From: Podarcis gaigeae | Lineage: Eukaryota | Assembly: GCA_964106915.2 (NCBI GenBank) | Contig: OZ066918.1 | DNA: 64,000 bases | Strand: one strand, 5' to 3' | In this document: positions 1 to 64,000 of the stretch, in pieces | Layout: each line of letters opens with the position of its first letter | How positions within the stretch are numbered: position 1 is the stretch's first letter | Notes under the pieces: model-generated | Databases searched by the model: none | What the model was told of the DNA's origin: nothing | Seen by the model: the letters and a program-made list of their open reading frames with translations, nothing else | Position numbers and translations under genes: made by a program

Positions 1-2774
1 AGCTGAGGAAATGCTAGTTAAATCACTGAAATCGAGGTTGAGGGCATCTGGTTTGATTGATAGCAGCACCATTGGTTTTGTGTTTTGTGAGCTAGTAAAA
101 TATTGCCTTCCTGCTCCTTTTCCTCCTTTAAACATGTTACTTCATCAAGGTACGGAATAATCACTGCCAAGTTTATGCCCCTCCAATTCAGCCAATTACA
201 ATGCAATTATGATTTTCTTAAGTTCGCAAATGGATGTTCTCATGTGTATCACCCATGACACATGGGCTAAACAATCTGCTTAAATAACTTGGCAAAATAG
301 TGAGGCGGCTATTTTTCACATCATTCCAGGCAAACTCCAGTCTCCTGCAGTCAGCCGGTCCTGGTTTCCTGATGAATATAAGTTTGCCAACCTGTGTTTG
401 CCCCATTCACCCTTTACATTTTTGGCACACACTTCAGTTAGGTGCAGAATATACAAAAAGTTCATCATAGGTTTATATTAGAAAGATCATAGTTCACATA
501 GTAATATCTGAATGCAATCTCATTATTACAAGTGAAACCAAACCAGTCCCTATTAAGTTCAGAAAGCAAATGTACTGCCTTTGCTATCATTGCAGACAGC
601 ATCCTTACAAATCTGTTTGGCTCCTCTTGTTGCAGAATATACATATTAACTGATATATAATTACATTTTCACTGATTTGGAACAGAGAATATCTACAGCT
701 GAAAGCTTGTCAGTGGCTTATCGCTGGTTCTTTCTCTGTGCAGAGAATTTTCCTAGCAGATGGGAGAAGCAGGGAAGATGAACAGCAGTGAAAGGTTTTC
801 AGAAATAAACAGCAACAGTTCCCTTTCCTCCCTTTGGAAATGAAACCTAGGTGATGCCTGCAGAGAAACAGGGTGACAGAATCCTGGGGTATCATACCCC
901 TTCAAGGCTACAAAGGTATGTGCCACACCGTATTATTTTAAAAGCCTTTTGCAAATTAAGTACCTCAGGGAGAGAGGTTTTGTCTCAGCTTGCTCCCTGC
1001 AGTGTTAGTTTCTCCTTGCAGAGAGCAGTAAAAAAATATGACCCACCTGCAATTTGAAGTGGTATAACCCATTCAGCTTGGGACCTTTCTACCTGCACAC
1101 ATACTCCAGCTTTTCCTTGAAGCTGCTGCAATATCCTTTTCCTATTGAAAGGGAGCCTTCAAAGGTCTGAACGGGGAGAGGTGGACTACATTTCACTTGG
1201 TAAGCACTGTGCTCTAGTGCAAACATGACCAACAACACTAATATGAGTTCTGGCTACTGCTAGCACAGCTAACCAATCTTGGCAACAGCTTGACTATATC
1301 TGGCTTCTGGCAAGATTCCATGGTAATTATTACAGAGCAGCTGAAATCCGTGATAGATGACAAGTACTGTTTAGAGTTCTGAAACTCAACTCTGCTTCCA
1401 GTGCCCTGAACATACGACAAAGCTATATCAAACTCACAAAGAGGCATGGAAAGAACCAGGGCATGCAGTCTTGAGCATTTTTAAAAACTTCAGCCTCTAC
1501 GGAATATGACTGCAGCAAGCACTCTGATGCTTCAGAAGCCCATCCAAGTCCAATGGTTTGAGGATAGTATCATTAGAACACATTTCTGTTATGCTTCACA
1601 AAAGAAATATATCTGAGCATGCAAATACAGGTTCCAATGAAGTCTTTTAAATGAGGTAATAAGGTAGAAGAGGTATGCATGATGAAATGGTAGCTACTGC
1701 TACTGCCATAAAACACAACATGCTGGCTAATATCCGCCCTCCTGCAAACACTTTAATGACAAAAAAGCTATAATGAGGTACACATTAAGGCTGATTTAAT
1801 GGCAGCAAAAAGCCTTTACAGTGGAGAGGTATTTTTGCGGTGGGCCTTGTTTACGCCTCAGCTGCATAAATGAAGAAAATACTTCACCAATGCTCGTTTT
1901 ACAAAGAGTCTTTGAATATGTGCTTGCAGCCACTAAAATTTCAGAACATTCCAGTGTACAGCATTACATATGCCCCAAATGAGTGAGGCATTCTTGGACC
2001 AAAAAGCGCAAGTGGGTGGCTGACTTTGTGCATGCCTGTTGGGCTAGGAACCAGAGTTATGAGAGCATGGATAATAAGACTTAGTGTGCTCAAGAATCAC
2101 TTAAGAGGAATGTGTTTGCCCTCAATAACTCTCAATTGGGAACCAAGGACCAAATGTAGTCCTCAAGGCCTCTTATCTGGACCATGGGCCTCTGCTGAAA
2201 CTGTAAGCCCTCCGCAATCACACCCCTTTGCCCTGAGCCACATTCCTTACCAGCCCTGCTTTGCATCTGTTTCCGCCCTGCTGTCTTTGAACTGGATGGA
2301 CGATAGATGGGAGTACGTGAGTGTATGTAGAAATGAGTCTATTGTACAAATCACATTTGTTGCTTTGCTAACTTTTTGCGTCTGCCCCACTCCCCCAGAA
2401 TTGACGCTTGGCCTGAAAAAGATTGTCCACCCATCAAAAAAATTACCAACATGGTTTAAAACCTGAATTTTCTAGCTATCTATATTATTCCCATAAAAAG
2501 GTGAGGCAGAAGTAACATATAAGTAAAATGATGAAGCCCAACGTCCACTTACTAATGAAAGGAGTGATTTTAATTTAATGAGAGGAAATGGGGGGAGGGG
2601 GCGGATGCAATGTGTGATTACCAATATTAGGAGAAGGGTCAGCTGGGAGGGTGATAGGAAAAAGCGGAATGTAAATGTAAAATCTGGTCACTTTGTTTTT
2701 AGAGACGATAGTCAAACTTAAAAATGCACAAACTTCAGCAAACATAAGGCATCACTCTGTTGAAATTATATTAA

Positions 2775-2780
2775 TTTATT
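2775..2780 (-). terminator. Candidate distal poly(A) signal AATAAA of FHIP2A
   Basis: Minus-strand AATAAA followed about 15-25 nt later by CA dinucleotides and a GT/T-rich tract (GTGATGCCTTATGTTTGCTGAAGTTTGTG). Confidence 0.55.
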
Positions 2781-3617
2781 TTTAAGAATATCCATTTTAA
2801 TCCTTCATGCATGCTTTTTAACAAAAAACGCCTGAATTGTATCTGCTGACACAAGTTACCGCCATGTGCTCTCTAATGTGGCTGTTTCAACCATCCTTCA
2901 TGGGTCTATTACACCTTGGCAAACATTGTCAGCGAATGAACTACACCAAGTTCAATAGGAAAGGTTTGCTGAACATCTTCTGTTTAATGTAAACAAGACA
3001 GGAGGGGAGAAAAATCCAGGAGTATATATTGACCTTGTAACACTAGGCAACAGGGCACAGGCATTATTAATCATGGTTATACAGATGTGTTTGTTGAGAG
3101 ATGCTAATCTTAATTTCTCACACAACTGAGAACAGTGGATGTGTAGCTTCCGCATTGTACTATCCTGTTTCTTGTGCCAAGTTAAGTAAGGATGTTATTT
3201 CACAACTGAAAGCTTTGCTGCATTCAGCAGCTCATGGTGAGCAGCTGCCATGCATTTATAAAGGAATGCCACGATTACTGTGCCCCGTAGAATGCAGTGT
3301 TACAATCTTTGCACCGGCAATGCCGCAAGCAAGTGCTGGGTTTCAGTCCATTAGTATACAAATATACACACGTAAACAGATGATGTACAACCAGGCTGAA
3401 GCTGTGCCTTGTATCACAGCTTCAATATTGCACTGATGAATACATTATATCAGAATGCTACAGTTAAAAGATGACACTACTAGGCAGACAACTACAGTTA
3501 TAACAAAAATAGCTTAAGAGGAAATGGCTATTCCAGTAGACGTCTCATGTTGTTGTTACAAAATTTTCAACATCAGAATCTAAATTAAATAGATACAATA
3601 GATGATATAAAGGTGCC

Positions 3618-3623
3618 TTTATT
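3618..3623 (-). terminator. Candidate proximal poly(A) signal AATAAA
   Basis: Minus strand reads TGTAAATAAA, a Pumilio-type TGTAAATA overlapping AATAAA. Confidence 0.4.
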
Positions 3624-5283
3624 TACATAAATGTGCATCAGGGTAAAAACTGAAACTGGATCTGTATCCTGGAATCAAACAATTCAAGCTTTCCTCATCC
3701 ACTCTCATATAGAAACACTGTTTGTTTTATCTGTAATGGGACCAAGAACCCAATAGTTAGCACAAACATCTTTATAACCAGTGGCTGCTCACTACTTCTG
3801 GAGAACAGGCTGTATGTTCTCCTGACGGATAATAAATAACCACACATGCATCTCCATGTGTGCACACATGCATGTACATAAACACACTCAGACACATCAG
3901 AATAGGGATAGTTATGACATGCATAGATTCAACCAATTCAAACAAGGGCCCAACTAGCCTTTAAAATAAAAGTGCATGAAAACAAGTTATAAAAACGTTA
4001 AACAAGTTCCATTTGGGAAGGAAAATTCAATTGTTTTTACAAAAATAAAAAGGCTATCAATTTATGGGTTCAAGAGAACAATTATGATGCCAAGAGAAAG
4101 AGTTAAAGCGTTTCCTAAATTTGTGCCAGATATTATGACAAAAAGGGAATGGGAAAATGACATCAGCAGGGTTACATCCTGAAAACAAGAGAACTTCCTG
4201 AATATATGCAGGCTATGTGCAATCAAGCTTGGATCTTGATGTTTCTAAAAGCAAACTGAACTTTAATGTTAGATATCCTGCTTGCACTAATAGATGTATC
4301 CTGTATCATTTTTATTTATTTGTTTTTATAATTCAATCCAGCATCGTGTGAATAACTTTGGCTATCATGAATAGCTAATTACACAGTTAACTTAAGTAAA
4401 CCTTTTCCCTTATACTTTTAAACACCAAAACTTAAGTCTGCCTCCCACTTACTTTGGGATATCATCAACTTCTGTGGGACTCCAAAAGGATTTCTCTAAA
4501 ATGCTACCTGCAATGCAAAAAAATGTAAAAAGCTGTTCAGGCCCGCTTCCATGAATGTTTATTTTATAACTTCTTACCCAATATCTATCTCAAAATTTTC
4601 TTCTCGAGAAGAAAATTCTGAGCCTTATCTTACGTGTAGTTTAGTTAGTTGTATTTGTGAGTCAAATTCAGTAACTTTGGTGCAAAAACATTTAAAAAAT
4701 CAATGTGCTATTATTCAACTAGGGATGCAAATATCTTGATCACAGAGTACGGATGAATATGCTCTGTCAGGCAGCTCCTTGGCCATATCTCATTTATAAT
4801 AAAGGCAGCTCAAAATTTTGCTCCACAGTTTTTTCACCATAGAGGCCTGCCAATATAACTAAATTATCCCACTCTCCAACACTTGGCCTTCATGCTCAGC
4901 AAGTTTCTGTATCATTAGAACTTCTTGTGGTACAAACCAGAGTTTACATCACTGGAGCAAAATTCAACCACATTTACATCAACCCTGACAATATCTGAAG
5001 CAGGCAGCAATTGTGTTAAAAGTTTATTCGCCTGAAAAAATTACACTGAATACCCAAGAATGAGATTAATGGAACAACTGTTTAGGAACCAAATTATGTG
5101 TTGTTAATACCATAGGATTATGTCAATTAACGGCAAATGGGTGAGGAAGGGCACTCCCACCCCATATCTGCCTCTCCTTGTTTTCTACTGAGAACAACAA
5201 GATTATAGAAAAACTATATTAAATACAGGGTAGACAACATGTTTGGAGTTTTCAGCCTATGAAGAACTGGCAGATATGAGTCA

Positions 5284-5285
<2 letters not shown>

Positions 5286-5326
<41 letters not shown>
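5286..5326. repeat. (AAAG)n microsatellite in the FHIP2A 3'UTR
   Basis: About 10 units seen directly. Confidence 0.95.
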
Positions 5327-5327
<1 letters not shown>

Positions 5328-6416
5328 GGAGAGACTACTGGCAGAATGAGGTGGTTCAACTGCTCCTTCCTCTTACTCGTCTTCTAGCTCAGATTGTCTG
5401 GCAAAGGAATCTATTTTATGACTATGGCAAAATGAAGGGATCTTGTTTTCTCCTTGGCTTATAATGGATCCCTGTTGCAAACAGTAAGATCACAAAACTG
5501 AAGCTAAAGCATGCAACAACCTGCAGAGAATTTCAGCCTATATGCATTATGACAATTGGTATCAGACCCAGCTGTCCCTTGGCTTGGACGCTTCAGTTAT
5601 TCAAATTAGCCAAGTAATAACATATCTGAAAAGCACAAAACAATGATACTGCCAATCATCAAGGCACAGGATACTCTTCAGCCAACTAATCATAAAAAAG
5701 AATCTTAAAAGCCCTATAAAGTGACCTGTAATACTAGCATTTTTGTAAACAGGCATTTGGATCAAATAATCCAGGGCTCCAATACAAAATAGAAGGCAAA
5801 TAAAGTTATGCGGCATAACAAAGGAGAATAAGCAAGGAATCAAGGAAAACCAATACTTGAGTATACTTGTGGTCACCTCTTTTTTTGTGTAACAAAATAA
5901 TAATAATCAGTGATCAACTGGAACAACACAATGAACAGGACTCAACATGAAAGATACACAAAGAAAAATCATTTGTTTAGCTGTGTGTGCATTTACAACT
6001 TCTTATTTAAATACTTTACAATGCTTTAATCACTTACTGGTTTTCATTTAAATGGATAAAACACACCTCAGCTATGAAACAAATGTATTTTTTAAAAGCC
6101 TAGGAACCCTAAAGTATATAAAAACTCCTACCTCCTAGAAGGTTATTAAAATAAGAAAACCTTTAAACTTAAGTCTTCATGTGTGCAGCTCTTTGAGCTT
6201 GTTGTGATCTGTGATATCCCATTGATTGCGTTGTAGGTTGAACATCCATTTTCCTCTCCCATATGGTCACTACCAATGAATTTAGTATTTCAATTTGAAG
6301 GTGTCCAATATGAGTCCTCCAAATGAATGCCAAGGCTTTGCTTTCTGTTCTCCTGCCTGGGAAGTTAGCAGTCTTTTCTGCTTGAATCTCGTAGCCAGGA
6401 TGCTTGGAGCAGCTTT

Positions 6417-6554
<138 letters not shown>

Positions 6555-6600
6555 TCACACATGATGCCTCTTGGAATAGGCTGGTCATTAAGATACTTAC

Positions 6601-6704
6601 ATGGGCCCTTCAGGTTCTAAGCCAAGGAGACGCTTCCTGACCAGCAGCAATTTAGGTGTGAAGTCGGGTATGCGCTGGATCCTCACCATGAGATCTGCAA
6701 CAAC
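6601..6704 (-). CDS. FHIP2A: FHIP2A exon 16 ([34 protein letters not shown])
   Basis: 104 nt; cag|GTT and AT|GTAAGT. Confidence 0.96.
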
Positions 6705-7784
6705 CTGCATGTCATACATATGAGAGCATTGAACAAAATGAAGCAAAGAGCAAATTAGTGCTGGAAGCTATTGGCATTAGCTTCCAGGGCTGCCAGCTCA
6801 GTGTTTAGCAGTCTAAATAATATCAGAAACAGAGATGTGGGGCAAAAAAACTTTTCAAAAGGGAACACTTTCCATGTCTTCATTTTTCTGCAGAAAATAT
6901 TCCATTTCTAAAAATTCAGTGTTTCAAAATAATAATAAATAACAATAAATGAATGGCAATACATAAGGCAAGCTTGTTTCAAAGCTGTCAGTTCATGTTT
7001 TACAGGTTACTTTCCCTAGTGTGTGCGAGAAAGTACATATATGTTTTATTACTCTGTAAGCAGGTAAGTAATATAAAAACACAAATACACATAACAATCA
7101 AGCAAAAACTGCAGCTACAAATATATCTAACTGGTTTGATCTGACCTGCACAGCCAAAGCTAAAATTCTTATTTCACCTGAGACTGTAAGTGTTTTCAGC
7201 TCTGTTTACAAAACAGAAGTAAACAAACATGCTAAATAAGATCAGACACCATTTAACTCATCAGAAAACTTCCCAGGAAATTTTAAAACTGAAAATTTCC
7301 CAGAAAACCTGTATCACACACTGGTCAGGAACACATAATATGTTACATTCCCCCCCCCCCCACACATAATCGTATCTGTCGAAGTATAAAGTATGATCTG
7401 TGCTTGATGTCATTACCCTGCAACAACTGCTCACTCGTTGCAAGAAAAACTAATGGTTTGTCCTACAAAGTTCATAAAATGTTACTTTTTCTACTTGGAG
7501 ATTGCAGCTATTCCAAGGAAAATATACCATAAGCAGGTGTAGGCTGCAATTCTATACCCACCTACATGGGACTAAGTCCTACTGAACTCAATGGTACCTA
7601 CTTCTGAGTAGGGAGGTACAGGATTGCACTTTTTATTTAAATCCCAAGTGGATTTGGCTGGTCCCTAACTGAAAGATGAGGAGCTGCATTACAAAAATAG
7701 GTCGATCATCTGAAAGGTGCCTTAGCATCATTTGTTAATCAGCCACAGATACTTTGTGGCACTGTTCAAGTTGAATATTCTTCA

Positions 7785-7982
<198 letters not shown>

Positions 7983-10900
7983 TTACATTCTGTGCAGTAT
8001 AGTTTAGGGGTTTACAAAATGCAAAATTTGCAGCATGTGATGGCCAATGTGAGGCACATTGTTAGAAATATATTGTGCAAGCAATATCAAAGCTTCCTGC
8101 ACAAACCCCAAAACTCATTACATAACCCTAGGAAAGTCAATTGCTGTGTTCTCTCTTTTGGTTAGAACAATTATCGATCTCATGTGTTCTCAAACTGCAA
8201 ACATAAAGGGGAAGGCAGGTGTGCGATGGACTACTGTTTTATAGGCAGGGGCTATTTGTGTGCTGGGCATGCTAATTCAGTATACATGACACCTGCAAAC
8301 CATACTGGTGATTGCGGTTATTTCAGTTCCTGCAATCTAAATGGCAGATTGGGACCAGCACAGAGAGATCAGTATGTCTTGTGACTGCTCCCCAACCTTA
8401 TTCCTCCATTTTAAGCCCTACAGCTAAAAGTGGAGAACACTTTTTCCAAATGTACAACCCCTTTCATGAGCTGACCTTCAAGTTCTCTCCTACTTTCTTC
8501 TGCTTATTGTTCATGTTATTTCACAGCCTATTCTCCCTCTGAATACTAGCAAAGAAGCCCACCTCGCCCTCCATAATGTGTCAGAGCAATCTGATGCCAG
8601 AAACATGGAAAGAAGAATGCCCCAGACTGGGTGGTAGTGGACCGATTATTTACAGCCTACCGAACCGTATCACCAGCACGGTGAACTGAAACAAAGCAAC
8701 TGGCAAAAGGCCATCAATATTAGCCATATTGGAACAAATACACAAGAAGAAGTTGATTGTGAGCTGCCTGGCAGCCAAAAAGACATAATTGCTCCCGGAG
8801 GGTATGTACTTATAGTTACAATTACAGATTGACTGAGCCAAAACCACCAAGAATATGAAGCACCATCCTCTGGGTACAGCCTTACTGAGGGTAAAAGCAG
8901 CACTAGGCCTTGGCTGCTAGAGCAGCAAGTAGTATTTAGGGCCATCACCCAAGTAAATAGGTTTTTATTAATTAATCATAGGAGTTTGGATTCATGAATC
9001 AATTAAATGTATAAACATTTCAAAGAAAAAGGCATTGGCAGCATTCACACATCAAGGTGAAGCACAATTTAATGATTTGCCATGAGTGCTCCTGCCCTCT
9101 GGCCTGTGGGAGCAACAAGCCATGCTCTCTTGGCTTAGTGTCATGCACAAACCAGGAAACATAGCTTGTTTTGCTCTAGTCTAGACCATCCATAATGTCA
9201 AGCCAAGCATTGCTCTTTGCTGACCAATCATGGTTTATTGGGTGTGAAATGAACCACAATTCCCTATTTGGATGCAATGCTAAGACGGGGATTGTGGTTT
9301 GTTACTGCCACTGGGTAGACAGAGGGAGTGAAGCAGGAGTGATCTCCACGCTGCTCATGGTAAACCATTAAAGATGGGTTATTTCTATTCATTTACATAA
9401 TTTTAAAATCACTTTATATCCAGAAATTTCTAAGCAATACACAAAAAGTCATTCAGACAACAACAGACAACAACAGTATAAAATACGTATAACCCAGAAA
9501 TTGTCCCAAAGTATGATATGCCATTACATGTGACCTGGACCACGATTTCTTTGTCCAGCAATTATGCATGCATGTTACTGCAAAGACAGCCCAAGAAGAG
9601 GCATTCCCTTCTGCTGTATGAGATTAAGAGGAAGAATACTTCTGCTTAAGATGATACTTTGAAGAGTGAAATTACATACAATATGGGAGATCCATATTTA
9701 AAGCCACTGCACAGTGTGTTTGGGGATGCTGCTTTGTGTTTTTAAAAATCCTTCCCCCCACCTGCTGTATTCCAATTTAAATCCTCCTCCCCATCGCAGG
9801 AAACAAAGACATACTCCAAGAACGCATGTGTAAGATATTATGGCACAAAGCATTAAACAAATTCATCTCATCCCCACTCCCCTGAATATACTGTTCACAA
9901 GTCTACTCCATCACATCTAGTAAGGTTCTAACTGCATTCATATTCTCATTTTCTTTCATTCAGCAAAGTGAAATAGACATTTGCAGGCCATCCAGTGGCA
10001 GCCCATGGTACTGCAATATAGCTGTTATGCCAAGCCTTTTTCTGTTGTAATGTTTTTTATCGCTTTCTATAAATTGGATGGAACAATTTCTGGTCTGCCC
10101 AAAAGGAAGATTTTTAAGGGAAAGGAAAAAAAATCAGAGAACTCCAACAGGACCCAGACACTCTAGAATTAACTACTCTATTACTCTCACAGTAATCAAA
10201 ACACTGGTATGAGACAACACAGTGAATTTAAGTTGTTCAGTGATTTTAGTGGGTCTACTTTAAATATTACTTAGTTGGATCTCACCCCAAGGGCTGCAAG
10301 TGGCATTTAGCCAACTTAATGGCAATGTCTTTAATGGCACTATTGTGTAATTTGGGGGCTTCATTTGCAGAATTGCAGTGGTGGATGTATAAGGGAACAG
10401 AAGCAGAAGAAACTTATTTTGTACAAACCAAGTCGCCTATGCCATATAAACATGCCATGTAGCATTAAGAAAGCCTGCAGAAAAATCAGGATTCTATGCC
10501 AGATAAATGATATTCAATTGTATCGAGGTCTGTTATGTGGCATAATTGTTAAGCCAACTAAGGGCATCAAGTTTTGCCATTTTTAATTTGAGTTGACTAC
10601 ATCAAAAGTCTTCTATTCCTGGCTTACATTAGCATTTTCAAGCAATTTATCCCTACAGGAGGGAAAATCATTTTGGCTCAACAATTTTTTAGTAGGTGAG
10701 GGGTTTAGCAATTTCCCCATCCTACTGCATATTTTAATTCTCTGTGCATCAGCTATTGCCCTTGACACAGGAGAGAGAACAGCAGCATGCTTGACTGATC
10801 CGGAAATTTTGTCATTCTGACAGGTACTATATCAAATTGACACCCTACCACAATAACCCATAGCCTTTTTTCTTTGCAATACTACTAGATACTTGTTCCC

Positions 10901-12360
10901 CTGACAATCTTTAGGTAAGGACTTTTTTCCTTCTTTTCCTCTTTACTATTAGGGTCTCATCACCTAGATCAGATTTTCATATGTATGAAGATTAGTTTTC
11001 ATAAAGCTGTTGAGACTCAGAATTTAAGCCTCAAATCCAATATTCATTTTTAATGAGGCATGTGTAGAATGGGTGTTTAATGGAAGCTACTTCAATGTTA
11101 CATTTTCCTGGTGAAGATATGAAAGAATCAGACAGAAGCTGGCTTCAGGTTGAAATCTTTATGCCACAAGAGTGGTCTGGTGGAAGTCAGACCACGTGTC
11201 CTAGAGCAGACCCATTTCTTTAAGCAGAGGACAACACAGGTACCCAAGAAACTGCCTTATGCCTGGTCAAACTATATGTCCCTCTAGTCCAGCGTTTACT
11301 TTGATTCAGAGCAGCAATCTTGCATTTCAAGCAGAGGTCTTCCCTGTCAACTACCACAACTTTTTTTTACTAAAGAAGCCAGACTGAGCTTGCCATCTTC
11401 TGTAGGCAACACATAGGCTCCACCCATGTGCTCCCTGACCGTTTCTTAGACTTTGTTTTTGCTGGAAATGGTTTAGCTCTAGGAAGTGTTCCCATAACAG
11501 AGGCTGCATAGAAAGCACATGATCTAACACAAAGTTTATGGGACTGCTGCAAATGTGTAAAGCAGTAGCTGAAGTATGTGACATCAGAAACAAAAGGTGT
11601 GTTCGAGCAGAGGGTGGTGGTCACCCTGCCTCCACCCCCACCCCCATCCCACTCCTGCAAGCCTTTTTCCATGCCAGCCATGTTCCAGTACTGGATGAAC
11701 AGTAGCTGGAAGGGAATGCATGATCAGGTATGTTAAGAATGTATCTATTTTCTCATAATCATGTATACCTGAAAGCCACTGCACATTGCTGTTTGTAAAA
11801 ACATACATGAAATGTACTCATGACACCTGCAAAGCCACCTTCTTTACTGCTCATGGGCCTCTTGCTTATATTACAAAGAGTTTCTTCTGTGGCCAGTTTA
11901 TAATCGGCAACAAAAAAATGGAACACCAGAAGCGGCTTTAGAAGTCAGATGGCGAAGGCATAAACATTTGCTCATTTTATTGTGATAAACAATGTTCAGA
12001 GGAGCACATCATATTCATTTGGTTATTTTTTTTAGAAAGTATTTTTAATTCTTTATTTTACTATTTAGAGTGCCCTTTAGAGTATAGGATGAAAAGACAG
12101 AAGAGGCAAGCAGCTCGCTTCCTTCCCCAGGGTAGCCAACTTGGTGCTGCCCAGATGTTTTGGGTTATAACTCCCATCATCTCTGGCCAGCATGGCCCAT
12201 TGTATGAGCATTTGGAAGGTACCGTGTTGGCTACCTCTGCAATAGGCTAACAGCCACCCAGAATACTGTTTACCTTCATACTCCCAGATTTCCATGATAT
12301 GGACATCTCTGTGAAAACCATCCAGGTCAGAAACAAAAGGATCTAGAGCTGCAGACTTAC

Positions 12361-12504
12361 CTGATCGAGAATTCTGCCCATTCTATCAAACAGAACTTTT
12401 AGGAAAAATCCTTCGAAGAATGGGGCTTCTAAATTGCACTTTTCCAAGGGCGTGGGAGAGCCCGGCCATTCCCATCGTAAGCATATGGCGCAATAATCAC
12501 GGAA
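12361..12504 (-). CDS. FHIP2A: FHIP2A exon 14 ([17 protein letters not shown]...MGRILDQ)
   Basis: 144 nt; tag|TTC and CAG|GTAAGT. Confidence 0.96.
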
Positions 12505-12703
12505 CTAGAGAAAGCAGAAAACAAATGGCTGACTCCTTTGTGAACTAAAGAAGAGGTCCAATTTTAATGGATATTTATTACAACGTACACTGGCAAAGTT
12601 ACATGCTTTTAAATGCTTTGCCTTTCACAGAGATTTGCAGTATCCCATCCCAAGTAGCATTTTATTCAGAAGCATTTTTCATGTAGAAATACTATGCTTC
12701 ATT

Positions 12704-12940
12704 ATAGAATTGTAGAGTTGGGAGCTCCAAAATCCAACCCCCTGCAATGCAGAAATTTCAACTAAAACATCCATGGCAGATGGCCATCCAACCTCTGCTT
12801 CCACCACCTTCCAAGGGAGTCCATTCCCCTGTCAAACTGCTTCCTGTCAAAGTTCTTCCTGATACATGTATTTAGTCAGAATCCATTTTCTTGTAACCAC
12901 TGGTTCAGCTTGCTACATCTTCCATGTGACAGCCATTTAG
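12704..12940 (-). mobile_element. CR1 LINE 3' fragment
   Basis: ATAGAATTGTAGAGTTGG...TCCAACCCCCTGCAATGCAG...GATGGCCATCCAACCTCTGCTT, the reverse complement of a CR1-type 3' end. Confidence 0.7.
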
Positions 12941-14031
12941 ATGGCCAGGGCAGGTGTGAAAATACTGGGACCACTGGCATCTGAGTCAATTCTGATGGTA
13001 CTCAGTTTCTTCTTTCATTTAAATAGACACTACCAAAGAAGCAACATATACTTTTGTCCACTCAGGTTTAGCATACTAAAGGCTCATGGCTCGTCCATCT
13101 TCCCTTATCTGCCTTATATTTTTCCATCAGGTATTTGGAAGGACAAAAAAGTCAAACTCAGAATAAAAATGAAATACTTTATGTCTGACTGGGCACATAT
13201 TACACTTGTTTCTGGGAGTATAACCTTCTGAATATTATGTGACTGCGTGTCTTTTTCAGCTCCCTTAACCATCCCATTACATTTACTCAGAGCACTTGCA
13301 TGTTATTTACAAGGTTACAATTAAGCTCTGTTTGTCTTCAGACCAAGGAGACCTATACCTTTTGAAAGTGAAATGTGTTTGAGGTTTCTAAATAGGAACA
13401 GTAAAGTTCCTGTTTCTCAGCACTATAATCCACTACAAAACTGCATGCCTGAGGCTGCACATTACTTGCACTAAGCTTTTATCTCTAAAATCACAGCTGT
13501 GTTAACTCGTATAGCTATTCCACAGCAACTTGCCTCTGTCAAAGACCTTGCTACAACAGACTACAGATAAATATAAAGGCAATTTAGAGAAAAAGGTGTC
13601 CAATTTGTATGATTATCTTAACTGAAATAAAAATATTACTGCACCATGTACATCCCATTTGCACCACTGTAATAACTATGCAACACACAGTTATTTCCTG
13701 TGAATTATCCCACACACATTCCCCCTTTTAGCAGACATGGCTGAATGCACTGTCAGAAAGATTACAATCCTTCAAAATATCTCTATGTTTTTAGACAGCA
13801 GCAATATAAAAACGCAATGCCCTCCAAAATAATACACCACAACACATCACTTGGAAAGCAAAGTTAGGACTCTCATACATGGAACACAATATAGGCTTGA
13901 TTACTATTATTTATAAAAAAGACATTTCTGTTCTGCCACTTGTTACCGCATCCCAGTCCCCGCAAAACAGGTTGGTGTTATTATATAGTTCACAGTGCTG
14001 CATAGGTAAAGAAAGATCAACATAACCAACA

Positions 14032-14640
14032 GCGGGTGGCGCTGTGGGTTAAACCACAGAGCCTAGGGCAGGGGTCAGCAAACTTTTTCAGCAGGGAGCC
14101 GGTTCACTGTCCCTCAGACCATGTGGGGGGCCAGACTATATTTTTTTTGGGGGGGGGGATGAATTCCTATGCCCCACAAATAACCCAGATGCATTTTAAA
14201 TAAAAGCACACATTCTACTCATATAAAAACATGCTGATTCCTGTACCATCCACGGGCTGGATTTAGAAGGCAATTGGGCTGGCTCTGACTCCTGGGCCTT
14301 AGTTTGCTTACCCATGGCCTAGGGCTTGCCGATCAGAAGGTCGGTGGTTCAAATCCCCGTGACGGGGTGAGCTCCCGTTGCTCAGTCCCTGCTCCTGCCA
14401 ACCTAGCAGTTTGAAAGCACATCAAAGTGCAAGTAGATAAATAGGTACCGCTCCAGTGGGAAGGTAAATGGCGTTTCCGTGTGCTGCTCTGGTTCGCCAG
14501 AGGCGGCTTAGTCAAGCTGGCCACATGACCCGGAAGCTGTACCCCGGCTCCCTCGGCCAATAAAGCTAGATGAGTTCCGCAACCCGAGTCGTCCGCGACT
14601 GGACCTAACGGTCAGGGGTCCCTTTACCTTTTACCTTTAC
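14032..14640 (+). mobile_element. Sauria (POM-type) SINE interrupted by a hAT MITE
   Basis: tRNA-like head GGTGGCGCTGTGGGTTAAA...GGTTCAAATCC, body GTGCAAGTAGATAAATAGGTACC, tail of CCTTTA repeats. Confidence 0.92.
14069..14316. mobile_element. Non-autonomous hAT MITE, 248 bp
   Basis: Perfect 8-bp TSD GCCTAGGG (14061-14068 and 14317-14324); imperfect TIRs CAGGGGTCAGCAAACT / AGTTTGCTTACCCATG. Confidence 0.92.
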
Positions 14641-14940
14641 TGGAGAATGATATATGGCCAATACTTGGTTTCCCATTTTAAATTTCAATGAACTTTCAGC
14701 AGACCAAAGGACTGTTGAAATGAGCCTGAATGTTTTAGAATATGATGGAGTGAAAGCATGATGAGAGACAGGATGTTCTGTTGCTAAGCACCTGAACACA
14801 ACAGAGAAGCTGAGCTACATTTGTGTTCTCTTATACAGAGGCACTTGAGTGAGAGTATTATATTTCAGCAGATGGGTGATAACGTGTTATTATTATCTGT
14901 CTATCTGTAAAATGGCGCTGCCTCATCTGCAACTGCATCA

Positions 14941-15123
<183 letters not shown>

Positions 15124-15333
15124 TCATCATGGCAGCAATAGATATGTCAAACATTGTTAAGCCCTTGCTTGACATAAGCGGCTATGTGGACTTCTGTACA
15201 ATGAAGACAGATGAAAAAATCAGTGGAGGCATTTCTGTCAATCTGGCTACTGAAATTTTTCACAGCAAGAGAACCCTGCCTTGTTAATGACTCCAGCATA
15301 TTTCAGATAGCACAGTAGCAGGACACAATATGG

Positions 15334-15933
15334 CAGGCATCAACAAACTTTTTCCGGAGGGAGTTGGTCCATTGTCCCTCAGACCTTGTGGGGGGCTGGA
15401 CCCACCCTCTCCTGAAAGCAACCCCCCCAAAAGGACCCACCCTGCCACCACTCACGCTGCAGCTGCCGCCAGCACCTCATCTTTGGCAGCATTGTCGGCC
15501 TCTGCTTTGGCCAGGGGTCCACGGGGCGCAGAGCCCATGCCGCTGGCCTGGGTGGCAGAGGCAGCCTCCCCACTGCTGCCGCTTCCTCCCACTCAGCTCT
15601 TTGCAATACGCAGCCGCCTCAGTGGGAAGGAAGGGGCATCGCCCAGAGGTGTCCGTGGCTTCGGATTGGCTGCAGGAGCTTCCTGTGGCCAATCTGAAGC
15701 CACTCCAGTGTCACCCCCACCCAGAGGCGTCCAGGGCTTCGGATTGGCTGCAGGAGCTTCCAAAGCCGCACCAGCATCGCAGAAGTCAGTCCCCATGCGG
15801 TGAGGCCTCCGCGCCATGCTGGTTTAGCGCGGGGACTGACTGAGCGGGTGGCAGGATCTGCAAGGTTTGCAGGCCGGATTAACGAGCCCAGTGGGCCACA
15901 TCCAGCCCACGGATCTTAGTTTGCCAACCCCTG
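15334..15933. mobile_element. Non-autonomous hAT element, 600 bp, GC-rich interior
   Basis: TSD CAATATGG / CAGTATGG (1 mismatch); TIRs CAGGCATCAACAAACT / AGTTTGCCAACCCCTG; internal duplication of about 40 bp (CCCAGAGG...GGCTTCGGATTGGCTGCAGGAGCTTCC). Confidence 0.85.
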
Positions 15934-17855
15934 CAGTATGGGGTAAAAACAATTCTCATTTTATCATAACTTTAGAAACAATGAGTAAAATATAGAGTGC
16001 TTATTGCATTTCTTGCTATTCCATCTAACAAGTGGAGTGCTACACTAAATATAGCTTATTTTCATTTTGTTTTCAGCCACGCTCATCGTTTCTGTTCTTC
16101 AATCAAACAGGGAAAAGTTACAAGATACTAGTTCCCTTCATGTATTACTCGTGTGAAAGAGTGTGTAGAAAGGGTGGCAATGGCAGTCTAGTAGCCCCAC
16201 CTCCAACAATGTGCAGCTCTTTCTGACCCTGCAACCCGCTTTGAGACCTTATGGAGAAGGGTGGATAAGAAATCCAAAAAATGATAATAAATATAAAGTC
16301 ATTTTGGGGAAACATTTTAGGGCCCCAAAGTGCATATATAAAATAACAAATAAACAACAACAAAAAATTGTGCACTGTAAATCATTATTTAGCATTTCAT
16401 CCACTCAACAATAGCTAATAGCCTAATTTTAACCCTTCTACTAAGTCACTGTAAAAAAAAAAAGTATTGCGTGATTTAAAATTCTTAACGTTTTTGCCTA
16501 TTTTCACCTTTGTTTGAAAATTTCACTGTTTACTCTGGTTTACATAAGTTAATTACTAAGATATGTAGAAATCCTGCCTTAATATCTAATTTAGGTCTCC
16601 TATCTGAAAATTCTGCATAACATAATTAATAGTTGTTCCAATATTTGCGAAGTCTAATGAATACTGTGCCTGAGTAAACAGAGCAGGAATTTACCTGCCT
16701 GGAGAAGAGCAGGTCTTGATCGGGGATGGTGGGTGGGGCGGGGAGAGAAGCAGCAACTCTCTTAGTCTAACTTGCTTTTGGCTTTGCACATAACACAATA
16801 GTGTGATCTTTTTTGCAACAAAACCTATGTATATACACAACTCAAAAGAACCTTGAGATGATTTTCCTTACTGGACACTGTAGGAAAGGAACATCATCTA
16901 ATGACATTTCTCTTCTCTTGAGTGTTTCTCTCCGAGCTCTTTAGTTTATAGTTTCACATGCACTACTGAGATATTTTCTTTGGCACCCATCTCACACATA
17001 GTTTTATAAAATTTCATGATGCGGTCGATGACAACTCAACAGTTATTTCTTCATTAAGCTAAGATACTGAGACTGAAGAACTATTTTTGAATGTATGAAA
17101 TAAGGTTAGGAGCACAAGGTCAAACATTTCAGGTGGAACAGAATCATAACTTTCCATTTAGCCTGTTCATTTGCACTTGCTCTACCTTCCCAACCTTCTC
17201 ACTTCCTCACCCCCCATTCTCTCTCTCCCTCTTTCACACACCACAATAGTGGCAGTGTCTCTGCCATACAAGACGTTGGTCTCAATCTTCATCAGAGAAG
17301 GATGGTGATCACTAATCTGCTCACCTTTTTACATTCCTGTTTGAACTCCTGGGAAACTAAAATGCTATATATCAACTAGCATAGTACAGTACAATCTCCT
17401 CTTGCACACATTTAACTTTGGCGATTTCAAGCCAACCAGTTGAATTAAAACCCTGGAAGGCAGAGAGCTTAAAAGTTCTATTTGCTTCATGGTTTTCTGG
17501 GCATGGAGAGTGCTTTTAAGCTCTCCACCTTGCTTACTGGGCTCTGGGATTCTCTTGTGAAACTTGGACAGCCCCACAAGATCTCACAAGAGCATCCTAG
17601 AGCACAGTAAACAAGTCAGAGAGTCGGCTCGGTGTTCTGCTCCAGAAAGCTAAAGATGCTCACGCGGGGATGGCTCCAAGGGGGTAGTTCAAATATATGC
17701 ATTTTTGCACATACATGCTATCCCTGAAATATAAGTCCCATGCCAGATGGGATCAAAGTGTATAGTGAGGTCATTCCATCAACCTTACAACTCGTCTTGC
17801 TAAATGGGTGGTGTCACAGCATAACCAGTACAAAGATGAATTAATAGTAAAATTA

Positions 17856-18215
17856 GACGCAGGTGGCGCTGTGGGTTAAAGCCTCAGCGCCTAGGACTTG
17901 CCGATCGAAAGGTCGGCGGTTCGAATCCCTGCGGCGGGGTGCGCTCCCGCTGCTCGGTCCCAGCGCCTGCCAACCTAGCAGTTCGAAAGCACCTCCGGGT
18001 GCAAGTAGATAAATAGGGACCGCTTACCAGCGGGAAGGTAAACGGCGTTTCCGTGTGCGGCTCTGGCTCACCAGAGCAGCGATGTCACGCTGGCCACGTG
18101 ACCCGGAAGTGTCTCCGGACAGCGCTGGCCCCTGGCCTCTTGAGTGAGATCGGCGCACAACCCCAGAGTCTGTCAAGACTGGCCCGTACGGGCAGGGGTA
18201 CCTTTACCTTTACCT
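17856..18215 (+). mobile_element. Near full-length young Sauria SINE
   Basis: A box GGTGGCGCTGTGGG, B box GGTTCGAATCC, many CpGs retained, ACCTTT-repeat tail. Confidence 0.93.
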
Positions 18216-18244
18216 ATTACAAAAAATTAATAGGTTCAGCTTAC

Positions 18245-18388
18245 CTATTTACAATTTTATGAACTTCCGTCTTCCCATCATTTTTTGGATGATCTGGGCT
18301 GGCAGGTGGAGAAGCAGTGAGCCACTCTTGGTTTGACAACATGGTATCAGGAGAAATATCCGTAAATAACGGATCTTCTTCTAGATCT
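18245..18388 (-). CDS. FHIP2A: FHIP2A exon 12 ([13 protein letters not shown]...EVHKIVN)
   Basis: 144 nt; cag|A and AG|GTAAGC. Confidence 0.95.
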
Positions 18389-19536
18389 CTGTGAATTTGC
18401 AGCAAAAAAGGGGAGAGAAACATTTTTTGTTTTACTCTCTAAAAGCACTGAAATTTAGTCATTTTCTGAATCTATGTCTAGGATCCAAAGAGCTGCTTTA
18501 GGCTTGCATGCATCAAATAGGATTTTTGCCTTGTTTCCCTTTCAACTGATCTAATGTCAAATCACAAACTGTCATTAAAGCATGTCTCAAAAAATAACTA
18601 GCAATATGGCTTAAGGACTGCTTTTTTAGAAACTGAAACCCAAAGCCCCATGGGCATGCAGAACTAGTTTCACACTTCCTTGGATCGTGTCTTTTTTTAT
18701 TTTAAACAACTTTTATTTACTGAAATAATGGCGTGACATGGAACTAGAGAACATTAACATGAACTAGTGTTCACTGAGAATGCATAGATAAATGAAACAA
18801 GGAAACATATATTCTAATTTTATGAAAGGGGCTTATGAATTTCTGTTGTATTGTTAAATAATATTGCAGCAGCCAAGGCAACATTCAAGTTCTGGGTGTT
18901 CTAAAGCCACACAAGTGAATCAACAAATGCTTTGAATCTTACCCAAATTTCAAAGACAAATGGGCTTACATATCCTTAATCAAGACATCAAGCTGATCAG
19001 TCAAAAAGGGAGGATAGCCTAATTTGTGTTTAAGTCTTGTCTAAAGCTCTGGAGAGCCACTGTCATTTTCAGTGTAAATAATAGAGAGCTAGATGGACTT
19101 GATACAAAGCAGCTCCTTACACTCTTGTGTTGAACACATGCAAAAATGAAGGAATTACTCCATAGACCCCTTAAGCCAACTACCACAAGTTAAACTCCAC
19201 TTGTTTACTCAGAAGCAGGTCCCACTGTATTCAATAGGGCTTGCACTCTAGAAAGTGTATTTAGGATTGCAACTTGAGATGCATGGATGGGTGAGAAGTG
19301 AAACAGCAGCAGACTGTTAACATGCTGGGTTATGTAACAGTTCTATACACAGTATAAAGCCTAACACCGTAACTTTATTTCTAGATTCAACATTATGTCA
19401 GTATACTAAAATACACACACCCTCTGGCCTAAAATGTAATCTTTGATTTGATAACAACAGCTGAAAGACATTTCAGCTACTGCAGAACTCTCCAATGACA
19501 CAGAGGAAGAAATGTGGGGCACAGAAAAGAACATAC

Positions 19537-19706
19537 ACAGCTCCTGCTATTTGGCCATTCTCCACCACATCTTTATCTTCTTGACAGGGTGGTTTATATT
19601 CCGTATAGTTCCTCTCCTCTAAATTTCTAAGAACCAAGTTATAAAGAATGTGCTCATCAGGTTTTTGCAAAAGGTGCTCAAACATTCTGAGTGTCATTAT
19701 GCTGAT
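19537..19706 (-). CDS. FHIP2A: FHIP2A exon 11 ([16 protein letters not shown]...NGQIAGAV)
   Basis: 170 nt; cag|ATC and GT|GTATGT. Confidence 0.95.
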
Positions 19707-20995
19707 CTGCAATATATAAAAAAGACATAAAAACAGGTTCCCACAAAGCAGAGAGTATGTTATTATGGTGTTGCACCTATTAAAAAGTATTCCATTTCTT
19801 TAATGAATAATAAATGTTTTCCCACACACATACTTTCTCAGTGCTATAAACTGCTGGTAACCAACGGAGTAACAGACAAAAGAATCAACCCAAACTATGC
19901 GTATGGCCCTTACCTATTGCAATTGCTCTGGTTTGTCAGAGAGCTATTATTTACGGTTTGGGGCAGACAGAGGTTTCACATGAGAAGTACTTTTCATTAT
20001 TCAAATAGATGTGCTAATGAAATACTCTGAAGCCCTACACCCATGAAGTGTGCAAAGCGCACAGTTTAAATAAAGCCCCTGCCCCCATAACATATTATTG
20101 CTATAGTACTTGACAATACATTCCTTCTCACAGCAACTGCATAAGATAATGAGAGACTGATTTGCTGTAAGGACTTATGGTTTTGGAGTCTATCCAACTT
20201 TGTAATGTCCTCACTCTAGTTATGGAGACCAGGACCAAAGCATCTCCACACTGTGGAAACAGAAAGGAAGTGCTAGTTACAGCAAACCCGTAACTATCCT
20301 TTCCTTGCCTGCCTCTAATCTTTCAACCAGTACAGGCCTCAGGTTGGTCTGCCTGCTCCCTAGATGCAGCCTTCTGGAATTGCTGGCAGGCCGTTCTTCC
20401 CCTTCCCAGTCAACTCATTTTTTAAGTCTCAACCTTGGCAGATGAGACAGGGACCATAACAAACTGTAGTGGCTCACCCAACTAAGTACTAGAATGGGAG
20501 AAGTACCTGGCCTCACAGTGTCCTGAGCCATTCCCACCCCCAGTGCATTAGCCTCAAGAGCACATGTTGTCACCTGGACTCAGGTAAGTAGCAACTCCCT
20601 CCCCACATTACAAAGCTCCCCTTTCTTCCCAAGAGTTCATGGTTGAAGTAGACTCTGAACTCAGGACTTTCAGATATTTCAGCACTATTTCAGATTTTTC
20701 AGCACTATTTAGTGCATCTCAAAATGCATTTTCCAGTTCATTGGGAATGGAAGAACCTAGAGGAAGCAGCAGTGGAAGATGGACCCTGAAGTAGCTCCCA
20801 GTAGGTTTCAACACATTTTGTTCATTGATATCAGATCTCTGAAGATGAGCTACTCAAACAGCTTCAACCCCCCCCCAAACCACTGTCTAACACTTGAAAG
20901 ATCCACTCATTAGTAAGTTGTTTACAAATGCAATGACATTGGTCATAGCATGTTGGCAGTCACCCCTGTACTTATGCGGTATTATAATATCTTAC

Positions 20996-21188
20996 CTCAT
21001 CTGAAATGTGATCACAGTGTTCAATTAAGCGATGTCGCAATGGGTGCCTGTTGATGTCTGTCAGTTTTTCTGGCTCCCTTCGCTCCCCAAGGATAAAGCA
21101 GACCATTTCATGTACTAAAGCATCTGAAGTGACTTGGCGAACCATACGATGCAACAGGGCCGTTGACGTGAGAATCCCCATCTCTGAA
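20996..21188 (-). CDS. FHIP2A: FHIP2A exon 10 ([14 protein letters not shown]...HCDHISDE)
   Basis: 193 nt; cag|T and GAG|GTAAGA. Confidence 0.96.
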
Positions 21189-21294
21189 CTGAGCACAAGA
21201 AGGATTTTTAAAGGAAGTGACATAGGTTCCTTCTTTATGTACATATAAAAAATAGGGGAGACCTCTCTCTCTTTCCAACAAATGCCTTACTCAC

Positions 21295-21371
21295 GTTTGC
21301 ATTAGTTGGGGTTCCATTACGCCAACAAAAAAACGTTCTCGCACCGAGCTTGCCATGGCAACAGCTGTTGT
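21295..21371 (-). CDS. FHIP2A: FHIP2A exon 9 (TTAVAMASSVRERFFVGVMEPQLMQT)
   Basis: 77 nt; cag|ACA and AC|GTGAGT. Confidence 0.95.
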
Positions 21372-21480
21372 CTGAAATAAGAGGGCACAGTGATACTCCC
21401 TTTCCAATTTAGGAAAATTAATAATATATTCTAAACTTGTTTTGGATTGTACATAGAAAAGGGTTAAAGTAGGCATCTCA

Positions 21481-21636
<156 letters not shown>

Positions 21637-21853
21637 TCAGTATTTATTGGTTTTCATCACAGCATAACTAGAAGTTCCATGACTAACCTAAGCATTTAGA
21701 TATCGCTTGTAGTTTGGTGCTTTGAAGTTTTTACTTCTTTGGAGAGCCACCTCAAGCACAAGTTGTGCTATAAATGTATTTTTTAGAAATGCTTTTTTTA
21801 ACATACACAAGGCATAAACTGTAGCTCAAGGTCCATTGAGACAATATTCTTAC

Positions 21854-22050
21854 CCCCAGTTAACTCCTTCCACTGTTTCAATATCTAAAGGATCCATCGA
21901 CTGAGGGAGGGCTTTGTAGAGAGAGGCCAACCTGTCTGTCAACAGTTCACACAAGCATGTACTCTCTGCTAAGCATTTGGCGGCTGCTGGTTCCGGCAAA
22001 CTCACTAGGAGCATGAGGCCTTCACAAGCTTTCACAGCTATCCGGCCATC
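21854..22050 (-). CDS. FHIP2A: FHIP2A exon 7 ([15 protein letters not shown]...VEGVNWG)
   Basis: 197 nt; cag|GAT and GG|GTAAGA. Confidence 0.96.
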
Positions 22051-22920
22051 CTGTCACATAAGAGAAGACAGAATACAGTAAGTTTCAAGTTCAAATAGGA
22101 GAGGAAGAATATTAGGGTTCACATGGCTATTACTACAGATATATAATAATATACCCTAATGAATTGACAAAGTTGTTTTATCGCTGTAGTTTCTTTATCT
22201 CCACTAAGGCCCTTTCGAAAACAATATGTTTGCTTTATTTCAGTAGACACTATTTAGAACAAGACTAAGCAACTTTTGGCATGACCATGACCAAGTTATT
22301 AACAGCCTGTGAGCGACAGTTAAAAATAAATCTGCAAGCATTATAACAGTAAGGAGGAAAAGTGACAACAGTTCAGCGACCCAATGAAACAATCCCCAAA
22401 TAAACCATGGTGACGAACATCAGTTTCTGTAGAAGATCAGCTCACAGGACTACAGGACATACAAAAGGTATACTAAATAAAAATAAAAGCTCACCTCACA
22501 ATTTTGGTGATACTAATGTTTTCCTGAACATTTGAAGCCTGCAATACAAGGTTCTGTCCTCATCTTACCAGTTTGGGATGCTTAGCAGGGCAGTGGGGAG
22601 GGGGGAGCATTACATTTTACAACTGGCAGGGAAGTATTTTTCCAAAACCAGATGATTTCACACCAAGCAACATTTATTATGTATGTGCTAGAAGAGTAGA
22701 AAACCATACCCACCACATTTACCATAATGATATTTTAAGTATAGTCACTGAATTAAAAATGTGTGTTTGGGGACACTGATGGTGTTTTTAGAGGCCTTCA
22801 GTGCCTCTCTCAGCTGATAATTCCTTCCATTCTTTCTGATTAATCAATAAAAAGCCTTCAGCCTCCCCCCTTCCCCCCAATGCCCACTTGAAATCAAAAA
22901 CAATTCTGCCAGTCACTCAC

Positions 22921-23208
22921 CGGGCTTTTGGTGAGATTGAGTAGAGAATCCACCAAATTATAGTCCCCATGTGGATGGGAAGCCAAAGCCTCAGGGGACA
23001 AAGGGACGTTTAATTCATCTAGACTTGTGGACAGGTCATCTGCCTGCTGAGGAAGGTCATTTGTGCTCTCTGCTTGATCCGCTCCACTTGATGTCTCTTC
23101 AGGCTGAACAGACTGTCCTGTATCTGTCACCACGGAATCTTGGCCTTTTAGCATGTCTGCTGTAATTAAGCTTGCTGTGCCTTTTGAAGCCAGCCCCTTT
23201 AGCTTGCT
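22921..23208 (-). CDS. FHIP2A: FHIP2A exon 6 (SKLKGLASKG...LLNLTKSP), variable linker region
   Basis: 288 nt; cag|AGC and CCG|GTGAGT; an in-frame upstream acceptor also exists at 23268. Confidence 0.9.
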
Positions 23209-25659
23209 CTGAAGAGGGTTACATCCAGAAAGAGAATTACAAAGATAAAAATGGCGCCTGCACTGAAGCTGAAAACACAGCAAAATACAAGGCTTCCAAA
23301 TAAAGCAGGCACAAACACAAGGAGGGTTAAACAAAACAAACTAAAAACAAAACAGAAAAAGAAACAGATAGCTGGAGTGCTGTCTCATCAAAGAAACTGA
23401 TTAGAGCAGCTCAACTTCTTTATCACTAAAACATGTATATGTGAAGGTTGTCCCCAAGACTCTCAGGGTTTGAAAACGGAATTTGAATTTCTGAGAAGTC
23501 ATTTACCTCAGCCAGCACTGGGAAGCTTCAAAATCTTAATGGTCATTGTAGATCTCATCTAGATGCTGAAGTTCTGCATTTAAACGGGCTTTTGACAAAA
23601 TTTAAGTAACCCTGTAAACTGTCATTATATATCTTGGGATGAATTTCATCGGACATTATCTTTTGATTTATTACGCTCTATCTTTGAATTATTTTTTTCT
23701 TGCAAAAAATGACTATTTATCCACCATGGCTTACTTCTTCTGTTTCTTGGTTTCTAGATAAAACACATCTCATTCATAATACTAGGACCATTGGCAGATG
23801 ACATGTTTGCAGATGATATATTACTCTTAATGCTCAAGAGTTGGACAAGCACATGACTACTTTAACAACCATGCTGCACAAATCCTACATACCAGACTTT
23901 ACAGAAATTATAAAAAAGGAACCTCAGTCAACCCACTAGCTGGAGCCATTATTTAACATTTGCCTTTTACACCAACTTCTGTATTAGTCAGTTCAATAAG
24001 TTTGCAAAAAATGGCCTTTCCTTATTCTATCAAGCCACTGAAGTAAGTGGATGCCATTTGATTTGTTCAATCTTCGGTACGAATGTCACATTTACTATAT
24101 ACAGGCAACCTTTTGACACAAATGCATTTAATGGAAAATGTGAATTTTCAGGTCAAGACCCCAATCCACCTTATCTCTGTGGTTCTGGAAACACAGTTTC
24201 AGATTCCAATCTAACCATGCTTCTGAGCTGCATATGTCTAAGAAAAACAAAAGCTGTTCTAAGAATGAGCAGTTATTCTCAGGAAATCTGCACCTGCCAT
24301 CTTAACAAGATCTTGACACCATTCCCTAGGGATCCATGTTCCTCACTTCACATTCTTCTTGAAATGGAAGAATTGCACCCCTGCCTATAAATCAGTTTCA
24401 GATGTTTAGAAAGACCTTCAGAGCATACGGATTCAAAGTATCAGTCTTTATAAGAGATGGGGGGAAGTATGAGCACACAGTTAATTATCCCTAAAGATGA
24501 AGAAAATGCATATCCTACAGTATCTATAAGCAATAGAATGGCAATCCTTTATTAAAATAAGCGTGTATAACTATCTATTACGTACACAACTATCCCTGAG
24601 CCTTAAGAAATATTTTACTGTCAGTCTTCACTTTTATTCCTGAAAAGTGCTGGAAGAACATGCAACATGCCATGCATCACAGAAAACAATCTTCCAGCTC
24701 TTGAATATAATTTATTTTATACTGTAATATAATATAATTGAATGATTCCCAATATAAAGATGGGGGGGGGGCAGAGGAGGAGGTGTGACAACTAATTATG
24801 CATAGAGAAGACCTGCAGCCTCTACACCTTCTCTGCTAACCAACCTAGTTTCCACATGGATTAAATTTAGTTCCTACCTGACAAGGCTATGTAAAAGTAG
24901 TGTTATCTATGAGGGATTGCATAAAGCCAGCAGGATGCTTAAATTGTGCTATTGTTTGTATGCTAGTCCCTATATATGCAGCGTTAGCACACCGGTGAAG
25001 CATGTGCCAGAGCTGTGGATTTCTAGGGTGCTAACATGATATCATGCAGCTCCACAGACTCAATTTAAACAAGATATTTAATTCACGTAACCCTACAGGG
25101 CACATTTTCTCTCCATTTTACAGGGTTAGTGAATTTCAATAAAAGAGTTTTTGCATCTAGCTCAGCAAAACAGACAAAATCCACTGGTCTGTCCATGCAG
25201 TTCTGAAGCCCACCTGCTCACCTGCCTCCTGGAAATATGTAGGACAGGGTCTTGTATCACCTAATAGGAAAGTTTAATGAAATAAGCTCCATATTTTCAG
25301 AGTCAAGATCACCACCATCAAGGAACTTCACTCCCAGACCACTGGGGATAGCAAGGACAAGCAACCATTTGCCAAATTTAACAGGAAGGGACTGTACACC
25401 TCTCTAAGTGGAAGAGGGGAAAATACAGAAAGCATCTCTTCTGATTAAGAAAAGAATTCCAGATAAATAAAATCTTCCAGAGATGGTAACAACAACAAAA
25501 AGCAAACCTCCACCAGAGAATGCTAACTGATAAAATAAGAAGTGTAAAGAAATATACTTGGCATAGGAATAATTACTTCGTTCATTAGATTAATAATAAT
25601 AAGGAGAGGGGAAGAGAATAAATATAAATATAAAAATGCAGCACTGTTGTGTAAATAAA

Positions 25660-25760
25660 CAACAACAACAACAACAACAATAATAATTTATTTATACCCT
25701 GCCCATCTGGCTGGGTTTCCCCAGCCACTCTGGGTGGCTTCCAACAAAATATAAAAATAC
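25660..25760 (-). mobile_element. LINE-type 3' tail with CAA/TAA microsatellite
   Basis: CAA repeats then TTTATTTATACCCTGCCCATCTGGCTGGGTTTCCCCAGCCACTCTGGG, a terminal hairpin I recall as a common lacertid repeat end. Confidence 0.55.
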
Positions 25761-25818
25761 AATTTTTATGCTTCTGTAATATCACCACAGAAACACACAA
25801 TCTGGTTTCTGGCACAAG

Positions 25819-26010
25819 TCATAGAATCATAGAATTGTAGTTTTGGAAGGGATCGTCTAAGTCCATCCCCGTGCAATGCAGGAATCTCAACTAAAGCATC
25901 CATGACAGGTGGTCATGCAACCTCTGCTTAAAAATCTGCAAGGAAGGTGGGTTCATTACTTCTTATGGAAGTCTGTTGAACAGCTCTTACTGTCAGAAAG
26001 TTCTTCCCGA
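25819..26010 (-). mobile_element. CR1 LINE 3' fragment
   Basis: TCATAGAATCATAGAA tail (ATTCTATG repeats on minus); same body as 12704-12940. Confidence 0.75.
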
Positions 26011-26240
26011 TAACTTCAACTCTCTTTTGAAAAGCAGTTTCTAGCCCCGGCAATGGCAAAAGAACTTGGAAACATACAAGCAACAGATGGGGAAGGCTCA
26101 GGAGCCAGTAGCAGGTTAGAAGTAGCTTCCAGGAATCAAAAGGCTTTATTCCCTGCCCCTCTGATCCTGACAGATACCTAATTCATTTCCCTTTATGGTG
26201 GGAAAGAAACCCCAGTTAACAAGCAGTGTGATCTACCTAC

Positions 26241-26363
26241 CTCAAGGAAGAAGTTAACCAAGTATGGATCTTGTTTCAGCTTTGCACACACTGTACAGAG
26301 AAACTGGATTTCTTCATTTTCTGTGGGTGTTGCCAGAACTTCCCCACAAAGTCTGATTAATTT
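26241..26363 (-). CDS. FHIP2A: FHIP2A exon 5 ([18 protein letters not shown]...VNFFLE)
   Basis: 123 nt; cag|AAA and GAG|GTAGGT. Confidence 0.95.
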
Positions 26364-26548
26364 CTGTTCAAGAGAATATTATTATTAATAGTACTACTAA
26401 AGAAAATAAAACCCCAATAAAAATGCCCACATCAGGATACAGTGTTGAATTTTGCTTTCTAAGATCTTAAAGCAACAAAACTGAAATATTACACCCAATA
26501 ATCTGGGAGACATCATTAAAATGTGTTCCTTTAAAAAGAGTTTAGTAC

Positions 26549-26653
26549 CTGCACAGGTCGGTGTACATTTATGTGTGGGAGAAGAGGCTGTTGTATTCTT
26601 CCCAGCAGCTTTGTATAAAAGGATAAAACCTGCTGTTTCATGCCTGGAGGACA
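26549..26653 (-). CDS. FHIP2A: FHIP2A exon 4 ([10 protein letters not shown]...HINVHRPVQ)
   Basis: 105 nt; tag|TGT and CAG|GTACTA. Confidence 0.95.
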
Positions 26654-27520
26654 CTAGAAAAAGAGATACAATAAACATGAAATATACATAATGTGGAAAC
26701 TGGCAAACAAAACCAACAAGGTGTCTAGAAACATTAGTTTAGTAACAAACACATTAAATGCATCCAATATCTCATCCATTTTACAATACAGAGATTTGGT
26801 ACAACACTTAGACCAATTATATCTTCATTCTATTTATTTTATTTCTATACCGCCTTATACTTGAAGGTCTTAAGAAGGTCTGACCCTTATAGCGCACATT
26901 ATGCAGTTAATTTAGCATTTCAAACTAGCATAGACTAAGATCCTATGCACTTGTTTTATATCTGTAGCAAACATTTGCAGTTGTTTAGTTTGTGTTACAC
27001 TTATTGTTCATACAATATACTGCAAGCAGCTTTAGGTTTTGTGGGAAACCAGCACACAAATAAACACAAAGATATACAAGTGTCCATTCTTTTATGTCTA
27101 GCAGTAGTCTCTCACACCCAAATGGGTGTGGTCTGGTGTGTGTGTTTTTGTGTCTTTCTCTCTCTCTCTCTTTCTGTTTGTGTGTGTGTAGATGGAGAAC
27201 CTTGAAAAGATTATGTGTGCATGCTTTCCACGGCAGTTTTAACCCTTGGAGTGTTGTTTTTTTTCAAGTGAAGAGGGATACAATGTATTTGGAAAATGTT
27301 CAGCTACTACTCAATCAAAATAGCTTTCATTCTGCCCAACTGCCAGGATCTTTCCATGACACCATGTCCTTGCGCCCTCTGCTTTCAACAGCAGCATTTC
27401 TTCACCACTTGTAATACAACACTATTTTATTCTCAAAGGTACTGCAAAAATATGACAAGTCAAAATTTCGTTTACTGAAACAGTACGCACAAACTAAGTA
27501 CACATGATTATATCCAGTCA

Positions 27521-28050
<530 letters not shown>

Positions 28051-29337
28051 TTAAATACCTTACAATGAAGATCATATACTCAAACACATTTTCATTTGAC
28101 TTTTCCTATTGAATGAATGCAAAGAGTGCTTGTGTGGCTGTGTGGGCTACACCAGTTTTCTGCCCCCCCCCCCCCCCCCGCAATATGATGGAGCTCTATG
28201 GACATACATTAGTATGCATGTAGAGCTATTCCATATAAAGGGGAATCTGGCCCAATAACAGGAGATCCTCTTCACCAACAATACTCTCTTAGTAACAGTG
28301 TGGCTTCTGTTTACCAAAATGGGTGAGGTCAGGGTTATGGATACACCAGCAGAGACAATCAGGCATTCCCTATCAGTGCCTGCACACAGCCTGACCTTAT
28401 TGCTTCCTTAACCTGCTTGGTAAGTGGTAGCGATGCTGTGATGGGAGGTTAATGTTGTGGCTCCGCAGCACTATCGCTCCTGTTCTATACCCATACTGAT
28501 GTACATACACAGAGTCCCTTCTCATGCTGATCAAAGATTGGGGGGTGGGGAGGTAGCTATGGCACATTGTCAGAGAGTGGGTTGGGGGTGTCGCTGGCCC
28601 ACATGGCCCCAGCCACATTCTTCCAATTTATGGCTGTGCGTTGTGTGAATTCTCTTGACTTCTCATGTAATAAAAGAAAGAGAAAAATCACAAACATATT
28701 TGTTACTTCAGCTAAACTTTGAATGTGTGGAGTTGAATGTGTGGAATTGCCTTTCTTGTTCAAATTAAGGGGGATGACCCTGCCTGAATTGAGTTCCTAC
28801 TTGGTATTTTATATAACTATGCAGGACTATAACTTTACAAAAAGGACAGAAACAATGTAATTCTTGACACAAAATGCTTGAGGATAATCTGAAGCTACAT
28901 ACAATATAGACTTCCAATGTGTTATTTGGGAGAGGAAGTTTTAATGTTGTGAAGAAACTTAATTGGTCTCTACTTCATTTATCAGCAAACCCGTGTGTGA
29001 AGTAATTTTATAAAATGAATCTGGAAATAATTTATACTACTATGTGGCAAGAGTATAAATAATCCAGTAGCAAGTTTGCTATTCCCTCTTATGCAACTGT
29101 CTACAAACAACTATCATTACAAAGCAAACAGGAATGAATTGCAACATCTAAAGACTTTCAATCTCTGTGTTGACAGCACTGAATACGTTCTGAAAGTTAT
29201 TGTGAAGTGTTACATTCAGGTCCCACCAGCTATTTCCCTGCTTAATTTTATTATTTCCCAGATCATTACTTTTAAGTTACAAACAGTACTCCCATCTGCA
29301 GAATTGTGTGCTGAAGTTGCAAATAAATGCCTCTTAC

Positions 29338-29416
29338 CTGATGTCTCTATGTAGTAATGGGTAATCGCCTTCCAGTGGAAAACAAAGTCTTCTTGCAATG
29401 GAAGGGATGGCGCAAG
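29338..29416 (-). CDS. FHIP2A: FHIP2A exon 2 ([26 protein letters not shown])
   Basis: 79 nt; acceptor ctgcag|CTT; donor CAG|GTAAGA. Confidence 0.96.
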
Positions 29417-29883
29417 CTGCAGGAAAGAAATAAAAAGCAGACAAATGACATTTCCTAAATGTTAGTCTTTAGGAAAACATAGTTGCAAAGATAATAATTT
29501 CAAACAGGGGCGGGGGGGGGGACCATATTCTCTTCTGGGAGGTAGCAAGAGTGGAGAACCTCAGGCTGGAGGCTGAATGTGGCCCTCAGGACTCTTCCTA
29601 GGCCTTGCCCCTTTCTCGCGCCAAACCCTTCACTGGTCCCGCTCTGTGATAATGCCTGGATGGTGAATGGAGTTTGTGTATAGAAACCTCTTGCTTTTGT
29701 GTTGCAAGTGTGACAATGCCATGTCCCACTGCTGACATGAAACTCCCAAAAGGTTCCCCAGTTCTGCATTCTTGCCTTACTGGTACAGAGCCCCTAATGA
29801 GCACCTTTGCCAATAAAGGGTAATTTGAGATTTTTAATCTTTATTATGGTATCACATTATCATTAACAAGAAGAATGTAAAAA

Positions 29884-29970
29884 GATAAGAACAAAGAAAG
29901 AGCTTGTTGGATCATGCCAATGGCCCATCTAGTCCAGCGAACTGTTCTCTCAGTGGCCAACCAGATGCCT
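29884..29970 (-). mobile_element. CR1-type 3' end fragment (second family)
   Basis: ATAAGAAC...TGGATCATGCCAATGGCCCATCTAGTCCAGC...GTGGCCAACCAGATGCC. Confidence 0.6.
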
Positions 29971-31480
29971 GGCTACTTTCTCCCAGCTACCGTAGTAGCC
30001 AATGAGGTAATAAAGTGTGGCTCAAATTCAGTTAGGCCTCCGGGAATGAGGAATGAACAATGGGTGTTGATTAAATGGGGAGTGCACAGTGGACAATGTC
30101 TGGTGTGACAGCTCACCAGCTTTGTAAACTGCCTTGGGTTGCTGTTTTTTTTTTTTTTACAGTCAAGTGGTCTATAAATTTTATGAAATGAATAATTAAA
30201 CTGCCAGCTGACTCCTTGGGAAATTGGCCTTCCTTCTTTCCTGAGAGGGAGTACATACTCCTATTGATGATAATGGGAAAATGGGAATAAACTAACTAGC
30301 TTTTACTAGTTTTCTCTTATTTTTGAATAGTACAAATAATAGCACACCTATTTCTGATCACATATTCTACAATATTTTTGAAACAAAAATAATGGCAGCA
30401 GGATTTAACTTCTGATATTGTAGCAGAATGGCTGCCATTTTAAATAAACTTGACATATGCCTGATTTGATGTTCTCTGTCAACCTTTGGCTGTCAATTCT
30501 GAAAATGGAGAAGTGGCAACACTCCTAGGAGTGACTTGCAAAAAGAAATGAATTATGGAAAGAATAGGCTGTTGGATATTATATTGATATGCTATTGATA
30601 TGCATATACATATTCAAAATGACAAAGGGGAAGCATTGGTATTGCAGTATTATTTAAAAGGAACTCCAAACCAGTTATCATGGTCACTTTAAGCTAGTTA
30701 AAGTCAGACATTTCTGAAATCTGTAAAAATTTCTTAATCTTGATCCTAAACACACTTCCATAGAACTAGAGATTATAGCTTTTGAGGGGATGTATTTTCA
30801 ATTAAGCGGATTTGGGATTGGAGGGTGATATTCAACTATGTCACACACAAAGGAGACCCACTGAAATTAACAGATTTCATAAATAAGTCAATTTATGTAC
30901 ATTGAATCAAGTCACTGACTTAAGCACACCTATACCCACTGAGTTAAATGCATATGATTCCCCCCCCCCCAACATTTGAATCTTTGAAACTGACACAAAC
31001 AGACAGAACTGTGACTACTTTCAGCACTCATCAGCTTCAGAATTAAGACGAAAGACAACATGCAGTGCACCAGGCCAAATGTGCCTTTAAACAAATTCAA
31101 TTTCTCGGAACACAACATCCAATATAGATCAACACTATACCAAAAGCTCTTCTGCAGACCTTGTGAGAAAATGTCAGCAATGAACACCAACAAAAACATA
31201 TGAAACTCAACATCATACTACATTTCATTGACTTCAGCACTGTTTAAAAAGCCAGGGCCAAATTGCAGGCTTTGGCCTGCTTTGTACACACCATGAAATT
31301 AATTTTTTCCACTTGTTTAGCAGTGTGGCACTGCTGGGACCTGACTTGACTTAGAAGACTGCTGATCATGTTGCCTTAGAAGACTGCTGATAGGTTGCCT
31401 ATCATGCCCCTAGCACGGTAAACCAGCAGCTTGCACACATTTAACTTTATATTCAGCTTTACACGCATGGCATAAAATAG

Positions 31481-31481
<1 letters not shown>

Positions 31482-31514
<33 letters not shown>

Positions 31515-31518
31515 TACA
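31482..31518. repeat. (TA)n(CA)n microsatellite
   Basis: Seen directly. Confidence 0.9.
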
Positions 31519-31784
31519 GAGGGTGAAAAGGAGGCAGGGCTCCAGGGGAAATTGTATGCCAATCCTAACCGCCATTGAACCCAATTGGCTTTGATTGTAC
31601 ACAATGTTGGCTTTAGGTGCAATCCCCGGAAAATAATCCTTGTGTAAATTAAGGGCCTACTGTATAACATTCAGGCTGATTTTTTAGGTATACATGTATC
31701 CAACCAAAACAATGAGTTGTATCCAACAGACTCACTAAAACTAACAGAGTTAACTCCATTGACCTTATGCGTTTATTTTGAGTA

Positions 31785-32026
31785 CGGTGGTACCTCGGGT
31801 TAAGTACTTAATTGGTTCCGGAGGTCCATTCTTAACCTGAAATTGTTCTTATCCTGAAGCACCACTTTAGCTAATGGGGCCTCCTGCTGCCACCGCGCCG
31901 CCAGAGCACGATTTCTGTTCTTATCCTGAAGCAAAGTTCTTAACCTGAAGCACTATTTCTGGGTTAGCGGAGTTTGTAACTTGAAGCGTATGTAACCTGA
32001 AGCATATGTAACCTGAGGTACCACTG
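31785..32026. mobile_element. Tc1/mariner-class (pogo/Tigger-like) MITE
   Basis: TA|CGGTGGTACCTC ... GAGGTACCACTG|TA; internal TAACCTGAAG repeats. Confidence 0.9.
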
Positions 32027-33084
32027 TATGTCTTAGTTGGATAAAAGTTCAAAAACTCCTGCAATGAAGTTTTGAGGCTTTACTAATATTTTACCTTGCA
32101 CTATCTAGAATTCTATCAGAAATCAGTAGTATAAAAATTACAAAAAAAGGTTGTGGCCTCACTAGTGAAATCTGTAGAGTATATAATCCACCGTTTCAAA
32201 CATTTAATTACCGGTAATTTGACTAAAATATTTTTTTCCAAGCCAATAACCAATTCTACATTCACAATGTAGCTGCAGCCACTTCTAGCAACCTGAGACG
32301 TGCACCAGCATAATATGCATGCTTGATATATTTACTTTATTAAAAAGATGTACTTGTACTATAGTTTCAGAAGGAGTCCATTGGAAATTAACATTAGGAC
32401 AATAGAGATCTGATGCTGAGAGGCACAGTTGGAGGCAATACAAACTAGGTTTTTATAACTTTTATTGAATAAAATTATTCATTAATAAACATGTGGTTGG
32501 TGTAACACAAATTGAGTGGAATGTTAAAATTTGCCAAGGAGCAAAGAAAGCACTAGAGGCATTATTTTCAATTCGTCTCATAATGCTAACACAATGAATC
32601 ATTAAAGAAAATTAAAGGGCAATGCACCTGCTCAAAGACAAGTCCTACCTTGCACAAACTTATAATCAACCTTTGGAATTTTTTTGCCACAGGTCATAGA
32701 ATCAGCTGGAATAACCTAGTTACTTGATGGAAGGTAGAACAGTAATTATACTGAACTTTTACCCCAAGAGTGGAATTGTGTCGGCATACGAAGTATCTTA
32801 AGTGGACTATTCCATTACTTAGGTGAGGGGTGGTTAACCCATTAACCTTTGGTCAAACCTCTGGGTGGTGCATGCTAATGGTGGGTGTAGCCACCCACCC
32901 TGTCCCCCCTCCACAGCTGATGAAGGGCATTATTGCCCTTTCTATACTCATCAAATGATCAATCTGATGAAAAGTGATTTGCATTGCCATTAAGGCACTG
33001 TGGTGGGCAGAGGCATTTATTATTATTTTACTGTTGTTAGCCGCTCTGAGCCTGGCTTCGGCTGGGGAGGGTGGGATATAAATA

Positions 33085-33086
<2 letters not shown>

Positions 33087-33115
<29 letters not shown>
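33087..33115. repeat. (TAT)n microsatellite at a LINE tail
   Basis: Seen directly. Confidence 0.9.
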
Positions 33116-33117
<2 letters not shown>

Positions 33118-34569
33118 AACCTATCTACCCATACCAGCAGCATGTAAACTTTTTTAAAAAAATCCACTGCCAAAATTAATCAAGTCGGGGGGGGGGGGGA
33201 CGACCAGGGCTGCAGGCAGGAGTTTAGCTGCCCCGATTTAAGCCAAATGACACAGAATATAGTTTTTAATACTGCATGCTAGAAGGCTTAGATAGGCCTC
33301 TCACTGCCCAGCTGGCACAACTGCCATAATGCCTCATGGACAATTGAAAAAATGTCTACTCAACCCTGAAGAATCAAATATTAGGGATGCTAGGTGCAAA
33401 TTGGGGGCAATTTGCAGGGATAACTGGTTTTGATGAGCGATTAGCACAGAGGTACTTTTGTTTATTACCTCAGATACTCCAGAATGCAATCAATCTCTCT
33501 CTCTCCCACTGGATATTCTAGGAAACTGGGGAAAATTTCTCAAAACACATTTATAAAGCTGCAGGAGTGAACACAGGGAATATTTGACTGTTTGGGGCCT
33601 GTTTGCCAGTCCACTGTGGGAGCAGAAGGAGGGAGCAGCTGTGAAGGAAATTTTAATACAAAAGCCCCAGTGAAACTACGCCTAAGGGGATAGAAGGTTA
33701 GGGGGGCATATTTTAGATGTGCCTATAAAACGGAAGGGAAGGACATTATCACTCCCTCTATTTCTGATGTTCAGGCTAGAGTGTCAATGTTTATGTAGCA
33801 AAAACAGCACTACCTCTGCACAAAAGGAAAACATCAGCAAACTCAACTGACATATAGGTTTGCAGGAGTACAAACAATCTGGAGAAAATAACCAAAAGGA
33901 CAAAAAAAAACAAGCCTAAAACACAACTACACATGAATACAGCTTGTATTTAACTCACCAGGTATGTTGTCACAAAAAATCCACTGGCAACAAAAAAAAT
34001 TATACTGGAAATATGCAGCTTCAAAGCTCTTGCTTCCCAGGCAGGAGGCAGCTGTATCAAGCTGTCAGCCTGCCGAATTGGCACCTTCAAGAACCCCCCC
34101 CCTTTGTTCTTGAAAACAGCCTTGGGATTTGGGGTCGTCGTCCCCCCCCCCCGCCTTAATTTTATGTTGTTTACTTTGCATTAGAGCATATTTATTTACA
34201 TCAGAGTTGCAGCATGTGAGGAAACAGAGGAGATACCCCTGCCTCTTCTCCTGGAGCTTCCTACCCCAGCTGGTCAGCAGAAGAGATTGAAGGAGTTGAC
34301 TTACTTCCTCCTCCCTACCAAACAGTTTTCCTTTTGTGTCCATATTTTTTAGATTGTACTAAGTTGGAGGCCAGGGACTGCCATGTATTTATACAGCCGA
34401 TCTGGTAGTCTTTTTATGTCTGAAGAGCAGGGTGATAAAAATAGTTAAATAAATAAAGAGTACTGTACTAAAGTTTCAGTGTATTTTATTACACCTTGTG
34501 TGCGTGCGTATTTGTAGTTGGCCACCCCGAGCACCCTTTGTTGGAAAGACGGCATACAAACTTAACTAG

Positions 34570-35620
34570 GCTCCTGGCTTTCGTTGCGGGGCCCCGACTC
34601 GTGATCGCTCAGAGGCTTCGACTGAGCCAGAAACAGGACACAGCCACGTAACCCGCCCAACCCGGAGACTGGGAGGAAAAGAGCAAACCACTCGGGTCTC
34701 GCCAAGCTCCCGTCCCCTCGTCCTAAGGCAGAAATAAAACTATCCGGCGTTGGAGGGAGGGAAGGAGGGCATGGCAGTTAAAGGGACGAAGCCGGCAGCA
34801 GAGCAAAGCGAGGGGGATCGCGAGGAGGCCCCCCAAAAGCGCGTTCCCCATCTTAGGCCCAACAGGATCCCCGGGCTTGCGTGGCGGGCGCTGCCGGTGG
34901 CCTTACCGCCTCCACGGCGTGCTGCAGGATGGAGGTGAACTTGGAGAACATCCTGTCCCTGGACTGGAGCAGCCTCTGCCGGGAGGATCGCGAGAGCTCC
35001 TCGATCCGCCGCCGCCGCCGCTCCAGGGTGAGGACTGCATGCGGGGGGCCTGGCCGCGGCGATCGGGTCGGCTACCGAAGCGAAGCGGGCCGGCTGCTTC
35101 TCTCCGCTTCTCTTCCCGCTCCCTCGCCTCAGGAGACACCGTGGCGCGGACGGAGAACGACACCCACCGGGGCCGCCCGGAAGCCGAGCGCCTGCCTCTG
35201 CTGGCGCCGCCGCCGCAACTCCCTCTCCTGCCGCCGCCGCTGCTCGGCCTACAGGGGCCGCTGCCTGAGGAGCTGCCTGCGCGTGTCTGGCAGTCAGTCA
35301 GTCAGTCAGGCCTCTGCCGCCGTGTCGGGGGAGGTAGGGGGCGGGGCGGGAAGCTTCCCTCCCCGGGGCCGGATAAAACAACGGAGAGCGGCCCGAAAGG
35401 ATAGAGCGCTGGAGAGGGAGGCGGGCTGAGGAGAAGGGAAGCGAGAAAGAAGAGGGCGAGATTACGAAACCCGCTCTTTGGCCTTTGCCGGGGCCAACCG
35501 AAATGCCACGAAATAGTGAGCAAGTTTTCGAGTTCCTCAGAATTCCTGTTGACGCCGCCTGTCAGACGGGCAGAAGTGAGGAGGAGGCGCAGGATCAGGT
35601 TTCCTCAGGGTCGTGCCCCT
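34570..35620 (-). promoter_or_regulatory. CpG island / promoter and 5'UTR of FHIP2A
   Basis: Very GC- and CpG-rich, CCG runs, GC box GGGGCGGGGC near 35338-35347, spans coding exon 1. Confidence 0.9.
34907..34951 (-). CDS. FHIP2A: FHIP2A coding exon 1 (MFSKFTSILQHAVEA)
   Basis: ATG in context GACAGGATGT (A at -3); 45 nt; donor GCG|GTAAGG. Confidence 0.96.
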
Positions 35621-36389
35621 AACACTTTGCTGCATGCCAGCTCTGCCATGTAAGCCCGCTAAGGCCCAGCCACGAAGCAGAGAGCCAGGGCCCACCCTGC
35701 CGCCTCTGGTATCTGGTGCTGAAGGGTGCTGTGAGGTGCTGGAAGTCGGCCTGCACAAGTTAAGCCAACCTCTGCCCTCCAGTGTAGTGGAGGAGGCTGC
35801 CTCCTCATCACCAGTACCCTGAAGTAAGAGTCAGCCGCCAGTTTGGCCGGCTTCTGTATGTGCGACAGGAACCGCCTCAGTGACAGTGTCATTATGTTGG
35901 CTATGCAATAAACTTCATTTATTTAGAGTTCACCACTGTACTACTAGCTGACTTTATAGCCCCAAGAGAATCTCAACAATTATCACAAGAAGCACGGCGA
36001 GGGATTATGGAAACCGCAGTTCTGCAACCTCTGGAGTCCTGCAGGTTAGCCATCCCGGTTATAAAGAGTTGTAACCACTTGCATTGAACCCTGGTACTGG
36101 CATCAGAAATAGGTATGGTATTCTTATGATGCCAAGATTATTCAAGTGCCATTTCCAGCCCGTTTTCTTTGCCTTCTCTGATGTTGCCCTTTAGCCTCCA
36201 CCTATGAGGGGCTGGGGCTGAGCAGTTGGAACTCAGTCAGCACATGATGGAGGCAAACCTTCCTTTGCTTGATGGTGATGACTGTAGTTGTCACTTTAGA
36301 GACATGACAGTGTCAAGAAATGAGTGACTATGTATATGATTAGTTGATTTTTTAAAAAATTAATTATTGTAATTATGTCCGGTCTGTCA

Positions 36390-36563
36390 TTAAAGGAGGT
36401 GAAGGTGGTGTACATAGTTTTCTTCCCTCCATCTTATTTTCACAACAGCCCTATGAGGTAGGTTAGACTGAGAGTTAGTGACTGGTCAGCTTCATGGCTG
36501 AGTGGGAATTTGAACCCTGGTCTCCAAGGTCCTACTCCAACACTAACCACTACACCACACTGG
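36390..36563 (-). mobile_element. MIR-like CORE SINE
   Basis: CACAACAGCCCTATGAGGTAGG...ACTGAG...GGAATTTGAACCCTGGTCT...AACCACTACACC, the reverse of a tRNA head plus CORE domain. Confidence 0.65.
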
Positions 36564-37386
36564 TAGTATTACAATATAATTGAAATACTTGATTAATCTT
36601 TGCTCAGTTTTGCGCTTCCAGGTGGATAAGAAAGAATCAAAGCATGCTTAGTGAACTCCTTTCAAGAACCAGCTACCCACTGAATTCCTTTCAAGAAACA
36701 ACTACCCACTCTGAATTTAAAAGGCAAAGTGCCAGAGAAACACTCAGCTTTCAGTTTTGCATTTGCAACACTACAGTTTTCTAAGTGTATTAGTGTGATT
36801 GCTGTGTCAAAGAAGATTTATTTGCCATTCAAGCTTCCATAGCTCACAAAGTGTAGGTAATGGAAAAAATCTTCAACATGGAGGTTGCGTCCATAGGATG
36901 TCCCTGAGGAAGAATTATCCCAGGATTTCCCAAGCTCTGTGGGAGACTCCAAAAGGGGAGTCTGCCATTGAGGACTGGCAAACAAACCAGTCAGGGAAGG
37001 AAGTGAGCTGAATTTGCTTCCAGATATTGCCTTAGTCAAAATTGTGACCAGGTGATGCTATCACATAGCTCAGATTTGGATATCCTGTGGCCCTCCTTAT
37101 ATTGTTGTCCTCCATTTCCCAGCAGCCCCAGCTTGCTTGGTCAAGGGACAAGGATTGCTCCAACAACTATCTCTGAAGTAGGTGCTGCTGCATTGGTAAT
37201 GTGGAGAGTAGGGAGGGCACACTTGGGAAGTTACAAAGTTGGAGACTACCTCACATTCCATAGGGAAAATCCAGATCCTTCAGTCAAGATGTACATTCCA
37301 GGGTTGAAAAAGGAGAGAAGTAAAAGGCCTGTCATGTCTGCATTACCTTAGCAAGAGAACACTGCCATTTTTCAAACATTACAGTA

Positions 37387-37612
37387 CAGTGGTACCTTGG
37401 GTTACATACGCTTCAGGTTACAGACTCTGCTAACCCAGAAATAGTGCTTCAGGTTAAGAACTTTGCTTCAGGATGAGAACAGAAATCGTGCTCCGGCAGC
37501 GTGGCAGCAGCAGGAGGCCCCATTAGCTAAAGTGGTGCTTCAGGTTAAGAACAGTTTCAGGTTAAGTACGGACCTCCGGAACGAATTAAGTACTTAACCC
37601 GAGGTACCACTG
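37387..37612. mobile_element. Tc1/mariner-class MITE, same family as 31785-32026, opposite orientation
   Basis: TA|CAGTGGTACCTT ... GAGGTACCACTG|TA; reverse complement aligns with the 31785 copy. Confidence 0.9.
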
Positions 37613-39364
37613 TATTGATTTTGCTCCCCTTATTTTTAGTGTGAACATTTATTTGTGTTTATATTCCCAAGGTCTCAGGGCGACAAATTAGTGTTTTGTA
37701 TTATATAAAAATGTTGTTAAATATCACACTAGAAACATACTGAAGACAGGGATATTCATTGGCCCATCGTTGTCACTAGAGGCACAGTTTGCCACTGTGT
37801 CTCAGAAACCTTCCAGCCTAGGTACACCAGTCCTTACTTGGGGAGCGATAGTCTTACTTCAGTGATCGGTGTCCTGATAGCCTCCCATTTAGATCACTGT
37901 ATCACTTTTTTTATGTGGGTACCTTTGAAAATGGCCCAGAAACTTTGGTTGCTACAAAATATGACTGCAATATTGCTAACTTAGATGGGCTGTTGCACTA
38001 TTTTCTTTGTTAATGGTTTTTGCTCTGTTTTGAGGTCCAATTCAAAGTACTGGTGTTGACTTTTAAGGCCTTTTACAGCATTGGTCCTTTGTAACTGAAT
38101 GATTGTCTTTCCCACATGTGACTTCTCAGATGCTGATATCTTGATCTAAAGTCCTTCTTTGAATGTCCATTCAAGTGAGGTACAATAGGTGATTATGTGA
38201 CAGAAAAGGCCTCAGTAGTGTTGCTAACACCTTCCATAGAGAGATTGCAGCAATTCTGATATCTTACCTTCCACTGAAAACATTTTTGTTTTGCCAAGCA
38301 TTTTTATAGAATTTGATTTATTTGGTCATTTGTCCTGTGTTTTATGATCTTATCATTTTAGGCTTTAATTATTTAATTGTATGGTGGTTTTAAAATATTA
38401 TTTCCAAATAAGCAAATATGTTAGCTGGAGGGTCCACCCCTTTTAAATGTTTTGATCCTATCTAGTGTTTAAATTCTGAGTTGTGTTTTCTTTTCCTTTT
38501 TTAAAAAAACCAGTTATTTAATCCTGTAATCCACCCAGACAACATTTTGTTAGCAGGTGGCATATGAAGCACAAATTCTATACCAGCCAACCAGCTAGTC
38601 AAAAGAATAATAATTTTCAATCCTGAAAACTTGATTGTGAAGGGGAATGAATGGCATGATGTGAGATAAACACTGGAGAAGCAGATGATCATTTGCTTCA
38701 GTCATTTGCTCTGAATGCCCCTTAGTGTGGCACACTTAATTCCCTCCTACTCTCTGCTTGTGATTTATTGTCATAGGGATTAGTTAATCTGTAGAGATCT
38801 GATATGTGGAGGGGGATACTGCCTTGGGATGTGGGGGTTGTATATAACTTTTTGTTCTTTCACTCTTAGGATTCAATTATTCCCTAAATGCTGGGAAGCA
38901 GAGACCCTGAGGCCAGTGTTCATTGTCACACTTCATCATTCTGTGGAGTGCACCTGCAACTCACTCTTGTGATGAAAAGCATCATATCCGCAGGACTCAT
39001 TACCGGACTTGTCCAAGGATGTGGCTCAGCATGTCCATCTAATGAACAAGAAAGGCATAAATCCTTCCAATATTACACTTTTAATCATGGGAGTGACTTT
39101 TGGGTGCAATCCTCAGAATGAAAATGGTATTTTTAGAATATGAAGGCTATACAGTACAGGGACCAGAACTGAACCATAGAGCACAATATTATTATTAAAC
39201 TGTTGCTGCCACTCCTCCCAGTCCACTCTGTAAACTATAAAACATAACACTGAAGTGCAGTACTAGTCATCAGGTACTCTTATCCGTGTAAAATACTTTT
39301 GCCACAATTCTGGGTATAGCACCATCTACAGGTTTGCAATAATATGCTATACTGTACTATACTG

Positions 39365-39655
39365 TGGGACTTGACATCTTTCCGCAGGGCCTGCAAGACA
39401 GAGCTGTTCCGCCTGGCCTTGGTTTGGACACAGTCTGACGCTTATGTTTCCCTCCCCTTATGGTTTTGATTTATGGGCTACTATTAAAATGAGGCTGCAT
39501 TTTAAATCGTATTTAAACCCGTATTTTAACCCATATTTTAATTAACTGTCCCCCCCATTATGTTTTACTGTAATTTTATTGGTATTAGCCACCCTAAGCC
39601 CAGTTCTGGCTGGGGAGGGTGGGGTATAAATAAGAAGTTATTATTATTTTATTAT
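39365..39655 (+). mobile_element. LINE (L2-like) 3' fragment
   Basis: GGCCTGCAAGACAGAGCTGTTCCGCCTGGCCTT...GGCTGGGGAGGGTGGGGTATAAATAA followed by TAT repeats; a short tail of the same family is at 33033-33115. Confidence 0.6.
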
Positions 39656-42600
39656 ACTGTATTGAAATTAGCTATAACCTGTTACATATAACTACTTTTA
39701 TAGAGGTGGATTCATAAGTGTCCTGTTTATGTCTCTCTATTCTTCTGCTCATATCCCATCTCCAAACAGACTGACACTTGGGTGTCTGAATACAAAACAA
39801 AATTGGATTTGTAAACTTTTTCTGCTTGGATAAAATTAGCATTCTTAGATTTTGTACTTGCTTCTGAAATGGAAAATGGAACTCTAGTCACCAGACTTCT
39901 GTGACATCACAGCAACTCAGGCAATGTGCAAGGAATACTTTCAGACCAACAGTCTGTTAGGATTTGTCCATTGTTATTGCTGTTCTTTGTTTAACTTTTC
40001 CAAAAATATTTTCTGCCAAATCTCAATTTGTGCAGTTCTCACATTCGTGTCTCTTCTATGATGGCAATTAAGGTGGCTAGCCGTAATCTGACAAAGAAAA
40101 GCAATAAATCAAAGGTAAAATTAAGGAAGACCTTTTAACCAAAGGTTAAGAACAGCAGCAAACTAATATTATTTATCATTTTTGTTTTCTGGTAACTTAC
40201 CTTACAACAGCATCCACATTAAATGAGAATATTGGAAATAGTAGATGGATTTCCACCAGAAGAGGGCATCAAACCATAAGATACAGGAATAATTTTATGG
40301 TTAATTTCAAGGGCTTATTAAATTTGTAGTAGTGCCAGTTTGACATTTTTCTTTCTGTAAATTGCGTAGGTAGTCCCATAAAATGAAAACAAAGTACATG
40401 CCCAAAAGAACAACCAGAAATGAAGGAGAATACACTGCCAAAAATTAATGTACTGGTGTGGCTGACTAGTCTGTTAACAGGCCTCAAATTGCTCATCAGA
40501 GGCAAAAGTATAAAGGAGCTTATTTTAGTTCTCATGGAAACACATCCTTAAATTTTAGACGCCATAGTTAAGGCAGGAACAATGGATAACATATCAATAC
40601 ATTTAGAAACAAATTAGCATTGTGTGTTAAATACTCAGTTGGCTGCAAATGGCAATCTAGCTGACACTTGAGGTGTATATATTTAGGAACCACCTTATTT
40701 CTGTAAGTTTTTAATATTGTGTTTTAATGTTGTAGCCTGCCCATAGTCCTTGGGGTGAGGGGTGGGTGAACAACAGCAACAGCAGCAACAACAACACCAC
40801 AAACACCACCACCACCACAATAGCAGCTGCAGCAGTTTTCCTCTAGTTGTGAGATTATAAAAGATGTGCACTTGTAGGCAGAAGAAACATCAATTCTTTG
40901 CAACGTGAAGAAATCTAATTAAGAGGAACCTCAATGACTTATGGGGGAAATCCTTTATGTGCCCAGCAGATGGCAGCATATTCACACTTTTTAAAGTGGG
41001 CTCCAACTAACCTCCCTAATCGGCTTAATACCTGTATGTACCTGTCTTGAGACAGCAATAGAGGACATTTTGGAGGAAGTAATAGAGAATCTATTTAGGC
41101 TTATTGTTAAGTCATCATTTAGTATAATACAAGGTTTTGTAGGTCCAAACACACAACTAACAGACTACATAGAAAAAGGGAAGTAACCTCAAGGACTCAC
41201 TAAAGAACAGAGTGTTAGCTCCAACCCATAATATTGGGAGACAATATTTAACTGGCATTATCAGTTGCTACACTCATGATTGTGCAAATTGCCCACTGGA
41301 CATGTTGTCCTAGTCAACCCCACATGTAACTTCTTTCCAACCCATAAAATACCTGGAGAAGTTAGCTATGTCTAATTCTTCTAATGATCAGCAGTTGCTA
41401 TTTTTTAATCAATAAACGGCTAAAGCTGCAGGCAGAAGTGTCAAGATGCCTTTCAAGAGCATTGCTGTACCTAAGGTAAAGGGGTAAAACTCCCACCTCC
41501 AATGCCACAATCCCTTTGCTAGCAATTTAGTATAAAATAAATAAAAATCATCCACACAAGGGCTAAAGACATGAATAATATTACATCTAGTTTGCCCCTT
41601 GGTCATTTATAAATAAAGGGTACTACATGCACAACAGAGTTCTACAGCTCCCGAGTCAAAACCTCCCTCCACCTTGATGAAGAGTCACTGATAAGCACTC
41701 TCCCAGTTTTGCAACATCTATGAGACAGTATTGACCTGCTGTTAACCAGCTTTCTACCCAAAATAATGTGGGGAATTTGGCCAAATGCAATTATTTGCAA
41801 ACAAAAAACCCAACCCCATGTATTTTACTTATATCTCATTCTACTTTGGAAAGTTCAGAGGTAGTTATATAGGATTCTGAGCACACACTGATTAAGTACA
41901 TTTCCACTTAACTTCTATAATGCTATAGTGTTAGCTGCTCCCAGCTATTCATTCACTGGTCCATGTCAGATACTATATCCTATGAGTGTGCCTGGGCTAG
42001 TAGGGTTCTCATAGGGTCAGGACTGCTGCATCAGAACCTTTAGAATGGGCAGGGAAGCTGTGGACCTTCGGATGCTATTGGATTAGAGTTGCCAGACACC
42101 TCAGGACGGATCTGAGGTCTCCAGGGTTTCCTGATAACTCCCATGTACAGTAGCAGGGGGAGGGCTTGAAGACAATTATGCATGCAGCTTGCAATCTTTG
42201 GCCTTGCAGGAGCCAGTTGCAAATTATTACAAATACTTGGGGGGGGGCATGGGGAGTCTGCCCTCATCTCCAAATTAACCCCCATTGCTCAGTGGTGGGA
42301 GGAAGTGCAGAGGAAGAAAAAGAGCTGGGCTTAAGAGGAGGAGCATTTATGAGTGCACTTAAGCAACTGGAGGGAGGTGTGGGGCTGCAAAAGTGAGCGG
42401 AGTGAAGAGCAGCAGTAGGAGCCAATTTCTGCTGCTTCCACTCAGGGGAAATGACAGAGCCCAGAGAAAATGTTCCAAGTCTCATACATAATTCTCTCTC
42501 TCACACACACACATTTTAAAGGGGTTTATCCCAGTTATGCAATTGCCAGATGGCAACAAGTGCGAAGAGCTTGGGATTTGTCCCCTTTCAAAAATGCTGG

Positions 42601-44210
42601 CTATTTGCAAGGGATTGCTAAGCAACCTTTCCCCCTTTAAAACCCCCTCAATCCTCCATCCTTATTTGTTTTTCCTCTTGTCTGTAGCCTGTCGTTATTA
42701 GCAAACTTTTGTTAGTATTGGACTAAAGATGTAATTTCTGAAGATTAAAAAGAAAACCAGTTAGTATCAAAATGATTAAAGAAGATATATTCAAGCTTCC
42801 CCCCTGCCCTGGTAGTATTAAATAATGCAGTCTTACCAGACAGAGGGAGAATAAGAATAATTCCCCACATTCCTGGAAGTGCCACCAACTGGCTGTGCAG
42901 GTGACCTCTGTGTCCATCTGGTGGTGCTTCCCTGTAACATTGGAAATCAAATACAATTGTTGCCTGTGGTTAACCAAATGGAGAATGAAGGCACAGATGG
43001 TTAGAAAAGGCAACCATATGCTTCATGAAAAGTAATGGCAATTATGAGAAATGAGGAGTTTCCCACTACAGAACTAGTATGATATTCATTCATCTTCAAA
43101 ATAAAAAAGTTGTGTCTATTTGTAGTGGCTGTGTCAATGGGGAGTATGATTGCTTTCTGGCAACATTCATTCTGATTTGTCTACGGGGAGGCTGGATGTT
43201 ATGTCTTGCAAAAGTTGAAGCTCTGCTGCTCATGCTGGCCAAGATGGGAAGGGGGGAGTGTAGTTTCATCCTCCAAGTTTTGCTATGTTAGCTGCATGCT
43301 GGCACAGTAGAGAGGCCTGGATCAGGCCCACTGCCAGTAGCTTGACCAACTTAGGATACAGTGAAACCTTGGCCAGCCCAGTTTGACTGCGTCTCCCCTG
43401 GCCATAGAAATGCCATCTGAGCCAGGTGGAAGGAAACTTCCACTGCAACCACCACCCTCCGGTGTGGTGAATCGGGGGTTTGATTGTTCTGTTGATATTC
43501 CCACCCCCCTGTAATAATGCAATGATTTGCCCTTCTTTCCCAGATAAGCCCTTAGACAAGCATGCCAATACCAAGTATAATACTGTTGTTCTATCTGCAC
43601 AACACTTTGCAGCAGTCCAAAAGAACTTGTTCCTGCTTTCGCTCATGCATTCTGCTTCTGGATGCAACCACTTCGGAATACAACAATCCTTGGCTTGAAT
43701 GAGATAGAAAGATAGAAGAAAGTGAGAAGGACACCATGTATGCTCTGTTAAATGCTCTGAGAATATTCATTAAATCCAGTTCCACTGTAATTGTGACTTC
43801 AAGCTAATATAGGTATGTATTAATAATATTTAATTAGTAAAATTGTAATTATAGTTGTAAGTAGAAATCAGAGGTGCTCCAAGATTCTTGGCTATCTTAA
43901 GGCAAAAGCCTGATGGATTGGCAGTTGAATCATATTTCAACACTAGTGATGGCACAGTGCCTTCCACCACACCTGAGGGCAGTAGGCTAGCTTAGGGAGC
44001 ACAGTGCAGGACACAAGACACACTTGGTGCCTTCCAACACCTTGCTACTGTTCCTCAACTCCCAGCACCTGCCACATGAGGTGACCGCCTCAGTCTGCCT
44101 AGTTTCAACCGGCCCAGATAGCTGTGGTTGATGTGACATCTCAGGATATGCAGCTGAAATACTGTTGGGCTCGCTTTCCTCCAAATTAAGACATTGTAAC
44201 TTCTTAACTA

Positions 44211-44443
44211 TAGTGGTACCTCGGTTTTCGAATGTCCTGGAAGCCAAACATTTCAGTTTTCGAATACCAAAAACCCAGAAGTAAATGCTTTGAACATGCC
44301 TTGGAAGTCAAATGGCTTCCGCTGCGTGTACATGTTATTTTTTCAGCTTCCTGCAGACTGCCCTTTGCGCTTTGGTTTTCAAACGTTTCGGAAGTTGAAT
44401 GGTCTTCCAGAACGGATTATGTTCGGAAACCAAGGTACCACTC
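44211..44443. mobile_element. Tc1/mariner-class MITE, related subfamily
   Basis: TA|TAGTGGTACCTCGGTTTTCGAA ... TTCGGAAACCAAGGTACCACTC|TA. Confidence 0.8.
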
Positions 44444-44906
44444 TACTTCTATAAACAGATAGGAGCTGGGACTCTTAATGTGCATACATTCTACTTGTCT
44501 GTATAGTTAGTTCATATTAGTGAGTTACTTTTCTGTTTAAAGCCTAGTGCTCTCTGCTCTCAGTTTAATGAAAATGTAAAATTTACAACCTAAGTAGATT
44601 TTAAAGAGTATCCACGGGCAGCATTGTTGCTTTCTAATCCTTGTCAGTGAACCATCCCAGTGATAAGTACTTTACAAAAGCGGATTGATAGATGAGATAT
44701 ATTGACATTGTCTCATGCCAATAGACCTCTTTCAAGGTCAGGAATCAGAGCTCAGATTACTGATGTGGGCCAGAGGGGGCTTTACCTTCTGTGATTAGCA
44801 TCATGTGATTATGCTTTTAAAGCCTATGTGTGGCATGATTTGGATAAAATGGGGTAAGGAATCAGGATGGGACTTCTTGGATTTTATCGTCGCCTATCTT
44901 TGCTGC

Positions 44907-45050
44907 CATAGAAATGTAGAAACATAGAGTTGGAAGGGACCACAAAGATCTTCTAGTCCAACTCCGTGCAATGCAGGAATATTTCACCCAACATGGGGCT
45001 CAAACCCACAACCCTGAGATTAAGAATCTCATGCTCTACCGACTGAGCTA
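44907..45050 (-). mobile_element. tRNA-Lys(CTT)-derived SINE with a CR1-LINE-type 3' tail
   Basis: Minus strand TAGCTCAGTCGGTAGAGCATGAGATTCTTAATCTCAGGGTTGTGGGTTTGAGCCCCATGTTGGGTG is tRNA-Lys lacking its first 7 nt. It is joined to TTCCTGCATTGCA...TTGGACTAGA...GGTCCCTTCCAACTCTA, a CR1-type end. Confidence 0.85.
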
Positions 45051-47216
45051 ATTCAAGCATTGGCAGGAATAAAATATTTAGTAATATAGTTGCCATTGCC
45101 CAAGACAGGCTTTGAACTTAGCCCTGCAAGCTCTATTCCTAAGGCTGGAGAAGCCACGTTTTGGTTTGTTTATTTGTACACTACGTATAGCAGTTAGGGT
45201 GGATAGAGTCAGAACCTTAACATTCTTTGTAGTTAAACACTTTTCAATAAGCACTAAATTAATTGCCTTGTGTGTAATTTTTGTTAGTGAATATTTTTTC
45301 ACCCTGTTTATGTGGCACTACAATGCTTTCCTATTTTTCAGTACATTTTGGAATGCTATTTCATGGAAGCAAAATCCAAATTATTATGAGACTGGTATCC
45401 AGTGCTTCTGAGATATTTCACCAAACAGCTCTATGAAGTAAGCTATGACAATTTATATTTCACATAGGAATTAAGTGGATACAATATAACTCCCCTCCCG
45501 TGGCCACAAAGTTTCCATGTATATATACTTCTTCCTGCAATTTCTTTCTAAATGTCAGCATATTAGCATCACGGGGGAAACCCATGATAATAATGTAGAG
45601 AGAAGTGTACTGGAAATAGCATGATGATTAAGGATGCAAAAGGCTGCCATCAAATCACAATGACTGAGCAAAACCTTGATTCTCACAGTACATGAAGGAG
45701 AAAGTTGCAAATGGAGATGTTTAATGATTGAACATGTAAAGGGGAAGAAGAGCGGGCCGAACTAGCTCTGAAATGAATGTTAATGCATGAGCACACACCA
45801 CTTTGCTTTATTGTAGCAACAGATCAGCTTCTGAGGCTAGTTCCTAAGGGATAAAAATTGAGCGAAGAAGAATTACTTGTTTAATTCATCATGCCTGCTG
45901 TAGGATTCTTTACCATTTGCAACTGTAGCAAAGGAAATGATATGGCAAATATGACTGAATTGTACAGGTTGCCAAAGATTATTTATAAAGGTGACTGAAT
46001 TGGAAATGACAAGCTTGAGGGTATATACATTGCAGTGCAAGTTACATAAATTTCAGAACACCAGCGTCTACTGCCTCTTTTGCCTTCTTAGGTGGGCAAA
46101 CATACACATACCTGTGCAACTTGACGGTTTACAAAATAGTTATCCTTTTTTACATACGCAGTTCTTGTTATTTAGCGAGCAGATACATTTGTTGCATGCT
46201 GAAAGAAAAATAGTCCATGTGCAGCTGTTCTTGGTTAGAACAGCTACAGCAGTTTGGGGGCCGGGAAGTGATATGTAACAATACTGATCTGAACAACCAC
46301 ATCCCTCTGCTCAAGATGAATGCAATCCACCAGCCATGTATTGCCAACTGCTTGCCAACCCCATTTTTTTCTGTCCCAGGCAGGCACCAAAAGCAGACCT
46401 GTTGGGACTACAATGTGTGGCTAGTGAGACATGTTTCATGGGGTGGGCAGCATTGTGCATCTCTGGGGAGCTTGTGTCTTGCAAGTTCCCCAGGCATGCA
46501 CGACAACATCTAATATTTAATAACTAATGAGGACTTCAGCAAACAAAAATGTCAGGAATATTTGAACCCACTGTTATCAAGATTCAGATTGCTAAACGAG
46601 ATGAACTCCACTCAGTGAAATGAGAATTAACTGTCTTATCTCAGTCAGCTTTCATTGTGGGATTTGTATTGCGTCAAGGAATAAAACAATGCATGAAGGC
46701 AACTATATCCAGACTTATTCAGCCCTGCCTTCTAATTATTTGGGGTGCTGTTCAACCATCGCAAGAAGAAGGTGAGGAGAGTAGATGTCTCCAGAGAAGT
46801 GAAGTCTGAGGGTGCAGTTTCCTCTTCTTCATCATACATTTATTTGGAATGCAAGTCCCACTGAATTCTGTGCAGTATGCTCCAAATGTTCCATATACTG
46901 AGTGAAGAATCCATCTACTTCTGTATACAAATAGCTGAGCTGTACACTTATTATTCACATATAACATTCAGTAAGTGTACAGTCTGTGTACATCCTATGT
47001 CAAAGGGTGGAATGGTGGAGTAGGCAAACATGTTTTCATCCTGTAAAAGAATGGTGATTTTAAAAGAAATGTGTTTTTAATAGCATTTTGATATGCTGAA
47101 AGAAGTATTAATTATGAATTTAGCAAAGAATAAATCAATAATAACATAACCCCCAGAGTGGGACACATCACCATCTGTGGAATAAATTGCTCCACAATTG
47201 TGTGTGAGAGAGACTT

Positions 47217-47264
47217 AGAGAGGAGGAGGAGGAGAAGAGAGAGAGAGAGAGAGAGACAGAGAGA
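47217..47264. repeat. (GAG)n/(GA)n purine tract upstream of the second CpG island
   Basis: Seen directly. Confidence 0.85.
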
Positions 47265-47609
47265 TTGGTGGCAGGTTGTGGCATTATCAACCAAAAAAGT
47301 TACAAAAGCATACCGCATTTCTATAAAATCTTTCAAAGCCATTCAAGCTTTTCAGGAAGCTTCTCCTTTAAGGCCACTCTCCTATGCTTTTTGTCTGCAT
47401 AGGAGTGGCAGTCTATTTCTATATCACTCATGCCTGCCAGCCTTCCCCTCTCCATGAAAGCAGGACCTTGGAAGCCAAGTGAAAGGGGGCTTAGTTCCGA
47501 CAAGCTTTGCCCTCCCCCCGCCCCATATCATGTAGCTGCACAGCTCGCACCCCGCCTCTCATGCCTCTTGCCCATGGAGGGCCAGGGGAGGCCTGCCTGC
47601 CAAGCGCCT

Positions 47610-48310
47610 TCTCCCTCTCCCCTCCCGCCGGAGGCCCCTGACTGAAGCGCTGCGCCGGGCGGCTAAAGCGATTGTTCGTCTAGATTCTGCTGGTGCTGCA
47701 GCAGCGCCCGGCTCGGCAGGGACGAGCCCCGCCCAGCCCCGGCCGCTCGCCGCCCGCATTGGCTGCAGCGGCCGGCTGTTGTGATTCCCCCTGGCGCTCC
47801 CTCGCCTCGCCTGGGCGCGCTGCAGACAGGTACCGCCCTCTTGCTCTCACTCCCCGGCGGCACATGGGGGAGATGCTGCCCAGCTGCATCCGGCTGGCAT
47901 CTGGGGCTTGCTCTTCGGTCTTGGCGCTCCCTGCAGCCGCCGGCTCTCCCTCGCTCCGCCCGAGCCATGTCCACCAGAGGTGAGTGTGCGTCTCTCCGCC
48001 TGGATGGAGGAGCAGCATCTTCCCCTGTGGTCGCTTGGAGATAGAAGGCTGGGCGGGCAGGCAGGCAGGCAGGCAGGGCCAGCTCTCTGCCTGTGGTGGT
48101 GGTGGTGTTGTTGTGTGCCGGCGGTGGCTACGTTAATATCCTTTCCCCCTTGCCAACGCATACCTGTCTCCGCAAGAAACTTCGCCGCGCATTCCCTTTC
48201 ATTCTGCTTTTGTTTGATGTGGAAGTGGGGGCAGTGGGAGGGGGGGAGGGAGAAGAGCTTGAGAGATATTTGGGAAATCGGTGGCTTTTGTACGCCCCGG
48301 TCCACAGCAC
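47610..48310 (+). promoter_or_regulatory. CpG island promoter of a plus-strand gene (probably ABLIM1)
   Basis: CpG-rich; GC box CCCCGCCC at 47727-47734; inverted CCAAT (ATTGG) at 47758-47762; contains a first coding micro-exon. Confidence 0.85.
47967..47979 (+). CDS. ABLIM1: First coding exon (MSTR + G, phase 1), probably the distal first exon of actin-binding LIM protein 1
   Basis: GCC ATG TCC ACC AGA G|GTGAGT: good Kozak context and consensus donor inside a CpG island. ABLIM1 is the head-to-head neighbour of FHIP2A in human, and its shared exon (V-AHPQ...) is entered in phase 1 as I recall. No downstream exon lies in the window, so the identity rests on synteny. Confidence 0.7.
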
Positions 48311-51300
48311 TCTCGCTTTTACTATGGGTGCAAGAAGGGATTGGATGGGCTTGTGCTACTTAATCACCTTTCTTGGGATAAAGGTGGGGTGAGGAGATTT
48401 AGTTCCCACCCCACCCTTCTTGGTACCATTTTGCAGCTCTACCGATGGAAGAATTCCAGGGGTTGATGCACCAAGATATTTAAAGCTGCAGTACATCCTT
48501 TTTTCGTGGGTGGGAAGCAACGACGTGTCAGATCGTTCTCAGCTTGCGTTTTCTGGAGGCATATTAAAATATTTCTCGGAAGGGTTTGCAAGCTAGAAAG
48601 GGAAGCCAATGCCTATATCCCCCCCCCCCCTTTGCAGTGTGAGAGGGAGATATTTTTGCTGTGTTTTCAGAGTAGGTTACAACCCCTAAGGTGCTGATGC
48701 TTACTAATGAAGTGTTATAGATAGTTCAACAACAGGATTATTAATTTGTGGTAGGATGTGTTCTGAATAACAGTACTATTTTTTTCTGAGGTGTGGGAAC
48801 AGCTGATTTTTATTTGCATCTGTGTGCATTCCCCCAATCCCTCCCCCCATATTGATCATGTGTACTTCTTAATCATTAATCCGGCTGTCATATGCAAACT
48901 TTCCTGGGACTAGATCCCATTGAACTCAGCAGGAGTTTATTATTAAGTAAACACACATTGAATTGTGTTTAAGAGGCCTAAATATGAAATTTCTTCTTGG
49001 GTAGATGTGTGATATTTATTTGATAGAGGGAATGCTACAGTGGTTGAAAGAAGCTTTCTTCTTCATATATTTAAGAAACCAATACATGTCTATTTACAAG
49101 GCATTACATATGCTTAACACCAAGGCCCATTAAAGACTGTGGGTCAATTTCATACCATATGCTAGGTATATGGTGAGCTAGGTGTAGTTTCTTCTCAGTG
49201 GAACACTTCTTGGAGAAAACACATTCTCTGCAGGGTTAAGGCCAGAATATGCAATGGCTATTAATTTTCACGGCATTAGTATGCCATCCTCATATATTTA
49301 ATTTGTCTCCAGAGGCAACGCCCAGAATAAGTTCATGGGTGTGGCTGTTTTGCTATTGGAAGCAGGGTGGGGGAAGAGAGGGATAGGAGATGAATTTCCG
49401 ATCCTGAGCTGTTTTTTTTTTAACAGCATTTCCCCTTTCAGGGTGCTGCGATGTCACAGTACTGACTCAGCTGAATTGTCAGATCTAGGAAGTATAACTC
49501 AAACCTGGCTTTAGGTTCTCGGCTTATTCTGATTTGTAGGCTTCTGGCTGTAGTTTTTGTTCTCTTCCAAAAGCTTTATAATGAAAACAACTCAAATGTT
49601 TCATTTTTGTTCAGGATTTGTGCTTTTAATCCTTGATTGTAATATTACTCCTCATGCCATATTCTGTCTGATATCTACGGCTAGCAGCCTGGTGATTTAC
49701 AAGGTCCTATTAACCAGTGATGGGTCTCATCATACTATCATGAAGTCCCTTTGTCAGAAGCCAGCATGTTACTGTAAGAGAGGGAATACTGAGAAGATCC
49801 TCAGCTAGTGGTGTAAGAGAGTGCCTCGGCTCTCTGCCAGTGTTTGAATATTGTTACACAAGGAAGAGGGACCTGGCGGGTGGTGATGGTGGCACCACTC
49901 CATGAGTTATGTTATGTGCAACATAACTATACCACAGTGGCCGTATGGAGAGGGTATTGTTCAATCCCTGTCTCATCAACATTCTTATGCATGTAAAATA
50001 AGAGTGGGACAAGTTAGATGATCCCGATACTTGTGCTGTATACCCTTATGTGGTAATCATGAGAACTTACATTTTTGTGTGTAATTTCTGATACATGTTA
50101 TGCCAGCATAAGAACCTTAAGATGTTGTGTTCAGTTGTATTTTTGGGTGGTATATTGTGTATGAGTGTGCTTGCACTGTTTTACGTGGCTTGTATTAGCT
50201 GCAGTTCAGCATGGTGGATTCTAGGCCAAAGCTGGATTGTGTAAGAATCAGTTTACGCTAAACAATCTGTCTACACTAATCAATAAACTGTGTGCTATAC
50301 TGTGGAGTGGGGAATATCTGGCACATGGGCCAAATTAAGCCTTCTAAGCTAGTCAATTTTGCCTGCATGGCCATTTTGCAATGTTCTGCTGCAAAGGAAG
50401 AAACCAGGAACATGTTCTAAATGAATCTAGAATTAAGTTAATCAAAATTTCTCATTTTTGTGGTCTAGTTGGCACCGTTCCTCCTATTGTGAATAGTGTT
50501 TATAACTCTCTCTGCAGGAGAATTCTGTACTGCAGAAAAACTACTGAAATTGTTTTGGGTAAGTTATAACAACATTTGTGCTAGGACTCCTATTGTTATA
50601 ACAGCAACGTCTGTTCTACAGGATTCTACACTAGGATTTTTAATTGCAAATAAGATCAAAATAAACTGGCAAGGGCTACTTCTGATGCTTGGGTCACTTC
50701 ATTAGGATGCATGCCACATTTAGTGATGGGGCATTTTCTGGGGCTCATGCACCCTGGAAGTGCCCTATGAGGTTGACACTTCACATACCTTCATTGGTGC
50801 TCCCTGACCCCAGGGTCTTGTGTGAGCTTATTCACTGGTGGAGCCCTTAAGCTTCCAGCCTGCTACAGTGCTGCCTCCACTGGTAACCCTGTGAAATTGG
50901 TGGCTGCAGCAGTGCCAGTGGACTGTTAATACTGGGGGCGTGATTGATATTGGAAATCCCACTAAGGGCAGTCTGCCCAATGACCCCCATAATCTGGAAC
51001 CAGATCTGCACATTTAAAACTTTATATATTGGGAGTCCATAACAAAAACTATATAAACGTGGGGGGTTCTCTCTCTAGTTTTGCCTTCAGTTTTTCTCCT
51101 GGTTTGCCCATGTTCTTTGGACTATTAGTTCTTTAACATCCCTGACAGAGGAAGGATAAAAGTAGCAGATAGCCAGAATTGAGCTCAGTGTATCTTCCAG
51201 CATGCATACTGTGTGTTCCAATGTGATCTTACTGTGCTTGTGTTCAGCGACTGCATATACTGTGGTTCACATGGATAGTAGTATTTCACGATACTTTAGC

Positions 51301-51916
51301 CAATGGTCATTGTTCCAAGGAAACCTAATTTATACAGATAGTTTCTTCTTCTTGCTACTGCCTGCTAAATTTATGATTATCTAACTGCTGCAAAAATCTG
51401 CTTAGATGGCACACATAAACTGAGTGGCTTTTTAATTCCCCATAAATTAACCTAACAACTTCTGTTTTATAACAGGGTGTGCTATTCATTAGAGATGAAA
51501 ACAACCCTTGAAGTGCTAGACTTAAAAAAAACACGTTCACCCATGTATCTTGAGTTGCAGCTTGGAAATTCATTTTTCTTTATCTTGTTTACAAGTTCAA
51601 TGGAAATTTTGGGGGGGAATATGAGGAATGGTTTAGCATGAACAGCTATCAAAATGGATATGAGCTGGTAGTTTCCTTTCATTGTTCATTAAGACAATGA
51701 ATCTTAAGCTATTTTGGATGCTCATATTGCAGCAGAATTTGAGAGAAGGGAAATGAGCATTGGTCTATGGTTAGCAAGGCAGACAAGCGGCTCAGTTCCA
51801 TGCATTATTTGGGAGTAATCACCATGAAGTTCAATAAGGCTTCCTTCCATACAACTGTGTGTTGCGTTGGAGTCCAAATCACTCACAGACTTTTAGGCTG
51901 GCTTCCAGCCAAGTTC

Positions 51917-51993
51917 TACTCAGAGTAGAGACCCTGGAATAAATAGACTTAAGTAAGACATGCCCATTAATTTCAAAGGGTCTACTCTGAGTA
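51917..51993. repeat. Short palindromic (hairpin) interspersed element
   Basis: TACTCAGAGTAGA...CCC / GGG-TCTACTCTGAGTA arms; similar decayed palindromic repeats near 7542-7630, 19195-19272 and 31714-32047. Confidence 0.6.
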
Positions 51994-54665
51994 AGGACTA
52001 CCATGACTACAATCCTTAGTGAGATGTTGTATAGTGCCTCTGAAATGAATATTTCTGGTACATGTTTTTAAAACACATGCAACAAAATATAGTTTCTTAA
52101 AATAGGGATGCTGGAAATCAAGCATGCCAGGTGTCAGAGAGAACCAAATACATTTTACTGCCTGAAAGTACATTTTTGCAGAGCTGGGAATGAGGCCCAG
52201 GTGAGTAATAAGGTTCCTTCTATGCTCTTCCCACATCTTTCTTTTTGTGCAGTTGTTTGGAAGGGGTTGGCCACTGATGCCCACAAAGCTTTAAAGCTCT
52301 CTCCATCCCATGGCACCTTGACCACAAGGTGGTGAGAATAGTCATTTTTTCTTCCCTGGAAAAGTATATAGGGCCAGAGGAGGAAGTTGGAAGAGTGATT
52401 TTTTTCTCTCTCGTTTTCTCATTCATCTCTGTGCTTTTCAAGGCCCAGATTAATTCTGCTGGATCCAGCTTTTACCAAATCCCTGGGAAAAATAAGTGTG
52501 TATACATGGAATTTCTCTTTTCTGTTTCTTTGGTGGTGAAGGAAATTGCTCAAAGAACCAAATGTGCTCATTTGCCTGAAAAGGTTGACAATACCTGGCA
52601 TAAGCGTTTCACTAGTGGTAGCCTCCATCAGCACAAGGATGTCACTATTTTTCTCTTCAGCATAGCGCTGTGTTTTGCTGGAACAGAGGAACTGAGGCAC
52701 GATCCTATACTATTTAGAAATAAGTATAATTTGAGCATAGCCGAAGTCTAATATTGTGTGGGATTTTTGTTGTTTGGATAAGATGGTATATAATATGTTT
52801 AGTTTTTATTTATTTATTGCTCTTTGCCAGCTTGCAGTGTCTTGTGTTTTAATTGGTCATCTTTTTAATGTAGTTTATTACATGTTATCTACTTGGGTTC
52901 TTTGAAATGAAATGGGCAAGAAAACTAAATACCTTCTTAAATCAAATTCCAGAAAATAATCATGTTTCAAATGTGGCTTTCTCTCCCATTCTTACTGGGG
53001 ATAATAAAAGAACTGGGTATTATATACTCCATGCCCCTTGAGCTGTTTTACTTTTCTGTTTAAAAGATCCTGTCTTACAAGAAGCCCTTAAAATGGTAGG
53101 AGACCACTACTCCTTACTGGAAGGCAGAAAGAACTCTGGAGTGATATGGACATGCTTGGGCAGCAGACTTTTTAACCAATCGTGTATACTAGCTGTAAGC
53201 TAAAACATGACACAAATCAATTCACTGAGAAATGGAGTTATTTATAAACCTCTGAAATAACAAATTTCATGAACATGTGTAGAGAGAGAGAGAGCATCCA
53301 GATTTTTCTGATTTATTTTTTTTACATTTGTTACTTGTCAGTGATTAATCTCTGTATTGTTTTTTTTTACTTTTTATCAATGATATATTTGTATTATTTA
53401 CATTTCTTGATATTTTAATAATAAACTATATAATTTTTGATAGGAGAATGTGTTATAAGTATAGAAATATGACACACAATGTTGGTTGAGAATTATAGAA
53501 AGAAGTAAACTAACCTTCCCTATTGCTAGACATGTTGTAACTGAAGGGGTTCTTGAAAGCATATTTAGAAACCTTCTGGAAATATTCGTAGCCATTCACA
53601 TTTCTAATGAAGCAATCGTACAGTGGCTTAATAATAATCAGATATTGGAAAATCTTTCCATATTTGGATTGTACATAGAGGCTATGTTGTGAATCTTGTG
53701 CAGCATACTGAGTTGGAAAATACCTTTTGAATAGCATTTGTTTCTGCCATTGTGATGCTGCATTTTAGCTCTCTGATATTGACATGTTGAACATATAAGT
53801 GATTTGGTGGTGTTGGGCTAGGCATTACAATTGTCAGAAAAGTATAGTAGTATTTCTCAATGCTAATAAATTATCATGAAAATTAACCATTATAGTCTTG
53901 TCTGCTCTCCATACTACTACTATGACACTCTTTCTTCTTTTGGACAAAGCCATTCTGATCAAACCAGTGATGTATCTTCCTAATGAGTTTGAGGCCACCC
54001 GCAGGACTACCCAGCTGTGTAAATTGTGTGGCAATTGGTCTTTGAGGGTAGCTTGCTAAAGAACCTGCATCTAAATCAGGGATAATCCCTCCTATATTAC
54101 ATTTTTTTACTTAGAGATGATCATTTGTGTATTTGGCAGTAAAATGCTTTCTTTGCTCAATTGCACATTTTTATCAAGACAGCTGCAGTGCATATGGTTT
54201 TGTTAGCTATTTATATGATGTATTCTTATAGTGTGAAAATATTCCTGCCACATTTGTTCTAAAAGTGTCCAGTTTTTTAAGAGTTTGTATTACAAAAAGA
54301 AGAAGAAGAGTGAAAGTAGGTAATGTAAAGCCTTTATTTGATCCGACTCTAACTCTTGTTGGTGTGGAATAACATTTTAAGTTTTGTAAATAGGGATGCA
54401 AAAATACTTGGCACCTTGTTATCATCCCAGCCCTATCCTTGGGAAGAGTGAAGTGCTTGGGTAGCAGTTGCAGGGATGTATGTGGGTAGCAGTGTTGGCA
54501 CCCCCTTGGCCATTTCATCATTGGTTATGAAATAGATTCAGCTGCCAGCCATCTTTTCTCCATGGAACAATAATAAGTTAAATGACCATACAATAATTAA
54601 TGCAACAATTATTTGAACATTATGGCAGTAGAGTCATTGGATATGCAATCCGTCACTCTCATATA

Positions 54666-54891
54666 CAGTGGTACCTCTACTTACGAATGCGATCTGTTTA
54701 GTCCGTAAGTAGAGCACTGCTACTGTGCATGCGTGACGCATGATAGAGCACTTCTGCGCATGCGTGAAGCGCACAGATCGCTTGTGTGTGTGTGTGCACG
54801 CGGTGAACCTGGAAGTAAACACTTCCGGGTTTGCCGCTTTCGTAACCTGAAAAGCTGCAACGTGAAGCAAACGTAACACAAGCTATGACTG
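54666..54891. mobile_element. Tc1/mariner-class MITE, related subfamily
   Basis: TA|CAGTGGTACCTCTACTTACG ... CGTAACACAAGCTATGACTG|TA; CpG-rich interior. Confidence 0.75.
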
Positions 54892-57629
54892 TATAGTTGC
54901 AGGGATGGAATGCATGCAACAGCTCTGCTAATATAAATATATTTCAATTGCTGTTAGAGTGATGTGAGCTTTCCTATTCTGTAGTGTTTCCCCATGTTGG
55001 ATTTTTGATAACATGTCAGCATTTCACCATGAATGAGAAATACTGTTGATTTGTTGTGCAAAAGCAGCATGTTCATGACAAAGTTGAAAGAGCATTCTCT
55101 GGAGTACCCCTTTTCTCTGCCTCTCCTTGACCCTTTCTATCTGATAGACAAAACAGATGAAAACAAACCATGGGTTGGAACTTTGTTTTTTAATTATCTT
55201 TTCTCCATAGTCATCCGCAAAAAGACTGTGTCCTGGAGGGCTTTATGCACTGCATCAGTCTTGCTATTTAGGAGCTCTGGAAGTATTTTTAGCAAATATT
55301 AGTAGTGGAGCCAAAGGGGTATTTTGAAATGGACTATAATTCACCAAGCAGTCAGCTGAAACTAATAACCCAGCATCAGGGATAGTGTAGCATTAACAAT
55401 CTAAGGGTGTGGGGGCATCGTAACTCACAATTGTTAATGCATTGCAGAAAGGTTATAATTTGCTCTAACTAAAATTTGACTTTATATTGTAGGTATGACA
55501 AATATTTTGGCATTGCAAATAATTGAAATTTTAATAAAAGTATAAGCGTAGTTTCTAATTGTTATTTGTAAGGAGTTCTTTATTTAACAAGCAACTAGTA
55601 AAGAATGACTAAAATGAGATCAAAATATAGTCCACATACACACACATCCCAGATAGACACAAATCTCCATGTGCCTATTAATAACAAAAAATACAGGTTT
55701 TTTAAAACCTCCAAAATGCTAAAAAAATTAAACCCCCCAAAATGTTAAAATTAGACATGCAGTTCTTGACTACCCTGAGCGGACAGTTAGAATCATTATA
55801 AATGCCTCAAGAGGCCTCAGTGTTAAAATTGAGCACTTCACTGAAAACACACAAGCCTTCCCCCAGAAGTTTCGTCACTTCTTGCCTTGCAGAAAACTGC
55901 ATTCTTGAGTGGGAGATTTTCTGCAGCTCACTGCTGCCACTGTGCAAAACTAATTCTCCACCTGTATTCCTCTGATTTTTCTCTATGGAAGGAAAACAGC
56001 AAGAAAAAAATGGCCTCTGCCCAGTTCTAGAACAAAAGCTCTTAGCAAAGATGTGACACACTGGTTATTGGCAAACACTTTTTAACAGCTCTCATCCTTC
56101 AGCCTCCATTTGTCCAAATGTCATCAGGTTTTCTTTGTTCTTTAAGAAAAATGCAACTATCACTGTGGTTTGGTTCCCTACCAGGAAGCAGAAATATCTT
56201 TTCTATCCCATTGGAGCTATAGTATATTGTGCCTGTGTGAGCAGACTGTTGTCTTTTTTGTGTGGAAGGGTTGCACAAATTGACTACCACGTGTACATCT
56301 GTATCATATATTAGAGGTGCTGGAAGCACATGAGTGTTTATGCTTTATCACCATTCCCAGGGAGGAGAATGCCTGCTTACCCTGTGACAGGAGTCACCAA
56401 CATGGCATGTGTAGTCACTAAATGTTTCTGCAGAGACCTTCCTCAGTGCCACAATCCCCCATCCTGCCCTTTCCCCTGTTGAAATTAGACTTGGAAGAAG
56501 CATTCAGTTGAAGTCAATAAAATAGGTGTCCGTGTGTTATTGGTTGCAGGGTGTGTGTGGTGTCTTGAGAAAGTTTCTTCAATTTGTAGATGTAGCTACA
56601 GGCTGTAAAAGTTGAGCAAGTACTACTCAATATTTAGCTCCCCCTGCTAGAGAGGTACAAAGATTTTCTAGCCCTTCCTTTTGGTATCTGCCATGATGGA
56701 TGAGTCCTATCTGTCCCCACAAGTTTTTGTCTGCCCTGCTCCTCTCTTAGCACTTCTTAAACCATCACAAAGACTCAATTTTCTCTTGTTACAACAGCAA
56801 ACTGAGCTGAGGGTGGGTTAGCATCTAACCCCTAGCCCTTTGGCTCTAGGCTCTTAACAGAGAACAAACCCCAATGTTCCATATAATACAGCAGCCTTCA
56901 CTAGCTAGTTCACTCATTAACCCTGCTCTCCCCTGTGTTGGCTGTCTCTTCTTGAGGATCTGTGTTCTAGAGACGGGCATATAATGTTTTAATAACATCT
57001 ACATTTAATAATATAATGAGATAAATTGATTAAGCTTTAATTGGACAATTAAGCTTTTTAATGTCTTTGACAAGTGTTCCATAGCAGCCTGATGAGCAGA
57101 GCTACCAGTTGACAGCAAATACATTTATTTTGTTTTTTTAGATCAGGAGGGCTCAGTTGTTAACAGATGGTATATGGTTAACAGATGCTATGCGGCAATA
57201 TGAATTATGTTCCATGTAGATTAAAAAAATCCCTGAATTCCAAGAGCGTTTAATTCATAAAGCTTCATAGTAAGAGGTCAAGTTGGGTGACTGTAATGGT
57301 CCTCCTTTGACCATTAAGCTTTTCAACTGTAATCTGAAAATGATTAGGTAATGCAGCCCAAAAGTATAGTTGAGAGTGTAGCGTTTTTGTTTTTCTCCTT
57401 TGTATGAGGATCAAAACAAGCTAAATTTTTCAGAGCTGGATAAGAACATTACTGGGAGATTTGACAGCAAATTCAGCAGCACGTTTCTTCTTTTACAGAC
57501 TCATCATAAGCAGTCAAGAGAATGATCAGCATTATTTGTAGCTAAAACATAATAGTCTCTTTTAATGAAATGGGGCAGAACCAGACACCTCCGCCATCTA
57601 TATTGGAAACCTCCACCCCATCTCTTTTA

Positions 57630-57780
57630 TTGTATTTATTCGAATGTAATGCACACCTTTTTTTGGACAAATTACTTCATGAAAATTAGGGTGTGCATTA
57701 GATTTGATGTCGCCAGCAAATACTTTTTTGGTTTCAAGGTTTTGAAAATTGAGGTGCACATTAGATCCACATAAATACAA
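57630..57780. mobile_element. Small decayed TA-targeting MITE (Tc2/Tigger-like)
   Basis: TA|TTGTATTTA ... TAAATACAA|TA with inverted subterminal TAATGCACAC / GTGCACATTA-like motifs. Confidence 0.55.
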
Positions 57781-57989
57781 TATTTCTATCATTGGTTTGA
57801 AGACATTTTAAGCTAGTCCCAATATTTCCTATGGCAAGTGAGCTCAAAGTGGAAGGGGACCTTCCACTCATTTCCAGGTTGTACAAGGGCCCACTCCATG
57901 CCACAGTTTGTTCTTAGATGTAGACGAGAGGCACCAGTGCAGTACTTCCAGAAGTCATGGCTGTGATAGAATCGCAACATGGTAAATAG

Positions 57990-58652
57990 TGTTACAGGCG
58001 ACCCCAGTCTCTGCTGATTGGTAGCAAGATTCCAGAGATCTTGTTTGGCACTTAACCATGGTTTGTGTTCTGTGGAAATAAGACACAGCAGAGATTGTTG
58101 TGTCTCTATGAAATGTGGTTTATTTTACACATATTTACAACCTGAGTTTTGATGGAGGGAGTGCAGAACATTTACACCCTGAGTGTGTCTTTCTTTGCTC
58201 TTCCCATAGCTTCAGCAAACTTGGGTCTAAAGCAGCAGCCAGTCATGTCCCCCTCCCAGTCACTGAGTGCAGCCTCTCAGCCAGCATGCATTGAATACTG
58301 GTGCCTCCTTTCTCCTTCCCAAAAACTCTTGCCCCAAAACCTCAGTTTAAATGGACATATTTTTTTCTGTGGTGACATCACACCCCCGTTACCCTGGCAA
58401 CCTCTCCCTTCATGTTGCTATCGTCCTCTACCTGGCTGATGGCTCCCATTACCAAACAAACCATTATTAGCCTTTTGTGTCTTCAGCGACTGCCCCCCCC
58501 CCCGCCACCACATAGAGTCATCACCAGGCTGGCCTCATGATGAAGCTAGTTGGTGTCTTTTCCAACCCTTGCTAAATTCATGAATTTATGAGTTTGCTCA
58601 AGTTCTTGACTGAATGTAGCGATTATGGGGGTTTGCCCCCCCAATCATAGCA
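57990..58652 (-). mobile_element. Solo LTR, 663 bp (ERV1- or Gypsy-like)
   Basis: TG...CA termini (TGTTA / TAGCA); 4-bp TSD ATAG at 57986-57989 and 58653-58656; minus-strand AATAAA at 58119-58124; TTTAAA TATA-like motif at 58346-58351. Confidence 0.7.
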
Positions 58653-59149
58653 ATAGCTTACCAATGCCTGAGTGATTGTCTTTTCATCAGCTGGTTTGTG
58701 AATGGTCACTGTAGTGATTTTACTTACATTATTAAACACTGGATTGTATCCCATGTAGCACTAAGTGCATGCTCCATCAGTGCACGGATTTCTGTTTACA
58801 CACCAGAGCACCCTCCACACCTGCACACTCCTTAAATCTGTTCTGGGGTTACCACAACCCTCTGGAGCAATTTCACTCTGGAGGATGTGGGGTCTGCACA
58901 GAAGGGAGTAGAGGGGAGAAGGTTCCATTGAGCAAGTGAAAATCCCTGTGTCGATGGGACGTGTTAGTTGAATATTGCCTGTGAAGTAGTTTTCTTTTGT
59001 AAAATGTCCTGTGTTCCTCTGATGAAGGGCAGTATAGAAATTAAATAATGTACTTCCCTTTGACCTCACCTAACAATGTGTATATACGTGCCAGCTATAT
59101 ATATACTTCCTCTCTTTTTCCACCTAATTATGTGCGTATACCTAACAAC

Positions 59150-59206
59150 TTAAAGCTTCATGCACCTGATGAACTGGAGTCTAGTCTATGAAAACCTATG
59201 CTATAA

Positions 59207-59257
<51 letters not shown>

Positions 59258-59315
59258 GTTGCAGCAAGAGCAAAGAAGAATCTTGCAGTAGGTGAGCATA
59301 GCTACCCACCTGGCA
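59150..59315 (+). mobile_element. Penelope-like retroelement terminal remnant with a decayed hammerhead motif
   Basis: TGCAC-CTGATGA-...-GAAA-ACCTATGC followed by TATAAT, then GCTACCCACCTGG; resembles reptile Penelope ends as I recall them. Confidence 0.6.
59210..59255. repeat. (TAT)n microsatellite
   Basis: About 15 units seen directly. Confidence 0.95.
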
Positions 59316-61002
59316 TTCTGAAGAGACTGAAAAGCTTTCCTTTCAAGAAAGGCAAATAATACTTTGTGATGCCAAAAGAAAATCTGTCCAACTCAACTGC
59401 TGTTGGGTTTGATTAGTGACAAGTGGAAACAGCTGGGCAAGTGTCCAGCTGGATGTGGCTGATAAAAGAAATATGTCTGGAAAATCAGGAGTGATCACTT
59501 GAACATTGTCATATAATTGCCTTTTCCACACATGCTTCTGGTGATAATGGATATGTATACAGTACTCAGATGCTGGTGTCAATGAAAGCTATGTTAAAGG
59601 CTGAAGCTGCAGAAATACAGATGTAGTCCCCTGGGAACATCATCTGTGCATTTCCTACTGAAAGCAGTGGAACCTATTCTAGATTCCCTGCTTTCCTCTG
59701 GATAAGGGATGGTGACTTCCAATAATTTCAGTAGGGTTTGGATGGACAGTTGCCCAGTACGTACCATACAAGAATCAAACCCAACCACAAAAATTATCCT
59801 GTTTTTACAGCTTGGCAACTGACCTAGTTGTTAATATAATGCCTCATGGACCATGTTTCAAGTGGGAATACAGTGGCTGGAGATGAAGGTTCCTTGACAT
59901 CAGGGAAGAAGCATTTGTGGATTTGTTCAGCCAGCCAGTTAAAAACCACAAGGGATTTGACCGCTAATGCTGATGCAGATTCACACGTGGATCTCTCTGT
60001 GTTAATTATCAAGTCTCTTGGCAGACACAGCTGCTGCTCTGCTTCCACTTCAGTGTAATTAATCATCCGGCCTGAATCAAAGGAAAAAGCAGCTGCTTTT
60101 GCCCTCATTAGCTGGAGAAAAACTGGAAACTTCTGTGTCCAAAAGACTCTTATCCTGCAAGAAGGCAAAAAATATTTGCCTTTATCCATTTCCTCACGGC
60201 ACTGTGGGAATTTTTTTTTTTTACCTTAAGAAATATACAGGACTATACTAAGTTCTGTAAGCAATGCCAACATCTTCATGGGTAACCACTAAGTTACTAG
60301 TTACTAGAAGAATAAAGTGCACTCTGGCCTAGCATGGTTCCTGTTTGAAAATTTGAAAGGAGAAAAATAATTACTTTGTTCTGTGCAGACTGTTGGGTTT
60401 TTTTTTTTTGCAGATCTGGGAGAAGGGAACACTGATCACAGAATGTTGCATTAGTTGTCTGTCTTCCTTGATGCAGTGGTCAATTTTCAGTCGTGGTAAC
60501 CATGGGGATGAGCAGTGTCTAGATGTTTCCAGTTAGGGGTACTTTTTACAGGACCACTGACTCCTCTCTGGGAGGGGAGTCACTTTTGGTTTCAGGCGAG
60601 GGCATTCCTATTCACATACTGTACCTCATAAAGATTATGTTAATCAAGAATTGTTCAAAATGTTGATGCATATGGAGGTACCAATGATTTGAAAGATCCC
60701 GAAGTTGATTTAGCTGGAAAAGGTAAATGCAAGTTTCCTTTTAAATGCTTCTCTCCTTTAAGTATTTTCTAAATAGCCATCTTAGAAACTAACAGTTTCT
60801 ACAGTGTCTAAGTATAATGGGGTCTAGTTGTCACTTGGAGCTTAATTTGGCCCAAATCAATCTTGGTATTACATGCTGTTATTTCCTCCCTAAGTTTCCG
60901 CTTTGAAATGTGTTTCTGCCTCTGTGCATTTACCCTCTATGATATGGGCATATGTCAGTTGTCATTGTTGCTCCTGAGGACACCGGAGAGATGGAAGGGC
61001 AC

Positions 61003-62242
61003 CAGTGGCGTAGCGTGGGGGGTGCAAGGGGTGCCGGCCGCACCGGGCGCAACATCTGGGGGGGCGCACTCGCCGCCTCCGGAGTTGCCGAAGAGCCTCG
61101 GGCGCAGAGTTTAACTCTGAGCTGCCTGTGATGTGGAGGGCACGACTGTTCCGCGGGGGGCGTGGTGTGGATCTGTACCGTTTGCCGCTTTGATCTGGCG
61201 CCTTTTGCGGAGAGCACAAGACGGGCACGTCGCTTTGCGGGAGCCGGGAAGAGGAACCTGGTTCAGTCCCGCGGGGCTCGCTTCTCTTGCGAGCCCCCCC
61301 CAGCCGCCTCCCGCTGCCCACGCTGCGCTTCTCCGCCTCCGCCCCTTCTCCTCTCTGTCAGCAGCTGTCTGTGTCTGATTTGAGAGGAGAACGGAGGCGA
61401 GGCGAGGCGGCTGCAGCCAGCGACCCCCCTCCGCCTCCCACCCCGGGGCTACCAGAAGCCCTCCTCGGCTTCAGCTGGGGACAGAGAGCGCGCCTGCTCT
61501 TCCCTGCGGGCCGCTGCCCCATTGGAAGGGCGGCGGAGGAGCTGCAAGCCGGGGTGCGCGCCATGAGCCTCAGCCTTGGGGTTCAGGGGCCAGTGGTGGA
61601 AGCAGGGCCAGTGGTGGAAGTGCGGCGCTTTCCCCGGGTTGCTGGGCGCGGGGAGCCCTCGGGGCGCAGGAAGAGGCAGCGCTCCTGGCTGCAGGTCCGA
61701 GGCCCGGCTGCTGCCCGCCTCTCGCGGCAGGAGGGAGTTGCGCTGCCGCCGCCGCCCGCAAAGAGCCAGCCACTCGCTGCCTGCGAGGCTCCTCTCTGGC
61801 CTGCCTGCCAGCTGGGCTCATCCTCCTGGGGGAGCGCAGCAAAGGGGCGCCCTTCTCAGTCTCCCCAGCAAAGGGGCACAAGCAAAGGGCACGTCCCGGC
61901 GCCGTGGTCGTGCCCTTTGCTCCGCTGCAAGCCACGCTGCCGCTCGCCTTCGCCTTTCACAACAGCCCCGCAGGGTAACCCAGGCTGCGAGGTCAACCCA
62001 GCGAGAACTCTCCGAGGCTTCTCTCGGGCCCCAGACCAGCCCTCCAGTGCCGCCACGGCCGGTCTCTTGAGTCCGTTGCCAGGCCACGGAGGGCCAGCAG
62101 CCAAGCCTGACAAGCGCAGAATATAGAGGCTTGGGGGGGGGGGCGCCACGGCGTGGGGCGCAAATTACTTCCCTTGCCCCGGGTTAGGGGGCGCAAATTA
62201 CTTCCCTTGCCCCGGGTGCTGACAACCCACGCTACGCCGCTG
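61003..62242. mobile_element. Non-autonomous hAT element, 1240 bp, with CpG-island-like cargo
   Basis: Perfect 8-bp TSD AAGGGCAC (60995-61002 and 62243-62250); 17-bp TIRs CAGTGGCGTAGCGTGGG / CCCACGCTACGCCGCTG (1 mismatch); no transposase. Confidence 0.93.
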
Positions 62243-64000
62243 AAGGGCACTGACCCATCTCTAGTTGGGAATGCCCCCTCTAGCTAATGACCTTATGAAC
62301 AGTGTCCTATGTTTCAAGGGATAGAGGTTTAAATGACCAGCTTCCATCTCCCTGCTCCCCACCCCCCATTATTAGGAAGTGTTGGACTATAACCCTATTC
62401 AGTTATTTTATTCTGTTTTGAAACAACTTGTGGGAGTGTGTGTTCATGCCTGTGTTGCCCTTCTTTCAGTGTTCCTGTTCTTGGCTGCTCCACACCTAAG
62501 TGTCACATGTTGAATGGGAAGCTCTGAAGAAGAGGCAGTGCTTGGTACTTAAAGCACCCAGAGCACAGTGACAGGGTCTGCCAGGATGCTGATAAGTATG
62601 CACCAGGGGAAGAGGGGCTGGAGTCTGACTCAGGAGAGGGGGTTAGTGTGGTCTGTGGGGACCTGTACTGCTGAAGCCTGGAGGTAAGAAGCACAGGTAG
62701 AGAAGCTGGAGGAAGAGCTGGGGGGAGAAGCAGGCCAGGCAAGTGAAGGGCTGGGTGCTTTCCCACCCTTGTGTGCACAACCAGGAGAGGATTGAAGCAG
62801 GAAGAGCAGGAGCAGCTTCCACATAGGCATAGTCTCTGGCTACAGTGTTCACAGCATGCTGGAAGAAGGTACATAAACTGGTGGAGGGGGAGTGGTCTCC
62901 AGTTGCTGCAACTGCTCCATTGACTGAGGACTTGGGAATAGCTGCCTAGACGCTACATTGCTGTGCTTAGGTCTCCAGAGCAGTAGAAGCAACTACGTTA
63001 TCTTTGACAGTAACGAGTTAACTTTGTGCCATGTGCATTCATTGGCTGGGAAGCACCTGTGACACACAGGCCCTTAACACAAATGTGTAAATCTGAATTT
63101 ATATGTGTAAATGTCTCTGGGAAATTAAGATAGTAGCCTCCAAATAAGCAAAGTAAAATAAAAATAAAAAGATGGGAGGTGCAGGAGACCTGGGGCTTGG
63201 GCTCCACTGAACAACTCCTGAAGGTGGATACTAAGAGCATGTGGTTGAATTCACTTAGCAACTTCCCTGTAATTGGGAGCCTTGTGGTGGTAGGGTTCCC
63301 TATCATGAGGATGCTCCTGAGGCCCCCCCCCCGCTCCCTGCAACCTGCATTATACATTAAAGCTATATTGTACCATTTTGAACAGTTGTGGTTCCCCATC
63401 CCCTTGAGTGCTGGCTGCTAAGGGTGCTGATTGTTATTAGGAAATCCTTATTCCCCTTACAGAGCTGCAGTTTTCAGAGTGGTTTAACAGCCAGTCTCTC
63501 TTTCCTTGGAATTCTGGGAATGGTTTCCCTGCGACGGGACAAGGTGTATATATGTGTGTGTGTGGGGGGGAGATATGTGCAAAGGGGGTGGGCCTTCATT
63601 AGCTTCAGAGTCTGTTAAATTTAAAATGTGGCAGTGGGTCTGCCTTCTGGTTCCAGAAGGTGGCAATGTGGCTCATGCTGAAAAACTGAGCAAGGAAACA
63701 CCAAGCCTTATTATTTCCCATTTAACATAAACCTGCTAAATACTGTGCCATGACTGTCATATAAAGTAAATCCATTTTTAAACTCCCAGTTCTAAATGTT
63801 TTTTCTAATTCTGTTCAGAGCTGAAATAATGCTTCAGATTTTAAACACTTTAGCTAGATTGTAACTGTACTTTTTAGTAGAAAAGTTAGTTAAAACGGAT
63901 GTATAATTCAAGAGCTACAGGGTTTTGCCACATCATCTTCTGAATGCTAAAATCAAAAGTATTACAGAGGAAAGCTTTTTCAAACTGATAGCTGGTGGCA

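Follow-up and report, generated by a model that had tools for sequence, protein, structure and literature searches.

A non-autonomous hAT transposon in an ABLIM1 intron of the lizard Podarcis gaigeae with a cargo matching the CpG island upstream of LINGO3

Results

The element and its host site

The DNA analysed here, referred to as the window, is a stretch of 64,000 nucleotides of Podarcis gaigeae (assembly GCA_964106915.2, contig OZ066918.1). Near its right end, at positions 61003-62242, lies an element of 1,240 bp which is bounded by an 8-bp target site duplication, AAGGGCAC. It is located 13 kb downstream of a short coding exon, in the intron preceding the first LIM exon of ABLIM1. The LIM exon was found 74 kb downstream on the same strand (C9:51161220) and is 100% identical to Podarcis ABLIM1 records, which confirms the host intron suspected in a preliminary description of this DNA. 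A four-residue start similar to that of the short exon was present in 5 of 120 relatives among the matches listed, and a search of the PDB with the ABLIM1 exon gave no match. Divergent from ABLIM1, a CpG island at 34500-35750 contains a coding first exon on the minus strand with a start near 34953, which we take to be that of FHIP2A/FAM160B1. To the right of the element, repeats at 62570-63050 and 63390-63500 had a high contig depth in all four sequencing runs. The features of the locus are:

47967-47979, plus strand: short coding exon in the ABLIM1 CpG island; its phase fits the ABLIM1 LIM exon
60995-61002, plus strand: left copy of the target site duplication AAGGGCAC; single copy in the empty alleles of X4 and X5
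61003-61071, plus strand: left end of the hAT family with the terminal inverted repeat at 61003-61019; matches the left end of the autonomous C2 element with 93% identity over 69 nt
61072-61104, plus strand: 33-bp leftover of an earlier foreign insert, common to four other family interiors and not present in the autonomous element
61105-62154, plus strand: captured copy of the C31 CpG island upstream of LINGO3, likely to comprise the promoter, the first exon and the beginning of intron 1
61563-62126, plus strand: 187-aa open frame from the upstream ATG of the donor; not conserved, incidental
61587-61620, plus strand: scar with a 16-nt duplication in place of about 120 nt of donor sequence, among them the only strong splice donor of the island; splice-donor word in 0/20 copies
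62155-62242, plus strand: right end of the hAT family with two tandem 30-nt subterminal repeats and the terminal inverted repeat at 62226-62242
62243-62250, plus strand: right copy of the target site duplication, a perfect 8-bp repeat of the left copy

The terminal inverted repeats have a length of 17 nt and are 94% complementary. With a GC content of 0.69, an observed/expected CpG ratio (o/e) of 0.71 and a length of 1.2 kb, the element has the composition of a CpG island, as have two other regions of the window (GC 0.62-0.71, o/e 0.60-0.93); GC and o/e amount to 0.39/0.16 and 0.46/0.08 in its flanks. The duplication, the inverted repeats and an interior of about 1 kb as CpG-rich as the two promoters of the window had all been described before from the letters, and all three were recovered here. 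The promoter-like motifs mentioned in that description are present as well: the motif quoted there at 61394, an inverted CCAAT at 61521 and an ATG at 61563. From this ATG the 187-aa frame can indeed be read, but it does not stand as a meaningful feature. Across the 20 full-length copies of the element described below, its length ranges from 45 to 198 aa with different C-termini, and only the first 15 codons match the donor frame. Since length and frame vary between copies, a gene was ruled out. The word AAGGGCAC is also found within the cargo; it occurs there in all copies, irrespective of their target site, and is therefore a coincidence. Small inserts of 14-27 nt in the interior are mostly local direct or inverted duplications. 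A simple motif scan of both strands of the element revealed no strong splice donor and no poly(A) signal.

The hAT family and its autonomous partner

A search of the genome with the 24-nt left end gave 4,167 exact matches, the control 0, showing that the ends of the element are not due to chance. As a sample of the family, 89 of the first 91 left-end places listed on C1 were taken, of which 88 were resolved. A target duplication with at most one mismatch was found in 82 of these 88 copies, and 73 were shorter than 200 bp and consisted of ends only. Eight of the 88 had a stretch of at least 60 bp that is foreign to the autonomous element, and all of these stretches had a GC content of 0.65-0.72 and a CpG o/e of 0.70-0.89. 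Island-like tiles of 360 bp were found in background DNA at 4/320, 0/351 and 2/168. The two places that had been skipped on C1, L098 and L125, both carry cargo; once they are added, the share of copies with cargo is 10/90 or about one in nine.

An autonomous partner was reached by searching the genome for the Pfam hAT dimerisation domain, with 150 of 316 candidates scored. The element at C2:65527529-65532363 (minus strand) has a length of 4,835 bp, the same ends, an 8-bp duplication of its own and an 854-codon open frame. In this frame the Pfam domains Dimer_Tnp_hAT (45 bits) and DUF4371 (60 bits) were found, both over the cut-off, and its Atlas neighbours have the same Pfam families at 0.98-0.99. 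Candidate D, D, CxxH, RW and E motifs were also present, which we take to be transposase motifs by their roles. The C2 copy was the only one with an open transposase frame among 150 of 160 candidates scored and the sole close match to its own core. It carries a 320-bp retroelement-like insert, presumably RTE/Bov-B, in its 3' part behind the frame. The first 300 bp are GC/CpG-rich like an island and contain, when read on the opposite strand, a splice-donor word; they are possibly an older captured promoter. Members of the Buster/Charlie branch of hAT elements have TA at the centre of their target site. Here, TA at positions 4-5 was seen in 8 of 188 distinct perfect sites, which argues against the Buster branch; the domain make-up of the autonomous copy is, as we assume, compatible with the Tip100 branch.

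Similarity between the window element and the autonomous copy is limited to positions 1-69 and 1153-1240 of the former, about 70 bp per end. Since the match is confined to the ends, the interior is not transposon-internal DNA and the window element is a non-autonomous hAT. The hAT origin that had been proposed is thus corroborated by the 8-bp duplications and by a transposase-coding partner with the same ends, and the element itself lacks a transposase, as had been noted.

The donor of the cargo

The interior was used to search the genome and 24 loci were found: 20 full-length copies, two internally deleted copies, one partial copy and one locus without family ends, the donor, at C31:12943738-12944870. 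All elements among them are at most 1.3 kb long. The donor aligns to element positions 103-1152 and to nothing beyond, with a sharp stop on both sides. A family end motif is absent across 37 kb around it, and its left boundary adjoins other repeat-like DNA. In the preliminary description, one or several captured fragments of host CpG islands had been assumed. Host CpG-island DNA was indeed found, and it is one contiguous piece; a mosaic of several genes was ruled out, because a single donor covers positions 103-1152. An interior derived from an autonomous hAT, or one common to all family copies and lacking a host match, had been named as evidence against capture. Neither was observed, as the interior does not come from the autonomous element and has a match at a host locus.

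The donor is a CpG island with a GC content of 0.73 and an o/e of 0.82. A single coding exon of 607 codons, which was named LINGO3 from its relatives, lies 12 kb downstream on the same strand and has a splice acceptor 34 nt ahead of its start codon. The C31 island is the nearest island upstream of this acceptor on the same strand, with no other island between them, and contains one strong splice donor. Judging from position, composition and splice signals, it would be the LINGO3 promoter together with a non-coding first exon.

Donor and subfamily majority differ by 4.9% substitutions. At 13 sites the donor has CpG and the copies have TpG or CpA, the reverse being found at 2 sites. Further, about 120 nt of the donor, including the splice donor, are missing from 20/20 copies. 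This CpG polarity and the absence of the same segment from all copies indicate that the DNA moved from the host into the transposon, in a single capture before amplification.

Copies, age and empty sites

Both ends, along with a perfect 8-bp duplication, are present in each of the 20 full-length copies, which occupy 19 distinct target sites, and the two internally deleted copies have target duplications of their own. The window copy is one of at least 20 and not a one-off. L006 and L007 (C9:21166545 and C9:21197891), which are 31 kb apart and have an identical target duplication, are a local duplication and represent one insertion rather than two. Divergence from the subfamily majority ranges from 0.6 to 5.3% among the copies and is 0.7% for the window copy, measured over its full length. 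In a tree, all copies except one old one, L018, fell into two supported clades with 9 and 10 members; the tree was rooted by midpoint only, the donor falls outside the copies only under this rooting, and L018 is as distant as the donor.

The empty site with one AAGGGCAC that the preliminary description had suggested looking for was found in two related organisms, X4 and X5. In each of them a single contig joins 60993 to 62242, so that the element and one duplication are skipped; the contig covers 590 and 387 letters of the two flanks in X4 and 981 and 266 in X5. This comparison covered the window copy and both of the other organisms with sequencing runs (2/2). In two runs of organism A, the flank contigs reach 24-28 bases into the element, which is under the 31-letter bridge rule and gives an indication only of the filled state; run X1 may be a sample of the assembly itself. 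By its small distance from the subfamily majority and its absence at the orthologous site in two related organisms, the window element is young, in keeping with the recent insertion proposed before. Contigs of the LINGO3-type interior were present in X4 and X5 at many times the depth of the flanks, depth being no copy number. The presence of the interior in organisms in which the window site is empty suggests that the capture is older than the split from X4 and X5 and that the insertion in the window is younger.

Repeated captures by the family

When the interiors of elements with the same ends were compared, as had also been suggested, different cargos came to light. Six cargos were searched and four of them were traced, all to CpG islands that resemble gene 5' ends. 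Besides the LINGO3 type, a 1.4-kb type was found. Ends and duplications are present in 18 of its copies, another copy is interrupted, and one locus has no ends. The latter, the donor at C24:55076895-55078008, is BMPER exon 1 with the signal peptide and is carried antisense. Its 46 aa are 98% identical to BMPER of Podarcis raffonei and P. muralis and 91% identical to that of Lacerta agilis; the CpG polarity of this type is 13:4. Two divergent BMPER-type copies, L103 and L105 (C8:104427598 and C8:104763455), have an identical target duplication and lie in inverted orientation 336 kb apart; they are likely an inverted segmental duplication.

An 810-bp type, with 38 aligned copies and about 41 in all, was traced to C1:131245011-131245605. 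This donor lies upstream of the start codon of a Frizzled gene, at a distance of 0.5-1.1 kb, and the CpG polarity of the type is 5:2. The best match of the gene was Frizzled-5 with Frizzled-8 close behind, and by this similarity it is likely FZD5. Two family copies (L344:6472-6868 and 8635-8752) are neighbours of the Frizzled donor island, at distances of 0.9 and 3 kb. The fourth traced cargo is found in a single deleted transposase copy, L225:1879-4756 (C28:30390078-30392955), which has both ends and a target duplication. It carries 1.3 kb from the CpG island and first intron at C16:89032786, and the first part of this cargo ends in a splice donor. For an 840-bp type, which gave 43 pattern matches with identities of 97-100% in the top 40, no donor was found among the loci fetched, 33/33 of which were transposon copies. 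Likewise, no donor of a 535-bp type was found with 40 of 316 first-look candidates scored, and all 30 loci fetched had family ends.

Several cargo types open with an identical foreign prefix of 33-70 bp, which argues that, in a given lineage, successive interiors replaced each other. At their end, the BMPER and 840-bp types (for example L041, L047, L069 and their relatives) contain a short, complete family copy within the outer ends; nothing of the kind is found at the corresponding place in the BMPER donor. The inner copy suggests that a second element was switched to in the course of capture. Microhomology of 3 nt was found at the 5' junction of LINGO3 and of 11 nt at the 5' junction of Frizzled; the LINGO3 3' junction had no clear microhomology.

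CpG decay of the copies

In the LINGO3 cargo, transitions were found at 142/3602 CpG positions compared to 82/11427 other C/G positions, a 5.5-fold excess. Counted by sites hit, the excess was 5.3-fold for the LINGO3 type, 6.0-fold for its young clade, 8.6-fold for BMPER, 5.9-fold for Frizzled, 5.0-fold for the 535-bp type and 6.2-fold for cargo-free copies of 147 bp (n = 25). The C31 donor had no CpG excess (2/172 versus 6/522 at other sites). An excess of CpG transitions is a signature of germline methylation, which the decay in the copies would reflect. Because the decay of the LINGO3 type is the same as in cargo-free copies, the moved islands appear to be, on average, unprotected from methylation, and the view that they are unmethylated orphan promoters is not supported for the average of the LINGO3 subfamily. 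That CpGs are kept in the copies can be put down to the young age of the copies. The window copy alone, with changes at 2/216 CpG and 4/647 other positions, has too few changes to show methylation either way, and in L006 and L007 CpG changes amounted to 0/221. We take the window copy in the ABLIM1 intron to be, probably, a methylated passenger without function.

Discussion

The data very probably reflect a non-autonomous hAT that acquired the CpG island upstream of LINGO3, likely by template switching, spread by cut-and-paste transposition and is, in ABLIM1, probably silent. The island would have been picked up when the template was switched at short microhomologies while an earlier member of the family was being repaired or replicated. 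After capture, the element would have spread by cut-and-paste to at least 19 sites, including the ABLIM1 intron, and a transposase of the C2 type may have moved the LINGO3-type copies. In the FoSTeST model (PMC8277862), template switching occurs in gap repair or replication and is followed by transposition. The shared prefixes, the microhomology at the two 5' junctions and the inner family copies fit this order of events.

How the family came to carry CpG islands can be seen in another way, which we regard as possible although we lean against it: DNA is captured at random, without a preference for CpG islands, and GC-rich cargos merely amplify, or get seen, by keeping the element mobile. Most of the sampled cargos are multicopy, so that the sampling favours amplified ones, and the first 300 bp of the autonomous element itself are GC/CpG-rich. 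In the survey by Tan et al. (PMC8277862), a tendency to high GC was present in multicopy and absent in single-copy Pack-TIRs. However, L225, the sole single-copy capture found, also begins in a CpG island (n = 1), and 8/8 foreign stretches had the composition of islands, compared with the few island-like tiles of the background.

A different function could be combined with the same origin. The window copy or some of the copies would then be unmethylated and serve as new promoters or enhancers, for example as an alternative start of ABLIM1, in the manner of the mobile orphan CpG island that the preliminary description had in mind. This we consider unlikely. It is true that the cargo comprises nearly the whole donor island, has the same orientation as ABLIM1 and has kept 106 CpGs, that neither the window copy nor L006 and L007 have a CpG excess and that activity in somatic cells would be compatible with decay in the germline. 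But the subfamily decays like cargo-free copies, at 5.3- versus 6.2-fold, the young clade which includes the window copy is no exception at 6.0-fold, and a transcript would be hard to join to ABLIM1 exons from an element without a strong splice donor or poly(A) signal.

The reverse direction, by which the C31 island would be an old transposon copy that lost both ends and was adopted as LINGO3 promoter, is very improbable: the repeat-like DNA at the left boundary of the donor would suit it, but no family end motif is found in the 37 kb around the donor, the CpG polarity is 13:2, the extra 120 nt with the splice donor occur in the donor only, and in the sister case of BMPER the direction is clear, since the donor is a coding exon with 91% identity in Lacerta agilis. 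Finally, there is hardly any chance that the interior is the autonomous element's own and the window element an ordinary deletion derivative, as several family members of about 390 bp are, given that the two match at the ends only in a comparison with the one autonomous copy found and that a second autonomous lineage with this interior was not seen among the 24 interior-matching loci, which comprise elements of at most 1.3 kb, one partial copy and the donor.

In plants, new sequence arises to a major extent from cut-and-paste transposons that capture host DNA and amplify it, and to our knowledge such a capture of gene starts has rarely been reported in vertebrates. In a broad survey of animals, captures of host DNA were almost always single-copy; this survey (Tan et al. 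2021, PMC8277862) gives 4 multicopy cases among 370 Pack-TIRs in 100 animal genomes, three in frogs and one in an alligator, and 0 Pack-TIRs in the lizard genome anoCar2. Pack-hAT-N8_XT of Xenopus tropicalis, for example, has three copies and 291 bp, and a GC bias of Pack-MULEs is cited in the same paper (PMC8277862). The lizard family and the multicopy animal Pack-TIRs have in common hAT ends around a fragment from the 5' part of a host gene, a high-GC cargo, a parental copy which lies on a different chromosome and has no transposon ends, target duplications that are distinct and absence at orthologous sites (PMC8277862). Short microhomology, which is described for the capture junctions of those Pack-TIRs, was seen here at the LINGO3 and Frizzled 5' junctions and not clearly at the LINGO3 3' junction; in a share of the surveyed cases, the Pack-TIR is transcribed as chimeric RNA with the host gene (PMC8277862). 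Indeed, the LINGO3 type has a non-transposon interior, a parental copy that is not linked to terminal inverted repeats and 19 distinct duplications among 20 copies, and for the window copy no cargo-free element is present at the orthologous site in X4 and X5. The lizard family is unlike the animal Pack-TIRs described there (PMC8277862) in that at least four captures, 0.6-1.3 kb in length, were traced, of which three have been amplified to about 20-40 copies, and in that a full-length transposase copy is present in the same genome. Plant Pack-MULE, Pack-CACTA and Pack-hAT elements, according to PMC8903248, are likewise non-autonomous elements with terminal inverted repeats, shared ends and varied captured interiors that are amplified after capture, whereas the host of the lizard family is an amniote and its cargos are gene starts in CpG islands. 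A multicopy Pack-TIR with serial capture of CpG islands is known in kind; its scale is unusual and, together with its cargo, would be new for an amniote.

A literature search, with subscription journals and Repbase/Dfam outside its range, gave no paper on the lizard hAT family or on Pack-type elements in lizards, and the family may already be named in a repeat library. In hAT MITE families, short copies are made of ends only. The lizard family resembles them in this respect, as most of its sampled copies (73/88) are of this kind, and differs from them in that about one copy in nine has host DNA.

The family offers serial capture with amplification in an amniote together with its donors, its young subfamilies, a transposase copy of full length and, in related organisms, both filled and empty sites. 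A CpG island that is present in 20-40 copies at different places provides natural replicates, with which it can be asked if the sequence of an island alone stays unmethylated and starts transcription, and the family allows a bias in capture to be separated from a bias in amplification of GC-rich DNA. In the annotation of lizard genomes, moved islands can pass for real promoters. A far-reaching view would be that a family recently active in wall lizards harvests CpG-island promoters, together with first exons, from developmental genes (LINGO3, BMPER, FZD5 and others), with some hundreds of copies that differ between species and a subset of unmethylated new promoters or enhancers. We think this doubtful; if true, it would be a Pack-MULE-like route of promoter shuffling in an amniote.

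Besides the family described here, three other hAT elements (L216:1719-5472, L219:2005-4941 and L226:2012-4519) with different ends, 8-bp duplications and open frames of 502-691 codons were found. The 658-codon type had many near-identical matches in the hAT-domain search, which indicates that several hAT families have been active recently.
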